Positions 1-64,000 of a DNA stretch of 64,000 nt are shown here, in pieces (the stretch's first letter is position 1; every line of letters begins with the position of its first letter). Below the pieces are notes generated by a model. It was not told where the DNA came from. It searched no databases and saw nothing but the letters and a program-made list of their open reading frames with translations. The DNA lies in the NCBI GenBank assembly GCA_029261855.1, contig JAJDAN010000021.1:15212-79211 (forward strand). Direction: 5' to 3'. Both the position numbers and the translations under genes were made by a program. Origin of the DNA: Deltaproteobacteria bacterium. GTDB taxonomy: Bacteria > Myxococcota_A > UBA9160 > UBA4427.

Positions 1-643
1 GGACGCCGATGATCGCGTCGGCCTCGAGTGGACTGCTGATCTCCTCGCGCAGGAATTCACCGAGCGTTCGGCCCCCGGGATCGACCCGGCGAAAGACCTC
101 GTTCACGATCCAGCCGCGGGTGATGGCGTGGTACTCCCTTCTGCCGCTCTCCCCTTTTCCATTCGGCTTCCGGAATCGCAGCGGATGGGCCTCGATCACC
201 TTTCCGATCCGGTTCTGCTTGATGTTCGGCGTGAGCAGGTCCTCGGGATCGAGGGAGGTGGTGAAGGCGGCCATGCCGCCCTCGTGGCGCATCAGTTCCG
301 CGACGGTGAGATCGGCCTTTCCATTCGCCGCGAATTCCGGCCAGTAGTCGACGATCTTCGCGTCATATTCGAGCAGGCCTCTCCCCACGAGAGCGGCCAT
401 CGCGATGGCCTCGAGGCTCTTGCCACTGCTGAAGATGTTGACGATGGAGTCTGGCGAGAATCGGGCGTCGTTCGTCGTCGAGGCCCAGAGATCGACCACT
501 CGCTCGCCCTTGTGGTAGACGCAGAGCTGGGTGTTCTCCTCCGCCATCGTCCGCATCTCGTGCTCGTACAGCTGCTTCACGGACTCGAAGCCGGGCGCCA
601 CTGTTCCCTGGACTCGAACCTGCTCTCCCGCACCACGGCCCAT
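1..643 (-). CDS. Serine hydrolase, beta-lactamase family (class C/EstB-like), 3' part outside the window
   Basis: Manual translation of the minus strand from ATG at 643: MGRGAGEQVRVQGTVAPGFESVKQLY...QLCVYHKGERVVDLW...NIFSSGKSL (SxxK)...DYWPEFAANGKADLTVAELMRHEGG. Absent from the ORF track because it runs off the window edge. Confidence 0.85.
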   Translation of the reverse strand, partial: MGRGAGEQVRVQGTVAPGFESVKQLYEHEMRTMAEENTQLCVYHKGERVVDLWASTTNDARFSPDSIVNIFSSGKSLEAIAMAALVGRGLLEYDAKIVDYWPEFAANGKADLTVAELMRHEGGMAAFTTSLDPEDLLTPNIKQNRIGKVIEAHPLRFRKPNGKGESGRREYHAITRGWIVNEVFRRVDPGGRTLGEFLREEISSPLEADAIIGV

Positions 644-783
644 CGCTTTCCCCGATTCAGATTGGAGGCCAAGCGTACCAGGATGAAGGCCGTTTCGAGG
701 GGTGGCCGACGGGCCCGGCCGTGTATGATCGAGACCATCTGAAACCAACCAAGACGGACCGGGACGGATCGAGGCGGGCAACC

Positions 784-1686
784 ATGAGCGTCAGCGACCA
801 GGGTGCGAAGCGAGGGGTCTACCGGCGTTTCGTCAGCTACATCGACCGGACGCGCGAGTACTACGCCGCGCAGGGCTACGAGCGGCCCTATTCCTGGGCC
901 CAGTTCGACGACGCCCCCTTCACGCCGCTCCCCGGGCCCCTCTCGGAGCTGCGCGTCGCGCTGGTCACGACGGCGAGCCCGGTGGGCAAGCAAACGGCGT
1001 CGGACGGCGTCCTGCGCGGCGGCAAGGAAGTGTGGTCCGGCAGCACCGACGACCCGCCCGAGGCGCTCTTCACCGACGACCTCGCCTGGGACAAGGAAGC
1101 GACGCACACCGACGACGTCGAATCATTCCTGCCGATCCGCAAGCTGAGCGATTTCGCTGAAGCCGGACGGATCGGCAGCCTGGCCCCGCGCTTTCACGGC
1201 GTCCCCACCGACTACAGCCAGCGTCGCACCATCGAGCTGGATGCCCCGGAGATCCTGCGACGCTGCCGCGAAGACGGCGTCGACGTGGCCTTGCTCGTCC
1301 CCTTGTGACCCGTCTGCCACCAGACCGTGAGTCTGGTCGCACGCCACCTGGAAGCCAACGGCATCGCCACCATCGTGATCGGCAGCGCCCGGGACATCGT
1401 CGAGGAGTGCGGCGTGGCGCGCTTCCTCTTCAGCGACTTCCCGCTCGGCAATCCCTGTGGTCGCCCCTACGAACCCGACATGCAACGAGAGATCGTCGGC
1501 TACGCGCTCGACGTCCTCTCGAACGCGACGCTGCCGCGGACGACCGTGCAGACGCCCTTCGTGTGGAGCGAAGACGACTCCTGGAAGCAGGGCTACGCAC
1601 GCGTCGACGCCGAGAGCGCCGAGAAACTCCGCAAGGCCGGTGAAGCCCGTCGTGCCCGTCAGGCGAAGGCGCGGCCGACGGACTAG
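784..1686 (+). CDS. Selenoprotein, glycine/sarcosine/betaine/D-proline reductase selenoprotein B-like; Sec at TGA 1306-1308 (UxxC)
   Basis: ORFs 721..1308 and 1327..1686 are in the same frame. Read-through gives DGVDVALLVPL-U-PVCHQTVSLVARHLEANGIATIVIG...DFPLGNPCG, the GrdB/PrdB-like signature. SECIS-like hairpin follows the TGA. Confidence 0.9.
1319..1337 (+). promoter_or_regulatory. Putative bacterial SECIS hairpin
   Basis: ACCAGAC-CGTGA-GTCTGGT stem-loop; loop starts 17 nt after the TGA and has G at position 2. Confidence 0.7.
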
Positions 1687-1828
1687 AACGTCGAATTGTC
1701 GTTCTCCATCGCAGTCCGGCCCGGGTCTGGCTGTCGCCGAGAAGATCAGGGACGATGGAAGCCGCCAAGGGGGCTCCCCGTGCGGGCTCGACTCGCCCGT
1801 CCAGGAAGAGGCGAAGAGGAGAAGCGGA

Positions 1829-2584
1829 GTGGGTGATGTGGTCCTCGGTCTGGCTTCGCTGGTCGTCGTGGCGACCTCGATCGGTCTCTGGATCCGTGCA
1901 ACCAAGCGCCTGGAGATCCCGAAGAACCGGACCGGCTTCGTCGCGGCCTGGATCGTCGCAGCGAGCCTGGGCGTGGCGGCTCTCGCGGGCGAGCCGGGTT
2001 GGCTCGGAGGCATCGCGGCAGGTCTCGCCGTCTTCGCAACGGCCTTCCTGCTTCTGACCGTCGCGATCGGCGGCCAGAAGGTCGCGGGCAATGCCATCCG
2101 GGTGGGAAACACGATCCCCGCTTTCACGGCCAACGATGAACACGGGCAAGCCTTCGACTCGCAGAGCCTCGCCGGGCACCCGGTCCTCATCAAGTTCTTT
2201 CGCGGGCACTGGTGACCCTACTGTGTCGCCGAGTTGCGGCGATGGGAAGAACTGAGGCCCGAATTCGATGCGCGGGGTGTGAAGATCCTGACGGTCAGCA
2301 CCGACACCCCGGGTGAGCTCGCCAAGGGGCGTCGCAAGCACCACCTCGGCGCCACGATGCTCTCGGACCGCGAGCTGGCGGTGACCGACCGCTTCGGGCT
2401 GCGCAACCAGGGCATCCACTCCGGCCCGCCCCCGCCGATCGCCGCCAAGGCCCTGCCCGTCCCGACGTCCCTGCTGGTGGACGAGAACGGAAAGGTGCTG
2501 TGGATGGACCAGTCCGAGAACTATCAGCGGCGTTCGGACCCCGACTACGTCCTCGCGGCCCTGCGCGAGCACCTCGATTCATGA
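1829..2584 (+). CDS. Membrane-anchored AhpC/TSA (peroxiredoxin-like/redoxin) selenoprotein; Sec at TGA 2213-2215 (UxxC)
   Basis: GTG start after GAGGAG; about three N-terminal hydrophobic helices, then VGNTIPAFTANDEHG...PVLIKFFRGHW-U-PYCVAEL...PTSLLVDENGKVLW. ORFs 1457..2215 and 2234..2584 are in frame. Confidence 0.9.
2225..2243 (+). promoter_or_regulatory. Putative bacterial SECIS hairpin
   Basis: GTCGCCG-AGTTG-CGGCGAT stem-loop; loop starts 16 nt after the TGA and has G at position 2. Confidence 0.7.
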
Positions 2585-3267
2585 AGAAGTGGTTCGTTCG
2601 AACCGTCCTTGCGATCGCGATCTTGTTCCTGGCTGCGTTCTGGCAGCTCTTCTTTTCATCGCGCCCCGCGCTGACCATCGATCCGGCAACACTCGCGGGG
2701 GATGGCAGTACGATCGACTACTGCGATCTCGCTGAGCTCGACGGCCGCGGCAAGAAGGCGGCGGACATCCCGAAAGGGAACACGCCGGGCTGCAGCTACA
2801 GCCACTTCCCGCTGCCGGTCCTGGCCGAATGCACCGAGCCCCTCGTCTCCGGGGCGGCGGACATTCGCGGCCTGTGGATCGGCGTCGACGGGGTTCACGT
2901 CGGCCACGTGGAACGCGTGGAGCAATGCGGCCGGCGCACGGTGGTCACCTCGTCGGGCATCATCCACGACGCGGGTCCCAACAGCACGCTGGGCGAAACG
3001 ACCAACGACACCGAGGGCGGGGTCCTGTTCACGATCGGCGACCGTGAGTACTGCCCGCGGACATCCGCCAGCATGATCTGGAACGACGGCGTGCTCGACT
3101 TCCACGTGTTCGGCCAGGGCCCGGTCGTCGTGAGGCGCTATCTCGAGGGCGACCAGCTCGTCTGGGAATACGTCGACGGCAGCGTCACGCGGATGGATCG
3201 GATCTGCACCCTGCCCGAGGACCAGAAGGTCCCCAAGCCGCGAGGCCGGCGATTCCAACTCTTCTAG
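2581..3267 (+). CDS. Hypothetical exported or membrane-anchored protein, Cys-containing
   Basis: ATGA overlap with the upstream stop; signal/anchor MKKWFVRTVLAIAILFLAAFWQLFF; six Cys. Confidence 0.7.
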   Translation: MKKWFVRTVLAIAILFLAAFWQLFFSSRPALTIDPATLAGDGSTIDYCDLAELDGRGKKAADIPKGNTPGCSYSHFPLPVLAECTEPLVSGAADIRGLWIGVDGVHVGHVERVEQCGRRTVVTSSGIIHDAGPNSTLGETTNDTEGGVLFTIGDREYCPRTSASMIWNDGVLDFHVFGQGPVVVRRYLEGDQLVWEYVDGSVTRMDRICTLPEDQKVPKPRGRRFQLF

Positions 3268-3345
3268 TTTCGTCGGCAGATGCGAGACGTCAGAAGCGAG
3301 ATGTCAGCAACGAGATCCATCTCAGCCAGGGGAGCACGAACGGCC

Positions 3346-4500
3346 ATGGGTTTTGACGAAGTCGCCGCCGCGATCGATTCGATCGCTCATCAGTGGCGTG
3401 CAGCGAGGCCCGAGCGTCAGCGCCGGCGTCACCTGGAGCGGGCCGACTTCGGCCTTCTCCGCGACGCAGGGTTGCTGCGGGTCGGAGCGCCAGAGGACCA
3501 GGGCGGACTCTGGCGCTCGCTCGAGGAGTCGGCCCGCCCGACCTGTTCGCTGTACCGGACGCTGGCCGCCGCCGACTCCTCGGTCGCGCTCGTCTCGTCC
3601 ATGCACCCGGCCGTCATCTCCCTCTGGCTCATCAGTCCCGACCCGGACCAACCCGAATGGGAGGATCAGCGCAAGGCCGTCTTCGCCAGCGCGGTGGACG
3701 GCGTCCAGTGGGGCACCATCACGTCGGAGCCCGGAAGTGGCGGCGACATTTCGAAGACGAAGGCAACAGCCACGCCGGCCGAAGGCGAGCCCTTCCTCTC
3801 GGGTGCCCTCTACACCCTGCGCGGCGACAAGCACTTCGGCAGCGGCTCGGGAGTCACGCAACGGATGATGACGACCGCGATCCCCGACGGAGAGGACGAG
3901 CCCACGGTGTTCGTCCTCGACTTCGACGGTCGCCCGTGGGACGGCACCAGCGGCCTCGAGCTGATCGCCGAGTGGGACGGGGCCGGCATGGCGGCCACCC
4001 AAAGCCATGCCATGCGACTCCGGGGCGCTCCGGCGGTGCGACTCGGCTTCGATGGCCCGCTCGTCCCGATCGCCGCGGCCGCGGCCCCGTTCAACGCGCT
4101 TCTGTTTACGGCGGTCGTGCTAGGTGTCCTCGACGAGGCAGTGGCGCTGGCTCGAGAGCGGATCGCCGTCCGCGCCGAATCGCTCCGGCCCTTCGAACAG
4201 GTGGAGTGGACCCTGGCGGAACGCGACCACTGGGTCTGCTGTCAGAGCTACGAGGGTGCCATGCGCGCCATCGAAGGAGGCGACCCCGCCGCCTCGCTCT
4301 ACGCCGCGATGAGAGCCAAGCACGCTGTTGCCGAGCTCGCCGAATCGACGATGTTGCGGCTGACGCGGGTGCTCGGCGGCGGAACCTTCTCGCTGAGCTC
4401 ACCTTTTTCGCGTTGGTTCGAGGACGTGCGGGCTCTCGGCTTCCTGCGCCCACCCTGGGCGCTTGCGCACGACACGCTCTTCGCGACGTCGCTCGAGTAG
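3346..4500 (+). CDS. Acyl-CoA dehydrogenase family protein (DszC/hydroxylase-like)
   Basis: Motifs ITSEPGSGGD, LRGDKHFGSG, WDGAGMAATQSH, LGGGTFS...SRWFEDVRALGF. Start uncertain (3280/3301/3346). Confidence 0.8.
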   Translation: MGFDEVAAAIDSIAHQWRAARPERQRRRHLERADFGLLRDAGLLRVGAPEDQGGLWRSLEESARPTCSLYRTLAAADSSVALVSSMHPAVISLWLISPDPDQPEWEDQRKAVFASAVDGVQWGTITSEPGSGGDISKTKATATPAEGEPFLSGALYTLRGDKHFGSGSGVTQRMMTTAIPDGEDEPTVFVLDFDGRPWDGTSGLELIAEWDGAGMAATQSHAMRLRGAPAVRLGFDGPLVPIAAAAAPFNALLFTAVVLGVLDEAVALARERIAVRAESLRPFEQVEWTLAERDHWVCCQSYEGAMRAIEGGDPAASLYAAMRAKHAVAELAESTMLRLTRVLGGGTFSLSSPFSRWFEDVRALGFLRPPWALAHDTLFATSLE

Positions 4501-4539
4501 AGCGCGTACCCCTGCAGCGCCTGTACAAGGAGTCCCCCA

Positions 4540-5598
4540 ATGCCCCGACCCACGACCATGCGCGCGTGGCGCGTCCACGAGTACGGCGAACCCGAAGACG
4601 TTCTCCAGATCGACGAAGTCCCGGTTCCCGAACCCGGCCCCGGGGAACTGCTCGTTCGCGTCCAGGCGATCCCCCTCAACCTGAACGACATGGAGCGAAT
4701 CACGGGCAAGAACATGATGGTCCGCCCGCCGCTCCCGACGATTCCCGGGATGGAAGTGATGGGAATCGTGGAAGCGTGCGGAGAGGGAACGAGCGATCGG
4801 TTGGGCGAACGCGTCGTCGCGATGCCGGCCCGGGCCTTCGGCGGCTTTGCGGAGTACGCCGTGTGCCCCAGCGTATCCGCGTTCGAGATGGCCGCAGAGA
4901 TACCGCTTCCCGATGCGGCAGCGCTGTACTTCCCCTTCCATCTCGCCTGGCTCGGGCTCTTCGACCGCGCGGATCTTGGCAGTGGTGAAACCGTCTTGAT
5001 CCATGCCGCCGCGGGAGGGTCCGGGTCCGCCGCGATCCAGCTCGCAAAGAACGTGGGCGCACGCGTCTTCGCAACGGCCAGCTCGGAGGCGAAGCTCGAT
5101 CTCTGTCGAGAGCTGGGGGCCGATGTCGCGATCAACTACGCCGAGTCGAACTTCGCCGACATCGTCCTGGACGAAACCGACGGCAAGGGTGTGGATGTCG
5201 TCTTCGACAACGTCGGGGAAGCCGTGATGGCGGATTCCATGAAGTGCATCGCATACAACGGCCGCTACCTCATGATGGGCTTCGCCTCGGACAAGAGCGT
5301 GGTCGATGAGAAGTTCGTCGTTCCCCGCGCTCTCGCCGTGGGCAACTTCCGGCTCTGCGGCGCAATGCTGGCTTACGTCGACGAAAACACGTCCAAGGCG
5401 ATGAAGCGGGGCCCCGGGTGGAACTTCGTCCCCGAAGCCTCGGGACAGCGATTCATGCGAGAGATCAACGACCTCGTGCTCGCGAAACGCATCAAGCCAG
5501 TCATCGGCAGCGTCGTCGACTTCGCGGAACTTCCGGGCGCGATCGCCGCCCTCGCGAACCGCAAGACGACCGGGCGGACGATCGTGAGGCTCTGGTAG
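4540..5598 (+). CDS. NADPH:quinone oxidoreductase (MDR/zeta-crystallin family)
   Basis: PEPGPGELLVRV, IPGMEVMG, VLIHAAAGGSGSAAIQLAK, GVDVVFDNVG. Confidence 0.9.
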   Translation: MPRPTTMRAWRVHEYGEPEDVLQIDEVPVPEPGPGELLVRVQAIPLNLNDMERITGKNMMVRPPLPTIPGMEVMGIVEACGEGTSDRLGERVVAMPARAFGGFAEYAVCPSVSAFEMAAEIPLPDAAALYFPFHLAWLGLFDRADLGSGETVLIHAAAGGSGSAAIQLAKNVGARVFATASSEAKLDLCRELGADVAINYAESNFADIVLDETDGKGVDVVFDNVGEAVMADSMKCIAYNGRYLMMGFASDKSVVDEKFVVPRALAVGNFRLCGAMLAYVDENTSKAMKRGPGWNFVPEASGQRFMREINDLVLAKRIKPVIGSVVDFAELPGAIAALANRKTTGRTIVRLW

Positions 5599-5663
5599 GC
5601 TGTAGTCTACGCCGAGTTCGAAGCCGCACTTCTCCCCTTTTGAGTCACTCGCAGAGGCTACCC

Positions 5664-7415
5664 GTGCACGACTTGATCATTCGCGGCGGCACCCTGATCG
5701 ACGGAACGGGTGCGCCGGCCCGCCAGGCTGACGTCGCCATTGCGGGCGGCCTCGTCGTCGCTGTTGGGCAGGATCTCGGAAGTGGCCGCGAAGAGATCGA
5801 CGCGAGCGGGCTGATCGTCACACCCGGTTGGGTCGATATCCATACCCACTACGACGGCCAGGCCACCTGGGACGCCCACCTGACCCCCGCGCCGTGGAAT
5901 GGCGTCACGACAGTGGTCATGGGCAACTGCGGAGTCGGCTTCGCTCCCGTCAAGCCGGATCAACACGCCTTCCTGATCCAGCTCATGGAAGGGGTAGAGG
6001 ACATCCCCGGAAGCGCGCTCACCGAAGGCATCCAGTGGCAGTGGGAGACCTTCCCCGAGTTCCTCGATGCCTTGGAGGCGCGGCAGTTCGCGATCGATGT
6101 CGGCACCCAGGTCCCCCACGGCGCCGTCCGCGCCTACGTGATGGGTGATGCGGGCGCCAAGAACGAGGAAGCCAGCCCGGAAGACATTGCCGCAATGGCG
6201 GCAATCGCCAGAGAGGGTCTCGAAGCCGGGGCTCTCGGCATTTCCACCTCGCGGACGAAACTGCACAAGGCGAAGGACGGCGAGTTCGTGCCGGGCACCC
6301 ACGCTGCCTTCGACGAGGTACTGGGGATCGGGAGAATGCTGGGCGAGGTGGGACACGGCGTCTTCCAGCTGGCGGGCGACTACCTGCCGGAAGACACCGA
6401 GCTCGGCTGGATGAAGCAACTCAGCCGCGAAACTGGCAAGCGCGTCTTGTACAGCATGGTGCAAAGCGGTGGCGACCCGGACCAATGGCGACGATTGCTA
6501 CGGGCCTCCGAAGTCGATCGAGCCGAAGGAGGATTGCTGACCCCTCAGATCGCCCCGCGCCCGGCCGGTCTGCTCCTCGGCTTCGAGAGCAGCGTGCATC
6601 CCTTCCTCCTGCACGCGAACTTCTGGCCCCTGCTCAAGCTGTCCGTGGAGGAGAGGCGAGCAGCGTTGGCCACCCCGGAAACGAGGGCGTTGGTACTCAG
6701 CAAGCCCCCCGACTACAGCCAATTGAGCGGAGTCGTGGCGATGGTCATGCACGGTTTCGATCAGATGTTCGTGCTCGGCGAAGAACCCGACTACGAGCCG
6801 GCAGCAGAGCAGAGCATCGCTGCCATCGCGGAAAGGGAAGGCCGAACGCCCCAGGAGGTGGCGTACGACGTCATGGCTTCGGAGGGCGGCGACGGACTGA
6901 TCTTCCTGCCGATGCTGGGCTACGTCGACCGGGACCTCAACGCGACGGCGGAAATGATGCGCCACCCCAACAGCATCTACGGCCTGGCGGATGGCGGCGC
7001 GCACTGCGGCATGATCAGCGATGCCAGCATCCCCACCTTTCTGCTGACCCACTGGGCCCGGGACCGGACCCGTGGCGAGCGAATCCCCATCGAAGAGCTC
7101 GTGGAAAATCAGACCAGCCGGACCGCGAAGTGTTATGGCCTGGATGATCGCGGCGTGATTGCACCCGGCATGAAGGCGGACATCAACGTCATCGATTTCG
7201 ACAACCTGCGCATCCACGCCCCGAAGATCGCCTATGACCTACCCGCCGGTGGCAAGCGCTTCCTGCAGCAGATCACGGGCTATCACAGCACGATCTGCAG
7301 TGGCGAAGTGATCTATCGCCACGGGAAAGCGACTGGGAAACTCCCGGGCCGACTCATCCGGGGCCCCCAGTCCGCCCCCCGCGCCTCGGTCGAACCCGAG
7401 ATCGCCGGAAGATGA
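5664..7415 (+). CDS. N-acyl-D-amino-acid deacylase family amidohydrolase
   Basis: GTG start; DLIIRGGTLIDGTG, PGWVDIHTHYDGQ, VVMGNCGVGFAP, DGGAHCG, DRGVIAPGMKADINVID. Confidence 0.9.
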   Translation: MHDLIIRGGTLIDGTGAPARQADVAIAGGLVVAVGQDLGSGREEIDASGLIVTPGWVDIHTHYDGQATWDAHLTPAPWNGVTTVVMGNCGVGFAPVKPDQHAFLIQLMEGVEDIPGSALTEGIQWQWETFPEFLDALEARQFAIDVGTQVPHGAVRAYVMGDAGAKNEEASPEDIAAMAAIAREGLEAGALGISTSRTKLHKAKDGEFVPGTHAAFDEVLGIGRMLGEVGHGVFQLAGDYLPEDTELGWMKQLSRETGKRVLYSMVQSGGDPDQWRRLLRASEVDRAEGGLLTPQIAPRPAGLLLGFESSVHPFLLHANFWPLLKLSVEERRAALATPETRALVLSKPPDYSQLSGVVAMVMHGFDQMFVLGEEPDYEPAAEQSIAAIAEREGRTPQEVAYDVMASEGGDGLIFLPMLGYVDRDLNATAEMMRHPNSIYGLADGGAHCGMISDASIPTFLLTHWARDRTRGERIPIEELVENQTSRTAKCYGLDDRGVIAPGMKADINVIDFDNLRIHAPKIAYDLPAGGKRFLQQITGYHSTICSGEVIYRHGKATGKLPGRLIRGPQSAPRASVEPEIAGR

Positions 7416-7582
7416 CGAGCATCGTCACGGAGCGCACCCGCAGCAGCGCGCTGTAGTTCAACTGAAACATCACTTCGGAGCCGATCGCCGGGCTGCTCGG
7501 GCCTGTGAGCCGCTGGACGCTTCGACGAAGCCACCCTCCAACCCGCCGAGCCCCCTCCAGATCGTCGACCAGGAGGAGGCGT

Positions 7583-8460
7583 GCTGCCGGAGCGGCCCGC
7601 TACAGCGCGGGAGTACCGGTCGATTCGTTAATCTCGGCGCATGCGGACCCTCCGCTTCGTTCTGTTGCTCGGAGCGGCGCTTGCTCTGGTGGTCGTCATG
7701 TGGAGTCGGATCGTCGATGGCATGTTGTTCCACCCGACGCCGGGTGTGGACATCCGGCCCGAAGAGATCGACGTGGCGGCCGAAGACGTCTACCTCGAGA
7801 CCGAGGACGGGGTCCGCATCCATGGCTTCTGGCTGCCCGCGCCGGGCGCCACCCGAGCCATCCTCTTCCTGCACGGCAACGCTGGGAATGCGTCGCATCG
7901 ACTGCCCAACGCCGCCGGACTCGTCGATCTCGGCGCGAGCGTGCTGCTGCTCGACTACCGCGGCTATGGGATGAGCGAGGGCACGCCTAGCGAGGTCGGC
8001 GTGATGGCCGACGCGCGCGCCGGTCTGTCGTACTTGACCGGACAGCGCGGCGTACCCGAAGAGCGCATCGTCGTGTTCGGCCGGTCTCTCGGCGGCGCAG
8101 TCGCCGTCGATCTCGTGCAGGATCGAACCGTCGCGGGCTTGATCCTCGAGAGCACGTTCACTTCGCTCTCCGGCATGGTCGGCCGCATCCTGCCGCTCGC
8201 CGCTCCGTTCGTTCGGGGACGGTTCGATTCGGAGGCGAAGATCGCGCGCCTGCGCGCGCCGCTGCTCTCGCTCCACGGCGATCGGGACGAAATCGTGCCC
8301 TTCGCGCTCGGCCGCGCCCTCTTCGATGCAGCCCCCGAGCCCAAGGCATTCGAGGTCATCGCCGGCGCGGGCCACAACGATACGGTCCAGGTCGGCGGAC
8401 GCCCGTACTACGAGCGGATCCGGCGCTTCCTCGACGAAGTCGCGCCCGTCGAGGGATGAG
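7583..8460 (+). repeat. Long diverged direct repeat, copy 1 (paired with 26135-27013)
   Basis: Shared upstream CGATTCGTTAATCTCGGCG and the whole hydrolase gene; 28 of 272 aa differ by manual comparison. Confidence 0.9.
7641..8459 (+). CDS. Alpha/beta hydrolase, ABHD13/Bem46-like (copy 1)
   Basis: FLHGNAGN, DYRGYG, GRSLGG nucleophile, HGDRDEIVP, GAGHND. Confidence 0.9.
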   Translation: MRTLRFVLLLGAALALVVVMWSRIVDGMLFHPTPGVDIRPEEIDVAAEDVYLETEDGVRIHGFWLPAPGATRAILFLHGNAGNASHRLPNAAGLVDLGASVLLLDYRGYGMSEGTPSEVGVMADARAGLSYLTGQRGVPEERIVVFGRSLGGAVAVDLVQDRTVAGLILESTFTSLSGMVGRILPLAAPFVRGRFDSEAKIARLRAPLLSLHGDRDEIVPFALGRALFDAAPEPKAFEVIAGAGHNDTVQVGGRPYYERIRRFLDEVAPVEG

Positions 8461-8513
8461 GGGGACTGCGCGGGCAGGCTGAGGGCGCGGCGCAGGGCCT
8501 CACGTCCGTGCTC

Positions 8514-11500
8514 TCATGAGGGGGGGTGTTCGTCCGCGGGTTGTGCGTCCCGGCCCGGGAAGCTGGCGTAGAGCACCGGGAGCACGAACAGGGTGAGGAG
8601 CGTGCTCGAGGCGAGCCCGCCGATGACGACCGTCGCGAGCGGGCGCTGGACCTCCGCGCCCGTCCCCGTTGCCAGAGCCATCGGCACGAAGCCCAGCGCG
8701 GCCACGAGCGCGGTCATCAGGACCGGCCGCAGCCGGGTGACGGCGCCCGTGCGGATCGCGTCGTGGAGATCCCGGCCCTCCCCACGCAGCTCCCGGATGA
8801 AGGTCAGCATCACTACACCGTTCAGGACCGCGACACCCGAGACGGCGATGAAGCCCACCGCGGCGGAGATCGAGAAGGGGATGCCGCGCAGGGCGAGGGT
8901 GGCAACACCACCGGTGAGGGCCAGCGGAACGGCCGAGAAGACGAGTAGTGCGTCCTTCGCATTGCCGAAGCTCGAGAACAGCAGCAGAAAGATCAGCACG
9001 AAGCAGATCGGCACGACGATCGACAAACGCTGCTTCGCCTCCTCGAGCTGCTCGAACTGGCCGCCCCACTCCAGCCACGTCCCGGGCGGAAGCTCCACCT
9101 CCGCAGCGATCCGATCCTGCGCTTCTCGCACGAAGGAGCCGATGTCGCGTCCTCGCACGTTCGCTTGCACGACGATGCGCCGCTTGCCGTTCTCGCGGCT
9201 CACCTGGTTCGGCCCCTCGCCCACGCGCAGCGCAGCCACGCTGTCGAGCGGGATCGTCCGGATCCCGCGGAGCCCGGTGCCCGGTCTCGCGCGCCCGGAG
9301 TCGTCCCCGTCGGCGGACGGGAGCGGGATCGGCAGGCGCGCCAGCGCCGTGAGATCCTCGCGGTGGGCCTCCCCCAGGCGCACCACGACGTCGAAGCGCC
9401 GGTCGCCCTCGAACACCTGGCCCGCCGTGTGTCCGCCCACGGCGATCGCAATCGCCTCATGGACGTCCGCCACGTCGAGACCAAAGCTGCCCAGCGCGGC
9501 GCGGTCGACGTCGACGTCGAGAACGGGAGCGCCAGTGATCTGCTCCATGCGGGCGTCTCGCGCCCCGGAAATCCCTGCGATCAGCCGCTCGATGCGCTCG
9601 GCCACAGGGGCCAGCTCGGCGAAGTCGTCGCCGAAGAGCTTCACCGCCAGGTCGGAGCGCACGCCGGCCAGTAGCTCGTTGAAGCGCATCTCGATCGGCT
9701 GCGTGAACTCGTAGCTCGCGCCCGGGATGCCTTCGACCACCGCTTCGAGCTTCCGCCGCACCTCCTCCTTGCGCGCGCCCGGTTCGTCCCACTCGGCGCG
9801 AGGTCGCAAGATGACGAACGTATCGGAGATGTTGAAGGGCATCGGGTCCACCGCCATCTCGGCGGTTCCCGTCCGCGAGAAGACGAAGGCCACCTCGGGC
9901 ACCGTGGCGAGCCTTCGCTCGACCTCGAGCTGCAGGCGCGTCGCCTCCTCGAGCCCCACGCTCGGGATCCGCACGGGCTGCACGACCACGTCCAGCTCGG
10001 AGAGGGTCGGCGCAAAGACCTGGCCGATGCGCGTGAAGAGTCCGAGCCCGCCCACGAGCACGACGACCGCCGTGCCGAGCACCACGGCGCGGTGGCGCAG
10101 GGCCGATCCGAGCATGCGCCCGTAGGCCGACCGCAGCGGCTCGATCACCCGGTCCGGGCGGTCGTCGCCAGCGGGGCGGACGAAGATCGCGACCATGGCG
10201 GGAACGAAGGTGAAGGCCAACGCGAAGGCGCCGGTCAGGGCGAAGATCACGGTGAGGGCCATCGGCCGGAACATCCGACCCTCGACGCCGGTGAGGAAGA
10301 GGATCGGGACGTAGACCACGATGATGATCGCGCCGCCCATGCTCGCCGCGCCCAGCACCTGACTGCTGGCCCGGCGCACGGTCTCCAGGCGCTCGTGCAG
10401 GGCGAGCTCGCGCCCTAGCGTCCGACGCCTCTGCCGCAGCTGCCGCAGACAGTTCTCGACCACGATCACCGACCCGTCCACGATGAGGCCGAAGTCGATG
10501 GCGCCGAGACTCATCAGGTTTCCGCTGACACCGGCCTGCCGCATGCCGATCGCGGCGATCAGCATAGAAAGCGGGATCGCGAGCGCGGTGATGAGTGCGG
10601 CCCGGAGATTGCCGAGCAGGACGAGCAGAACCACGATCACGAGCAACGCGCCCTCGACCAGGTTGCGCTCGACCGTGCGGATCGCCGCGTCGACCAGGGC
10701 GGACCGGTCGAGCACCGTCTTGGCGTGGATGTCGGGCGGGAGCGTCCGGTTCACCGCCGCGAGCCGCTCGCCGACCGCACGCGCCACGCTGCGGCTGTTC
10801 TCGCCGATCAGCATGAAGGCCGTGGCGACGACCACCTCGCTGCCGTTCTCGCTCGCACTGCCTGTGCGGATCTCGCGACCGATCCCGACCTCCGCCACGT
10901 CGCGCACGCGCACGGGCGTTCGCTCGCGGATGGCGACCACGACCTCTGCGAGCTCTTCGAGCCCCGAGATCCGGTCGTCGGCGCGCACGACGTACGCTTC
11001 GCCCATCCGTTCGAGATAGCCCGCGCCCGTGGCGAGGTTGTTGCGCTCGAGCGCCGCTACGAGTTCCCCCAACCGGATGCCGTGGGCCGCGAGCTTCATC
11101 GGGTCGGGCTCGACGTGGTATTGCTTGCGGTAGCCCCCGATCGCGTCCACGCCCGCCACGCCGCGCACGCTCTGGATCTGTGGGCGGATGATCCACTCCT
11201 GCACGGTGCGGAGGTATGCGGCCCGCTCGCGCGCGGTCCCCAGGCGCTCGCCCTCCGGCGTCCGATACGAACCGTCGGGCTGCCAGCCGGGTCGCCCCGG
11301 GAGAGGCGCCGCGCCTTCGCCGTCCGGGTGCTCGAACTCGACGGTCCACATGTAGATCTCGCCGAGGCCCGTGGTGATCGGACCGAGGCCCACCTCGGCG
11401 CTCGCCGGCAGGAGATCGCGCAGAGCGGACAGGCGCTCGGCCACCTGCTGGCGCGCGAAATAGAGATCGACGTCGTCGCGGAAGACGGCGGTCACCTGGG

Positions 11501-11771
11501 AAAAGCCGCTGCGCGCGAAGGAACGTGTATGGTCGAGGCCCGGCACGCCCGCGAGCTCGGTCTCGATCACGAAGGTGACCTGGCGCTCCATCTCCGTGGG
11601 CGATAGGGACGGGTCGGCGGTGTTGATGACCACCTGCCGGTTGGTGACGTCCGGGACGGCGTCGATCGGGAGACCCAGCAGCGCGTGCCCGCCCACCAGG
11701 GCGACGGCGATCGCCGCCAGCACGACGAAGCCCCGGTGATCGATCGAAAAGCGAAGGACGCGTTCCAGCAT
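8514..11771 (-). CDS. czcA: Heavy-metal efflux RND permease, CusA/CzcA family
   Basis: LPIDAVPDVTNRQV, GNLMSLGAIDFGLIVDGSVIVVEN, RLRPVLMTALVAALGFVPMALATGTGAEVQRPLATVVIGG. Confidence 0.93.
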   Translation of the reverse strand: MLERVLRFSIDHRGFVVLAAIAVALVGGHALLGLPIDAVPDVTNRQVVINTADPSLSPTEMERQVTFVIETELAGVPGLDHTRSFARSGFSQVTAVFRDDVDLYFARQQVAERLSALRDLLPASAEVGLGPITTGLGEIYMWTVEFEHPDGEGAAPLPGRPGWQPDGSYRTPEGERLGTARERAAYLRTVQEWIIRPQIQSVRGVAGVDAIGGYRKQYHVEPDPMKLAAHGIRLGELVAALERNNLATGAGYLERMGEAYVVRADDRISGLEELAEVVVAIRERTPVRVRDVAEVGIGREIRTGSASENGSEVVVATAFMLIGENSRSVARAVGERLAAVNRTLPPDIHAKTVLDRSALVDAAIRTVERNLVEGALLVIVVLLVLLGNLRAALITALAIPLSMLIAAIGMRQAGVSGNLMSLGAIDFGLIVDGSVIVVENCLRQLRQRRRTLGRELALHERLETVRRASSQVLGAASMGGAIIIVVYVPILFLTGVEGRMFRPMALTVIFALTGAFALAFTFVPAMVAIFVRPAGDDRPDRVIEPLRSAYGRMLGSALRHRAVVLGTAVVVLVGGLGLFTRIGQVFAPTLSELDVVVQPVRIPSVGLEEATRLQLEVERRLATVPEVAFVFSRTGTAEMAVDPMPFNISDTFVILRPRAEWDEPGARKEEVRRKLEAVVEGIPGASYEFTQPIEMRFNELLAGVRSDLAVKLFGDDFAELAPVAERIERLIAGISGARDARMEQITGAPVLDVDVDRAALGSFGLDVADVHEAIAIAVGGHTAGQVFEGDRRFDVVVRLGEAHREDLTALARLPIPLPSADGDDSGRARPGTGLRGIRTIPLDSVAALRVGEGPNQVSRENGKRRIVVQANVRGRDIGSFVREAQDRIAAEVELPPGTWLEWGGQFEQLEEAKQRLSIVVPICFVLIFLLLFSSFGNAKDALLVFSAVPLALTGGVATLALRGIPFSISAAVGFIAVSGVAVLNGVVMLTFIRELRGEGRDLHDAIRTGAVTRLRPVLMTALVAALGFVPMALATGTGAEVQRPLATVVIGGLASSTLLTLFVLPVLYASFPGRDAQPADEHPPS

Positions 11772-11789
11772 GTCGCTGACTCCGTCGGG

Positions 11790-12821
11790 CTAGTGGTGGT
11801 GCCCGCCACCCTCGCCCTTCTCGAGCTCGGCCTTCAGGATGAAGACCCCCTCGTGGGCAACCTCGGTTCCGGGATCGAGACCGGCTTCGACCTCGACTCG
11901 CTGGCGACCGCGCCGGCCGAGCGTCACGGGGCGCGCCTCGACTCGACCTCCCGAACGCGCGAAGACGACGGCGCGGCCGTCCACGATCTGCACCGCCGCG
12001 GCCGGGACCACGACCCGCGCCTCCACGGGCTCGGCGACGGTGGCCGTCACGAAGAGGCCCGGGCGGAAGCGCCCGTCGTCGTTCGCGAGCACGACCCGCG
12101 CCCGTGCCGCGCGCGTGTGCCGGTCGACGATCGGGGACACGTAGTCGATCTCTGCATCGACGGCGGGGACGCCGGGGACGCGGACGGAGACCTTCTGGCC
12201 CGCGCGCACGCGCGGTGCATCCTGCGGATAGATCGCGAGGACCGCCCACACCGTCCGTAGGTCGCCCACCACGAAGGCCGCGCGTTCGCGCCCGATCATC
12301 TCTCCGGGCGCGGCATGCTGCTCGAGCACCGTCCCGGTGATTCCGCTCCGAACCTCGAAGGAAGACAGGTTCTCGCTCTCGACGACGGCGAGAACGTCGC
12401 CGCGCGAGACGCGGTCTCCCACGCGTTTCGACACCGACCGCACGATCCCGGGAAAGCGGGGACCGATGGCCGCGATCCGCTCGGGATCCGACTCGATCTC
12501 GCCCGGCACTTCGAAGCCCAGGTCGATGGTCCCGGCGCCAGCGGCTTCGAAGCGGACGCCGAACTCCGCGAGCTCTGCGGCGGAGAAGTCGAGCGTGCGC
12601 ACCAGCTCCTCGTGCTCTTCGTGTTCCTCTTGCGCCGCGTGCTCCGGTTCCGGGGCGTGACGGGCTTCGTTCTCGGAATGGCCGTGCTCGTGCTCGCCAT
12701 GCGGGCCTTCTTCCGCGCCCTCGCAGGCGGCGAACGCGACCGCGAGGGCGAGAATCAGGGACAGGCGGCGACCGGCCGCGTTCCGCGCGGTTCGGCGCAT
12801 GCTCGCTCTTCGGCGCATCAT
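11790..12821 (-). CDS. czcB: RND periplasmic adaptor (MFP), CzcB-like, His/Glu-rich N-terminus, probable lipoprotein
   Basis: AVAFAAC lipobox-like; PHGEHEHGH...EEHEEHEE; VGDRVSRGDVLAVVES; SPIVDRHTRAARARVVLAN; C-terminal HHH. Start moved to ATG after AGGGGGAG. Confidence 0.85.
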   Translation of the reverse strand: MMRRRASMRRTARNAAGRRLSLILALAVAFAACEGAEEGPHGEHEHGHSENEARHAPEPEHAAQEEHEEHEELVRTLDFSAAELAEFGVRFEAAGAGTIDLGFEVPGEIESDPERIAAIGPRFPGIVRSVSKRVGDRVSRGDVLAVVESENLSSFEVRSGITGTVLEQHAAPGEMIGRERAAFVVGDLRTVWAVLAIYPQDAPRVRAGQKVSVRVPGVPAVDAEIDYVSPIVDRHTRAARARVVLANDDGRFRPGLFVTATVAEPVEARVVVPAAAVQIVDGRAVVFARSGGRVEARPVTLGRRGRQRVEVEAGLDPGTEVAHEGVFILKAELEKGEGGGHHH

Positions 12822-12829
12822 CTCCCCCT

Positions 12830-14206
12830 TCACGGCTGGACCTGTCTGCCCGCCGTCAGGCGTTCCAGGGCGGCGCGGGCGACGTGATAGGCGCGCACCG
12901 CGTCGATCTCGCGCAGACGCAGCTCGACGAGCGTGCGCTGCGCCTGGAGGACGTCCGTGTTCCGGAAGAGCCCCCGGCGATAGCCGTCGCGGACGCCGTC
13001 GAAGGCGTCGCGAGCCGCCGGCAGGATTCCGTCCCGGAGCTCCACGATCTCCTCGTGGCGTGCAGACAGCTCCTGGTAGGCACGCTCGAGCTCCGTCCCG
13101 AGCGTCGCTTCCGCTGCGCGACGTTCGGACCGCGCCCGGCGAAGGTCGGCGCGGGCCGCCGCGCGGTCGCCCTGATTCTGGTCGAAGAGCGGCAGCGGAA
13201 CCGAGAAGCCGGCGACGAGCGCGGCATCGTCGGGCTCCGCGTGCCAACGGAACCCGGCCGCCGCCGTCACGTCGGGAATCCGGCGCGCGTCCTCGAGCTC
13301 GACGAGCGCCTCGCGACGGGCCACTTCCTGGTCCCAGGCCACGAGTGTCGGGTTCTGCACGAGGACGGCTCGCAGGTCTTCGAGCACAGGAGGCGACGTC
13401 ACGGGACCGACCTCCCCCGCCGCTTCGGCGAAGTCCGCCGTCGCACTGCCCCACGTCCGGGACAGCTCGACGCGCGCTGCCTCCAGGTCGCGGACGGCCC
13501 GAACGCGATCGATCCGCGCGGTGGCCACTGCCACGAGATCTCGCGTGGCCTCCACCGCTGGCGCGGCCCCGGCGTCCACCAGCCGCCGGGTCGCCTGCTG
13601 GGACGACTCGGCGATCTCCACCTGTTCCGTCGTGACCGAGACGGCCTGCTGGGCCGCCACCACCGTCGCGAACGCGCTCATGACCTGCTCGATCACGCGC
13701 AGGCGTGCCGCCTCGACCTCCCATGCGGCGACGTCGGCACCCAGCTCGGCGGCGCGGCGGCGCTTCCCCCGCTTCCCCGCCGTCTCGAGTCGTTGAGCCA
13801 GGGTCAGCGTGGTCTCGCTGGCGCCGAAGCCCGAGAAGGTGCCGGAACCGGCGAAGTTCTCGGTCTCCGCCTCGAGCTCGGGGTTGGGCAGGAGCCCGGC
13901 CTGAATCGCCCGCGCGTTGTGGCCTTCCAGACCCCAGGCACGGGCGGCCAGCACCGGGCTCTCTTCCAGCGCCCGCCGCAATGCCTCCTCCAGGGTGAGT
14001 GGAGCATCCGGCTGCGGGAGGATTCGCGGTCGCGCGGCGTCGCGAGCGAGCCCTGTCGCCCTCTCCTGGGGAGCAACGCTCCCATCGCTCGGACGGCGTT
14101 CCGGAGACGCGGCGCGCGCCGGCCCGGCATGGGCCGTCACCAGCAAGCCCGTCGTCAGCAAGACGAGGCATGGCCCGGCGATGCACGCCGGTCGTTCGAT
14201 ACGCAT
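12830..14206 (-). CDS. czcC: TolC-family outer membrane efflux protein, CzcC-like
   Basis: LTLEEALRRALEESP, QAGLLPNPELEAETENF, LSQRLETAGKR-type motif (LAQRLETAGKRGKR), SVPLPLFDQNQG. Confidence 0.88.
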   Translation of the reverse strand: MRIERPACIAGPCLVLLTTGLLVTAHAGPARAASPERRPSDGSVAPQERATGLARDAARPRILPQPDAPLTLEEALRRALEESPVLAARAWGLEGHNARAIQAGLLPNPELEAETENFAGSGTFSGFGASETTLTLAQRLETAGKRGKRRRAAELGADVAAWEVEAARLRVIEQVMSAFATVVAAQQAVSVTTEQVEIAESSQQATRRLVDAGAAPAVEATRDLVAVATARIDRVRAVRDLEAARVELSRTWGSATADFAEAAGEVGPVTSPPVLEDLRAVLVQNPTLVAWDQEVARREALVELEDARRIPDVTAAAGFRWHAEPDDAALVAGFSVPLPLFDQNQGDRAAARADLRRARSERRAAEATLGTELERAYQELSARHEEIVELRDGILPAARDAFDGVRDGYRRGLFRNTDVLQAQRTLVELRLREIDAVRAYHVARAALERLTAGRQVQP

Positions 14207-14329
14207 GGCAAGTTCCCTCGCGGGTCCCCTGGTCAGCGCACACGCATGCGAATGCACGCGCGCGCGCGGCGCTGGCGCGACGCGGAAACCCGCGCCGGCC
14301 TCACGACGCTCACGGAAGGCGCGTCGGGA

Positions 14330-14752
14330 TCAGCAGCGAAGGATCGTGTAGTCGAGATGCTCGGCGGATGGCCGGTTGTCGCGAGTTCGGGCTCGAAGGG
14401 GAACGGGCTGGGGTCGGTCGCCGACCGACCCGTGCGGCGCCGCCACGAGCATCGCCGCGGCGGCCGGCGGGCGATAGTCGCCCAGAGCGCCCGCGGCCAG
14501 GGTTCGGACGTCGACACACGGACCGAGACACGCGTCGCCCGACGCTTCCACCAGAGGTGCGACCTCCACGTGTCCCTGCGCGGCGGGTCCGCAGTCTTCC
14601 AGGAACGACCGGCCGGGCATCGGTTCGTCGCTGCAGAGGCACAGGGACGCGAAGCAGAGCGTCGCCAGCAGAGACGCCGCTGCGACGCTGGACACGACGC
14701 TGAACACGACACTCCGCCAGTCTATTCGCGCGTTCGCCGATCGCCTCAGCAC
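14330..14752 (-). CDS. Small Cys/His-containing leader protein upstream of czcCBA (CzcI/DUF2946-like)
   Basis: Hydrophobic N-terminal segment, CLC, H and C-xxx-C residues, Pro-rich tail ending HLDYTILRC; position directly 5' of czcC. Confidence 0.55.
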   Translation of the reverse strand: MLRRSANARIDWRSVVFSVVSSVAAASLLATLCFASLCLCSDEPMPGRSFLEDCGPAAQGHVEVAPLVEASGDACLGPCVDVRTLAAGALGDYRPPAAAAMLVAAPHGSVGDRPQPVPLRARTRDNRPSAEHLDYTILRC

Positions 14753-14925
14753 GGAATCCGTCCCCCCACTCGTCCATCGGTCTGCGACCCGATCGACTGT
14801 ATTGTGGGCGCGATGGGGAACGAGCGCCGCCCCAATCGATCGAGCATGCGTCCTCGCTGAACGAAATCAACGACTTGGAGCACTCCGGGTCTGCGCCCGC
14901 CTTGCCGGCGGTCTGCGCGTGCGGT

Positions 14926-15417
14926 CTAGACACCGACGTCGCGCATGGCGTCCGCACGACCGAATCGACTCGGAACAGAAGGCTGTCCGAGCGCGGGATC
15001 TCGCCCTCCCGCGGCGCGAAGCCGCGCGAACGCATGCCACTGAGCCGCATCGAGCACATCGATCGTCCCGGCCACCAGGCGACTCTCCGTGCCGCGCAGA
15101 TACGCGACGATCTCGGCCTGCTGTCGCACGAGCAACCCCGCGCGGGTTTCATCGAACGGCAAGCGCAGCTCGGCGTCTCGAAGCGCCGACTCGGTTGCCT
15201 CATGGGCGGCCTGGAGCTCGCGCACCCGCTCCGCTTCCGATTCCCAGAGCACCTCGATCTGGACCCGTTGTGCCTCGCTGAGCTCCAGCGCTCCGAGTAC
15301 GCGATCGAGTCCGAAGGTCCCGCCGGGCACCGGCATGGGCCTGTCGACCAGGAAGCCCTGATTGCAGCCCAGTATCACCGAGCAGCTCACGATGACGCTC
15401 ATCCATATCGAGTTCAC
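14926..15417 (-). CDS. Spy/CpxP (LTXXQ)-family periplasmic lipoprotein
   Basis: GTG start after GGAGG; lipobox ILGC; LELSEAQRVQI, PFDETRAGLLV, VLDAAQ. Confidence 0.7.
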   Translation of the reverse strand: MNSIWMSVIVSCSVILGCNQGFLVDRPMPVPGGTFGLDRVLGALELSEAQRVQIEVLWESEAERVRELQAAHEATESALRDAELRLPFDETRAGLLVRQQAEIVAYLRGTESRLVAGTIDVLDAAQWHAFARLRAAGGRDPALGQPSVPSRFGRADAMRDVGV

Positions 15418-15508
15418 GGTTCTTCCCTCCAGTTCGGGCTCGTTTCGAAAAGGGGAGGAGTCACGCGCAAGGACAGTGGGCCGCCCCCACGCGTGCACCT
15501 CCGCGCTC

Positions 15509-15928
15509 CTAGCGGTGACGACGCTTGCCCGCTTCGAGAACGGCCGCGCGGTCCTCCGGGCTCAGCACGGCCTGGACCTTCAGGAGGGTCCGGAGCCGGA
15601 GCATGTGCGCTTCCTGTTCCAGGGCTCCCACCGCGTCCGCCTGTGCCAGGACGGCGGCCTCATCCACGGGATCCGCCTCGAGCAGGGCATCCAGCCCCTC
15701 GCGCGCCTCCCGCACCAGGGCTCGCATTGCACGCTGTCCGGGACGGGCCTCGTCGAGGATCGCGAGCGCCGCCGTCTCCGTTTCCGTCGAGAGGTCGAGT
15801 CGCTCGATCTTCTTCTCGAGGCCGCCGCAGCCGCCGTGGCCCGGCTTGGCTGCCGCTCCTGTAGCGAGGCCGATCGAGGCGATGAGGGCAGCGAGGATCA
15901 GTCCGATGGGAACGAAGGTCGATTTCAT
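15509..15928 (-). CDS. Spy/CpxP/ZraP-family periplasmic heavy-metal sensor or chaperone
   Basis: Signal peptide; GHGGCG; LDLSTE, DPVDEAAVLA, VLSPEDRA. Confidence 0.8.
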   Translation of the reverse strand: MKSTFVPIGLILAALIASIGLATGAAAKPGHGGCGGLEKKIERLDLSTETETAALAILDEARPGQRAMRALVREAREGLDALLEADPVDEAAVLAQADAVGALEQEAHMLRLRTLLKVQAVLSPEDRAAVLEAGKRRHR

Positions 15929-16012
15929 GGTGGGTCTCCTCTTCTACTTGCGCGTCTACTTGCGTGGTTCCGATTCGCGCCGCCGGATCTCGGCGGCGCC
16001 ATCAACAGCTTG

Positions 16013-16040
16013 GTCGCGCGGGCCTGCCAGACGGGTTACC
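16013..16040 (-). promoter_or_regulatory. Putative ECF sigma promoter GGTAACCC-N16-CGAC driving the minus-strand Spy genes
   Basis: Matches two plus-strand copies at 16238 and 16520 with an identical 16-nt spacer. Confidence 0.7.
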
Positions 16041-16237
16041 GCCCGGGACGCCGATGCCCGATGAATGCCTGCAATCGACGCTGCTCGACGCTCAGCGCGT
16101 CGACGACGCACTCCCAGATCTCCAGCTTGCCGGGGTCCACGTGATCGCCGGCGAGCTCGGCGGCGATCGTTCGCGCGCGAGCAACCTCGCAATCCACCTC
16201 TCGTCGGCGGGTGAGCAAGTCATGCAAGCGGTTGCGC

Positions 16238-16265
16238 GGTAACCCGGCGGCGCCGATGGCGCGTC
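16238..16265 (+). promoter_or_regulatory. Putative ECF sigma promoter GGTAACCC-N16-CGTC
   Basis: Exact motif, 16-nt spacer, followed by GAAAGAG. Confidence 0.7.
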
Positions 16266-16519
16266 GAAAGAGAGGGACGGACGCGCGAACTCGATGGAAG
16301 GCGTAATCTCATCGGGAATGTCCGCCCGCGAGGCCATGCAGGGCTCGGGCGACGGGCCCGGTTCTCGCAACGACCCCATTTCCCGGGAGCCGACTCATGA
16401 AGCAGTGGATTCCGTCGACCACCCCCAGGCCTCCGCGAGATGAGGCGCTTGCCGCCCCGGATTCCGGGCAGCGCTCCGGACCCGCCCGCCCCTAGGATGT
16501 TTCTCGAAGACCCCCATCG

Positions 16520-16547
16520 GGTAACCCAACAGGGCCCGCTGCACGTC
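16520..16547 (+). promoter_or_regulatory. Putative autoregulatory ECF sigma promoter GGTAACCC-N16-CGTC
   Basis: Exact motif about 50 nt upstream of the ECF sigma ATG. Confidence 0.75.
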
Positions 16548-16598
16548 GAAGAAGAGCGCAGACGAGCGACTTCAACGAAAGGTGTGGTCTCATTGGGC

Positions 16599-17144
16599 AT
16601 GGCCTCGCAAGAGCCCACACTCGAAGCGCGCTTCGAGTCGCTCGTGGCGACCCACCGCGACCGGGCCGTACGGCTCGCCTGGCGCCTGGTGGGTGGTGAC
16701 GAGGCCGCTGCGGAGGATGTGACGCAAGATGCATTCGTCAGCGCCTACCGGAGCCTCGACCGCTTTCGCGGCGATTCCAAGCTCGATACCTGGTTCTACC
16801 GGATCCTGGTGCGACAGGCCTACAGCTACCTGCGTTGGCGCAAGGTCCGTGAGCGCTTCGTGCGCGTCGACCCGGACGACGCATTGGACCCCGCCCCGCG
16901 ACCGGAGGGAGACCCCGTCCTTCGGGCCCGGATCGCGGGGTCGCTCGACAGCCTGCCGTGCAACCAGCGCGACGCGTTCGTTCTCGTACACATGGAGGAC
17001 TTCACCGTTCGAGAAGCCGCCGAGATCATGGGAAAGGCTCCCGGCACAGTGAAGAGTCACCTGCATCGCGCGCTGGGGAAGCTGCGCGTACAGCTCGAGG
17101 ACGCGCTCGAAACACCGACGGAGGTCGCCAGTGATGACGGATGA
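16599..17144 (+). CDS. ECF-family RNA polymerase sigma factor
   Basis: AEDVTQDAFVSAYRSLDRFRGDSKLDTWFYRI; EAAEIMGKAPGTVKSHLHRALGKLR. Confidence 0.92.
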   Translation: MASQEPTLEARFESLVATHRDRAVRLAWRLVGGDEAAAEDVTQDAFVSAYRSLDRFRGDSKLDTWFYRILVRQAYSYLRWRKVRERFVRVDPDDALDPAPRPEGDPVLRARIAGSLDSLPCNQRDAFVLVHMEDFTVREAAEIMGKAPGTVKSHLHRALGKLRVQLEDALETPTEVASDDG

Positions 17145-17559
17145 TGACCGAGAGAGAGAAGACGCGCTCTCGCCCGAGGCGGGACGCTTCATCGAGCAGT
17201 TGAAGACCGCCTACGAGCCCCGCCCCATGAGCGCCGCGCGGCGTGCGGCGCTCGATGCCCGCATCCAGCAGCGTATCGAGCGCTCGCCCTGGCCGGGGTG
17301 GCTCGGCCCGGGAGCGCTGGCCGCCGCCGCGGCGGTCGCGATGGTGTGGGTCGCTGGGCAACGGTCCGACATCGGCGAGGGTTCGGCCGACGCAACCTTG
17401 GTCGCCAACACAGAAGCGGCCGAAGTGCCCGGGCTGGACGGCTGGGAATCCCAGCTCTACCTCTACGATGCCTCGGTCGACTCCGCGGCCAGCCAGGGTG
17501 TGGCCCAGGGGCTGCCGCCCGAGTATGCGGCCATCGACAGCCTCTTCTTCGATAGCTGA
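17131..17559 (+). CDS. Putative single-pass anti-sigma factor
   Basis: Overlaps the sigma stop; one TM helix (WLGPGALAAAAAVAMVWVAG); C-terminal LPPEYAAIDSLF. Confidence 0.65.
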   Translation: MMTDDDREREDALSPEAGRFIEQLKTAYEPRPMSAARRAALDARIQQRIERSPWPGWLGPGALAAAAAVAMVWVAGQRSDIGEGSADATLVANTEAAEVPGLDGWESQLYLYDASVDSAASQGVAQGLPPEYAAIDSLFFDS

Positions 17560-17587
17560 TCGCAACGAAAGCTACACAGGACATACC

Positions 17588-18232
17588 ATGACGTTCGCGT
17601 CTCGACATCTCTGCCTGATTGGACTGCTGCTGATCGCGAGCCTGGCCGCGCCCCCGGCCTCCGCCGAGCCTCCCAAGCGGGGGGGGCCGCCGATCCTGGC
17701 CCTCCGCTACGCCGAACGCCTGGGGCTCGACGCGGACACGCAGGCGAAGCTCCGGGAGATCGTCTCGGAGTCTCGTGCGCGGAACCGAGGGCTCGAGGAG
17801 AAGCTCCATGCGGCACGCGACGAGCTCGTCGCGCAGCTCGAGTCGACGGCACCCGACGAGGCGGCGGTGATGGCGCACGCGGATGCCGCCAGCGCCATCG
17901 AAGGGGAGATCTATCGGAACCGGCTGCAGGCCATCCTCGACATCCGGAAGCTGCTCACGCCCGAGCAACGCGAGGAGCTGGTTCGCCTGGCGTCGGAGCG
18001 CCCCGGCCGCGACGGTCGGCATCGCAGCCCGAACCACCTGCGCGGGCTCGGGTCTTGTCGAAAGGACCAGCGCGAACACTGCCCCGAGGCCACCGACGGA
18101 CCCGCACTCCTCAGTTGTCTCCAGGAAAACTGGAGCTCGCTGTCGGAGGAGTGCCGCACGGCGTTCGACTTGTCGAAGCCGGGCAAGCCCCCGCGACACC
18201 CGGGGCCGCCCTTCGGCCAACCTCCGCCGTGA
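17588..18232 (+). CDS. Spy/CpxP-family periplasmic protein fused to a C-terminal four-Cys repeat
   Basis: Signal peptide; LGLDADTQAKL, APDEAAVMA, LLTPEQREEL; tail CRKDQREHC...CLQENWSSLSEEC. Confidence 0.75.
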   Translation: MTFASRHLCLIGLLLIASLAAPPASAEPPKRGGPPILALRYAERLGLDADTQAKLREIVSESRARNRGLEEKLHAARDELVAQLESTAPDEAAVMAHADAASAIEGEIYRNRLQAILDIRKLLTPEQREELVRLASERPGRDGRHRSPNHLRGLGSCRKDQREHCPEATDGPALLSCLQENWSSLSEECRTAFDLSKPGKPPRHPGPPFGQPPP

Positions 18233-18349
18233 TCGCAGAGGGAGTGGCGAAGTCGCCGGGGCACAATCGATCGGCTTTGGGAAGTCTCCGAACGCGAGAC
18301 CCTGGTAGCGGTAAACGTCGAATCTCCGCAATAATCCAATCCGTCACAA

Positions 18350-19582
18350 ATGACGACCGCAACCCAACCCGAAGATTCTCCGCTCGCCGATTCATCGCCG
18401 TCGAATCGACAAATGCGCGGCTTCGAGCGCCTGCTCACCGTCTGGGTCTTCCTCTGCATGGTGGCAGGCATCGCACTCGGCCGGATTGCGCCCGGACTCT
18501 CACGCTCGCTCGACAGCATGACCCTCGATGTCGATGGAGCGCCTGTGGTCTCGATTCCGATTGCCATCTGTCTCTTCTTCATGATGTACCCAATCATGGT
18601 GAAGATCGACTTCACGGAGGTCGTCGCCGCGGGGAAGAGCGTGCGGCCAGTCCTCCTCACCTTGTTCGTCAACTGGTGCATCAAGCCCTTCACGATGCTC
18701 GCCATCGCGAGCTTCTTCCTGGGCACGCTCTTCCTCGGGTTCATCGGCCCGGAAGCGACTGACCTCCTCAAGCTTCCCTTCGGCCTGGACCTCGCGGAAG
18801 GTGCGCGATACGGCGCGGGACAGGTCGTGGTTCAGGACGGCATCAAACTTCTCGAGGTTCCGCTTTGGCGCAGCTATCTCGCAGGCTGCATCTTGCTCGG
18901 CGTCGCACCCTGCACGGCGATGGTTCTCGTCTGGGGCTACCTCGCCAAGGGAAGCGACGCCCATACGCTCGTCATGGTGGCGCTCAATTCCCTCACCATG
19001 CTCGTCCTCTACGGAGTCCTGGGCGGCTATTTGCTGGGCGTCGGCCGATTGCCCGTCCCTTGGCAGGCGCTCCTGCTGTCCATCGGCGTCTACGTCGCCT
19101 TGCCCCTCGTCGCCGGCTACCTCTCACGCCGACTGATCATTCAGGCCAAGGGGGAGGAGTGGTTCAAGGAGAAGTTCCTGCATCTTCTCACGCCCATTAC
19201 CGTTGGCGCGCTGCTCCTCACGCTGGTGCTGCTCTTCTCTTTCAAGGGCGAAGTCATTCTCGGCAATCCACTGACGATCCTCTGGATCGCCATCCCGCTC
19301 ACCATCCAGACGCTGCTGATCTTCGCGATCGGCTATGGGCTCGCCAAGCTACTGGGGCTTCGGTACGCCGACGCCGCGCCCACTGCCATGATTGGTGCGA
19401 GCAACCATTTCGAAGTGGCGATTGCGACGGCGGTCATGCTGTTTGGGCTTTCTTCTGGCGCCGCTCTCGCGACAGTGGTTGGAGTTCTCATCGAGGTGCC
19501 GCTCATGCTGGCTCTCGTTCGGTTCTGCCTGAAGACTCAGGGTTGGTTTCCGCCGGAAGAAGAAGTCGTCGTCAATTCGTGA
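18350..19582 (+). CDS. acr3: Arsenite efflux transporter ACR3
   Basis: [53 protein letters not shown]. Confidence 0.95.
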
Positions 19583-21767
19583 AGCTCGTGCGGTGCCGGC
19601 GTCTCGCGACCTGAAGCTTTTCATAGCTCTCGACGAGCCTCAGGTGCTTGTCGATTCCATCGAGCTTCATGTTGGTCGGCGTCAACCCAAAGAACCGGGT
19701 CCTTCCTGTCACACTCGAGGCTGCATTGCCGACGATTTCCTCGCCGTACATTCGAGTCAGACTCGGGATGTAATTTTGAAGCTCGAGGTCTTCTCGGAGC
19801 GTGATGTCGAGCACGGTATCCAAGACCTGGTAGAACCTTCTTCGCGCGGGCACGTTGTCGTTGTATTGCAAGAACAGGCCCACCCATTCCTTCGCTTCTT
19901 CGTGCCTTCCGAGGGCCAGGCAGATGAGCCCTTTGAGTTCGCTGATCGTGCACTTCCCCCACGGAGAGTTCTCGTCGAACGCAACCCCAATCAGATCTGG
20001 GATCAACGTGTACTCATCAAGCTCACTGGCTTCGAACTTCTCGAGCAGGCACGAGAGAGCTGGGGTACCCAGTGAGTGAATGTTGAGTATGTCTGACCGG
20101 AAGGCGAGTGCCTTGTTGGTGTTGCCCCAGACGAGGTCCTCGGCTTCATAGATTTCCGAATAGCCCGGAACCAGGATCCTGCAGGCGTTCGCGCCGAGAT
20201 CTTCGTAGTCCGCGATGTAGACCTCCTTGCCCAGGTCTCTCAGGATGCCCATCAAATGCTGATATTCTTCCTCCGTCGAGCCTGAGAAGTTCCAGTCGGC
20301 GAATTCATGGTCGGTGGCCTGGCCAAAGAACTTCCAGGAAACCACACCACTCGAGTCGATGAAGTGCTCGACCATGTTGTCCGGCTCACGGATGGCAAAC
20401 TGGTTGAAGGTGGGCGGCGGAAGATCGTCCAAGCCCTCGAAGCTCCTGCCTTGCATCAATTCCGTCAGGCTTCTCTCGAGCGCCACCTCGAACCTTGGAT
20501 GCCCTCCAAACGACGCGAACGCCCCACCCGTTTTAGGGTTCATGATCGCGACACACATCACAGGGAATCTCCCCCCGAGCGAAGCGTCTTTCACGAAAAC
20601 GGGGAAACCCTGTGCTTCCAGCTTCGCGATGCCGGCGGCGATTGTTGGAAATCTCTCGATGACGGCCTCGGGAACGTCAGGCAGCGTGAGTTCCTCGAGG
20701 ATGATCTGCTTCTTCACGGCGCGTTCGAGAATCTCGGACAGGGCCTGAACGCGTGCTTCGTAGAGCGTGTTGCCCGCGCTCATGCCGTTGCTGACGAAAA
20801 TATTCCCAATCAGATTGGCCGGGATATGGACCGTCTCCCGGTCGGATTGCCGCACGAACGGAAGGGCGCAAATCCCTCGTTCGATCGCTCCGGAATTCGT
20901 ATCCACGAGATGGGAGGCTTTGAGTTCCTGGTCGCGATCGAAAGTCGCCATGAACAGCTCGTCCATCAGGCCTTCGGGAATCGAATCATCGGGCCCCGGC
21001 TCGAACCATTTTTCGTTGGCGTAGTGAACGAATTCGGCTTTGGCCCTCTCTTCGCCGAGGTAGTAGTCGTTGTAGAAGTAGTTGTTGCTCATTCGCTCGA
21101 GGTACTCCCCGAGCGCCGAGCACAGGGCTGCGTCTCGGGTCGCGCCCTTTCCGTTCGTGTAACACATGGGCGACTCGGCATCGCGGATGTGAACGGACCA
21201 CACGTGGGGAACGATGTTTCTCCAGGCCGCGATCTCGATCTTGATCCCGAGCGACTCGATGAGCCCGCTCATGGTGCGGATCGTCTCTTCGAGAGAGCAG
21301 TCCTTTCCGGGGATCATGGTTCTGGCGCCGTCTCCAGAGCGACTCTCATAGAGAAGGCCAGAGTCTTTCCCCAGAACACTGACGGAGTCGACTTTGAAAC
21401 CCAGATCGTTTTGAATCACTCGTTTTACCGTGCAGCGGTCCATCGCACGGATGATTCCATCCCGGTCCTTGTCGGATATCCCTTCCGGAAGCTCAGCACG
21501 AATCTTGAACGTTTGCTGATACCTGTTTTCAGGGTCGACGATGTTGTCCTGAACGATGCTCATGTCTTCGGTGGGAATGTCTCGGGTGTTGCAGTAGGCC
21601 TTGGCAAAATAGGCCGCGCAGAGTGCCGACGAAGCCAGGAAGTAGTCGAAGGGACCCGGAGCCGTCCCATCCCCCTTGTAGCGAACGGGTTGATCGCTGA
21701 TGACCGTGAAGTCATCGAAGCTTGCTTCCAGCCTGAGATTGTCCAGAAACCTGACTTTTACCTGCAT
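19572..21767 (-). CDS. OsmC-domain/YcaO-domain fusion protein
   Basis: N-terminal [26 protein letters not shown] (OsmC); YcaO motifs [38 protein letters not shown]. Confidence 0.92.
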
Positions 21768-21941
21768 GTTGTTTCCCGGGGTTGGCTCTTCGACAAGGTA
21801 CCGGTATCGGTGCCACAAAGAACCGGCAGCATCGAACTCTCAGCCTGGGTGTCGCGTCCTGCGTGCCACGAGAAGGCGAGAGCCCCGAGTCGCCCGATAG
21901 AGGGAGCCGCCCGGCGCTCGGGTTCGAGAGGCCGCGGTCGG

Positions 21942-22290
21942 ATGCTCCTGGCATGGCGGTCGAGTACGTCGCTGCTCGGCGTCGCGCTGATGGACGCCGG
22001 GGACAGAGAGTCCGCGCGCGACGTCTTCCTGCGTCAGCTGGACATGGACCCGCCGGCGGTCCGGAACAGTCGCGCCGCCGTCCTGGTCTGGGACGGCCAG
22101 GCCGAAGAGGCGCTGCCGCTGCTGCTGCAGAGCTACCGCGGAAACCAGGAGCCGACCGATCGAACCGCCGTGGCGTGCGTCCTGGCCTTGGCGTACGCGT
22201 CCCTCGGGCGGCGGGACGATGCCAAGTGCGTCGTCGAGCAGGCGCGCGACCTCGACGCCGCGTGCACGCGCGGAACCCGCCGTCGGTTGA
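21942..22290 (+). pseudogene. Probable TPR-protein fragment
   Basis: LLGVALMDAGDRESARDVF...GQAEEALPLL...LALAYASLGRRDDAKCVVEQARDLD reads as TPR helices, without a convincing start or end. Confidence 0.45.
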
Positions 22291-22350
22291 GCCCGCGAGA
22301 TCGCATCCGGGCATGCTGCCGCCACGACGCCGATGTGGGACGCTGCGCCG

Positions 22351-22649
22351 ATGGCGGACTACGCGGACTCCCAGTACGAGAGTCACGATGGGCTCGTCCT
22401 CTACGCGCGGGACTACGCGGGCACCGGACACCGCGACACGTCCCGACCCGCCATCGTGTGTCTGTCGGGGCTCACGGGCACCTCTGCCAGCCTTGAGGAT
22501 CTCGCCAACCCTCTCGCCTCGGACTACCGATGCACCGACGCAAGCCGAACCTACGGGTAGCGACGATCCACCGCCGCGGGAACTGCCCGACGTTGAGCGA
22601 GCCCGAATCCGTCGCCGCGCTCGACCGCTTCTTGTCAGAGCTTCGCTGA
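22351..22649 (+). pseudogene. Internally deleted alpha/beta hydrolase relic
   Basis: N-terminus YESHDGLVLYARDY...PAIVCLSGLTG joined in another frame to C-terminus PNLRVATIHRRGNCPTLSEPESVAALDRFL*; the central domain is missing. Confidence 0.7.
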
Positions 22650-22742
22650 GCGCCCGCCATACCGGTAAGCGATTTGGTGCAGGCATGGGGGCGCCTGGTA
22701 CTCACACGGCGCCGACCGTCCTTTGCGCGGACAACCGACCTC

Positions 22743-23354
22743 CTAGGACTCCCCTGGGCCGAGCTGCAGGATTCCCAGCCTTCGCCCCCGGGCTCGACCG
22801 GCGAACAAGAAGAAGGCATTCGTCGCCCAATCGAGCTCGCCGTACTTGTCTTCGAAGAGGCCGGAGATGCGTGCGACGAGTTCGGGCGAGGCGTCATCCA
22901 TCCAGTGCAGAGTCGGGCGACTCCGGTGTGCAATGCCGTCACGGACCCACTCGAGCGTCGCTTGTTTCCCGATCGCCGCCAAGCGATCGCGCGAACCGTC
23001 GTAGAACACGACCGGACCCCCAGTGAGTTCGTCGTCCACCACCCACACGCGAAGGTCGAGTACCTTCCCCGTGACCGGATCCACGGGTCGAATCACGACG
23101 ACCTCGCCACTTTCCCAGCCGAGATGTACTGCGCCGAGAGGGATCGCCCAGAGCGCGCACCATGCCACGACGGCACCGGCGATCCACTTGAGGTCCGCGT
23201 CGCCTGGTCGCACCCACGCCTTCGCGAGCATCGCGACACCCACAATCGTACCGAGCCATGCGAGCAGTCCGCCGCGGGTCAGGAGCAGGCCGATGGAGAG
23301 AGCCGCAAGGGCGATTGAGAGAGAAAGAGCGGTCGCGCGCGTCGGCACAGTCAT
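22743..23354 (-). CDS. Hypothetical membrane protein
   Basis: Three hydrophobic N-terminal segments, then a soluble domain (GEVVVIR...LRVWVVDD...LFEDKYG). Confidence 0.6.
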   Translation of the reverse strand: MTVPTRATALSLSIALAALSIGLLLTRGGLLAWLGTIVGVAMLAKAWVRPGDADLKWIAGAVVAWCALWAIPLGAVHLGWESGEVVVIRPVDPVTGKVLDLRVWVVDDELTGGPVVFYDGSRDRLAAIGKQATLEWVRDGIAHRSRPTLHWMDDASPELVARISGLFEDKYGELDWATNAFFLFAGRARGRRLGILQLGPGES

Positions 23355-23393
23355 CGCTGCGAAACCTAACACGCGCGGCAACGTCTCTCGACG

Positions 23394-23540
23394 GAGCCAA
23401 TGGGGTAGAACTCGGCGGCGCCAATCTCGACTCGCGCCCCCGGGTCCCGCATTCCTGCAACGACCGCGACCCTCTCACTCGATTCGAGATTGGCTCTCCA
23501 CTCGATGATCAAATTGGATCCTTGTGAATCATATTGGCTC
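23394..23540. promoter_or_regulatory. Putative MocR operator repeats ATTGG(C/A)TC
   Basis: ATTGGCTC 23489, ATTGGATC 23513, ATTGGCTC 23533 and inverted GAGCCAAT 23394, in an AT-rich stretch before the MocR gene. Confidence 0.6.
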
Positions 23541-23555
23541 CTCTAGATTGAGGAC

Positions 23556-25112
23556 GTGCTCGACCTCGCCTTCCAACCCGACCGCCGCAGTCGTGTCCCC
23601 ATGCACCGGCAGCTCGCCGACACCCTGCGCCAGTTGATCGCCAGCGGCCGGCTGCCCGCCGGCGAGAAGCTGCCCGCCTCCCGGGACCTGGCCGCCACCC
23701 TCTGCATCGCGCGCAACACGGCGACCCGCGCCTATCAAGCGCTGGTGGACGAGGGCGCGCTCGTGGCCCACGTCGGCCAGGGCACCTTCGTGGGGTCCCG
23801 GGCTGCTGCCCGCCGGGCCGGGGCCGGGGAGGAGGCCCGGGAAGAGCCCGGGGAAGAGGCCGAGCCGCAGCGCCCCTTCGCGTGGGACACGCTGCTGTCC
23901 CAGTTGGGCCGCACGCCGCCGCCGCCCGGGTTGCTGGCGCCGGCCGCCGGCCCGGCGCGCTTCGACTTCGAGGGCGGGCGGGTGGACAGCGGTGCCCTGC
24001 CCTTCGCGGCTCTCAAGCGTGCCTGGTCGCGGGCCATCTCCCAGACCCTCCCGAACGTCGCCAACGACCGCGACCCGCTGGGCTACGCGCCGCTGCGACA
24101 CGCGGTCGCCACGCGTCTGGTGGCCCGGGGCATCGGCTGCGAGGCCGACGACGTGCTCGTCACCGCCGGCGCCCAGCAGGCCCTCGAACTCGTGTCCCGG
24201 GTGCTCGTCGATCCCGGCGAGGCGGTGGCCGTCGAGCAGCCGGGCTACTTCGGGGCCACGATGGTCTTCGCTGCGGCGGGGGCCCGGATCACGGGCATCG
24301 AAGTGGACGACGACGGACTGCGCACCGACGTCCTGGCCCGGGCGCTGCGCAGCCAGCGCATCAAGCTCGTCTACACCACGCCGGCGGCGCAGATGCCGAC
24401 GGGTGCGGTGCTCTCGGATGCCCGCCGCCAGGCACTGATGGAGCTCGCGGACGCGACCCAGACGCCGGTCCTCGAGGACGACTACGACAGCGAGTTCCGC
24501 TTCGGCAACGCCCCCCTTTCGGCCCTGAAGGCCCGGGACCCGGCGGGCCAGGTCATCTACGTGGGCACCTTTTCGAAGGCGCTCTTCCCCGGACTGCGAC
24601 TCGGCTACGTGGTGGCCGCGCGGCCGCTACTCGGACGCCTCGCGCTGGCGCGACTGCGCGCGAGCATGGGCCCCGATCTGCTCTCGCAGATCGCCGTCGC
24701 GGACCTGCTCGAGTCCGGTGCCCTGGAGCGCCACCTGCGCGGCGTGCGCCGGCACTACGCAGAACGACGCGAGGCGCTATTGGTCGCCCTCGACGCGCAC
24801 CTGCCGACAGGCTTTCGCTGGTCGCAACCAACCGGCGGCCTGGGGGTGTGGCTCGCACTCCCGGATGGCCTCGACGCCGACACCCTGCGCCGCGAGGCAT
24901 GCGCGCGGGGCATCGCGATCGCCTCGGGCAGGGCCTTCTATCGCGATGGCTTCAGCGGTGGCTTCGGTGACGGCGCCAGCGATGGCCGGGGCTCCGGCCA
25001 CATCAGCCTCTCCTTCGCGAGCGAGACCCCCGCGACCCTTGCCGAGGGCGTCGCGCAGCTCGCGTCGATCGCGCGGCGACTCCGCGCGCGCGGGCGCAGG
25101 AAGAAGACATGA
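23556..25112 (+). CDS. MocR/GabR-family PLP-dependent GntR transcriptional regulator
   Basis: wHTH GRLPAGEKLPASRDLA...GQGTFV; aminotransferase domain EDDYDSEFRF, GTFSKALFPGLRLGY. Confidence 0.93.
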   Translation: MLDLAFQPDRRSRVPMHRQLADTLRQLIASGRLPAGEKLPASRDLAATLCIARNTATRAYQALVDEGALVAHVGQGTFVGSRAAARRAGAGEEAREEPGEEAEPQRPFAWDTLLSQLGRTPPPPGLLAPAAGPARFDFEGGRVDSGALPFAALKRAWSRAISQTLPNVANDRDPLGYAPLRHAVATRLVARGIGCEADDVLVTAGAQQALELVSRVLVDPGEAVAVEQPGYFGATMVFAAAGARITGIEVDDDGLRTDVLARALRSQRIKLVYTTPAAQMPTGAVLSDARRQALMELADATQTPVLEDDYDSEFRFGNAPLSALKARDPAGQVIYVGTFSKALFPGLRLGYVVAARPLLGRLALARLRASMGPDLLSQIAVADLLESGALERHLRGVRRHYAERREALLVALDAHLPTGFRWSQPTGGLGVWLALPDGLDADTLRREACARGIAIASGRAFYRDGFSGGFGDGASDGRGSGHISLSFASETPATLAEGVAQLASIARRLRARGRRKKT

Positions 25113-25122
25113 GGAGGACGAC

Positions 25123-25542
25123 ATGAACGAGACACGCCTCGACGGCTTCGGCTGGCTCTTCCTGGCGATCGGCCTGGGGAGTATGGCCAACGCCCTGTGG
25201 ATGCTGGTGGGCCCCATGCACTGGTTCACCGACCTGCCGACGACGGCGCCCCACACGGGCCCCTTCCACCCACACTTCGTCCGCGACATCGGCCTGGCGT
25301 TCCTGACGGTGGGCATCGCCCTGGTGTGGGCCGCCCGGGCGCCTCACTTCCGCGTCCCCCTGGCCACGACGGCGGCACTCTTCCTCGTCTTCCACGCGCT
25401 GCTGCACATCTGGGACACGAGCACCGGCGCCCTCGACCCGCACCACGTGTGGCTCGACCTGCCCGGCGTCTACCTGCCGGCGGCGCTCATCGGCTGGGCG
25501 GCGTTCGCGTTGGCCCGGCGCGGGCGCGCCGCGACCGCCTAG
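25123..25542 (+). CDS. Hypothetical membrane protein, four TM, His-rich
   Basis: ATG after GAGGAGG; HTGPFHPHFVRDIGLAF, FHALLHIWD. Confidence 0.75.
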   Translation: MNETRLDGFGWLFLAIGLGSMANALWMLVGPMHWFTDLPTTAPHTGPFHPHFVRDIGLAFLTVGIALVWAARAPHFRVPLATTAALFLVFHALLHIWDTSTGALDPHHVWLDLPGVYLPAALIGWAAFALARRGRAATA

Positions 25543-25586
25543 CAAAGCGACACGAACCGAAGCGCAAGCGGAGACAGGAGAATCCC

Positions 25587-26168
25587 ATGGCGAGACTGAA
25601 GGGTGCGAGCAACGAGGAGGCGAGCTTCGTCACCAGGGCGATCTTCCGGGTCGCTGCCAAGACGAAGGGCAAGGTCCCCGACCCGCTGCGCATCATGGCG
25701 CGCAGCAGCGGCGTGATGTGGGCGGCCTGCGGCTTCGAGCTGGGCTGGGGACGCGCCCGCAGCGTCCCGCCGAGCCTCAAGTCCCTGGCCTCCTTGAAGG
25801 CGGCCTCGATGGTCGGCTGCCTCTTCTGAATCGACGCCAACTCTGCCGTGGGCAGAGCCGAAGGCCTCAGCGAGGCCCAGGTGATGGCGAGCTCCGACTA
25901 CGCGGAGAGCGACGTCTTCAGCGATCTCGAGAAGCGCGTCCTCGACTACGCGGTCGCCCTCACCCGCACCCCCGCTGACGCAAGCGACGAGCTGGTCGCC
26001 GCCCTGCGCGAACACCTGAGCGACGAGCAGCTGGTGGAGATCACGGCCATGATCGCATGGGAGAACTTCCGGGCGCGCTTCAACCGGGGCTTCGACGTCG
26101 CGTCGCAAGACTTCTCGGAAGGCGCGTGCTGCCCGCTGCCGGAGCGCCCCGCGACAGCGGGGGAGTAG
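25587..26168 (+). CDS. AhpD/carboxymuconolactone-decarboxylase-like selenoprotein; Sec at TGA 25827-25829 (CxxU)
   Basis: ATG after AGGAG; LKAASMVGCLF-U-IDANSAVGRAEGLSE...FSDLEKRVLDYAVALT...QLVEITAMIAWENFRARFN. ORFs ending 25829 and starting 25848 are in frame. Confidence 0.9.
25841..25857 (+). promoter_or_regulatory. Putative bacterial SECIS hairpin
   Basis: CTCTGCC-GTG-GGCAGAG perfect stem; loop starts 18 nt after the TGA with G first. Confidence 0.7.
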
Positions 26169-27013
26169 CCGCTCGATTCGTTAATCTCGGCGGATGCGGA
26201 CCGTCCGTTTCGTTCTGCTTCTCGGGGCGGCGCTCGTCCTGGTGGTCGTCATGTGGAGTCGGATCGTCGATGGCCTGTTGTTCCACCCGACGCCGGGTGT
26301 GGACATCCGGCCCGAAGAGGTCGGCGTGGTGGGCGAGGACGTCTACCTCGAGACCGAGGACGGGGTTCGCATCCACGCTTTCTGGCTGCCTGCGTCGGGC
26401 GCCACCCGAGCCATCCTCTTCCTGCACGGCAACGCCGGGAACGCGTCGCACCGTCTGCCCAACGCCGCGGGCCTCGTCGGTCTCGGCGCGAGCGTGCTGC
26501 TGCTCGACTACCGCGGCTACGGGATGAGCGAGGGCACGCCGAGCGAGGCCGGCGTGGTGGCTGACGCGCGCGCCGGTCTCGCCCACCTGACCGGGCAGCG
26601 CGGCATCCCCGAAGAGCGCATCATCGTGTTCGGCCGATCTCTCGGCGGCGCCATCGCGGTCGATCTCGTGCAGGACCGAGCCGTCGCGGGCGTGATCCTC
26701 GAGAGCACCTTCACGTCGCTCTCCGGCATGGCCGGCGGCATCCTGCCGATCGCCGCTCCGTTCGTTCGGGGACGCTTCGATTCGGAGACGAAGATCGCGA
26801 ACCTGCGCGCGCCGCTGCTCTCGCTCCACGGCGATCGGGACGAGATCGTGCCCTTTGCCCTCGGCCGCGCCCTCTTCGATGCAGCCCCCGAGCCCAAGGC
26901 GTTCGAGACCCTCGTCGGCGCGGGCCACAACGACACGGTCCAGGTCGGCGGACGCCCGTACTACGAGCGGATCCGGCGCTTCCTCGATGACGTCGCGCCC
27001 GTGGAGGGATGAG
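26135..27013 (+). repeat. Long diverged direct repeat, copy 2
   Basis: Paired with 7583-8460. Confidence 0.9.
26194..27012 (+). CDS. Alpha/beta hydrolase, ABHD13/Bem46-like (copy 2)
   Basis: Same motifs as 7641..8459; about 90% aa identity. Confidence 0.9.
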   Translation: MRTVRFVLLLGAALVLVVVMWSRIVDGLLFHPTPGVDIRPEEVGVVGEDVYLETEDGVRIHAFWLPASGATRAILFLHGNAGNASHRLPNAAGLVGLGASVLLLDYRGYGMSEGTPSEAGVVADARAGLAHLTGQRGIPEERIIVFGRSLGGAIAVDLVQDRAVAGVILESTFTSLSGMAGGILPIAAPFVRGRFDSETKIANLRAPLLSLHGDRDEIVPFALGRALFDAAPEPKAFETLVGAGHNDTVQVGGRPYYERIRRFLDDVAPVEG

Positions 27014-27084
27014 CGAGGCAGCTCGGGCCCACTGCCGTGTTGGCTTCTGATGACACGCTCTTCTCCTTGCGATTCGGCCGGCTA

Positions 27085-27250
27085 AAGTTCGACTTCTTCC
27101 TGGCCGGGGGTCGCGGCGCGTACGTCGAACTCGGCCAGCTCGACGGCCCCGCCGACTACGGGAAGTACCAGGGGCGCTCGTTCACGCTGCTGCTGGTGGA
27201 CGAAGCGGGCCACTACCCGAGCCCCGAGCTCCTCGACCGGCTGCGCCATC
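27085..27250 (+). pseudogene. Phage terminase large-subunit-like fragment
   Basis: FFLAGGRG, then YGKYQGRSFTLLLVDEAGHYPSPELLDRLR, resembling the terminase ATPase Walker B region; very short, next to the tmRNA 3' end. Confidence 0.55.
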
Positions 27251-27383
27251 GGGAGGACCTCCTCCCAACCAGATCGGGTGCCCGGCCCGGTCCCCTTAGC
27301 GCGTTGGTCGGACCGAGCCTGTGCGTCACTTGTGCGTCACTTCGAAACCGGCCCTCATAACCGACCGATCTTGCAGCGAAAAA

Positions 27384-27749
27384 TGGTGGAGGCGGCGGGA
27401 ATCGAACCCGCGTCCGCATAGCTTCTAGAACACGCGTCTACGTGCGTAGACTTCGATCAATTTCGGGCGCCGCGATCTCGAAGTCGGGAGTACGGAACCC
27501 TATACAGACATCGGTCTCGCCTCCCACGTGCGGCCTGTCAGCGCCGGGGAGACCAGCCTCCTGATGACACCCGCAACCCGCTAGAAGGCGTCGCGGACGG
27601 GTGTCGCTAACTTAGTTTCAGCTAAGCAGCGAGTGCGTAGTTGTCGTCGGCAGTTATGTCTACCAACTTGTCGCCTGATTAACGACGGTACGACGACGTC
27701 GGCACGCAGCGTGAACCTTCGACTACCCGTCGAAATCCAATTCGCCCCC
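27384..27749 (-). ncRNA. ssrA: tmRNA; tag peptide ADDNYALAA* at 27651-27622
   Basis: 5' GGGGGCGAATTGGATTTCGAC; 3' GACGCGGGTTCGATTCCCGCCGCCTCCACCA; acceptor stem with G3-U pair; internal GCC GAC GAC AAC TAC GCA CTC GCT GCT TAG. Confidence 0.97.
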
Positions 27750-27951
27750 TTCTTTTTCCGCAGCTGCCCATGGGGCAGCTGCTGCGCTCATGGCGTTTCC
27801 GTTGCTTCTCTCGGGGCTATTTTTCCGAGCCTGCCTGTAGGGCAGAACGGCAGAAGCGTCCCTCGAGACCCTCACTGGCTCTTCGGCCGGCGAGCGCGGT
27901 AGGGTAAGGCCGCGGTCTCACGTTGCAAGTCCTGCTTCCTGGAGGTCCGTC

Positions 27952-30348
27952 TTGTCGCTTCGCACGCTCCTGGCGCTGGCTGCAGGTCTGTTCGTGGCCT
28001 GTGCGTCGATCCAGGGGACGATTCCCCAGCGCAAGACCCTCGCGACGGGCGGCTGTAGCGGCTTCGTGGCAGGGGCTGCCCGGGGCGATCTGACGCCCCC
28101 GCCGGGCTTCCCACTCGGGGGCTTCTCGATCGAGAGCCGCATGTCCCGGGGCGCCTGGACGCCTCTCCAGGCCCGGGCCATCTACCTGCGCGACGCGGGC
28201 TGCGAGGCCGCCGTGCTGGTCTCGACCGACCTCATGATCCTGCCGAACGGCCTCGCCGACCGGGTGGCCGACAAGCTCGGCCGCGACGATGCCACGGCCC
28301 ACATCGGGCGTGAGAACCTGCTGCTCACCGCCACCGAGAACCACCTGAGCCCGGGCAACTTCTTCAGCTCGAGGCTCTACAACGCCTACGCGAGTCACAT
28401 CGCGGGCTTCGACCCGGACCTGTTCGAGTTCCTCGCGGACCGCATCGCCCGCACGATCCGCGATGCGGTCGCCGCGCAGCAGCCCGCGCGGCTGCGCACG
28501 GGTCATTCGTCGATCCCCGGCGTGTTTCGCAACCGCGCGCTGGGCGCCTTCCTGCGCAACCGCGAAGCGCTGGACTTCCTGACGAAGGCGCCGGCCAGCG
28601 GTGCCAGCCGCTGCCCGGCCCTGCCCTACGCGTCCCACCCCCTCGCGTCTCCGGAACGCTTCCACGAGCTCGCCTGTCTCGCCGTCACGCCGCGGGTCGA
28701 CGTGATCGAGGTGCTGGACGTGAGCGGGTCGAAGCGGATCGCACTCGCGGGCTTCCTGGCGACCCACACCACCGTGCTGCCCGCGGCCGTCGAGGTATAT
28801 GCCGCAGACCTGCTCGGCTTCACGGCCCTGCGCATGGAACGCGGCGAGCTGCCCACGGCCTGTGCGAGCGATGGCAGCTTTCCCGTCGTTGCGCTCTTCA
28901 ACGGCGCCCAGGGTGACGTCACCACCCAGTGGACCACTCGCGACCGCGGCGACCTGCTGAACCTGTCGGACGCGATCGGCGAGGGGCTCTGCAGCGCCCT
29001 GCCCGGGGCGAACGAGCCGAGCCCGAAGCTCGCGTTCCAGTACGAGGAGATCACACGCCTCACCGACGTCGCCTTCGAAGACCCCTTCGACGGCCAGAAG
29101 TACGCGCACGACACACCCACGCGACCGGAGGGAGGTGTCGCCGAACTGGGTGGCGCCGCCGACGGCCGCACCATCTTCTACGAGCTGGCGCACCGGGAAG
29201 AGATCACGAGCTTCCGGCGCACCCAGCACGGCTCGAAGATCGCGCCCATGACCTTCGATCTGGGGCGCTTCCGCGTGTCCCTCGGGAGCGCCGAGTTCAA
29301 GTCGAACCCGCCCCCCGCCAAGGCGCCGCTCACGATCCTGCGGATCGGCGAGACCGTGCTCGTGGGGGTTCCCGGCGAGATGACCACCATGATGGGCGCC
29401 CGCACACGCGCACTGGTGGGGATGCAGCAGGGAATCGACCCCGAGCGCGTCGTGCTCGTGGGCTTCGGCAACGGCCACGTCTCGTACTTCCCCACGACGG
29501 AGGAATACGACGCCCAGCACTACGAGGGCGCGTCCGACTATTACGGGCCGGGGACCGGGGCCTACCTGGCGGTGAAGCTGGCCGAGCTCGCGAAGGCCCT
29601 GCCGAGCCCTTCGACCCGGCTCGAAGCGCGCGACTACGCGTACAAGACGGGGCCGAAGAGACGCTTCCGCCCCCGCGGCGTCGGACACGCCGCCTACCAC
29701 CCGGACGACGGCAACACGCGCATCGTCGAGGCCCTCGACCCGGGCGAGGCGGCTCCGGTGGTCGTCGGGACGACGGAGCCCCGCACCCCCAAGCGCGACT
29801 TCCCCACCTGGTGCTTCCTCGACGCCCTGCCCCGCCTCGACCTGCTGAGCGAGAACGAGGACCCGGACAACGAAGTCTGCCTGCGCAACCTGCCGCAGGT
29901 CGCCATCCACAAAGCGGGCTCCGACGCCGTGGCGGTCGTGGATGGACGCGTACAGGACAGCGGCGGCAGCGAGATCGTCACGGTGCTGGCGGCAGCCGGA
30001 ATGGACCGCGGTGAATGGTGCGCCACCTGGCTGGCGCCCGTCGAAGTCGACGGCGGCGGCAACCCCACGAACCTCGACACCTCGTACGAGTTCCGCATCC
30101 GCGGCATCACCGCACGCGCCAGCGATCCCCCTTGGCGCTCGGCGCCCTTCAGCCTGAGCAAAGGCTTCGTCCAGGACGACCCGCTTTCGCTCACCTGCTC
30201 GAACTTTGCCGCCCAGGACGTCGCGGTGGTCGGCGGCATCTTCACCGAGCGCGCGCGCTGCACGCCACTCGACCGGCCGCCCTGCCACGCCATGCTCGAG
30301 ATGCTCGGCCTGTGCGACTTCAGGATCGACTACTGCAAGGCGCCCTGA
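27952..30348 (+). CDS. Neutral/alkaline ceramidase-family lipoprotein
   Basis: Lipobox LFVAC; GAARGDLTPPPG, LQARAIYL, LFNGAQGDVT, VPGEMTTMMG, YFPTTEEYDAQHYEGASDYYGP. Confidence 0.8.
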   Translation: MSLRTLLALAAGLFVACASIQGTIPQRKTLATGGCSGFVAGAARGDLTPPPGFPLGGFSIESRMSRGAWTPLQARAIYLRDAGCEAAVLVSTDLMILPNGLADRVADKLGRDDATAHIGRENLLLTATENHLSPGNFFSSRLYNAYASHIAGFDPDLFEFLADRIARTIRDAVAAQQPARLRTGHSSIPGVFRNRALGAFLRNREALDFLTKAPASGASRCPALPYASHPLASPERFHELACLAVTPRVDVIEVLDVSGSKRIALAGFLATHTTVLPAAVEVYAADLLGFTALRMERGELPTACASDGSFPVVALFNGAQGDVTTQWTTRDRGDLLNLSDAIGEGLCSALPGANEPSPKLAFQYEEITRLTDVAFEDPFDGQKYAHDTPTRPEGGVAELGGAADGRTIFYELAHREEITSFRRTQHGSKIAPMTFDLGRFRVSLGSAEFKSNPPPAKAPLTILRIGETVLVGVPGEMTTMMGARTRALVGMQQGIDPERVVLVGFGNGHVSYFPTTEEYDAQHYEGASDYYGPGTGAYLAVKLAELAKALPSPSTRLEARDYAYKTGPKRRFRPRGVGHAAYHPDDGNTRIVEALDPGEAAPVVVGTTEPRTPKRDFPTWCFLDALPRLDLLSENEDPDNEVCLRNLPQVAIHKAGSDAVAVVDGRVQDSGGSEIVTVLAAAGMDRGEWCATWLAPVEVDGGGNPTNLDTSYEFRIRGITARASDPPWRSAPFSLSKGFVQDDPLSLTCSNFAAQDVAVVGGIFTERARCTPLDRPPCHAMLEMLGLCDFRIDYCKAP

Positions 30349-30377
30349 CCCGGACGCGAGGGCACTAGCCTCTCGTA

Positions 30378-30419
30378 GCTAGTTTTTCGTGGCTAGGTTT
30401 TCGTGGCTAGGTTTTCGTG
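30378..30419. repeat. Tandem repeat, 3 x 14 bp GCTAG(G/T)TTTTCGTG
   Basis: Read directly; overlaps the kinase stop codon. Confidence 0.9.
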
Positions 30420-31978
30420 GGCAGGGCCTGTGAAGCGTCGTCCTCTGCGGGCAGGACCACGGCGATACGCGTCCCGCGCCCCGGCTCCGAGTGCACCGCC
30501 AGCTCGCCGCCGTGCTGCTTCACGATGCGGTAGCAGATGGTGAGACCCAGCCCGCCGTCACCGCCCGGGGGCTTCTCGAAGAACGGATCGAACAGCGCGT
30601 CGAGGATCTCGGGATCGATGCCCTCGCCGTCGTCGGCGACCGCCAGCTCGTAGCCTTCCGGGCAGGCGCGAAGCTCGACTTGCACCGCGCCGCGACCATT
30701 CATCGCGGCTGCCGCGTTCGTCACCAGCTGGATCACCACCTGCTCGAGCTGGAACGGCTGACAGCGGACGGGAGCGGGCTCGCAGTCGATCGCGAGAGCG
30801 ATCTCCAGGCCGTCCGGCAGCTCGGACTTCACGCTCGCGACGCCCCGCCGCACGATGTCCGCGAGATCGGCGGGCGCGGGCTTCGCGCTGCCGGCCTCTC
30901 CCGTCGACGTCGATGCCTGGGTGCCGATCGCGTGCAGTTCGCGGCTCGCCGCGAAACCGGCATCGAGCAGCGCCCGCGCCTCGCTGGAATCGCTTCCGAG
31001 AAGCGTGCGCAGCCCGTCGAGGGATCGCTGCAAAGCCGCCACGGGCTGGTGGAGCTGGCGCGCCAACCCGGCGGCCTGGGTCGCCTGCGCGTCACGCGTG
31101 CGCAAGGGCGACGAGCCGAGCGTCCGCTCGGCGCCCGGCTCGGGGGCCGCATTCTCGACCTTCGCGAGCAGGTCCATCTTCTCGGCCAGGACGCCGTCGG
31201 CCTGGTCGAGCAGTGCCAGGTGGCCGAGGCCTCCCTTGGCCACGGCGTCGAGCTGCCGCGCGAGATCGATCGAGCGCCCCGCCGCCGCGCCGGTGATCGA
31301 CACGAGCAAGGCGGCCGAAACCGCGAACGGCCCTGCCAGGCCCGCGAGACCGGCGAGTCCCGCACCCGCCGCCGCGCCCAGCACCGCACCGACGAGGGAC
31401 CCCAGCAACAGGCCGGAACGAGGAGTTCGCCGCCAGCTCAGCTCGTACACGCAAGCCGGCGCGCCGCGGTGCGCGCAGGCGCTTTCCCTGACCCGCGCCG
31501 GCAGCAGGCCGTACAGCGGCGTCATGGCCTCGAGCATGCCCAGGCGAACCGAGCAGAACAGCACGTCCTGGGACGAGGGCTTGGCCGGGTGGAAGGCGAC
31601 GCGCGCCCGGCCCTCGCCGACCTCGACGGCTTCGAAGCGGTCGCCGGGCTCTTCCCGGGCCAGCAGGGCATTGCAACGTCGATAGGCCTTCTCGGGCGTC
31701 GCGATGCCCGCATAGCTGAGCAGCAAGCCGATGGCCTGGGGGGCGACCAGGGCCCGACCCACCCGGCGCGCGAGCGGCGGACCCACTGCGCCGGCGCGGA
31801 ATGCATCCCGCAGGCGACTGGAATCGATCCAGTCGGTCCGGCGGCGCCGCGGCGGGGTGCCGTCCTCGAGGGCCCGCTCGGCGCGCGCGCGCGCAGCGGC
31901 GCTACCCGAGGCCGTCAGGACGTCCAGCAGCGCGGCCGCGATCCGCGCGTTTCCCGGCGGCTTTTCGACATCCCGCAT
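30407..31978 (-). CDS. Sensor histidine kinase-like protein (V4R-like N-terminus, TM segment, HATPase_c)
   Basis: FCSVRLGMLE...ESACAHRGAPACVYELSW; QVVIQLVTNA, VADDGEGI, FDPFF, GLGLTICYRIVKQHGG. Confidence 0.85.
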   Translation of the reverse strand: MRDVEKPPGNARIAAALLDVLTASGSAAARARAERALEDGTPPRRRRTDWIDSSRLRDAFRAGAVGPPLARRVGRALVAPQAIGLLLSYAGIATPEKAYRRCNALLAREEPGDRFEAVEVGEGRARVAFHPAKPSSQDVLFCSVRLGMLEAMTPLYGLLPARVRESACAHRGAPACVYELSWRRTPRSGLLLGSLVGAVLGAAAGAGLAGLAGLAGPFAVSAALLVSITGAAAGRSIDLARQLDAVAKGGLGHLALLDQADGVLAEKMDLLAKVENAAPEPGAERTLGSSPLRTRDAQATQAAGLARQLHQPVAALQRSLDGLRTLLGSDSSEARALLDAGFAASRELHAIGTQASTSTGEAGSAKPAPADLADIVRRGVASVKSELPDGLEIALAIDCEPAPVRCQPFQLEQVVIQLVTNAAAAMNGRGAVQVELRACPEGYELAVADDGEGIDPEILDALFDPFFEKPPGGDGGLGLTICYRIVKQHGGELAVHSEPGRGTRIAVVLPAEDDASQALPTKT

Positions 31979-32043
31979 GGGTACCTTATCGGCAGGCCCC
32001 GGACTGAGATGGAGGCGGAGATGAGCCGCAGATGGAAGGCCGC

Positions 32044-32934
32044 TCAGCGGCCCTCGGCGTCCCGCATCAGGGCCAGCAGGAAGTCCCGGTAGTGGTCCGG
32101 TTCCAGGGGCTCCCGCCAGCCGATCCGCTTGCCGATGGCCTGACAGGTCCGCTCGAGCACCTGGACCCGCTTCCAGGTCGGCAAGGCGTCGATGCGGCGC
32201 AGGGTCTGGCGGACCAGGCGAAGCTCGACTGCCCCGACGGCCGCCAGCTGGTCGCGCTCGAAGCGGAACGCCGGAGCGCCCAGGCGCGGCTCGGCGTCGA
32301 CGGGGATGGGACGGGCCGGCGGCGCCCGGTCCTCGCGGATCACCAATGTTCCGGCGGCGAAGTCTCCCAACCTCCGGACGTCCCTGGAAACGACCATCGA
32401 AGTGAAGCCGACCACGTACTGGCCCACCGGGATCATGTCCACCGCGCGCAACAGGTTCCGGATCGCGGACGCGCGCAGGGTGATGGGCAGCCCGCCGTCA
32501 CGCACCACCCGCATGCCGAAGGCGGCCTTGCCCGGAGACCGGCCCTGCATCAGCACCTCGCATGCGATGAAGTACCCGGACTGCAGGATGAAGTCGAACA
32601 AGATCCAGACGCCGGCCATCATCAGCAGCCAACCCCCGGCATTGAATTCGCCCTGCTCGAGGTCCGACCGGGCCTCTTCCAGCCAGCCTGTCATCTGTTG
32701 AAGCTGATCGAGCTCGGCCAGGGAAATCGCAATGAAGACGAGCGTGGTGGCCAGGAGCACCTCGAAGATGATGATGAGCCCCCAGTCCACGCTGTACGCG
32801 AGCAACCGGCTCATGGGCCCCGCGATCGGGAGATCGAGGGCGACCTGCTCCGGCGAGCGGATCACCTGCGCGCCGCCGAGCGCGGTTTCGCGGCGGGTCG
32901 CGGTGTCCATGCCCGAGGCAGGTGCCTGACTCAT
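32044..32934 (-). CDS. RDD family protein
   Basis: SPEQVALDLPIAGPMSRLLAYSVD, GRSPGKAAFGMRVV, IRNLLRAVD, RRLGDFAAGTLVI. Confidence 0.88.
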   Translation of the reverse strand: MSQAPASGMDTATRRETALGGAQVIRSPEQVALDLPIAGPMSRLLAYSVDWGLIIIFEVLLATTLVFIAISLAELDQLQQMTGWLEEARSDLEQGEFNAGGWLLMMAGVWILFDFILQSGYFIACEVLMQGRSPGKAAFGMRVVRDGGLPITLRASAIRNLLRAVDMIPVGQYVVGFTSMVVSRDVRRLGDFAAGTLVIREDRAPPARPIPVDAEPRLGAPAFRFERDQLAAVGAVELRLVRQTLRRIDALPTWKRVQVLERTCQAIGKRIGWREPLEPDHYRDFLLALMRDAEGR

Positions 32935-33012
32935 GCTCTCCCGTCCGTTCGGCGCTCGTCTTCCAGGTCGCGCCGTCGTCACCGCGGCTCTTCGTACCCT
33001 ACATTTCCCGGC

Positions 33013-34050
33013 GTGACGAATCTCGTCGATCCGGGCCTCGCACGCCGGCATCCCCAGCTCGAGCTCGAACGCCTCGAGGTGCTGATCGACCGCGCCGAGA
33101 AGCTCCGAGCCCGCGCCCTGCCCTTCGACGAGCTTCGCGAGCTCGCCCGTTTGTACCGTTCCAGCAGCGCCCGGCTGTCTCGCCTGCGGGATCGCAACGC
33201 AGACCCGGACGCCATCCGACATCTCAATGGACTCTGCGTCCGAGCGTACGCTTTCCTTTACTCGGCGGGCGCCAGCGAACACGAGCGTCGGGTCTTCCGC
33301 CGCGAGCTGCCCAGACTGGCGCGCGCCAGCTGGCGGGCCGTCGCCATGGCCTGGCTGCTGCTGCTGCTCGGCGCCACCGTCGGCGGCTCGATCACCCACC
33401 AGGACCCGTCGGCCCTCTACGTCCTGCTGCCCGCGGGCTTCGGCTACACGCCCGAGCGTATCGATCGGCTCTGGGCGTCGGAAGACGCGCGGGCCGCGTT
33501 CTTCGAACGATCCGAGCAGCCCGTCGGACGCAACGTGCTGTTCGGGTCCTTCCTCTTCACACACAACACGAAGGTCGGCCTGCTTTCGTTCGCGACCGGC
33601 ATCCTCGCCGGCGTCCCGAGCACGCTATTGCAGCTCTACAACGGGCTCATGCTGGGCGCCTTTGCGAGCCTGTTCCTGCAGGACGCGATGCCAGTGGCGT
33701 TCGTCGCGTGGATCGCTCCCCACGCCATCCCGGAACTGACCGCCATCACCCTGTGTTGCGCGGGCGGACTGGTGCTCGGCGCGGCGGTCGCGGCACCCGG
33801 CCGTCGTCGACGGATGACCGCCCTGCGCGAGGACGCGGTGCCGGCCCTGCTGCTGGTCGCCCTTTCCATCCCGCTCTTCCTGCTCGCCGCGCTCACCGAG
33901 AGCTTCGTGCGAGAATCGGCGCTCGGGACGACGCCCCGCCTCGCTGTCGCCGGTGCCTATTTCGTCCTGCTCGTCATCGCGCACCTATGGCTTCGAAGGC
34001 TCGCCCGCGATGGCGACGTCGACACCGACTGGCTCACCGCCCTGCGGTAG
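33013..34050 (+). CDS. Stage II sporulation protein M (SpoIIM/DUF95) family membrane protein
   Basis: ELARLYRSSSARL, FLFTHNTKVGLLSFATG, YNGLMLGAF, IAPHAIPELTAI. Confidence 0.85.
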   Translation: MTNLVDPGLARRHPQLELERLEVLIDRAEKLRARALPFDELRELARLYRSSSARLSRLRDRNADPDAIRHLNGLCVRAYAFLYSAGASEHERRVFRRELPRLARASWRAVAMAWLLLLLGATVGGSITHQDPSALYVLLPAGFGYTPERIDRLWASEDARAAFFERSEQPVGRNVLFGSFLFTHNTKVGLLSFATGILAGVPSTLLQLYNGLMLGAFASLFLQDAMPVAFVAWIAPHAIPELTAITLCCAGGLVLGAAVAAPGRRRRMTALREDAVPALLLVALSIPLFLLAALTESFVRESALGTTPRLAVAGAYFVLLVIAHLWLRRLARDGDVDTDWLTALR

Positions 34051-34094
34051 CGGGAGCTTCCGGCCTGCTGCCGAGCACTGTCCCGGCGGCCCGT

Positions 34095-35462
34095 TCAGCC
34101 CTCGTGGCGCATCGCGAGGTAGCGGTTCAGGACCGACGGCGTGACTTCTTCCGAGACGAGGTCCAGCGTCTCGATGCCCGCGAGACGCAACCGGGCGAGG
34201 GTCTGCTCGCGTTCCCGCAGCAGATCGTCGAGCACGATGCGCTCGTACAGACCGGTCTCCTCGACGTCGCCCCGGGTCCGCGCCCGCCGCGGGTCGAGCG
34301 CGTCGAAGCGTCGGTCGCGCAGGGCGACCAGCAGCACGCGATGGCGCCTCGCCAGCAGCGAGACCGGCGTCACGATGGCGTCCGGGTCGGTCTCGGCGAA
34401 GTCGGTCAGCAGCACCACCAGCGAACGCTTCTGGCGACGACCCAGGAGCGATGCACTCAGCACGCGATAGTCGGCCTCGACCAAGCGCGACTGCACAGGT
34501 GCCAGGCTCTCCACGAACGCTCGCAGGGACGCGCGACGCGATTGGGGTTCGAGGAAGAGGCGCCGCTCCCGGTCGAAGACGACGAGCCCGACACGGTCCC
34601 CGGCATGCAGCGCCGACCACGCCAGCGCCAGCGCGGCGTCCACCGCCGTGTCGAGCTTGGTGCGCTGCGTAGCGCCGACGTGGCTTCCCATCAGACGACT
34701 CGCGTCGAGGGCGATCATCACCGTGTGATTCCGCTCGTGCTGGTGGAGGCGCGTCACCAGGCGCCCGCGCCGTGCGGTAGCCCGCCAGTCGATGCGACGG
34801 GGGTCGTCTCCGAGCACGTAGTCGCGCAAGGACTCGAACTCGGTGCCCTCACCGCGCTGCCGCGCAGGCTTGACGCCGAGCGAAGCCAGCACCTGCTTGG
34901 GGGACAGTGCCTCGGCGGGCAGGAAGCGGCTGGTATCCGGCAGGACGCGCACCGACTCGCCGGCACCGGCGACGACACGTCGGCGCAGCAAGCCGAGGGG
35001 CGAACGCGCCAGGGACGCCAGCGGACCGAAGCCCCGGTCTCCCCGCACCTGGGGCGCGACGCGATAGACGAGACGCTTCGTCTCGCCGGGCTCGAGGGCG
35101 ACGCCGGGAAAGGTCGGATCGGTGAACGCGAGATCCCGGGGCACCTCGTCGTAGAGGTCTGCGACGACGCGACGCATGCCCGGGTTCGACACCTCGACGG
35201 CGAGCTGGCTCGCGCTCCCCACCTGGAGTCGTTCCGGCGCGCGCCGCGCGAGGGCCAGGCGCGGCGTCCGAAGCAGCAGGACGAAGTCGAGGACGACCGC
35301 CCCCGCGAGCGCGCATGCGGCCACGACCACCGCGAGGGCGAGCGCCGGAAGCACCACGCTGGCTGCGGCAGCCAGCACCCACAGGCCCACCGCCGCCAAC
35401 AGCCTGGCGTCGGGCGAAAGCGAGATCCGTGCGGCCAGCGATGCCGGCGCCAACGCGGTCAC
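34095..35462 (-). CDS. DUF58 (vWA-like) protein
   Basis: [54 protein letters not shown]; GTG start overlaps the MoxR stop. Confidence 0.9.
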
Positions 35463-36418
35463 CGGGGAACGGTCACCGTTCGCAGGGTGCGCTCGAGCGC
35501 GGCGTCTGCCGTCAGGCCCTCGACTTCCGAAGCGGGGTCGAGCACCACCCGGTGGCGCAGGGCGGGAAAGAAGACCGTCTGCACGTCCTCGGGCAAGACG
35601 TAGTCGCGTCCTTCGAGCGCTGCTTCGGCCTTCGCCGCCCGCAACAGCAGCAGGCCTGCCCGCGGTGACGCGCCGAGCGCGTACTGGAAGTCTGCCCGGG
35701 TCGCGCGGACGAGGTCCGAGACGTAGGCGACGATCTCGTCCCGCACGATCACCCGCCGCACCAGCTCTCGCGCCGCGGCGAGCTCGTCGCGCTGAAGCAC
35801 CGCCGCCACCTCGGCGGGCGTCGCCGAAGGTTCGCCGGCGTGGTGCAGCACCAGCAGCGCCCGTTCGTGATCCTCCGCCGGGTAGTCGACCACGATCTTG
35901 AACAGGAAGCGATCGAGTTCGGCCTCGGGCAGCGGATAGGTGCCTTCCTGCTCGACGGGGTTCTGGGTGGCAAACACGGTGAACCATTCGCCCAGCGGAT
36001 GCCGCTCGCCGTCCACCGTCACGAAGCGTTCCTGCATGGCTTCGAGCAGGGCCGCCTGGGTCTTGGGAGACGCGCGGTTGATCTCGTCCGCCAGCAGCAG
36101 GTCGGTGAAGATCGGTCCCGCGCGGAAGTTGAAGCGCCCGGCGGCCGGATCGAGCACCGGCGTCCCGAGGATGTCGCTCGGCATCAGGTCCGGCGTGAAC
36201 TGGACCCGTCCGAAGCGAATGCCGAGAGCGCTCGCGAGGGTGCGAACCAGCAGCGTCTTGGCGACGCCCGGCACGCCCTCGATCAGGCTGTGCCCGGAGC
36301 ACAGCAGGGTGATGGTGGCCAGGCGCACCGCCTCTTCCTGCCCCACGACGACTGCGCCGACGCGCTCTCGCAGCGTCGCGTAGTGCCCGGTCACCGTGCT
36401 CGAAGCTTCTTCGGTCAA
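35459..36418 (-). CDS. MoxR-family AAA+ ATPase
   Basis: [67 protein letters not shown]. Confidence 0.95.
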
Positions 36419-37674
36419 CGCGTTACCTCCATCACGAGTGCATCCAGCTCACGAACGGCCGCCTCGAGCTCTGCTGCCGATGTCACGGGGCGCGAATCCA
36501 TGAGGCTCGCGAGTCGCGCGCGCCGGCGCGAGGCGGCTTCGGAACCGACCTTCGTGTCCTGCGGCCTGCGCGGGTCGCCTTCGATGCGCTCGACCAGCGC
36601 CCGTCGACTGACGTCGTGGGGCAGCCCGAAGTAGCGCTCGAGCCGTGACGCCGTCAGCGCGCGGTAGCGCTCGAGCACCTGGGAATGATCGCGACTGCGG
36701 TCGTAGAGCGACGACATCGACGCCACGTAGTTGTCGAGGGTGGGTGTCGCGGGATCGAACTCACCGACGCTGCGGGCCGGCAACGCGTTTCCGCGCCAGG
36801 CGTAGAGCCCGCCGAGAACGATCAACCCCGCGAAGACAGGGGCGGCGGAAGACGCCGCGATGAACCGGAACGCGTTGGTCTCCGGGACGAAGCCGTGCTC
36901 GCGCTCGTCGAAGCGAGGCGGTCCATGGGCGTCGACGAGATCGACGACGAAGGCCGCGGCGCCGGCCTGGTCGAGCCAGGCGTTGTGGGTGAAGCCCGAA
37001 TCCGCGACCACCACGAGCCATCCCTCGCCCAGGGGCCGGCTGAGCACGAACGGGTGCGCCTCGCCCTGCTCGCCGTTCCGGATCCGGGCGGAGACCTGCC
37101 AGTCGAGAGGCTCCTCGAAGACGTAGACCTTCGACTGGGCGAGGAAGCGAGCCGTCGGGGCGAGAGGCCCCTCCACCCGGAAACGGGCCGCGTTGGGGTA
37201 CGGCGGGCCTTCGACTTCGGCCCGGGTGAGGCGGTCTCGGCGGGGCAGCGGCACGCCCGCGATGGCGTCGCAGACGACCAGGCTGTCCTGAGGTGGAAGC
37301 ACCGGCCCACCCGCGTCCGCAGACTGCAGGAACACGAGGGCGCTCCCGCCCTCCCGCAACCAGCGACCCGCGGGCCACTGCACGTCCTCGGCGTCGAGCA
37401 CATCGGCCTCACCGCGGCTCGCGATGCGCCCGTCGCACACGCCGAGGGGGTCGATCCACCAGATGGGCCCGTCTCCCCGGAGGCGCCGTCCGGACTCGAA
37501 GCTGCGCCCGCGCGTGCGGCCGGATTCCGCCAGCAGTTCATAGACCGCGCCGTGTCCGCTCGCCGAGGTGCCGAAGCTCGAGCTCGTGAGCGGCGACGGC
37601 GGGCTCGGCCACAGGAAGTTCACCAGGGTCAGCAACACCAGCACGACGACGAAGAGCAGCTTGGACCGACTCAT
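36415..37674 (-). CDS. DUF4350-like membrane protein
   Basis: N-terminal [54 protein letters not shown]; context in the MoxR cluster. Confidence 0.7.
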
Positions 37675-38369
37675 CGACGCTCCGGCAACGCTTCGATCTG
37701 TGCGTGCAGCGCCCGCCAGTCGCCGTACAGGTCGCGGTCATCGATGCGGTCGCGAAACCACTGTCCTTCGAGCCGGTCGAGCAGCGCCAGGAAGCGATCG
37801 CGCAGGGTCGCCGGGACGGGGGCGTCCGCAAGCCGCCGGCGCAGGGTGCGGTTCGGGTCCGAGCGTTCGAGCTCGAGGCGCTTCTTGCGAAGCAGCACCT
37901 GCAACGCCGCCAGCTGGATGCAGTGCGCGGCCTCGAGGAAGCGACCCTCGCCCGCATGGCGGTCCGCCTCGTCGATCAAGCGGGGGCCCGCCCTCGAGGC
38001 GTCGCCCTCGACTTCGGGTAGCTCGGCGGCGCGCGCACGGGCTTCCCGAAGCACGCGATGCACGAGGATCCCGATGGCGCCCAGGACCGCCGCCGCCAGC
38101 ACCAGCCGCAGCACGGCCACCGACCCGTCACTGCCGATCAGCAGATTCACGAGCCCGCCGAGTCCGGACCAGAACGCCTCCCAGATGTCCGTCACCCAAT
38201 CGGGCACGAGGCCCGCGAGTGCGTCCCAGGTCGAGCCGAGCCAGGCGGCGAAGCTGTCGATCCATTCCTGGAGGACGCTCGGGTCCGCACGGTGGCGCGC
38301 GTACTCCGGCCGCTCGAGGATCTCCTGCGCCAGTGCACGCGCCCGTTCGGGCGTCAGACCGTCGGACAT
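37671..38369 (-). CDS. DUF4129-like membrane protein
   Basis: AQEILERPEY, one TM, ADRHAGEGRFLEAAH; context. Confidence 0.65.
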   Translation of the reverse strand: MSDGLTPERARALAQEILERPEYARHRADPSVLQEWIDSFAAWLGSTWDALAGLVPDWVTDIWEAFWSGLGGLVNLLIGSDGSVAVLRLVLAAAVLGAIGILVHRVLREARARAAELPEVEGDASRAGPRLIDEADRHAGEGRFLEAAHCIQLAALQVLLRKKRLELERSDPNRTLRRRLADAPVPATLRDRFLALLDRLEGQWFRDRIDDRDLYGDWRALHAQIEALPERR

Positions 38370-39322
38370 CAGCTACCGGGCGGACCGGTCGAGTAGCTAC
38401 CGGGCGGATGAGGCACCGCGCCGACGCCCTCGCCTTCGACGAGCTGTGCGAGATGTTCGAGGTCGAACGACTCGACACGACAACGGACGTCGAAGTACGC
38501 GACGATCGTCGTCGTATAGAGATAGGCCTGACACAGCGCCTGCACGATTCCCCACACCACGGCGCCCACCACCGGGATCGCGCCGACCATGAACTGCACG
38601 CCGGTGGGCAGGATCAGCAGCAGCATGTAGATCACGAGTCCGAGCCCGATGAAGCGTGTCAGTGCACTGGACACCAGGGTCCAGGTCCGCGCCACGGCCT
38701 CGAAGTAGGAAATGCCCTCGAGCACCACGACCGCGGCCAGCACGCCCGGCACCAGGGTGAGCAGCCCGCCCAGGGCGAACATCGCCGGCACCGCAACCAG
38801 CACCAGCAGGACGACCACCGCCACGCCCACCGCAGACCCCTGGAAGAGGCCACCCAGGGCCACGAACACCAGCGCCACCGCGGCCACTGCCAGGAACATC
38901 GCGACGATGAGGATCAAGCTGAAGATGATATAGGTGAACATCAGCGGGAACATGCGCGCGACACCCCGCTGCAGCGCCCCGGAAACCGACACTTCGGCCC
39001 CGAGATAGATGTCGCTCACCACCGCGGTGATGGCACCGATCACCACCGGCAGCAGCACGAGCATGGCCAGGACCCAGAGTGCGACGCTGACGATGAACAC
39101 GGCGCCGATGTCGGGCAGCTCACCGTTCTGGAGCGCGAAGGGGTCGAGCATCCATCCGAACAGCATGAACACCAGGATCGTCGGCGCCTGACCCAACAGG
39201 CTCAGCACCCCCAGCACGGTGAAGTGGCTCTTGAGCAGCTGGAAACCCACGTCGAGGGTTTCCGCCATGGACAGCGGACCGATCTCGAAGCTGCCCGGGA
39301 CCGGAGTCGTGGCTTCACTCAT
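38369..39322 (-). CDS. Multi-pass membrane protein of the MoxR/DUF58 cluster
   Basis: PLSMAETLDVGFQL...YFDVRCRVESFDL; many TM helices. Confidence 0.75.
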   Translation of the reverse strand: MSEATTPVPGSFEIGPLSMAETLDVGFQLLKSHFTVLGVLSLLGQAPTILVFMLFGWMLDPFALQNGELPDIGAVFIVSVALWVLAMLVLLPVVIGAITAVVSDIYLGAEVSVSGALQRGVARMFPLMFTYIIFSLILIVAMFLAVAAVALVFVALGGLFQGSAVGVAVVVLLVLVAVPAMFALGGLLTLVPGVLAAVVVLEGISYFEAVARTWTLVSSALTRFIGLGLVIYMLLLILPTGVQFMVGAIPVVGAVVWGIVQALCQAYLYTTTIVAYFDVRCRVESFDLEHLAQLVEGEGVGAVPHPPGSYSTGPPGS

Positions 39323-39361
39323 GACGTCCCCCCTCGCCTGTCGGCGCCCTGCGTCTGGTGT

Positions 39362-40675
39362 CTACCGGATCTCGATCGTTGCAAGCACGGCCTCGAACCA
39401 CGGACGCCAGTCCTTCTCGAGCGCCGCCGGACACGATGCCAGAATCACCATCACACGCCCGTCTCCGAGCGCGACGACGAAGAAGTCGAGCGCAATCTCG
39501 CCCGTCGCGTCTTCGACCGCCACCTCGACACCGGGTCGGCCGGCGACGACGACAGGGGCACTGTACCGCCTCCAGGTTCCATCGAAGAGCCCCGGACCGA
39601 AGCGCTCGAGAAAGGACTCCACCGTCGGATAGGGCCAGATGAAGATTTCGAGGGACACGTCGTGGTCCCAGATGGGGCCGTCGGCCGTGAACAGACCATG
39701 GCGGTGAGGGGCGCGCACCCAGCCTGCGGGCGCGCGCAGCTCGAAGCCCAGCCGCGCGTCGACGTGAGGCGCGAGCGCCAGCCGGGGCCCCCCAGATGGG
39801 GGTTCGGATGCGCGCTTCGGAGTGGGACCGTCGGGGGGCACGTGACCGAAGTGCGCGCCGTTCGGCAAGCGGTACAAGGAGACGAACGAGTTGAGGTCGG
39901 CATCGGACAGGCCTTCGGCGGCGACCCGCTCGCCGAGCACGCGATACATCAAGTCCGTCGGCAGGGGACTGTGGCCGCGCATGCCCAGGGCGTGGCCGAT
40001 CTCGTGAAGGGCCACCGCCTCGATCTGGGATTCCGTGAGCAGTCCGTACTCGTCGGCTGCGAAAACGACGACCTCGGGAATCTCGAAGCGGACATCCATT
40101 CGCTCGGATTCCGGGTCCCAGCCCTGGGGCCGGCAGGCGCGCCCGACGGCAGCGGTCACGCCCAGGACCCGCAGCTGCGGCTCGGGGGATGGAGCCCGTT
40201 CGGGGAGCAGACGCAGGCGCAGCAGCGCTTCCTCTCGGGTGTCGACGAGTCGAAACGACACGAGCCCCTCGAGTGCCTCCTCCCAGGTCGCGAGCGCACG
40301 GCGCATCGCGGCGGTCAGGAGTTCGGGCGCGACAGGAGCGAATTCATTCTGAAGGGCCTCGGGGATCGCCGGCTCCTCGACGAAGACCGGTATCGGCATG
40401 CTTTCTTCGGGCCAGCGACAGAAGAGCAGCAGGTCCCCGCTGGCCGCGTCACTGGGCTTCCGATGCACCATGAACGGCAGGTAGTTCGGCTCGAGCACGT
40501 CGGGCCAGGCCGCGCGAAACGCCATGTAGTCACGGCGATCCGGCTGGTAGTCGGCCGTCGAGGTGGCCGAATCCGAAGTCGCAAGCGGTGACGCCCCGCC
40601 GCACGCCCATCCTCCCGCCGTCGCGACCGCGAGGGCCACGAGCGCCATTCGCAAGGCGCCGGCGGGAAGGCTCAA
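39362..40675 (-). CDS. Matrixin-like (metzincin) zinc metalloprotease, probable lipoprotein
   Basis: VALHEIGHALGMRGHS followed by the Met-turn DLMY; signal peptide with Cys. Confidence 0.85.
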   Translation of the reverse strand: MSLPAGALRMALVALAVATAGGWACGGASPLATSDSATSTADYQPDRRDYMAFRAAWPDVLEPNYLPFMVHRKPSDAASGDLLLFCRWPEESMPIPVFVEEPAIPEALQNEFAPVAPELLTAAMRRALATWEEALEGLVSFRLVDTREEALLRLRLLPERAPSPEPQLRVLGVTAAVGRACRPQGWDPESERMDVRFEIPEVVVFAADEYGLLTESQIEAVALHEIGHALGMRGHSPLPTDLMYRVLGERVAAEGLSDADLNSFVSLYRLPNGAHFGHVPPDGPTPKRASEPPSGGPRLALAPHVDARLGFELRAPAGWVRAPHRHGLFTADGPIWDHDVSLEIFIWPYPTVESFLERFGPGLFDGTWRRYSAPVVVAGRPGVEVAVEDATGEIALDFFVVALGDGRVMVILASCPAALEKDWRPWFEAVLATIEIR

Positions 40676-41220
40676 CGTCGCTGCACGCCTCCGCGTTCGC
40701 GCATTGCCCGGCGAGCGGTCTCGTCGTCTTCACGCTTCCGGAGCGCGGCGCGTTTGTCGTAGGTGTGCTTGCCGCGCGCGAGCGCGAGCTCGAGCTTGGC
40801 GCGACCGTTCTTGAAGTAGATGGAGAGTGGAACCAGCGTGTTGCCGCGCTCTGCCACCCGCCCCACCAGCTTGGCGATCTCGCCGCGATGCAGGAGCAGC
40901 TTGCGCTCGCGTGTCGGGTCGCTCGGGTTGCCGCGTGACGCGGGCTCATAGGGCGAGATGTGCAGCTGCTGGACGTACGCTTCGCCGGCACGGATCAGCG
41001 CGAACGACTCACGCAGGTTCGCGCGTCCCTCACGCAGGGCCTTCACCTCGGGACCGAACAGCGAGATCCCCGCCTCGAAGGTCTCGAGAATCTCGTAGTC
41101 GTAGCGAGCGCGACGGTTGGTCGCGACGGGCTTGTCCCCCGTCGACTTCCCGCTCTTGGCCTTTCCAGGCGCTTTCTTGGCGGCCTTTCCAGCCGCCTGC
41201 TTCGCGGGTTTCGCCGGCAC
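40672..41220 (-). CDS. smpB: SsrA-binding protein SmpB
   Basis: VATNRRARYDYEILETFEAGISLFGPEVKALREG, RERKLLLHRGEI, LARGKHTYDKR. Confidence 0.97.
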   Translation of the reverse strand: MPAKPAKQAAGKAAKKAPGKAKSGKSTGDKPVATNRRARYDYEILETFEAGISLFGPEVKALREGRANLRESFALIRAGEAYVQQLHISPYEPASRGNPSDPTRERKLLLHRGEIAKLVGRVAERGNTLVPLSIYFKNGRAKLELALARGKHTYDKRAALRKREDDETARRAMRERGGVQRR

Positions 41221-41312
41221 GGCACCACACCCCCTTCCAGATGGGGGATCCTAGCTCTCCTCCATGCCCAGGCGCCCGGCTACCCGCGAGGCCACTGCGA
41301 GTCAGTTGCGGG

Positions 41313-41663
41313 TCAGTCGCGAATGTTGTTCTGCTCGTCGACGAAGACCCGCTTCGCGTCCCACGCCTTCGCCTCGGCGTCGTCGACCTGCACGAAGCTC
41401 GCAATGATGACCTTGTCGCCCGGCTTCATCAGGTGGGCGGCGGCACCGTTGATGCAGATGTCGCCGGACCCGCGTTCGCCTTCGATCGCGTAGGTGCTGA
41501 GGCGGGAGCCGTTCGTGCAGTCCCAGATGTCGACCCGTTCGTAGGGCAGCAGATCGGCCGCCTCGAGCAGATCGAGATCGATGGTCACGCTTCCCTCGTA
41601 CTCGATGTTGGCCTCGGTGACGGTCGCTCGGTGGATCTTGGACTTGAGCATGGTTCGGATCAT
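41313..41663 (-). CDS. panD: Aspartate 1-decarboxylase
   Basis: [44 protein letters not shown]. Confidence 0.97.
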
Positions 41664-42577
41664 TGGGAGTCTCCAGAAGGGTGGTGCTCTGTCGCCCGTG
41701 AGCGATCGAAAGAGAGCAGGCGATTGTCGATGAGTCGGACATCGGCGCCTTCGCCGGACGGATCGGGGGTGAAGTTCACGGCCAGGGCCAGCAAGGTCGC
41801 TGCCGCCAGCGTCTCGGGGGCTGTCTCGAGGGAATCGGGATCTCGCAACTCGATGTAGTCGACGCGCGCCTGGGGGGCGGACTCGATGTGCGTGCGCGCC
41901 AGGGCCAGCAGCGCCCCGCTGTCGCGCTCACCGGACGCAGCGGCTGCCTCGACGGCGTCGAGGGCCTGCACCAGCGCCACGGCCTGGCGCCTCGCTTCCG
42001 GCCCGAGCCGGACATTGCGAGAAGAAAGCGCCACTCCGTCGGGCTCTCGCACGATCGCGCCGCCGACGATCTCGACGTCGAAGCCCATGTCCCGGGTCAT
42101 CTGCCGGATCACGGCCAGCTGCTGGAAGTCTTTCTGGCCGAACACCGCAACGTGGGGCTTGGCGGCCAGGAAGAGCTTCGCGACGACCGTCGTGACGCCG
42201 CGGAAGTGTCCGGGACGCGACGCACCGCAGAGCGGCAGGGTCAGCGTCTCGACGTCGACCCAGGTCTGCGCGTCTTGCGGATACACGTCGTCCACGCCGG
42301 GTGCGTAGACGATGTCGACGCCGGCTTGCCGACAGGCATCGAGATCGCGTTCCAGCTCGCGCGGGTAGCCCTCGAAGTCGTTGGCCTCGTTGAACTGCGT
42401 CGGATTGACGAAGATCGAGACCCACACCTGGTCGGCGCGTTTGCGACCGGCATCCACCAGCGACAGATGCCCGGCGTGGAGCGCGCCCATGGTAGGCACC
42501 AGCGCGATGCGCTGACCCCGGGCGCGCTCCTCGTCCGAGAGGCGCTGCAGCTCCAACCGCGATTCGACGACCTTCAT
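41660..42577 (-). CDS. panC: Pantoate--beta-alanine ligase
   Basis: [51 protein letters not shown]. Confidence 0.97.
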
Positions 42578-42599
42578 GGGAATGGGGGCCAGATCGCGG

Positions 42600-43430
42600 T
42601 TAAGAGTAGCTGTGCTCTTCGTCGGGGAACTTGCCGTTCTGCACTTCCTCGGCGAAAGCACGCGCCGCCTGGGAAGCCACGGCCCCGAGATTCGCGAACT
42701 GCTTCACGAAGCTCGGCGTCCAGTCGTTCAGCCCCAGCAGGTCGTGCATCACGAGCACCTGGCCGTCGCAATCCGCGCCGGCGCCGATCCCGATCGTCGG
42801 GATGTCGAGCCGCAGCGTGATCTCGCTGGCGAGCGAGGCCGGAACGCCTTCGAGCACGCAAGCGAACGCGCCGGCTTCCTGCACTGCCAGCGCGTCGTCG
42901 ACGATCCGCGCCGCGCCCTTCTCGCCTCTTCCCTGGACCCGGAATCCGCCCATCCGATTGACGGCCTGGGGGGTCAGGCCGACGTGGCCCATGACCGGGA
43001 TCTCCGCAGCGACGATCCGCTCGATGGCCGGCCCCGTGTGGAGGCCGCCCTCGAGCTTCACCGCCTGGGCGCCGCCCTCCTTGACCAGCCGGATCGCACT
43101 GCGCACGGCGTCCTCGGGGCTGACCTGGTAGCTGCCGAAGGGCATGTCGCCCACCAGCATCGCCCGGGACAATCCGCGGGCCACCAGGCGCGTGTGGTAG
43201 ATCATCTCGTCCAGGGTCACGGGCAGGGTCGTGTCGGCCCCCTGCACCACGTTCCCCAGCGAGTCACCGACCAGGATCAGGTCGATGCCGGCGTTCTCGA
43301 AGATGCGCGCGAAGGTGAAGTCGTAGGCGGTGAGCATGGTGATGCGCTCGCCGCGCTTCTTGCGTCCGGCCAGGGACCGGACGGTGACGCGATGTTCCCG
43401 ACCTGCACTTGCAGTGGTGACGGTGGACAT
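42600..43430 (-). CDS. panB: 3-methyl-2-oxobutanoate hydroxymethyltransferase
   Basis: [50 protein letters not shown]. Confidence 0.97.
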
Positions 43431-43477
43431 TCCGGGACTCCTTTCCCCGGTCCAACCGTTGCTCCGCCGTCAGAGCC

Positions 43478-43519
43478 AAGAACAAAGAAGCGCCTTCCGG
43501 GAGGTTCACCCGGAGGCGC
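43478..43519 (-). terminator. Intrinsic terminator/attenuator in the panB leader
   Basis: GCGCCTCCGGG...CCCGGAAGGCGC hairpin followed by TTCTTTGTTCTT, about 50 nt before the panB ATG. Confidence 0.7.
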
Positions 43520-43563
43520 AAAAAGGGCAGCGGGCCATTGAAGCTTCGGCGCCAACCTTCTTG

Positions 43564-43610
43564 TCACCCCCGTCTCGGTCTCTTGCGAGATCCGAGCGAA
43601 TACCGGGTGA
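43564..43610 (-). ncRNA. pan RNA motif (cis-regulatory stem-loop)
   Basis: TCACCC...CGCTCGGATCTCGCAAGAGACCGAGACG...GGGTGA bulged hairpin resembling the pan motif as recalled, upstream of panBCD. Confidence 0.75.
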
Positions 43611-43715
43611 GTTGGAAAGGAGTCGACTCTGCTCTTCGTCTGCCGGGGCGGCTAGACCCGGTCGAGGTTGTTGCCCGATAGAGTTCGCACTGTGCGAGAC
43701 CCCTCGGACGGCGGG

Positions 43716-43745
43716 AATGTACCTCCCGCCCTGAAGCCAGGTCAA
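43716..43745 (-). promoter_or_regulatory. Sigma70-type promoter for the pan leader
   Basis: TTGACC-N18-TACATT. Confidence 0.55.
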
Positions 43746-43795
43746 CAAAGACCTGCGATTTTCGATCCCGCGGGGGGCCGGCCTCCGATCGGCGG

Positions 43796-44068
43796 TCAGC
43801 CTTCGAGCAGCTCCCGCAGGGCCGGTGGCAAGTGCCGGTCCTCCAGGAAATCGGCAGCGTGTTCGCGCAGGGCGTCCGCCAGGACCCGCAGCTGGATGGC
43901 AACCGGATCGATGCTCGAGAGCATCACGAAGACCCTGCCCTTGAGCTTGACGACGCCGCTTCCGGGTTGGGGCAGTCCCGCATCCAGCGCGTTGCCGACG
44001 GGGCGAACCTCGAGGCCGGCGTCCCGGGCGACGTCCAGCATGGCCGCGAGGATCTGCGAGGGCTCCAC
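43796..44068 (-). CDS. Small hypothetical protein
   Basis: GLEVR...GSGVVKLKGRVFVML...LEDRHLPPALRELLE; directly downstream of rsmA. Confidence 0.65.
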   Translation of the reverse strand: MEPSQILAAMLDVARDAGLEVRPVGNALDAGLPQPGSGVVKLKGRVFVMLSSIDPVAIQLRVLADALREHAADFLEDRHLPPALRELLEG

Positions 44069-44078
44069 GAACGAAGGC

Positions 44079-44942
44079 TTAGGGCGCGGCCAGGGCCCGC
44101 GCCAGGGCCAGCAGCTTCTCGGGCGGTTGGGTTTCCGCGCGCGCGCCGGGATCGATCCCCGCCGCGGCGAGGGCACCCAGCAGCGCCTCCCGGTCGGCCG
44201 CCCACGCGTGGCCGGCCCCGCGCAGACCGTTCAGGATGGTCTTGCGGCGCTGGTTGAAGACCGACCGGACCACCTGCTCGACGTGGAGCAGCTCGTCGTC
44301 GCGCACGCTGGCCTTCGCCCGGGGCCAGATGCGAACGAAGCTCGACCCCACCTTCGGCGACGGAAAGAAGCTTCCGGGCTTGAGATCGAGCTGCTTCGCC
44401 ACGTCGGTGCACAGCGCATGCAGAACCGTCAACGAGCCGTAGTCCTTCGTCCGGGGAACCGCCACGAGCCGATCCGCCATCTCCCGCTGCAGCATCACCG
44501 ACCAGTCCGCGAGCCCGTGCCGAAGATCGATCAGCTTGCGCAACAGCGGGCTGGCGACGGAATACGGCAGGTTCGCGACGACGCGAACCTCGCCCTCCCC
44601 CGGTGTCAGTCCCTCCCCGGCGGCAATCTCGGCGAGATCCACCTCCAGCGCGTCGGCGTGGATCAGCGTGACGTTGTCGGGCAGCAGCGCCTCGGACCGC
44701 AGCACGTCGACCAGTCCCGAGTCGATCTCGATCGTCGTGACCTGCCGCGCGCGCGCCGCGAGCGCCCGGGTCAGTACGCCGAGGCCGGTCCCGACTTCGA
44801 TGACCCGATCGCCAGGCCGAACCCCCGCGAGCTGGGCGAGGCGGTCCGCCATGGCGTCTTCGATCAGGAAGTTCTGACCGCGATCGCGCTGCAGGCGCAG
44901 GCCGTGCTGCGAGAGGGTGTCGCGGATGAACTGGAGACCCAC
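44079..44942 (-). CDS. rsmA: 16S rRNA adenine dimethyltransferase
   Basis: GQNFL, VIEVGTGLGVLT, VVANLPYSV, MLQREMADRL, FNQRRKTILNGL. Confidence 0.95.
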   Translation of the reverse strand: MGLQFIRDTLSQHGLRLQRDRGQNFLIEDAMADRLAQLAGVRPGDRVIEVGTGLGVLTRALAARARQVTTIEIDSGLVDVLRSEALLPDNVTLIHADALEVDLAEIAAGEGLTPGEGEVRVVANLPYSVASPLLRKLIDLRHGLADWSVMLQREMADRLVAVPRTKDYGSLTVLHALCTDVAKQLDLKPGSFFPSPKVGSSFVRIWPRAKASVRDDELLHVEQVVRSVFNQRRKTILNGLRGAGHAWAADREALLGALAAAGIDPGARAETQPPEKLLALARALAAP

Positions 44943-44958
44943 GAACGGCGGGCCGGGC

Positions 44959-46008
44959 TCAGCCCGCGCCCGACGCGACCGACGAAATCGGAGCGCGCGA
45001 GAAGGCGTTGAGATCGAGGCCGTCGCGCTGTCCGCGTTCCAGCAGTCGCGCGCCCGCGGCGGCGATCATGGCCGCATTGTCGGTGCACAGATCGAGGGGT
45101 GGGAACACGACCTCGAAGCCGTCGCGCTGACCGACCCGGGCCATCTCCTCGCGCAGCCGTCGGTTCGCCGCAACGCCGCCGACCACCGCCACCGCTGCCA
45201 GCTTTTCCTGGCGCAGGGCCTTGCGGGCACGCAACACGAGCACGTCGGTCGCGGCTGCCTCGAAGGATGCGGCCACGTCCGCCACCTGCGAACCCGACAG
45301 GGCCGCCAGCCCGCCGCGTCGCTCGACCTCGATCGCCACCGCCGTCTTGAGGCCGCTGTACGAGAAGTCGAGCCCGGGTCGCTTGAGCATGGGTCGCGGG
45401 AAGTCGACGGCCGTGGCGTCGCCGCTTTCGGCGGCGCGCGAAACCGCGGGACCACCCGGGAAGCCGAGCCCCAACAGCACCGCGACCTTGTCGAAGGCTT
45501 CGCCGACGGCGTCGTCTCGCGTCTCTCCCAACACGTCGGTGCTGCCATCGCGCCCGATGCGGTACAGGGCCGTATGCCCACCCGAAACCACCAGCCCGAC
45601 GTAGGGCGGCGCCAGATCCGGGCGCGAGAGCTCGGCAGACATGAGGTGCCCCACGAGATGGTGGACGCCGACGACGGGGATCCCCAGCTGGAAGGCCACG
45701 GCCTTGCCGAAGGAAAGGCCCACCAGCAGCGATCCCACGAGGCCCGGGCCAGCCGTCACGGCGATGCCGTCCAGCTGCGACGCCTCGAGGCCCGAATCCG
45801 CCAGCGCCTGCTCGGAGACCCGCGCCACCGCCCGCACGTGGTCGCGCGACGCCAGCTCTGGCACCACGCCACCGTAGGGACGGTGCACCTCGACCTGGCT
45901 GTGGACCACGGACGCGACGATCTCCCGGCCGTCGCGGATGACCGCGGCAGCCATTTCGTCGCAAGAACTCTCGATCCCGAGCACGTAGTGGAAGCGGGGA
46001 TCGTCCAT
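44959..46008 (-). CDS. tsaD: t6A tRNA threonylcarbamoyltransferase
   Basis: LGIESSCDE, YGGVVPELASRDH, GPGLVGSL, VSGGHT, DDAVGEAFDK, CTDNAAMIA. Confidence 0.96.
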   Translation of the reverse strand: MDDPRFHYVLGIESSCDEMAAAVIRDGREIVASVVHSQVEVHRPYGGVVPELASRDHVRAVARVSEQALADSGLEASQLDGIAVTAGPGLVGSLLVGLSFGKAVAFQLGIPVVGVHHLVGHLMSAELSRPDLAPPYVGLVVSGGHTALYRIGRDGSTDVLGETRDDAVGEAFDKVAVLLGLGFPGGPAVSRAAESGDATAVDFPRPMLKRPGLDFSYSGLKTAVAIEVERRGGLAALSGSQVADVAASFEAAATDVLVLRARKALRQEKLAAVAVVGGVAANRRLREEMARVGQRDGFEVVFPPLDLCTDNAAMIAAAGARLLERGQRDGLDLNAFSRAPISSVASGAG

Positions 46009-46046
46009 GGCTTGAGGTGTGGCGTGCGACGGGCCGATCGCCCGGG

Positions 46047-46409
46047 CTAGCCCTCGCGACGCTCGAGCTGCTCCTGTTCGGACTTGCAGTCGATGCACAG
46101 CTCGGCGACCGGGCGGGCCTGGATGCGCTTGAGCCCGATGGCTTCTCCGCACGCCTCGCACTCGCCGTAGATGCCGTCCTCGATCTTCTGCAGCGCCCCC
46201 TGGATCTTGGAAAGGAGCCCGCGCTCGCGCTCGCGCAGCCGTCCCTGGAACGCCAGATTCTGCTCCGACGACGCCGTATCGATCTCGTCGGGAAAGTCAT
46301 CGGGGTCGAGGTGGATGTCGCCCGCAAGCGTGCGGCGTGTATTGGCAAGAAGATCGTCCCGCTGCTCCTCGAGCATCTTCTTCATCTTGAGCATGTCGCG
46401 CTTCTTCAA
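46047..46409 (-). CDS. dksA: RNA polymerase-binding protein DksA
   Basis: PDEIDTA (DxxDxA) coiled-coil tip; Zn finger CEAC...CIDC. Confidence 0.9.
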   Translation of the reverse strand: MKKRDMLKMKKMLEEQRDDLLANTRRTLAGDIHLDPDDFPDEIDTASSEQNLAFQGRLRERERGLLSKIQGALQKIEDGIYGECEACGEAIGLKRIQARPVAELCIDCKSEQEQLERREG

Positions 46410-46473
46410 CGCTCTACCTCTCCCTTCGTCCTTGCTCGCTCATTCGCGCTTGTGCGCCGACTTGCCATCCAGT

Positions 46474-47295
46474 TCATCCGGCCGCGTGTGCGTCCAGCTG
46501 CCTTTTCGCTTCTGCCGCCCGGGCCGAGTTCGGATACTCCTTGAGCACCCGTTCGAAGGCCCGCCTCGCGGCCTCGTGGAACCCGGGTCCCAGCTTCAGC
46601 AGTGACTCGCCTTGTCTGTACAGCGCATCCGGCGCTCGATTCCCGGTCGGATAGTTCCGGACCACGTCATCGAAGCGCAGGACTGCGTTCTTGAACTCTC
46701 CCTGCTTGTAGTGACAGTCGGCGATCCAGAATGCTGCATCGTCCGCCCGTGAAGAGGACGCGTAAGTTTGCAAGAAAGCCCGGAAGCGGTCAATGCAAGC
46801 GGCGTAGTCCTTCGAACGCCAGGCGCCGAGCCCTTCCTGGTACGCCTGAAGCTCTTCCGACAGCTCCACGTCCTCCTCGGCGCGCGCGACGACACCACCC
46901 ACCGAGGCCTGCCCGGAGCTGGCACCCGGTGCCTTGGTGCCGGCACCTGGAGCCGTGCCCGTGGCAGCGCCCGCCGCCTCTCGGCGAGCCTTCTTGGCCT
47001 CCTCGAGGCTCTCCCGCGCAAGCTTCTCGGCCTCTTCGAGCTGGCCGCTCATGTCCCGAAGCTGCGCCCGCAGGTCCTCGACCTCGGCCGAGAGGTCCGC
47101 CAGCTGCTGACGAGACCTGGAATCGGAATCGGTTCGCTGGAGGTCCATGACCCGGCGCTCGAGCTTGCGGTGCTCCGCCACAGTCACGCAGCCGGACGAA
47201 ACGGCCACCAGGAGGACCCCGGCGAGGACATAGAACGCCCGCGGGGGGGCGATGGTGCCCCTTCCCGCGGTTTCCCGCGCACGCTGATTGCTCAT
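46474..47295 (-). CDS. cpoB: Tol-Pal system protein YbgF/CpoB
   Basis: Lipobox SSGC, coiled coil, TPRs (FLQTYASSSRADDAAFWIAD, YPTGNRAPDALYR). Confidence 0.85.
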   Translation of the reverse strand: MSNQRARETAGRGTIAPPRAFYVLAGVLLVAVSSGCVTVAEHRKLERRVMDLQRTDSDSRSRQQLADLSAEVEDLRAQLRDMSGQLEEAEKLARESLEEAKKARREAAGAATGTAPGAGTKAPGASSGQASVGGVVARAEEDVELSEELQAYQEGLGAWRSKDYAACIDRFRAFLQTYASSSRADDAAFWIADCHYKQGEFKNAVLRFDDVVRNYPTGNRAPDALYRQGESLLKLGPGFHEAARRAFERVLKEYPNSARAAEAKRQLDAHAAG

Positions 47296-47390
47296 CTTCT
47301 CACCCCCCCTGCCAGTCTACCGGCAGATACCACCATCTCTACTCGCCCGACACCTCGGCGTGAGCGCAGCCTACATCTGCTCATCCCTGC

Positions 47391-48761
47391 CTACTTTTGT
47401 TTGGGGAACGGCCCCCAGGCCGCCGACGTGTTCTCCTTGGCCTTGCTGGTGAGCCGCTGGACCCGCTGGGAATTCACGTCCACCACGTACAGGTCCGGAC
47501 GCCCGCGCCGGTCGGAGCTGAAGACGACCTTGCGTCCGTCCGGTGACCAGCTCGGGTACTCGTCGTTGCGCCGGTGCACCACGAGCGGGACGTTCACCTC
47601 GCCCGCCGGATCGATCAGGTAGAGATCGAACTCGCCCTCGGTGCGCACGCCGTAGGCGATCCAGCGACCGTCGGGAGACCACGCGGGCGTCGCGCTGTAG
47701 TTGGTCTGGTAGGTGATGCGGCGCGCGTTCCCACCGTCGCGGTCCATGATGTAGATCTGGGGCGCGCCGGTTCGATCCGAGACGAACGCGATCTGCTGGC
47801 CGTCGGGCGACCAGCTCGGCGCGACATCGATGACGCTGCCGTTGTTCGTCAGGCGCAGCACCTTCTTGCCGTTCCGGCTGACCCGGAAGATGTCCGACGC
47901 CTCGCCGATGGTGGCGACGAGCGCCAGCTCTTCGCCGTCGGGCGAGAAGACGCCACGATACTTCGGCCACTGGGGCAACACGTCGCGCAGGATGCGCCCC
48001 GCCCGTGCGCCACCGCGCGACGTGACGAACAGGTCGGGCATGCCGCTCTTCAGATAGGTCGTGTAGAGGATGCCACCGCCGTCGGGCAGCCAGTCGGGAA
48101 AGGCCTTGATGGATCGGCTCTTGGTTGCGGCGCGCGCGTTGCGGCCGTCCGCGTCGATCACGAACACCTCGCGATATCCGAGGCGGGTCGAGATGAACGC
48201 GATCTCCGTGTCTGCTGAGCCGCGCGTCCCCGTGAAGGCCTTCACGATGTCGTCGGCTACCGCGGCGCCCAGGCGATGAAGTTCGTTGGCGGGGCGCACC
48301 TTGCGCTCGCGCGCGAGCTGCGTGCAGCGCGCCGTATCCCACACGCGATAAGTGACCTCGATCTCCCCTCCACCGCCGTTGATCACCCCTTCGACGAGTG
48401 CATCGGCACCGCTCTGGGTCCAGTCGGCGCAGTCGTAGCGGCGCCCTCCGCTCATCTCCGTCGTCACCTGGGGACCGAGGAAGGCCTCTCGAGCCAGCGG
48501 CATCAACACACCGTTGAAGTCGAGCCCCTGCTCGATCGCCTCGAGCAGCCGGGCGGAACGCTTCGGGTTCTCCGGCAGGAGGTCGTCGCGGAAGACCTGC
48601 ACTGCCACGCGAAAGGCCTGCTCCTTGCCGGGATGGATCTCGATGATCGGGCGCTCTTCCGCCCGGACTCCCGCGGCCGGGGCGAGACAGAACAAGGCCG
48701 CGCAGACGACGCACCACGCCGTCCTCGACCCTGAGAAACCGAGAGCTCGAAACCGCATCAT
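47391..48761 (-). CDS. tolB: Tol-Pal beta-propeller protein TolB
   Basis: PD40 repeats (PSWSPDGQQIAFVSDRTGAPQIY, PAWSPDG, PSWSPDG). Confidence 0.92.
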   Translation of the reverse strand: MMRFRALGFSGSRTAWCVVCAALFCLAPAAGVRAEERPIIEIHPGKEQAFRVAVQVFRDDLLPENPKRSARLLEAIEQGLDFNGVLMPLAREAFLGPQVTTEMSGGRRYDCADWTQSGADALVEGVINGGGGEIEVTYRVWDTARCTQLARERKVRPANELHRLGAAVADDIVKAFTGTRGSADTEIAFISTRLGYREVFVIDADGRNARAATKSRSIKAFPDWLPDGGGILYTTYLKSGMPDLFVTSRGGARAGRILRDVLPQWPKYRGVFSPDGEELALVATIGEASDIFRVSRNGKKVLRLTNNGSVIDVAPSWSPDGQQIAFVSDRTGAPQIYIMDRDGGNARRITYQTNYSATPAWSPDGRWIAYGVRTEGEFDLYLIDPAGEVNVPLVVHRRNDEYPSWSPDGRKVVFSSDRRGRPDLYVVDVNSQRVQRLTSKAKENTSAAWGPFPKQK

Positions 48762-49555
48762 TCCTCCGTGAAGCTGAACGTCCACGCGCCCGAGCTCGGC
48801 GGCGGTGGAAGGGGGGTCGCGAACATCACGGCTCGGACCGCGTTGTCGTCGTAGAACGGATCGCCGGACGGCCGCCGGACCCGCGGCGTGCCGACGACGT
48901 CACCGGTGGAAGTCAGTTCGACCTCCACGACCGTCGTGAGGTTCCGGTTGAGGAACTCGGGCGGCGTCTTCCAGCCGTTCCGGACGTGACGCCGGGTCTT
49001 GAGCACCCAGCGCGCGATCTCCTCGTCCAGCTGCGACCCGCCCTTTGCGTCCGCCGCCGGTGCCGTGGTGGCCATCAGGTCCGCATCCGAGACATCCTCG
49101 CTGGCGCCTGCGTCGGGCACGGCTGCCGCCGGCGTCTGCTCGCCCAACTCATTGCGCAGCTGCGCCATGGCGTCGTCGTACTCCACCGGCTCGGGACGCT
49201 TGGGCGCGGGAGGGACCACTCGCTTATTCGGCACGGCCTTCGGCGCTTCCTTGGGCAGGACGACCTGCTTGGGCAGCGGAGGTGCCGGCGGCAGGGGCTC
49301 GGCTTTCGGCGCGAGTTGGGGGATGGACGCCTTCGGGGCTGCGGGTCGGGGTGCGGGCGCGGCAGCGCGAGGCGCCGGCAGGCTCGCGATGAGGTCCACC
49401 CGCAGCACCTCGGGCAGAGGCGTCGGGTCGGGCGACGGCGTAAACGCCAGTACGGCAAAGCCCAGCACATGAGCCGCGAAGGACCCGATCAGCAGCTGCT
49501 GGAAGCGCCGCTGGTCGTCCGCATGCTGCTCGGCCAGCCACTCGTTCGCGAGCAC
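48758..49555 (-). CDS. tolA: TolA/TonB-family protein
   Basis: TM with SxxxH (SFAAH), Pro-rich linker, C-terminal PSGDPFYDDNAVRAV...PLPPPP. Confidence 0.75.
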   Translation of the reverse strand: MLANEWLAEQHADDQRRFQQLLIGSFAAHVLGFAVLAFTPSPDPTPLPEVLRVDLIASLPAPRAAAPAPRPAAPKASIPQLAPKAEPLPPAPPLPKQVVLPKEAPKAVPNKRVVPPAPKRPEPVEYDDAMAQLRNELGEQTPAAAVPDAGASEDVSDADLMATTAPAADAKGGSQLDEEIARWVLKTRRHVRNGWKTPPEFLNRNLTTVVEVELTSTGDVVGTPRVRRPSGDPFYDDNAVRAVMFATPLPPPPSSGAWTFSFTEE

Positions 49556-49560
49556 GGTCG

Positions 49561-49974
49561 CTAGCGCCCCTGCTCGGTCACGATCCCGAGCTGCTTCGAG
49601 CCCGCCTGACGTGCCGCAGCCATCGCCTGCACGACCACACCGTACGGTGCCTTCTCATCGGCGCGCAGGAAGATGTCGTACGAACCGCGCGCGTCGAAGA
49701 CGGCCTCGAGCTTCGTGACCAGCTCGTCCTTCGCGACCTGCTTGCGGCCGAGGAAGTAGGTGCCGTCCTTCTTCACACTCAGGATGAGCGGATCGTTCTT
49801 GACGCGGATCGGCTGGGTGGTCGTGTCCGGCAGGTCGACGTCGATGCCCTGCTGCATCAGCGGTGCCGTGACCATGAAGATGATCAGCAGCACGAGCATC
49901 ACGTCCACGAAGGGCGTGACGTTGATTTCCGACAGCGCGCGACGTCCGCGCGACCGTGTCGCCGAGGCGCCCAT
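49561..49974 (-). CDS. tolR: TolR/ExbD
   Basis: SEINVTPFVDVMLVLLIIFMVTAP, FLRADEKAPYGVVV. Confidence 0.92.
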   Translation of the reverse strand: MGASATRSRGRRALSEINVTPFVDVMLVLLIIFMVTAPLMQQGIDVDLPDTTTQPIRVKNDPLILSVKKDGTYFLGRKQVAKDELVTKLEAVFDARGSYDIFLRADEKAPYGVVVQAMAAARQAGSKQLGIVTEQGR

Positions 49975-50630
49975 CAGCCGCGGACGCCGGGCGCTCCCAG
50001 GCGTGTGAGGTCCTCGGCGAACTCCTCCTGGAAGAGATCGATGGACGCCCGGGTCTCGTCGATGCGCGCTGCGAAGATATTGAAGAAGATGGATGCCGGA
50101 ATCGCTGCCACCAGTCCAGCCGCTGTCGCGATCAGCGCCTCGGAAATTCCGGGCGCCACCACCGCGAGGCTGGCACTGCCCGCAGCGGCGATTCCCTGGA
50201 AGGCCTGGATGATCCCGATCACGGTTCCAAAGAGACCGATGAAGGGCGCCGAGTTCCCCGTAGTCGCGAGGAAGGCCAGCCCGCGCTCGAGCCGGTGCCC
50301 TTCGTTCGCGGCCATCCACGCCATGCGCTTCGAGATCCGCCGCTGCTCGACGGCCCCCGTCCCCTCACTCTTCAGGTCGGCGCAGGTGGCCAGGAAGATC
50401 ATCGCCAGCGGACTGCGGTCGAGATCGCGCGCCGCCTCGTAGGCGAGCTCCAGCGGCTTCTCGTGATAGACCTCGAGAAACGCCTCGCTATCTTCGTCCG
50501 CCCCGTTCAGCTCGCGGTACTTGAAGACGATGATCGCCCAGGAGGTCGCGGAGAAAACCACGAGCACCACGAGGACGAGCTTCACCAGAAGACTCGCCCC
50601 CCACACCAAGGCAAGGATGTCGAAGCCCAC
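49974..50630 (-). CDS. tolQ: TolQ/ExbB proton channel
   Basis: FLATTGNSAPFIGLFGTVIGI, VAPGISEALIATAAGL; GTG start. Confidence 0.92.
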   Translation of the reverse strand: MGFDILALVWGASLLVKLVLVVLVVFSATSWAIIVFKYRELNGADEDSEAFLEVYHEKPLELAYEAARDLDRSPLAMIFLATCADLKSEGTGAVEQRRISKRMAWMAANEGHRLERGLAFLATTGNSAPFIGLFGTVIGIIQAFQGIAAAGSASLAVVAPGISEALIATAAGLVAAIPASIFFNIFAARIDETRASIDLFQEEFAEDLTRLGAPGVRG

Positions 50631-50738
50631 GTAAGCCCCCCTCTTGACGTGCGCGGGGCGGCAGCATAGCGCTTCACCCTCGCGTAGCCCGAGCTTCGCC
50701 CTCAGCGAGCCCGAAAAGTGCCAACAGGAGAGCCGTTC

Positions 50739-52262
50739 ATGCAGATCACCTCGAAGACGAGCGACCCGTGCGATGCCGCAGCCGACCTGCTTGCGATCCC
50801 CCTGCTGCAGCCGGCCGAGGGCGCGAAGGGCAAGGACGCCGTCCCGAGCCTCTCGGCCGCCATCCGCCGGATGGACCGCCGCATGGGCGGCGGCATCTCG
50901 GCCGCGCTCGCTGCCGGCGACTTCCAGGCGGCAGCCGGGCAGACTTCCCTGCTGTATCCCAACTCGAGCGAAACCCAGGTCAAGCGCGTCCTGCTCGTCG
51001 GCCTGGGACGCGCGGGCGACGCGACGGCGGACACGTTGCGCCGGGCGGCGGGCTCGGCGGTGCGACGCGCGGGACGCGGCCGCAACAAGCGGATCTCCAT
51101 CTGGCTGCCGCGCGTGAAGGGAGTCTCGGCGGACGCCGCCGCCCAGGCCGTGGCGGAAGGGGCGGTGCTGGGCAGCTACCGCTTCGACCAGTACCGCGAT
51201 CTCGGCGAGGCCGATCCCGGGAGCATCCGCTCCGTCACGGTGTTCTGCACCAGCGACAAGGGCCTCGCGCAGGTCCGCAGGGCCCTGACGACTGGACGCA
51301 CGCTCGCCGAGGGACAGAACCTTGCGAGAGACCTGTCCAACATGCCGGGCAACGACCTGCCGCCGGCGAAGCTGGCCAGCGAGGCGCGCCGCATGGCCCG
51401 CGAGGTCGGCCTCCGCTGCCAGATCCTGGAAGTCGCCGAGCTCAAGCGGCGGAAGATGGGCGGGATCCTGGCGGTCGGTGGTGGCAGCGCCCGCCCCCCG
51501 CGACTGATCGTCCTGGAACACAAGCCCCGCAACAAGTCCGCCCCGACGATCTGCCTGGTCGGCAAGGGTGTCACCTTCGACTCCGGGGGCATCTCGATCA
51601 AGCCGAGCGCGGGCATGGAAGAGATGAAGCACGACATGAGCGGTGCAGCCGCCGTGATCGGGGCCATGCGCGCCGTCGCACAGCTGAAGCTTCCCCTGCA
51701 CGTGGTCGGCGTCATCGGCGCGGCCGAGAACCTCCCCAGTGGCACCGCCTATCGCCCGGGCGACGTCGTCCGTACGGCATCGGGCAAGACGATCGAGGTG
51801 CTGAACACCGACGCCGAGGGACGCGTCGTGCTGGCAGACGCCCTGCACCACGCGCGCACGGAATTCGAACCGGACGCGATGATCGACCTGGCCACCCTGA
51901 CCGGCGCCTGCATGGTCGCCCTCGGTGAGTCGGCCACGGGCTTGTTCGGTACCGACGATGCGCTCATCGAGCGTGTGCGCGCGGCCGGCGAAGCCTGCGG
52001 CGAGCGCGCCTGGCCGATGCCCTTGTTCGACGACCACCGGCGCGCCGTGAAGAGCACCATCGCGGACGTCAAGAACACGGCGGGTCGCGACGCCGGCGCC
52101 TCCACGGCAGCGGCCTTCCTCGCGGCCTTCACCGGCGACACGCCCTGGGTCCATCTCGACATCGCCGGCACCGGCTGGTCCAGTGTGGTGCATCCCTACC
52201 AGATCAAGGGCGGAACCGGGGTCGGGGTTCGACTGCTGCTCGAGATGCTCCAGAACTGGTAG
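50739..52262 (+). CDS. pepA: Leucyl aminopeptidase (M17)
   Basis: GKGVTFDSGGISIK, MKHDMSGAA, NTDAEGRVVLAD, WVHLDIAG. Confidence 0.96.
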   Translation: MQITSKTSDPCDAAADLLAIPLLQPAEGAKGKDAVPSLSAAIRRMDRRMGGGISAALAAGDFQAAAGQTSLLYPNSSETQVKRVLLVGLGRAGDATADTLRRAAGSAVRRAGRGRNKRISIWLPRVKGVSADAAAQAVAEGAVLGSYRFDQYRDLGEADPGSIRSVTVFCTSDKGLAQVRRALTTGRTLAEGQNLARDLSNMPGNDLPPAKLASEARRMAREVGLRCQILEVAELKRRKMGGILAVGGGSARPPRLIVLEHKPRNKSAPTICLVGKGVTFDSGGISIKPSAGMEEMKHDMSGAAAVIGAMRAVAQLKLPLHVVGVIGAAENLPSGTAYRPGDVVRTASGKTIEVLNTDAEGRVVLADALHHARTEFEPDAMIDLATLTGACMVALGESATGLFGTDDALIERVRAAGEACGERAWPMPLFDDHRRAVKSTIADVKNTAGRDAGASTAAAFLAAFTGDTPWVHLDIAGTGWSSVVHPYQIKGGTGVGVRLLLEMLQNW

Positions 52263-52371
52263 TCACCGGGACAAGCGCCCCGCCCCGGGGGCTGCAACCC
52301 TCCGCTGCGGTGACGGCCGGTAGGCGCGTCTCTACGTTCGGCGCGCTCGTAAAACGAGACAGGAGAAAACC

Positions 52372-52746
52372 ATGTCCCGAATGATCGCGATCTTCGCCCT
52401 CACGACCTTCAGCCTTCTCTTCCTCGCCGGCACGGCCAGTGCCGATGCCACGAAGGGCAAGGAAGTGTTCGTCAAGACCAACTGCAATTCCTGCCACGGC
52501 ATGGAGGGCAAGGGAGACGGCCCGGTCGCCGCGGCCCTGGACCCCAAGCCGCGCGACTACACGAAGGGCGACTTCAAGTTCGACGCCAACGGTGACGGCA
52601 AGCCCGGCACCGACGAGGACATCGCCCTGGTCATCAAGAACGGCGCCGCCGCCTACGGTGGATCCGCGATGATGATGCCGAATCCGACGCTGTCCGATGC
52701 CGACGTCCAGCTCTTGATCGTGTACATCCGCAGTCTCAAGCAGTAG
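52372..52746 (+). CDS. Monoheme c-type cytochrome
   Basis: Signal peptide; CNSCH; GDGPVAAALDPKPRD; distal MMMP. Confidence 0.9.
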   Translation: MSRMIAIFALTTFSLLFLAGTASADATKGKEVFVKTNCNSCHGMEGKGDGPVAAALDPKPRDYTKGDFKFDANGDGKPGTDEDIALVIKNGAAAYGGSAMMMPNPTLSDADVQLLIVYIRSLKQ

Positions 52747-52769
52747 CCCTGCGACCGCACCGTTCCATT

Positions 52770-52807
52770 CGAGGCCGGCTCGGCGACGAGCCGGCCTCGT
52801 TCCGTTT
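52770..52807 (+). terminator. Intrinsic terminator
   Basis: CGAGGCCGGCTCG-GCGA-CGAGCCGGCCTCG perfect stem followed by TTCCGTTT. Confidence 0.7.
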
Positions 52808-52924
52808 CGGCCCCATCCTTCCGCCCCTGCCCTGCTGCGGAGTGGGCTTCTGTGGAGTCGGCTTCTGCTAGGGTGGAGAGCCGACGGTCGCCGTAGTCGG
52901 CGATGAGGCTGACGAGGAAGAGGC

Positions 52925-54022
52925 GTGAGCGCCCGCAAACGGGACGAACTCGAAAACGTCGATGACAGCGAGCCCGCTGGCTCCGTCGCAGACTCCCCCG
53001 AGGACGAGACCGCGAGCGTCTCGGACCTCGTCGAGGAGACCCGGCCCCTGTCTCCCGAGGTGCTGGCCCCGAAAAACGCAGAAAGCGACGACGGGGGCGA
53101 CGAAGAGGACGACGACTCGTCCGACACCCGCCTTCCCGTGGTCCATGCTGCGGGCGAGCAGGGCACCGTCTCGGCGCTCACCCGCTACATGGCGCAGCTG
53201 CGCCACCATGCGCCGATTACGCGCGAAGAAGAGCACGCCCTCGCCGTTCGCTGGGTCGAGGAAGGCGACGTCGAAGCCGGCAAGCAGCTGGTGCTCTCCA
53301 ACCTCCGGCTCGTCGTCAAGATCGCGATGGACTACCGACGGGCCTGGGCGAACACCCTCGACCTCATCCAAGAAGGCAACATCGGCCTGATGGAAGCCGT
53401 CCAGCGCTACGACCCGTACATCGGGGTGAAGCTCTCGTCGTACGCCGTGTACTGGATCCGCGCCTACATCCTCAAGTACATCCTCGACAACATGCGCAGT
53501 GTTCGCATGGGCACGACGCGAGCCCAACGAAAGCTCTTCTTCCGCCTGAACAAGGAAAAGCGCCAGCTCGAAATCGAAGGCTTCGAAGCGGAACCGAAGC
53601 TGCTCGCCGAACGCCTGGAGGTGAGCGAGGACGACGTGCGCAGCATGGAGGCGACCCTCGCGCGGCCGGACCTGTCCATGGACATGCCCGCCCACCGGGA
53701 CGAGCCCGGCGGCACCACCTACGGTGACAACATGGCCACCCCTGGATCGACCGCCGAGGACCAGGTCGGCAACAAGGAGGTGCAGGAGGTCTTCCTGCAG
53801 AACGTCGAGGAATTTGCCGAGAGCCTGTCCGAGCGCGATACGCGAATCCTGCGGCAGCGCCTGCTGGCGGACGAGCCCAAGACCCTCGCAGAGCTGGGGG
53901 AAGAGTTCGGCGTCTCGCGCGAGCGGGTGCGGCAGCTCGAGGCCCGCCTACTGCGAGACCTGCGGACCCACATGGAAGCCAAGCTCGTCGACTTCCAGTA
54001 CTACGCGCCTTCCGATGACTAG
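52925..54022 (+). CDS. rpoH: RNA polymerase sigma factor, sigma32/RpoH-like
   Basis: NLRLVVKIA, DLIQEGNIGL, RpoH box TTRAQRKLFFRL, GVSRERVRQLE. Confidence 0.85.
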   Translation: MSARKRDELENVDDSEPAGSVADSPEDETASVSDLVEETRPLSPEVLAPKNAESDDGGDEEDDDSSDTRLPVVHAAGEQGTVSALTRYMAQLRHHAPITREEEHALAVRWVEEGDVEAGKQLVLSNLRLVVKIAMDYRRAWANTLDLIQEGNIGLMEAVQRYDPYIGVKLSSYAVYWIRAYILKYILDNMRSVRMGTTRAQRKLFFRLNKEKRQLEIEGFEAEPKLLAERLEVSEDDVRSMEATLARPDLSMDMPAHRDEPGGTTYGDNMATPGSTAEDQVGNKEVQEVFLQNVEEFAESLSERDTRILRQRLLADEPKTLAELGEEFGVSRERVRQLEARLLRDLRTHMEAKLVDFQYYAPSDD

Positions 54023-54027
54023 ATGCG

Positions 54028-54510
54028 ATGACTAGACCCGGGACGAGCCGGACGCCCGCGCTCCTCGCGACGGTGCTGCTGTACGCCGGCCTGGCGATCT
54101 CGGGACTCGGCTTCTTCTGCGGCGAGGCGCCCGCCGAATCCGGGCCCACCGCCAGCATCCGAGACGAGGTCGTACAGCTCGAGGTCGCCCGGACCCCTAA
54201 CGAACAGGCCCTGGGGCTGGGCAACCGCGACGGATTGCCGTGGGGACAGGGGATGCTCTTCCTCTACGACCCTCCCGGCTTCCCGACCTTCTGGATGAAG
54301 CGCATGCGCTTCGACATCGACATCGTCTGGATCCACGAAGGCCGCATCGTCGGCATCTCCGCGTTCGTCCCGTACCCGCGAGAGGACCCGGACCGTCCGG
54401 CGACGGCGCCAGCGCCCCAGCTCGTCGACCGGGTTCTCGAGGTCCCGGCCGGCTTCGCCCAGGCCAAGGGTTGGCGGCGCGGTGACACCGTGGTGTTCTC
54501 CGGGCTCTGA
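54028..54510 (+). CDS. DUF192-domain protein
   Basis: EVARTPNEQALGL, GMLFLY, FWMKRMRFDIDIVWI, VLEVPAG. Confidence 0.88.
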   Translation: MTRPGTSRTPALLATVLLYAGLAISGLGFFCGEAPAESGPTASIRDEVVQLEVARTPNEQALGLGNRDGLPWGQGMLFLYDPPGFPTFWMKRMRFDIDIVWIHEGRIVGISAFVPYPREDPDRPATAPAPQLVDRVLEVPAGFAQAKGWRRGDTVVFSGL

Positions 54511-54599
54511 TCTCGAGCCGGCAACTCACGCGCAACCGGCACGCAGGTCGGTGTGCCGTCCTATCAAGCTCGGGGCCGGACCTGCCGTTACCGGGAGGC

Positions 54600-55298
54600 A
54601 TGGATCAAGACCGCTCCTACCTCCTGTTTTGTCCGCCCCACCTGCCCCTGAGACTCACGGGCCAGGCGCCGGCGGCCATCGGCCGACACTCGAGCTGCGA
54701 GCTCGTCCTGCGCAAGGACGACGTCTCGCGGCGTCACGCCGAAGTGTTTCACGAGGGAGGCGAGTTCCGGCTTCGCGACCTCGGCAGCACGAACGGGAGC
54801 TTCCTGAACGGCGTGCGCATCGAGGGCTCGCCGGTCCTGAAGGCCGGCGACAAGATCGAGATCGGTTCTTCGATCATCGTGTTCTGTCAGGTCGACGGCG
54901 ACGTCGGCGCCATCGACGACACGCCGAGCGCGGCCAAGACGATGATCGCCGAGCGCATGCCGGAAGCCTCCGGCGAGGCCTTCCAGGGCGACTTGTCCGA
55001 GATTCCGCCGGACGCGCTGCTGCAGCTGCTCGAGATGGGCCGCAAGTCCGGCTTGCTCGAGCTGCACTCCGGCAGCGGCAAGGGCCGCATCTGGATGGAG
55101 CAGGGTTACCCCGTCCACGCCGAGACCGAAAAGGCCCTGGGCTTCGACGCAGCCATGGTCATCGTGATGAGCCGTGAGGGGCGCTTCCGCTTCGAACCGC
55201 AGGTCGGGAGCACCGATCGCACCATCACGGCCTCGGTGACCGAGCTGCTGCTCGAAGCCAGTCGCCTGCTGGACGAAGCCGAGCACGCCGGCTCGTAG
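54600..55298 (+). CDS. FHA-domain plus DUF4388 (PatA_N-like) protein
   Basis: IGRHSSCEL...VSRRHA...DLGSTNGSF; FQGDLSEIPPDALLQLLEMGRKSGLLEL...GRFRF. Confidence 0.88.
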   Translation: MDQDRSYLLFCPPHLPLRLTGQAPAAIGRHSSCELVLRKDDVSRRHAEVFHEGGEFRLRDLGSTNGSFLNGVRIEGSPVLKAGDKIEIGSSIIVFCQVDGDVGAIDDTPSAAKTMIAERMPEASGEAFQGDLSEIPPDALLQLLEMGRKSGLLELHSGSGKGRIWMEQGYPVHAETEKALGFDAAMVIVMSREGRFRFEPQVGSTDRTITASVTELLLEASRLLDEAEHAGS

Positions 55299-55309
55299 CA
55301 CCGGACCCC

Positions 55310-57820
55310 CTAGACGCTCCACGACCCGGTCAGCTCTTCCAGATCCGCCCAGTGCGCCGAGTCGATCTGCTGCGGGTCGAGGTGATCCTTCGCGTAGCGC
55401 AGATAGACCTTCTGCCGGATGAACAGCTCGTGCAGCCGCGGGTCGATGTGCCCGGCGTCGCGCATGTCCTCGAGGATGTCGAGTGTCTGGCTCAGGGTCA
55501 TCCCGGGCTTGTAGGGCCGGGTCTTGGCCGTGAGCGCCTCGAAGACGTCGGCCAGACCGAGGATTCGCGCCTGCATGGTCAGACGCTCGCCCCCCAGCCC
55601 TTTCGGATAGCCCGACCCGTCCACGTGCTCGTGATGGGCGCCGGCGATGTACGGGACGTTCTCGAGTTCCTTCGGAAACGGAAGCTCCTCGAGCAGATTG
55701 ATCGTCGAGAGGACGTGGTCCTCCATGACCTGGCGCTCTTCTTCGTTGAGCGTTCCGCGCGAGATCGACAGATTGATCACTTCCTCGTCCGTGAGGATCG
55801 GGCACTCGACTCCGTCGGGCCCGCCAAAACTGTACGCGCGGGCGATCTCGGCGACTCGAGACTGATCACGCGGCGACATCGACTCGCGACCGCGGTTCGC
55901 CCACTCGATGAACGCGAGATCGTCGTCGAGGCGCTCGAGGGTGCTTCGAAGTGTTGAATCCTCCGATGTCCGCGAGGACTCATCGGACAGCTGCTCACGA
56001 AGCGAAGCGATCTCGACATCTCGCCGCAGCAGCGCGAAGCGCGTTCGGACCAGCTCGATGCGATCGAACAGTGTCTCGAGCTTCGTGGCCTTGTCCATCA
56101 CGTGCACCGGCGTGACGACCTTGCCGCAGTCGTGCAGCAGGGCCGCGATCCGAAGCTCGTAGAGTTCTTCGTCGCTGAGCGAGAAATCCTTCAGGGCGCC
56201 GGCGGTCTCTCCGCAGGCCGCCTCGGCGATCAGCTCCGTGAGGATCGGGACCTTCCGGCAGTGCTCGCCCGTGTAGTCGGACTTCTCGTCGATCGCCCGG
56301 ACTGTCAGATGGATCAGGCCCTCGAACAGGCCGCGAAGGGTCTCGACGTTGCGCGCCTGCCTCAGCGCCGCGGCCGCCTGAGATGCCAGCGACTCGGCCA
56401 GATCGATCGTGTCTCTCGAAAACGCGGTCTCTCCCGCGCCCTGCGACACGAACACCAGCGCGCCCAGGCTCGCCCCCTTCTCGGCGCGCAACGGGACGGC
56501 GAGTAGGCTCCGAGCCTCGAGTCCGGTCGTCGCTGCGAGTTCTCGCCAGTCGACCTCGCCCTCCCCCAGGCGGGGTCGGTCTCGTTCCGCGCGCAGGATC
56601 CGGCGCTCGGACGACGCTCGACCGCCGATCGCTGCCAGCGACGGAGGCGCCGCGGACGCGGGCCCGTCGGAGCGCCCGTCGATCCGGAAGCGGACTGTCT
56701 CGAAGCCCCGCTCCTCGTCACCCAGGACCAGGGCGCACAGCTCTGCGCGGGTCAACTCCGCCGACCCGTCCAATGCCAGGGCGAGAAAGGAGTCGACGTC
56801 CGCCTCGCGCGAGAGCGCCTGGCCGATCTTGTTCAGTCGCCGCAGGGCCGCCACCTGCTCGCCGATCTGCGAGGCCATGTCATCGAAGGCCGCACCGAGA
56901 TCTTCGAATTCGTCCCCGGACCGCACGGCGGCACGCGCATCGAGGTCGCCGGCGCCGATCTCCCGGGCAAAGTGCGCCAGCGCATCGAGGGGAACCAGGG
57001 TGCGACGGATTTGACGCAGGGACGCGAAGACGGCGAGCGCCACCGTGAGGATCGCGAAGACCGGGAACAGGCGTTCGAAGTCCATCAACGGTCGCAGGAC
57101 CGCAGCCTCCGAGCGACTCATCCCGACACGCCATTCGCCCCGGCCGAACGAGCCGCGCAGGAACAGCGGCCAGACGCTCGCCAGCTCGCGACCATCCGGT
57201 GACAGCAACTCGAAACTCTGGCGGGGGCTCCGGTGCGCACCCGCAGCCAGCATCGCGTGGCTGGCCGGCTCGTCGGGCAGCACGAAGAGGAGGGTTCCCG
57301 CCTCGTCCTCGACCCAGTAGCGCTGCTCGCTGCCAGCCCGCTCCGGCGTGAACACGAAGTGCGGGTCCAGGACCGCGACGACGGCTTTGTCCGGTGTCCC
57401 GTCCACGACCCGGATCAGCTCGATGGAAACAAGGAAGTCTGCCTTCACGACGCGAAGGACCGAGCTGCCGGCGGAAAGACGCGCAAGCTGGCCCGGGTCG
57501 AGGTTCAATGCCTCGAGCGGCGCGATGCGGCGCTCGAGCACGCCCACCGCCTGCCGCGGGGACTCTTTCTCTGTCGCGCTGCCGAGCAAGCCGACGTCGG
57601 CCATCAACAGGCGCTCGAGAATCGACATGCCCGCGGTCTTGGCGTCCCGTCCGATCGCATCTCGCGCCTCGGACTCGAGCTGGGACTGCACTTCCAGATG
57701 CGCGTACACCGCAAAGGCCGCGACCGGCAGTAGTGCACAGACCAGGAACAGCGCGAACATCCGTTTCGCGACGCGCGTGCGCAGGGACGGCGAACCGAGC
57801 TGCAGCGTGCGGAAGGCCAC
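55310..57820 (-). CDS. Membrane HD-GYP cyclic-dinucleotide phosphodiesterase (sensor-HAMP-GAF-HD-GYP)
   Basis: Two TM helices, HAMP (PLDALAHFAREIGAGDL...DEFEDLGAAFDDM), GAF, LHDCGK, HHEHVDGSGYPKGL, ADVFEALT. Confidence 0.9.
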   Translation of the reverse strand: MAFRTLQLGSPSLRTRVAKRMFALFLVCALLPVAAFAVYAHLEVQSQLESEARDAIGRDAKTAGMSILERLLMADVGLLGSATEKESPRQAVGVLERRIAPLEALNLDPGQLARLSAGSSVLRVVKADFLVSIELIRVVDGTPDKAVVAVLDPHFVFTPERAGSEQRYWVEDEAGTLLFVLPDEPASHAMLAAGAHRSPRQSFELLSPDGRELASVWPLFLRGSFGRGEWRVGMSRSEAAVLRPLMDFERLFPVFAILTVALAVFASLRQIRRTLVPLDALAHFAREIGAGDLDARAAVRSGDEFEDLGAAFDDMASQIGEQVAALRRLNKIGQALSREADVDSFLALALDGSAELTRAELCALVLGDEERGFETVRFRIDGRSDGPASAAPPSLAAIGGRASSERRILRAERDRPRLGEGEVDWRELAATTGLEARSLLAVPLRAEKGASLGALVFVSQGAGETAFSRDTIDLAESLASQAAAALRQARNVETLRGLFEGLIHLTVRAIDEKSDYTGEHCRKVPILTELIAEAACGETAGALKDFSLSDEELYELRIAALLHDCGKVVTPVHVMDKATKLETLFDRIELVRTRFALLRRDVEIASLREQLSDESSRTSEDSTLRSTLERLDDDLAFIEWANRGRESMSPRDQSRVAEIARAYSFGGPDGVECPILTDEEVINLSISRGTLNEEERQVMEDHVLSTINLLEELPFPKELENVPYIAGAHHEHVDGSGYPKGLGGERLTMQARILGLADVFEALTAKTRPYKPGMTLSQTLDILEDMRDAGHIDPRLHELFIRQKVYLRYAKDHLDPQQIDSAHWADLEELTGSWSV

Positions 57821-57822
57821 GA

Positions 57823-58344
57823 TCAGAAGTTCCGGGCCAGGCCGAAATAGCTGCCGTTGGCGGCGCGGATCACGTCGTCGCGGCTGACCTGGCGGTCGAG
57901 CTGCTTCTCGCTCTCCCCGTCGGCACCGCGGCTGTAGAGGTCGTAGTCCGTGTTGATCGGTACGAGGAAGCCGTCCTTCCGGGGCTTCGGCTCGGGACCC
58001 GCCGAGACGTGGGGCAGACCCGAGGCAAGCGCCGCCTGACCCGGCGGGAGCGTCCCCGCAATCCTGAGATACTCGTAGGGGCGGCCCCAGGGATCGTCGA
58101 GCGCCGCGTCTACTTCGGCCAGGGTCGCCGGCAGCTCCCCCCCGTCGATCTGCAGGGAGTCGAGCATGCGCGCGATCCCCTGCATCTCGGCGATGGCGCT
58201 GGCGACTCGCGCGCGTTCGAGGAACTCCTGGTACTTGGTGGTCGCGACGCTCGCGAGCACACCGACCACCGCGAGCACGATCGCGAGCTCCACGAGGGTG
58301 AAGCCCCGATGCCCGGCGCGCTGCGCAGAGAGTCGCGGTGACAT
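57823..58344 (-). CDS. Prepilin-type N-terminal cleavage/methylation protein (GspG-like pseudopilin)
   Basis: RG/FTLVELAIVLAVVGVLA, DPWGRPYEY, YDLYSRGADG. Confidence 0.9.
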   Translation of the reverse strand: MSPRLSAQRAGHRGFTLVELAIVLAVVGVLASVATTKYQEFLERARVASAIAEMQGIARMLDSLQIDGGELPATLAEVDAALDDPWGRPYEYLRIAGTLPPGQAALASGLPHVSAGPEPKPRKDGFLVPINTDYDLYSRGADGESEKQLDRQVSRDDVIRAANGSYFGLARNF

Positions 58345-58364
58345 GGGCCGGGTCGTCCCTTCCC

Positions 58365-58913
58365 CTAGCGGAGCGCCTTCGCGAGATCGCGGAGCTCGCG
58401 AAGCAGTTCCGTGGACTCGATCCCGAGACTCGCGGTCGCGGGCAGGTCGTCGGCGACCCGAAGCAACTTCTCGACGACCCGGTCGCGCTCCTGGGCCCGC
58501 GTGGCCAGAGCGGAGAGCATCTGATTGAGGGCATCCGCCTCCCGATTCAGATAGTCGCGCTTCCGGATCACGATGGGCTCGCTGACCTCACCCCGCCTCA
58601 CCTCTTCGAAGGCGCGCAAGAAGCGGATCAGCGGGCTCGTCATGCGGCGGTAGAGCAGCATGCCACCGGCCACGGACCCCGCGAGGCAGACCAGCACCAT
58701 CGGCCAGAACGTGGCGTGCATGTCGAGGGCATGCCGGCCGATGCCACCCACGACGTGTGGATCGAGGTCCGAGCGGCCGAGCTGGATCGCCAGGGGTACG
58801 AAGATCGAGAGACCGATCGTCAGGCAGAATGCACCGGCGAGCACTCCCAGGGTCAAGACGAGATGAAGCTGGAAGGTGCTGACGGTGCGGGAAGACGCGG
58901 CGCGAGAGCTCAT
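58365..58913 (-). CDS. Small two-TM protein with HAMP-like region
   Basis: Two hydrophobic helices; RMTSPLIRF...GEVSEPIVIRKRDYLNREADALNQML. Confidence 0.7.
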   Translation of the reverse strand: MSSRAASSRTVSTFQLHLVLTLGVLAGAFCLTIGLSIFVPLAIQLGRSDLDPHVVGGIGRHALDMHATFWPMVLVCLAGSVAGGMLLYRRMTSPLIRFLRAFEEVRRGEVSEPIVIRKRDYLNREADALNQMLSALATRAQERDRVVEKLLRVADDLPATASLGIESTELLRELRDLAKALR

Positions 58914-59317
58914 GGGCGCTTCTCCTTCCCGGGCGGCAGGGTGGCCTTTTCCGGGGTCCAGACTTCCTTGCGGTTCGCGAAGCGGATCTGCTTGGGCGGG
59001 CCCGCGTCGTGTACGAGACGAAGTTCCGCGAGCTCGCCCTCGCCGATTCGATAGGCCAGCGTGTAGACGCGCCCGCGCTCGGGCGGGGGCAGCGACTCCG
59101 AGTGGACGGTCTCGATGGCGCGAACGTCCATCGTGTATTTCCCGGTCGAGAAGGTGACGAAGCCGGGCTGCAGCTCGAGGTAGCGGTCCGCGTGGCTCGG
59201 CGCGGCCGTGCGCCAGACGCCGACCATGGAAGCGGGCAAACCCTCGTCCGCCGGCTTGCAGCCGAGCGCCAGTGCGAACGCCACGCACATCGGAGCTGCC
59301 CATCGCAGGATCGCCAT
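58910..59317 (-). CDS. Hypothetical lipoprotein
   Basis: Lipobox LALGC; MVGVWRTAAPSHADRYLEL. Confidence 0.65.
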   Translation of the reverse strand: MAILRWAAPMCVAFALALGCKPADEGLPASMVGVWRTAAPSHADRYLELQPGFVTFSTGKYTMDVRAIETVHSESLPPPERGRVYTLAYRIGEGELAELRLVHDAGPPKQIRFANRKEVWTPEKATLPPGKEKRP

Positions 59318-59349
59318 CGAATCCTGAATCGGCTTCTGGCTCGGAATCT

Positions 59350-60699
59350 TTAGTTTTCGGGGACTTGGCCCGCCTGCCTGCCCGACGGACGCGCCCGGGC
59401 GTCGAGGGTCGGGAATTCCGACTGGATGTCGGCCCGGACTGCCTGGTCGAGCCCGTCCGTGTCCAGGCCGAGGACCTCGTGGAGCGCCTGGTCCACCGAA
59501 AAGCCGTGCCCGATGCGGGCCAGCAATCTCGCCCGCTGCTCCCGGGTGGTCCGTTTCTCGATCCAGCTCGCGGTCACCACCGACTCGAGATACGCGATGC
59601 GGGCATCCTCGTCGGACAGGCCCGAGAAGCTGCGGGCGATGCTGCGCAACGGGATCCACGAACCTGCAACGAGGCGTGCGTGCAGCGCCGCCCGCTCGCC
59701 GTGGGTCGACGCCGGCACCCGACGCGAGCGGCGTTCGATGCGTTCGGCCAGTCCCTCGTTGAGCCAGTAGGGGCGGTCTCCGCCGGTCTGCTCCCGGAAG
59801 AGCGCGTGGGTGTACTCGTGATAGAGGAGCGAGCGGAGCGCGCCGCTGGGATGCGCGGGAGACGCTACGTGGATGCGACCGTCGAAGAAGCCGACGGTCG
59901 CGAACGAGAAGCGGTGCCGATGCTCGCGGTCGTAGCGGGCCCGGCCGTAGAAGACGACGCCCAGGGGCTCGTCGGGCTCGACACCGAGGTCTCTCGAGAC
60001 TTCCTTGCGGGCGTCCTCGAGGTAGCGAAGCACCGTCGCCGCGTAATCGGTTCGCGTGCGGTCCAGCTCGGCGTCGACGCGGATGCGGAAGTGCGGGCTG
60101 TCCCGCCCCACCAGCTGCATCTCGCCCTGCACCTGGTTCTCGTCTGCCAGGCGGCGCTCGTCGGCCAGCGCGCGCAGGCGCTTCTCCGCGGACGCGCGTT
60201 GCGTCGACAGGTTGGCATCGGCGTTCGCCAGAAAGGCGCGCAGGTGGGCCTCGGACGAGTCGTAGCGACCGCGCTGTCGATCGAGTAGCGCGAGATACCA
60301 GTGGGCTTCAGCCCTCGTCGGGTCGAGGTCGACGACGCTGTTCAAGGTCGCCGTCGCGCGGGACGTCTCTCCGCGTCGCAAGTCTCCTTCGGCGGCCCGC
60401 AGCAGGCGCGTGATGCGGTCGGACTCGCTGCCGCCGGCGCCGGGCGGTGTGCCGGTGCGCTCCCCGAGGATCAGGTTCTCCCACAGTGCGCGGGTCTCGT
60501 CCCAGTCCGGCGACGCGCCGGCGCGATGGGCTTCCGGGACGGCGTCGGCGTCGTTGGTGAAGTGCGTGACGCCGTCCTCGTCGACCCAGACGAAGTGCTC
60601 GGCAGACGCGGCGGGCGCGATGACTGTCGCTATCACGGCCGCACAAGCGATCGGCAGGCAAGCGGCAAGCAGCACGAGGCGCGCGAGAAGAGAGGCCAC
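59350..60699 (-). CDS. DUF4124 + TPR + peptidase MA-like (gluzincin) exported protein
   Basis: WVDEDGVTHFTND; TPR (LDPTRAEAHWYLA); HEYTH...WLNEGLAE. Confidence 0.82.
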   Translation of the reverse strand: MASLLARLVLLAACLPIACAAVIATVIAPAASAEHFVWVDEDGVTHFTNDADAVPEAHRAGASPDWDETRALWENLILGERTGTPPGAGGSESDRITRLLRAAEGDLRRGETSRATATLNSVVDLDPTRAEAHWYLALLDRQRGRYDSSEAHLRAFLANADANLSTQRASAEKRLRALADERRLADENQVQGEMQLVGRDSPHFRIRVDAELDRTRTDYAATVLRYLEDARKEVSRDLGVEPDEPLGVVFYGRARYDREHRHRFSFATVGFFDGRIHVASPAHPSGALRSLLYHEYTHALFREQTGGDRPYWLNEGLAERIERRSRRVPASTHGERAALHARLVAGSWIPLRSIARSFSGLSDEDARIAYLESVVTASWIEKRTTREQRARLLARIGHGFSVDQALHEVLGLDTDGLDQAVRADIQSEFPTLDARARPSGRQAGQVPEN

Positions 60700-60719
60700 G
60701 ATTGCTCTTCGGCGCTCCT

Positions 60720-61250
60720 CTAGCGGGTCTTGACGGCCTCGGCGGCGAGGTGGCCGATCTCGGGGAGGATCAGCTTTTCCATGGCGAGCCGGACGGCCCC
60801 GCGCGAGCCGGGCACCACGAACACCACCCGCCCGGCGCAGATGCCCGCGATGGCCCGGGACAGGATCGCTGCGGACCCGATGTCCTCGTAGGACAGCAGC
60901 CGGAACAGCTCCCCGAAGCCGGGCACGATGCGGTCGAGGCGGGGTTCCACGGTGTCGGGCGTGACGTCCCGGGGCGCGACCCCGGTGCCGCCGGTGAAGA
61001 CGACCGCCCGGCTTCCGTCCAGGTCGAGGGCCGCCGCGAGCGCGGCGGCGATGGCGTCGGGCTCGTCCGGCACGATGCGGCGGTCGACCACGGCGTGGCC
61101 CGCGCCTTCGAGGAACTCGACCACGAGCGCGCCCCCTGTGTCCGTCTCGAGAGTGCGGGTGTCGCTCACGGTGACGACGCAGGTCGGCACCGACTGCACG
61201 GCGTCCTTGCGGTGATGGTGGTGTGCCGACTGGGGAGAGGACTCGCTCAC
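60720..61250 (-). CDS. moaB: Molybdenum cofactor biosynthesis protein MoaB/MogA
   Basis: VTVSDTRT, VPDE, TGGTGVAPRDVTPD, PGFGELFR, PGSRGA. Confidence 0.9.
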   Translation of the reverse strand: MSESSPQSAHHHHRKDAVQSVPTCVVTVSDTRTLETDTGGALVVEFLEGAGHAVVDRRIVPDEPDAIAAALAAALDLDGSRAVVFTGGTGVAPRDVTPDTVEPRLDRIVPGFGELFRLLSYEDIGSAAILSRAIAGICAGRVVFVVPGSRGAVRLAMEKLILPEIGHLAAEAVKTR

Positions 61251-61918
61251 GCGTGGTCGTCCACCCAGTATTCGCCGTCGGTTGCCACTTCCTTCTTCCA
61301 GATGGGAACCGTCTGCTTCAGGGTGTCGATGGCGAAGCGACAGGCTTCAAAAGCTTCGGCCCGGTGCGGCGCGGCAGCCGCGATCACGACGGCGGCCTCG
61401 CCGATCTCGAGATGTCCCGTGCGGTGGGCGATGGCGACCCGGGTGCCCGGCCAACGCTCGCCGGCGGCATCGCTGATCTTCTGCATCTCGCGTTCGGCCA
61501 TCTCGGGATAGGCCTCGTATTCGAGGTACTGGATCGAGCGTCCGCGCGCGTGGTCTCGCACGTTGCCCACGAAGGTCACGATGCCACCGGCATCGGCCCC
61601 GCTCACTCGGGCGACGACCTCGGCCTCGTCGAGGGACCGATCGGAAATGGTGCAGAGCTTGATCGCCGCTCCCGAGCCGCCCGCGACGGGCGGCAGGAAG
61701 GCGACCTCGTCGCCGTCCGACAGGACCTGGTCCGCGTCGGCCATCTCGAGGTTCACGGAAGAGGCGATGCGATCGCCCAGGCGTTCCAGGATGGGGTAGC
61801 GGTCCGCGAGGAGTTCGCGCAGATCGACGACCCGCGCGCCGTCCGGGAGTTCGAGTTCGAGTTCCTTGGCGCCGGCTTCCTCGCGCAGGGACCCGAAGAG
61901 CTTCACGGTCAGGTGCAT
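61247..61918 (-). CDS. Fused molybdopterin synthase MoaD-MoaE (MoaX-like)
   Basis: MoaD VKLFGSLREEAG...GDEVAFLPPVAGG followed in frame by MoaE GGIVTFVGNVR...LEYEAY...HRTGHL...KQTVPIWKKE. Confidence 0.92.
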   Translation of the reverse strand: MHLTVKLFGSLREEAGAKELELELPDGARVVDLRELLADRYPILERLGDRIASSVNLEMADADQVLSDGDEVAFLPPVAGGSGAAIKLCTISDRSLDEAEVVARVSGADAGGIVTFVGNVRDHARGRSIQYLEYEAYPEMAEREMQKISDAAGERWPGTRVAIAHRTGHLEIGEAAVVIAAAAPHRAEAFEACRFAIDTLKQTVPIWKKEVATDGEYWVDDHA

Positions 61919-61943
61919 GGCCGTGAACGTACAGCGACGCGGA

Positions 61944-62216
61944 TCAGATGGCGACGACGCCCGTGAGGCCCGGGATGGCAGCAACCAGGGGCTCTTCGAG
62001 CCCGATGCGCAACGTCGCCTGCTGCGCGGGACAGGTCGCGCACTGGCCCTGGAAGGACACCCGCGCGGTTCCGTCTGAGTCGACGCCGAGCAGCTCCACG
62101 TTGCCGCCGTCGGCGATCAACGCCGGGCGTAACCGGTCCAGGATGCCTTCGACCGCCTCCTGGAGCGAAGGCGGTCCCGGCGCTTCGAGCTCGTCGGAAG
62201 CCCTGTCGGAAGCCAT
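61944..62216 (-). CDS. NifU-like (Nfu domain) Fe-S carrier
   Basis: LRPALIADGGNVEL, FQGQCATCP. Confidence 0.88.
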   Translation of the reverse strand: MASDRASDELEAPGPPSLQEAVEGILDRLRPALIADGGNVELLGVDSDGTARVSFQGQCATCPAQQATLRIGLEEPLVAAIPGLTGVVAI

Positions 62217-62253
62217 GACCTCTGGATCGGCTGCCCGGCCGGCCGGGTTGAGG

Positions 62254-62730
62254 CTACTTCTTGTCGCCCGACGCCATGCCCGTCGCCCCGCCCTCGATGG
62301 GCTTGAGCGGTGAGGCGCCCGTGTTCTTGTTCTCCCGGCCCATGCTGAGGCGGCCGTTGAAGACGGCGCCTTCCTCGATGATCAGGCTCGGTGCGTTCAT
62401 GTCGCCTTCCACGTTGGCACTCTTGTGGAGCACGACCTGACGGGCCGCGTGGATGTTGCCCACGACCGTGCCGCTGACGACCACGGTGTTCGACTTGATG
62501 GTCGCTTCGATCGTGCCGGTCTCGCCGACGATCAAGGTGTTCTCGCTGGTGATCTCACCGTGGAAGGTGCCGTCGATCCGGACCGTGTCCTTGAAAGTGA
62601 GCTTTCCTTCGAACTCCGAGCCCTGGTCGATGAAAGCCGTGAGGTTCGCGCTCGCCGTGGGCGAAGCTGCGGGGGTCATCGTCGCCCCATCGTTCTCGCC
62701 CTTACCCCGACCGAAGCTGCTGATCGCCAT
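62254..62730 (-). CDS. Bactofilin (polymer-forming cytoskeletal protein)
   Basis: FIDQGSEFEGKLTF...RIDGTFHGEI...VSGTVVGNI...LIIEEGAVFNG. Confidence 0.9.
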   Translation of the reverse strand: MAISSFGRGKGENDGATMTPAASPTASANLTAFIDQGSEFEGKLTFKDTVRIDGTFHGEITSENTLIVGETGTIEATIKSNTVVVSGTVVGNIHAARQVVLHKSANVEGDMNAPSLIIEEGAVFNGRLSMGRENKNTGASPLKPIEGGATGMASGDKK

Positions 62731-63000
62731 GCCGTCTCCCTGTTGACCGTCCAGTGACTGTCCAAAAAATGGGTTGCGTGTTGAGCCGTCGACGCCCTTC
62801 TCATCGGACGTTCCGGGCACTCTCCCGGTGATCCGGGTCCCAAAACGCCCGAGACCCCGCGCGGCACCTTCTGCCCCGCACACCCCTTTTCGGCCCGGCT
62901 TCCGGGAACTTGAGAACGACCGAAAAACTGAGTAGTTGCGCCACCTTCTGCACCGCCACGGGGCGGCAGCCCACTTGCGCGGGCTGCTACGGTCCGTGCC

Positions 63001-63966
63001 ATGTGCCCCGCCGGAGCCGTCTCGCCCGCCACCGAGCCCCAGGAGCCCGGCCGGCTTCTGCGCCGCGCGCTCGAGAGCGGACGTGTGCACTCCTCGTTCC
63101 TGCTGGCTGGCGGCGGCGACGTCCCCCGCCGGGCCGCGCTCGACTTCGTTCGAGGTGTCGCCTGTCGCGGCGGCGAGGCCGGCGGCGCGCGCCCCTGCAA
63201 CCAATGCCGGGACTGCATGCTTTCCGGTGCCGAGCCGGAAGCGGGCCAGGAAATCGTCATCGACGGCACGGGCAAGGCAGGCCCCTTGTACCGACACATC
63301 GGCGACCATCCGGACCTCTACTGGGTCGACCGCGGTGGCGAAGGGACGCGGGTGCGAATCAGCCAGGTGCGCGCGCTCCAGCAGGCCCTGCGGCTCGCGG
63401 CCAACGAGGGTGGCTGGCGGGCGGCGGTGATCGCCGACGCCGAGTGGCTCAACGTCGAGGCCCAGAACGCCCTGCTGCATCTGCTCGAAGAGCCACCCGA
63501 TCGCACTTGCCTGGTGCTGGTGACCAGCAGCCCCGCGGGCCTGCTCGCGACCATCCGGTCCCGCTGCCAGAAGGTCTTGTTCCCGCGCGCAGGTCGCCCT
63601 CCCCTGCGCGGCCACGAGGACGGGTCCGGGGACGAGGGAGTCGACGAGGAGACCGCGAACCTGGCAGAACGGTTCGACCAGCTCGGCAAGTACGACACCG
63701 CCACCCTGCTCGACTGGGCCGAGGAATACCGAGGGGCTCGTGCCGTCGCGGCCGCGCGTGTCCAGACCCTGCTCGCGGTGGGCTCCGAATGGCTGCGCGA
63801 GCGCGTCGCCCTGACGGTAGAAGCCGGAGACGCAGCCGTACGCGCAGAGCTCGACGCCTTCCAGGCCCTGGCGCGGTGCCGGAAGGACCTGTCGCAAAGA
63901 AATGCGAATCCGCAAATGGTCGCCGAGCGCGCCCTGTTCGCTGTAAGGTCCGCGGTCACCCGCTGA
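63001..63966 (+). CDS. holB: DNA polymerase III delta-prime subunit
   Basis: GRVHSSFLL, PCNQCRDC, HPDL, AQNALLHLLEEPP, LLATIRSRCQ. Confidence 0.88.
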   Translation: MCPAGAVSPATEPQEPGRLLRRALESGRVHSSFLLAGGGDVPRRAALDFVRGVACRGGEAGGARPCNQCRDCMLSGAEPEAGQEIVIDGTGKAGPLYRHIGDHPDLYWVDRGGEGTRVRISQVRALQQALRLAANEGGWRAAVIADAEWLNVEAQNALLHLLEEPPDRTCLVLVTSSPAGLLATIRSRCQKVLFPRAGRPPLRGHEDGSGDEGVDEETANLAERFDQLGKYDTATLLDWAEEYRGARAVAAARVQTLLAVGSEWLRERVALTVEAGDAAVRAELDAFQALARCRKDLSQRNANPQMVAERALFAVRSAVTR

Positions 63967-64000
63967 ACGAAGAGCCTCGAGTACCCCAGACCATGTCCCG

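Follow-up and report, generated by a model that had tools for sequence, protein, structure and literature searches.

'Proline reductase PrdB' is among the most abundant selenoprotein families in two surveys of ocean metagenomes. In their passages on this family, the Sargasso Sea selenoproteome (Zhang, Fomenko & Gladyshev 2005, PMC1088965) lists 42 selenocysteine (Sec) genes with a UxxC motif, and the GOS selenoproteome (Zhang & Gladyshev 2008, PMC2398784) counts 235 Sec versus 110 Cys forms. The same passages treat the family as a proline reductase, and the missing PrdA is undiscussed there. The supplements of both surveys hold, under the 'Proline reductase PrdB' heading, entries of the pattern LLVPL-U-PVCHQT...ARHLE...DFPLGNP.G, as found in the locus described here, and sequences of a U-PLDHQT type are already filed under the same heading. 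In the PrdB sections of reviews from 2022 and 2026, PrdB is described only as a clostridial enzyme, and our open-access literature search gave no study of what the stand-alone family does. Within the wider superfamily, betaine GrdI and the proposed fluoroacetate reductase FarB/FarE are precedents for a pyruvoyl-independent attack (PMC10838667).

The gene analyzed here lies near the start of the window, by which we mean the whole stretch of 64,000 nucleotides that was analyzed. We read it as a stand-alone PrdB-like selenoprotein gene that is an orphan with respect to the partner subunits of the Stickland reductases, and we assign this identity together with the orphan status a probability of roughly 80%. 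Its features are as follows.

784..1686, + strand: predicted stand-alone PrdB-like selenoprotein gene, complete, 300 residues (ATG at 784, Sec codon 175, TAG at 1684-1686)
784..1305, + strand: N-terminal part, 174 codons, a separate truncated protein according to gene callers (database match P0005)
1306..1308, + strand: UGA, predicted selenocysteine U175 in the motif U-P-V-C-H-Q-T (from the Cys/TGA column, the alignment with the GrdB Sec and the Sec machinery)
1309..1686, + strand: C-terminal part past the Sec codon, with the putative resolving Cys178, His179 and DFPLGNPCG (Cys225), all in invariant columns
1319..1337, + strand: predicted SECIS-type hairpin with a 7-bp stem (1319-1325/1331-1337) and the loop CGUGA (1326-1330), from the predicted fold and comparison
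1315-1317/1339-1341, + strand: weaker lower stem of the hairpin, paired in only 34-65 of 76 sequences

The frame that runs from the ATG at 784-786 to the TAG at 1684-1686 is broken solely by the TGA at 1306-1308, and its read-through translation spans 300 codons. An earlier sequence-only reading had described a pair of same-frame ORFs split by a single TGA at the U of LVPL-U-PVCHQ, and this is how the sequence reads. The read-through product carries ...ALLVPL-U-PVCHQTVSLVARHLE..., or in a longer context ...DVALLVPL-U-PVCHQTVSLVARHLEANG.... The protein database holds only a stump of this product, P0005, with 100% identity and 58% coverage; it is 174 residues long because gene callers stop at the TGA. 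A promoter scan at the locus returned 0 sites, and a terminator-like site at 1676-1693 is weak (5 bp).

The same letters are present in metagenome contigs. Contigs from two runs of one study cover positions 700-1329 and 700-1335 with 0 differing letters, although the two runs may be the very sample behind this genome assembly. With identical letters in these independent contigs, the TGA at 1306-1308 is not an error confined to this assembly. Summed contig depth rises about ten-fold in the bin 1303-1369 only, because this is the one stretch where contigs from other organisms of the samples add to the count; these differ from the window at 3-4 positions per ~45 nt.

Homologues extend over the entire read-through product. 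A search of a large protein collection, with 8000 candidates scored, gave 6060 proteins at E ≤ 1e-3. The best 120 of these are mostly 281-311 aa long and cover 90-96% of the query at 56-65% identity; the source name of several is 'glycine reductase' or 'D-proline reductase (dithiol) PrdB', and many come from Bradyrhizobium. Database homologues of about 291 aa are colinear with the read-through product at 56-63% identity. In an alignment of 19 of the best 120, the TGA column is occupied by Cys in all 19 (P-L-C-P-V-C-H-Q-T), and some 85 more columns, spread over the whole protein, are invariant, including C178, H179, Q180, T181 and D218-G226. A protein-atlas look-up with a natural Cys homologue returned only the family's own 'glycine reductase family' clusters.

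At the DNA level, a scan of one genome per species gave at least 600 matching stretches, and 574 of the 600 listed encode relatives. The best 80 genomic loci are colinear with the window protein and 56-82% identical to it; the codon at the Sec column is TGA in 75 of them and TGT or TGC in the other five, which belong to Bradyrhizobium, other Alphaproteobacteria and Stellaceae. The titles of the Sec-form loci name Myxococcota (the closest among the best 80), Thermodesulfobacteriota/Syntrophales, Chloroflexota, Binatia, Burkholderiales, Thermoanaerobaculia and Reyranella. In a sample of the phylum, 20 of 201 genomes match at E ≤ 1e-30, every one in a single class, and the codon is TGA in 32 of the 33 matched places, the exception being a fragment that covers residues 12-114 only. 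The check that had been proposed for the read-through product, a look for Cys or Sec at the TGA column, shows Cys or UGA there in every relative examined.

The sequence-only reading had also placed a SECIS-like hairpin downstream, with its loop 17 nt past the TGA. The predicted fold locates it there, with the stem ACCAGAC/GUCUGGU and 17 nt from the UGA to the loop. Its folding energy alone does not stand out from chance (z = -0.67; 53 of 200 shuffled sequences reach the same stability or a higher one), and an Rfam gathering scan of the whole window reported no family at the Sec site. The only match in that scan was a tmRNA. As folding energy is unremarkable in GC-rich DNA, the hairpin was judged by comparison instead. 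The comparative set, aligned in codon register, consisted of 75 Sec-form loci plus the window, giving 76 sequences (75 distinct).

In this set the codons under the hairpin are CAC in 68 of 76 sequences, CAG in 74 of 76, ACC in 76 of 76, GTG in 74 of 76, AGT in 73 of 73 and CTG in 74 of 76, so that codons +5 to +9 (CAG, ACC, GTG, AGT, CTG) are nearly invariant. Codon entropy over the hairpin is 0-0.5 bit, as against 1.4-2.4 bits at flanking four- or six-fold codons of equally conserved amino acids. In a GC-rich genome, AGT is an uncommon choice of Ser codon. Each of the seven stem pairs is present in 69-76 of the 76 Sec forms. Two pairs have changed on both sides: pair 15-31 is CG in 66 sequences, UG in 5, UA in 3 and CA in 2, and pair 18-28 is GC in 74, AU in 1 and AC in 1. 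The apical loop is CGUGA in 71 of 76, with its G and U at positions 22-23 (counting the U of UGA as 1), roughly the place of the essential G23 and U24 in the fdhF SECIS. Among the five Cys forms, the Ser codon is AGC in four, which lose the hairpin; the fifth (L082) still keeps it. The synonymous sites are thus frozen across the 76 Sec forms, and this comparison shows that the hairpin at 1319-1337 is real and under selection at these sites.

The genome (6.96 Mb, 91 contigs, 98.6% complete) has the machinery for Sec insertion, which had been named as a further check. We found selA (517 bits), selB (273 bits), selD (338 bits, with its own single in-frame TGA) and a tRNA-Sec (66 bits), all above their curated cut-offs; ARAGORN likewise reports a tRNA-SeC with anticodon tca. 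The Cys/TGA column, the conserved hairpin and the Sec machinery all argue for a single gene across the two ORFs, with the U of U-x-x-C read as Sec, and we consider the internal UGA a selenocysteine codon on these sequence-based grounds. By established bacterial Sec decoding, SelB with Sec-tRNA(Sec) would bind the mRNA hairpin at 1319-1337 and insert Sec at codon 175, and the product would be a soluble protein of 300 residues.

Other genes of the genome also carry an in-frame TGA. The next gene (about 1829-2584) encodes a membrane-anchored AhpC/TSA protein with FFRGHW-U-PYC at a TGA at 2213-2215 and a local hairpin. In a naive scan for read-through frames of the U-x-x-C type, which covers the window and is too noisy in its GC-rich DNA, only the sites at 1306 and 2213 look credible. 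Elsewhere in the genome there are two further PrdB-like genes with one TGA each, three in all. The three lineages have the motifs U-PVCHQT, U-PVCHQS and U-PLDHQT. One of the paralogues thus reads U-P-L-D-H-Q-T, where Asp replaces the resolving Cys178, and it has GNPFG where the window protein has GNPCG; the U-P-L-D-H-Q-T center is kept in all 12 loci examined of that paralogue's lineage.

The likeness to GrdB and PrdB, which had been noted from the motif, is borne out by profile comparison and appears to be distant. The best NCBIfam match is TIGR04483, the PrdB equivalog (E 1.1e-25, 90.4 bits, residues 45-260 against 19-233 of 238 in the model), and it does not reach the equivalog cut-off of 300 bits. 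GrdH, GrdF, TIGR01918 and GrdB follow in the ranking; TIGR01918 scores 25.3 bits (cut-off 65.45), and the Pfam family GRDB (PF07355) scores 10.8 bits (E 0.29), under its gathering score of 22 bits. Every curated threshold for GrdB/PrdB membership is missed. For a direct comparison we took a canonical 436-aa GrdB from a control genome (G201), read through its TGA. The hhalign alignment has a probability of 91.6% (E 8.4e-7) and matches residues 110-247 with 284-425; U175 falls on U349, so that Sec aligns with Sec, and Cys178 falls on the Cys three residues further along in the longer U-GTSTR-C loop of GrdB. By these alignments the protein is genuinely, if remotely, homologous to the C-terminal part of protein B/PrdB that bears the Sec.

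Its partners are another matter. Profile searches of the 98.6% complete genome found neither PF09338, the GrdE/PrdA pyruvoyl proprotein, nor PF04723 (GrdA). Stand-alone PrdB-like genes are carried by at least 20 genomes of the window's class. Of 61 genomes sampled from that class none has PF09338, and four other genomes with the stand-alone gene lack it too; these absences rest on Pfam models, which a very divergent partner would escape. The positive control, the genome of locus L067 (G201), matches PF09338 twice (5e-98, 2e-79) and PF04723 once (7e-58, with a TGA), and it has two full GrdB genes. The claim that no partner subunit lies in the window has thus been upheld for GrdE/PrdA and GrdA, and extended to the whole genome, with both searches positive in the control.

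The gene neighborhood is not conserved. When the window's six neighbors were compared with the 80 loci by tblastn, only a zinc-ADH-type oxidoreductase recurred, at 4 loci, and clustering of the 2403 ORFs within 4.5 kb gave no non-self cluster in more than 9 of the 80 loci. Pfam assignments for 145 flanking ORFs of these loci include SDR (5), acyl-CoA dehydrogenase (4), GST (2), and glyoxalase, luciferase-like, TetR and AlgH-like proteins (3 each), as well as Lon/Ku and others, with no Stickland component and no thioredoxin reductase among them. Having no pyruvoyl subunit, no GrdA and no conserved neighbor, the protein therefore cannot be expected to work as a D-proline or glycine reductase complex. 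On sequence grounds it is best described as a putative partner-less PrdB-like selenoprotein and not as a D-proline reductase.

Structure prediction adds little on function. The AlphaFold2 model, built from a 20-sequence alignment, has a pLDDT of 68 and a pTM of 0.75, with residues 65-111 below 50 and disordered. PDB sequence searches with the protein and with a profile gave nothing below E 0.4, and Foldseek found no PDB match at E ≤ 1e-3. In a wide VIA-align search the best Z was 9.8, to LacI/periplasmic-binding-protein and SDR-type (Rossmann-like) alpha/beta folds, which is barely over the usual background and suggests a generic arrangement with no functional lead. The modeled fold is clearly not thioredoxin-like.

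Three other explanations have to be weighed. The TGA might be a real stop, in a pseudogene, through a sequencing error or between two separate genes. The gene callers do split the gene in this way, but in 75 of 80 species-level genomes, from several phyla, a TGA recurs in this column with an intact and conserved frame downstream, the same letters stand in independent contigs, and the synonymous sites of the hairpin are under selection. Moreover, the C-terminal part lacks start-codon conservation of its own and continues the single chain of the homologues, and we find a real stop scarcely credible. It is very improbable, too, that the gene is the PrdB of a genuine D-proline reductase, or the protein B of a glycine, sarcosine or betaine reductase, with its partners encoded elsewhere. 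This would agree with the literature and several source annotations, which say 'proline reductase PrdB' or 'glycine reductase', and with the ranking of curated models, in which TIGR04483 comes first and the GrdH, GrdF and GrdB models follow. The scores themselves speak against it, as 90.4 bits is far from 300 and the TIGR01918 and Pfam GRDB cut-offs are not reached either. The absent partners (PF09338 and PF04723 in the genome, PF09338 in the sampled class, with a positive control, and 0 of 145 ORFs flanking the 80 loci as a Stickland component) largely refute it.

A general thiol/selenol redox protein without carbon-heteroatom cleavage, acting as a disulfide or peroxide reductase or as a relay to the neighboring thioredoxin-fold selenoproteins, deserves more attention, and we still regard it as unlikely. 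A U-x-x-C motif is what one would expect in a redox protein, the next gene encodes the membrane-anchored AhpC/TSA protein with a U-x-x-C of its own, and GST, glyoxalase and flavin reductase genes flank some of the loci. However, a Prx-like neighbor occurs in 0 of the 80 related loci, the sister lineage keeps Sec without the Cys, and the fold does not resemble thioredoxin. The roughly 85 invariant columns, spread over the whole protein, go far beyond the need of a simple redox carrier, and the homology is to enzymes that cleave substrates.

Returning to the orphan PrdB-like selenoprotein, we propose by analogy that it may act alone as a substrate-specific reductase through Sec175 chemistry with Cys178 as the resolving residue, a possibility to which we give somewhat less than an even chance. 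The selenolate of Sec175 would attack an electrophilic atom of a small bound substrate, held by a conserved polar pocket formed by WDKExTHTxD, GVPTEYSQRKT and DFPLGNPCG; the pocket is a candidate deduced from conservation. Cys178 would then resolve the adduct to an intramolecular Se-S bond, which a thioredoxin- or glutaredoxin-type reductant would re-reduce. The logic of this half-reaction would be that of the Stickland protein B/PrdB, minus the Schiff-base (pyruvoyl) partner (PMC13188914, PMC10838667). With no such partner, the substrate therefore need not be a primary or secondary amine. Since the sister lineage with U-x-x-D lacks Cys178, the Se-S resolving step cannot be general to the whole superfamily. 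The suggestion that came with the orphan claim, a reductive reaction other than Stickland's, appears reasonable by analogy. More tentatively, stand-alone PrdB-like proteins as a whole might be single-chain selenoenzymes for the pyruvoyl-independent reductive cleavage of a small molecule, in several lineages and in many non-Stickland bacteria; we consider this broader proposal doubtful at present.

The immediate consequence concerns annotation: two truncated 'hypothetical' ORFs should become one selenoprotein, and the adjacent gene and the two paralogues call for the same correction. In addition, an abundant predicted selenoprotein family bears the name of D-proline reductase, and the pyruvoyl subunit that is indispensable to that enzyme occurs in 0 of 61 sampled genomes of this class. 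The passages on the family or on PrdB in the literature cited here do not raise the question of misnaming. If the single-chain reading is true, the 'proline reductase' label would be wrong for one of the ocean's most abundant selenoprotein families, and a new reaction that depends on selenium would await discovery. The Cys forms in Bradyrhizobium records (by source names) make genetics and biochemistry feasible there.

Compared with the GrdB/GrdF/GrdH proteins, the window protein corresponds to the C-terminal third of GrdB (284-425 of 436), aligned Sec to Sec, but the roughly 280 residues that form the N-terminal domain of GrdB have no counterpart in it (300 aa versus about 435), and its motif is U-P-V-C where the control GrdB has U-G-T-S-T-R-C. 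The GrdA, GrdE and GrdC/D partners of those systems are missing here. Clostridial PrdB (TIGR04483) is homologous over residues 45-260, is of similar size and has its Sec in a U-x-x-C center, and the resolving chemistry from Sec to Cys is presumably similar (PMC13188914). Unlike clostridial PrdB, the window gene has no PrdA in its genome or sampled class and no prd operon context, and its family occurs in lineages not known for Stickland fermentation. FarB/FarE of Synergistota show that the superfamily's range of substrates extends beyond amino acids, and a direct attack of Sec on a polar C-X bond, with no Schiff base, has been proposed for them (PMC10838667). FarB is of the full-length GrdB type, and its operon also encodes a transporter, a radical SAM enzyme and a partner that resembles GrdE (PMC10838667), whereas the window gene stands alone. 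The nearest relative is the family of the 2005 and 2008 surveys, with the same Sec motif, flanks, size and place of the hairpin, and nothing essential differs; the survey sequences come from ocean metagenomes (PMC1088965, PMC2398784) and the window copy from a soil/biofilm-type genome. Motif, Cys homologues and hairpin all place the window gene, as a predicted member, in this stand-alone 'PrdB' U-x-x-C family. The family is thus not new, having been catalogued as a selenoprotein since 2005, and the window gene is a new member of it.

The genome carrying the stand-alone PrdB-like selenoprotein (G000) encodes two further PrdB-like proteins, each with one TGA, and a selD gene with one in-frame TGA; the selD product is therefore probably a selenoprotein as well.

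Contig C39:16130-16915 (L023 1501-2286): PrdB-like paralogue with a U-PLDHQT centre, 35% identity
Contig C84:44561-45214 (L024 1396-2199): third PrdB-like paralogue, 30% identity
Contig C24:63971-64897 (L010): selD, selenophosphate synthetase

The C39 paralogue carries the motif VPA-U-PLDHQT, placing an Asp at the position of the resolving Cys (Cys178 of the main protein), and reads NFPMGNPFG where the main protein has DFPLGNPCG. This U-PLDHQT centre is conserved in all 12 loci of the lineage that were examined (G000 copy included), and sequences of the same type appear under ‘PrdB’ in the Sargasso Sea (2005, PMC1088965) and GOS (2008, PMC2398784) selenoproteome supplements. The lack of a partner Cys beside the Sec in this lineage argues that the Sec serves as a nucleophile and not as one half of a simple redox pair. 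The C84 paralogue has the motif LLVPS-U-PVCHQT and no GNPCG motif; immediately upstream of it, within one and the same frame run, lies a sulfatase-like ORF. A further lineage with the motif VPV/VPA-U-PVCHQS-VGLIAR was found in other genomes of the class (nine loci, L121-L128 and L131), again with one TGA in each. At about 6451-6495 of locus L082, from a Bradyrhizobium MAG, the Cys form is encoded (TGT) and the hairpin sequence of the Sec forms, CACCAGACCGTGAGTCTGGT, is retained; this suggests that Sec was replaced by Cys recently and that the SECIS is a remnant.

The other genes noted in the window include a second selenoprotein candidate, which is the next gene after the PrdB-like gene.

2-781, minus strand: beta-lactamase-family esterase, upstream of the PrdB-like gene and divergent
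1829-2584, plus strand: selenoprotein candidate with an AhpC/TSA (Redoxin) domain (Pfam E 5.7e-26), TGA at 2213-2215
Within 3280-7415, plus strand: acyl-CoA-dehydrogenase-like protein (weak Pfam scores)
Within 3280-7415, plus strand: zinc-ADH/quinone oxidoreductase
Within 3280-7415, plus strand: Amidohydro_3 protein
27384-27749, minus strand: tmRNA gene, tag peptide ADDNYALAA

The Redoxin-type candidate, with an ambiguous start codon (GTG 1829 or GTG 1838), has about three hydrophobic helices at the N-terminus, followed by the AhpC/TSA domain with FFRGHW-U-PYC at the TGA. A local hairpin (UCGCCG-AGUUG-CGGCGA) begins 13 nt 3' of this UGA, and the region 2174-2240 shows a spike in contig depth contributed by other organisms. 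No homologue of this gene adjoins the PrdB-like gene in any of the 80 related loci. Among the same loci, none of the neighbours at 2-781 and 3280-7415 is kept beside the family, except for the oxidoreductase type (zinc-ADH/quinone; 4 of 80).

The genome of locus L067 (G201, labelled Syntrophorhabdales) encodes a stand-alone PrdB-like selenoprotein together with canonical grdE-grdB pairs and grdA, the canonical genes lying on contigs other than that of the stand-alone gene (contigs involved: C63, C173, and C146). Both systems are thus present in a single genome, and the stand-alone PrdB-like and canonical grd systems coexist rather than being alternatives.
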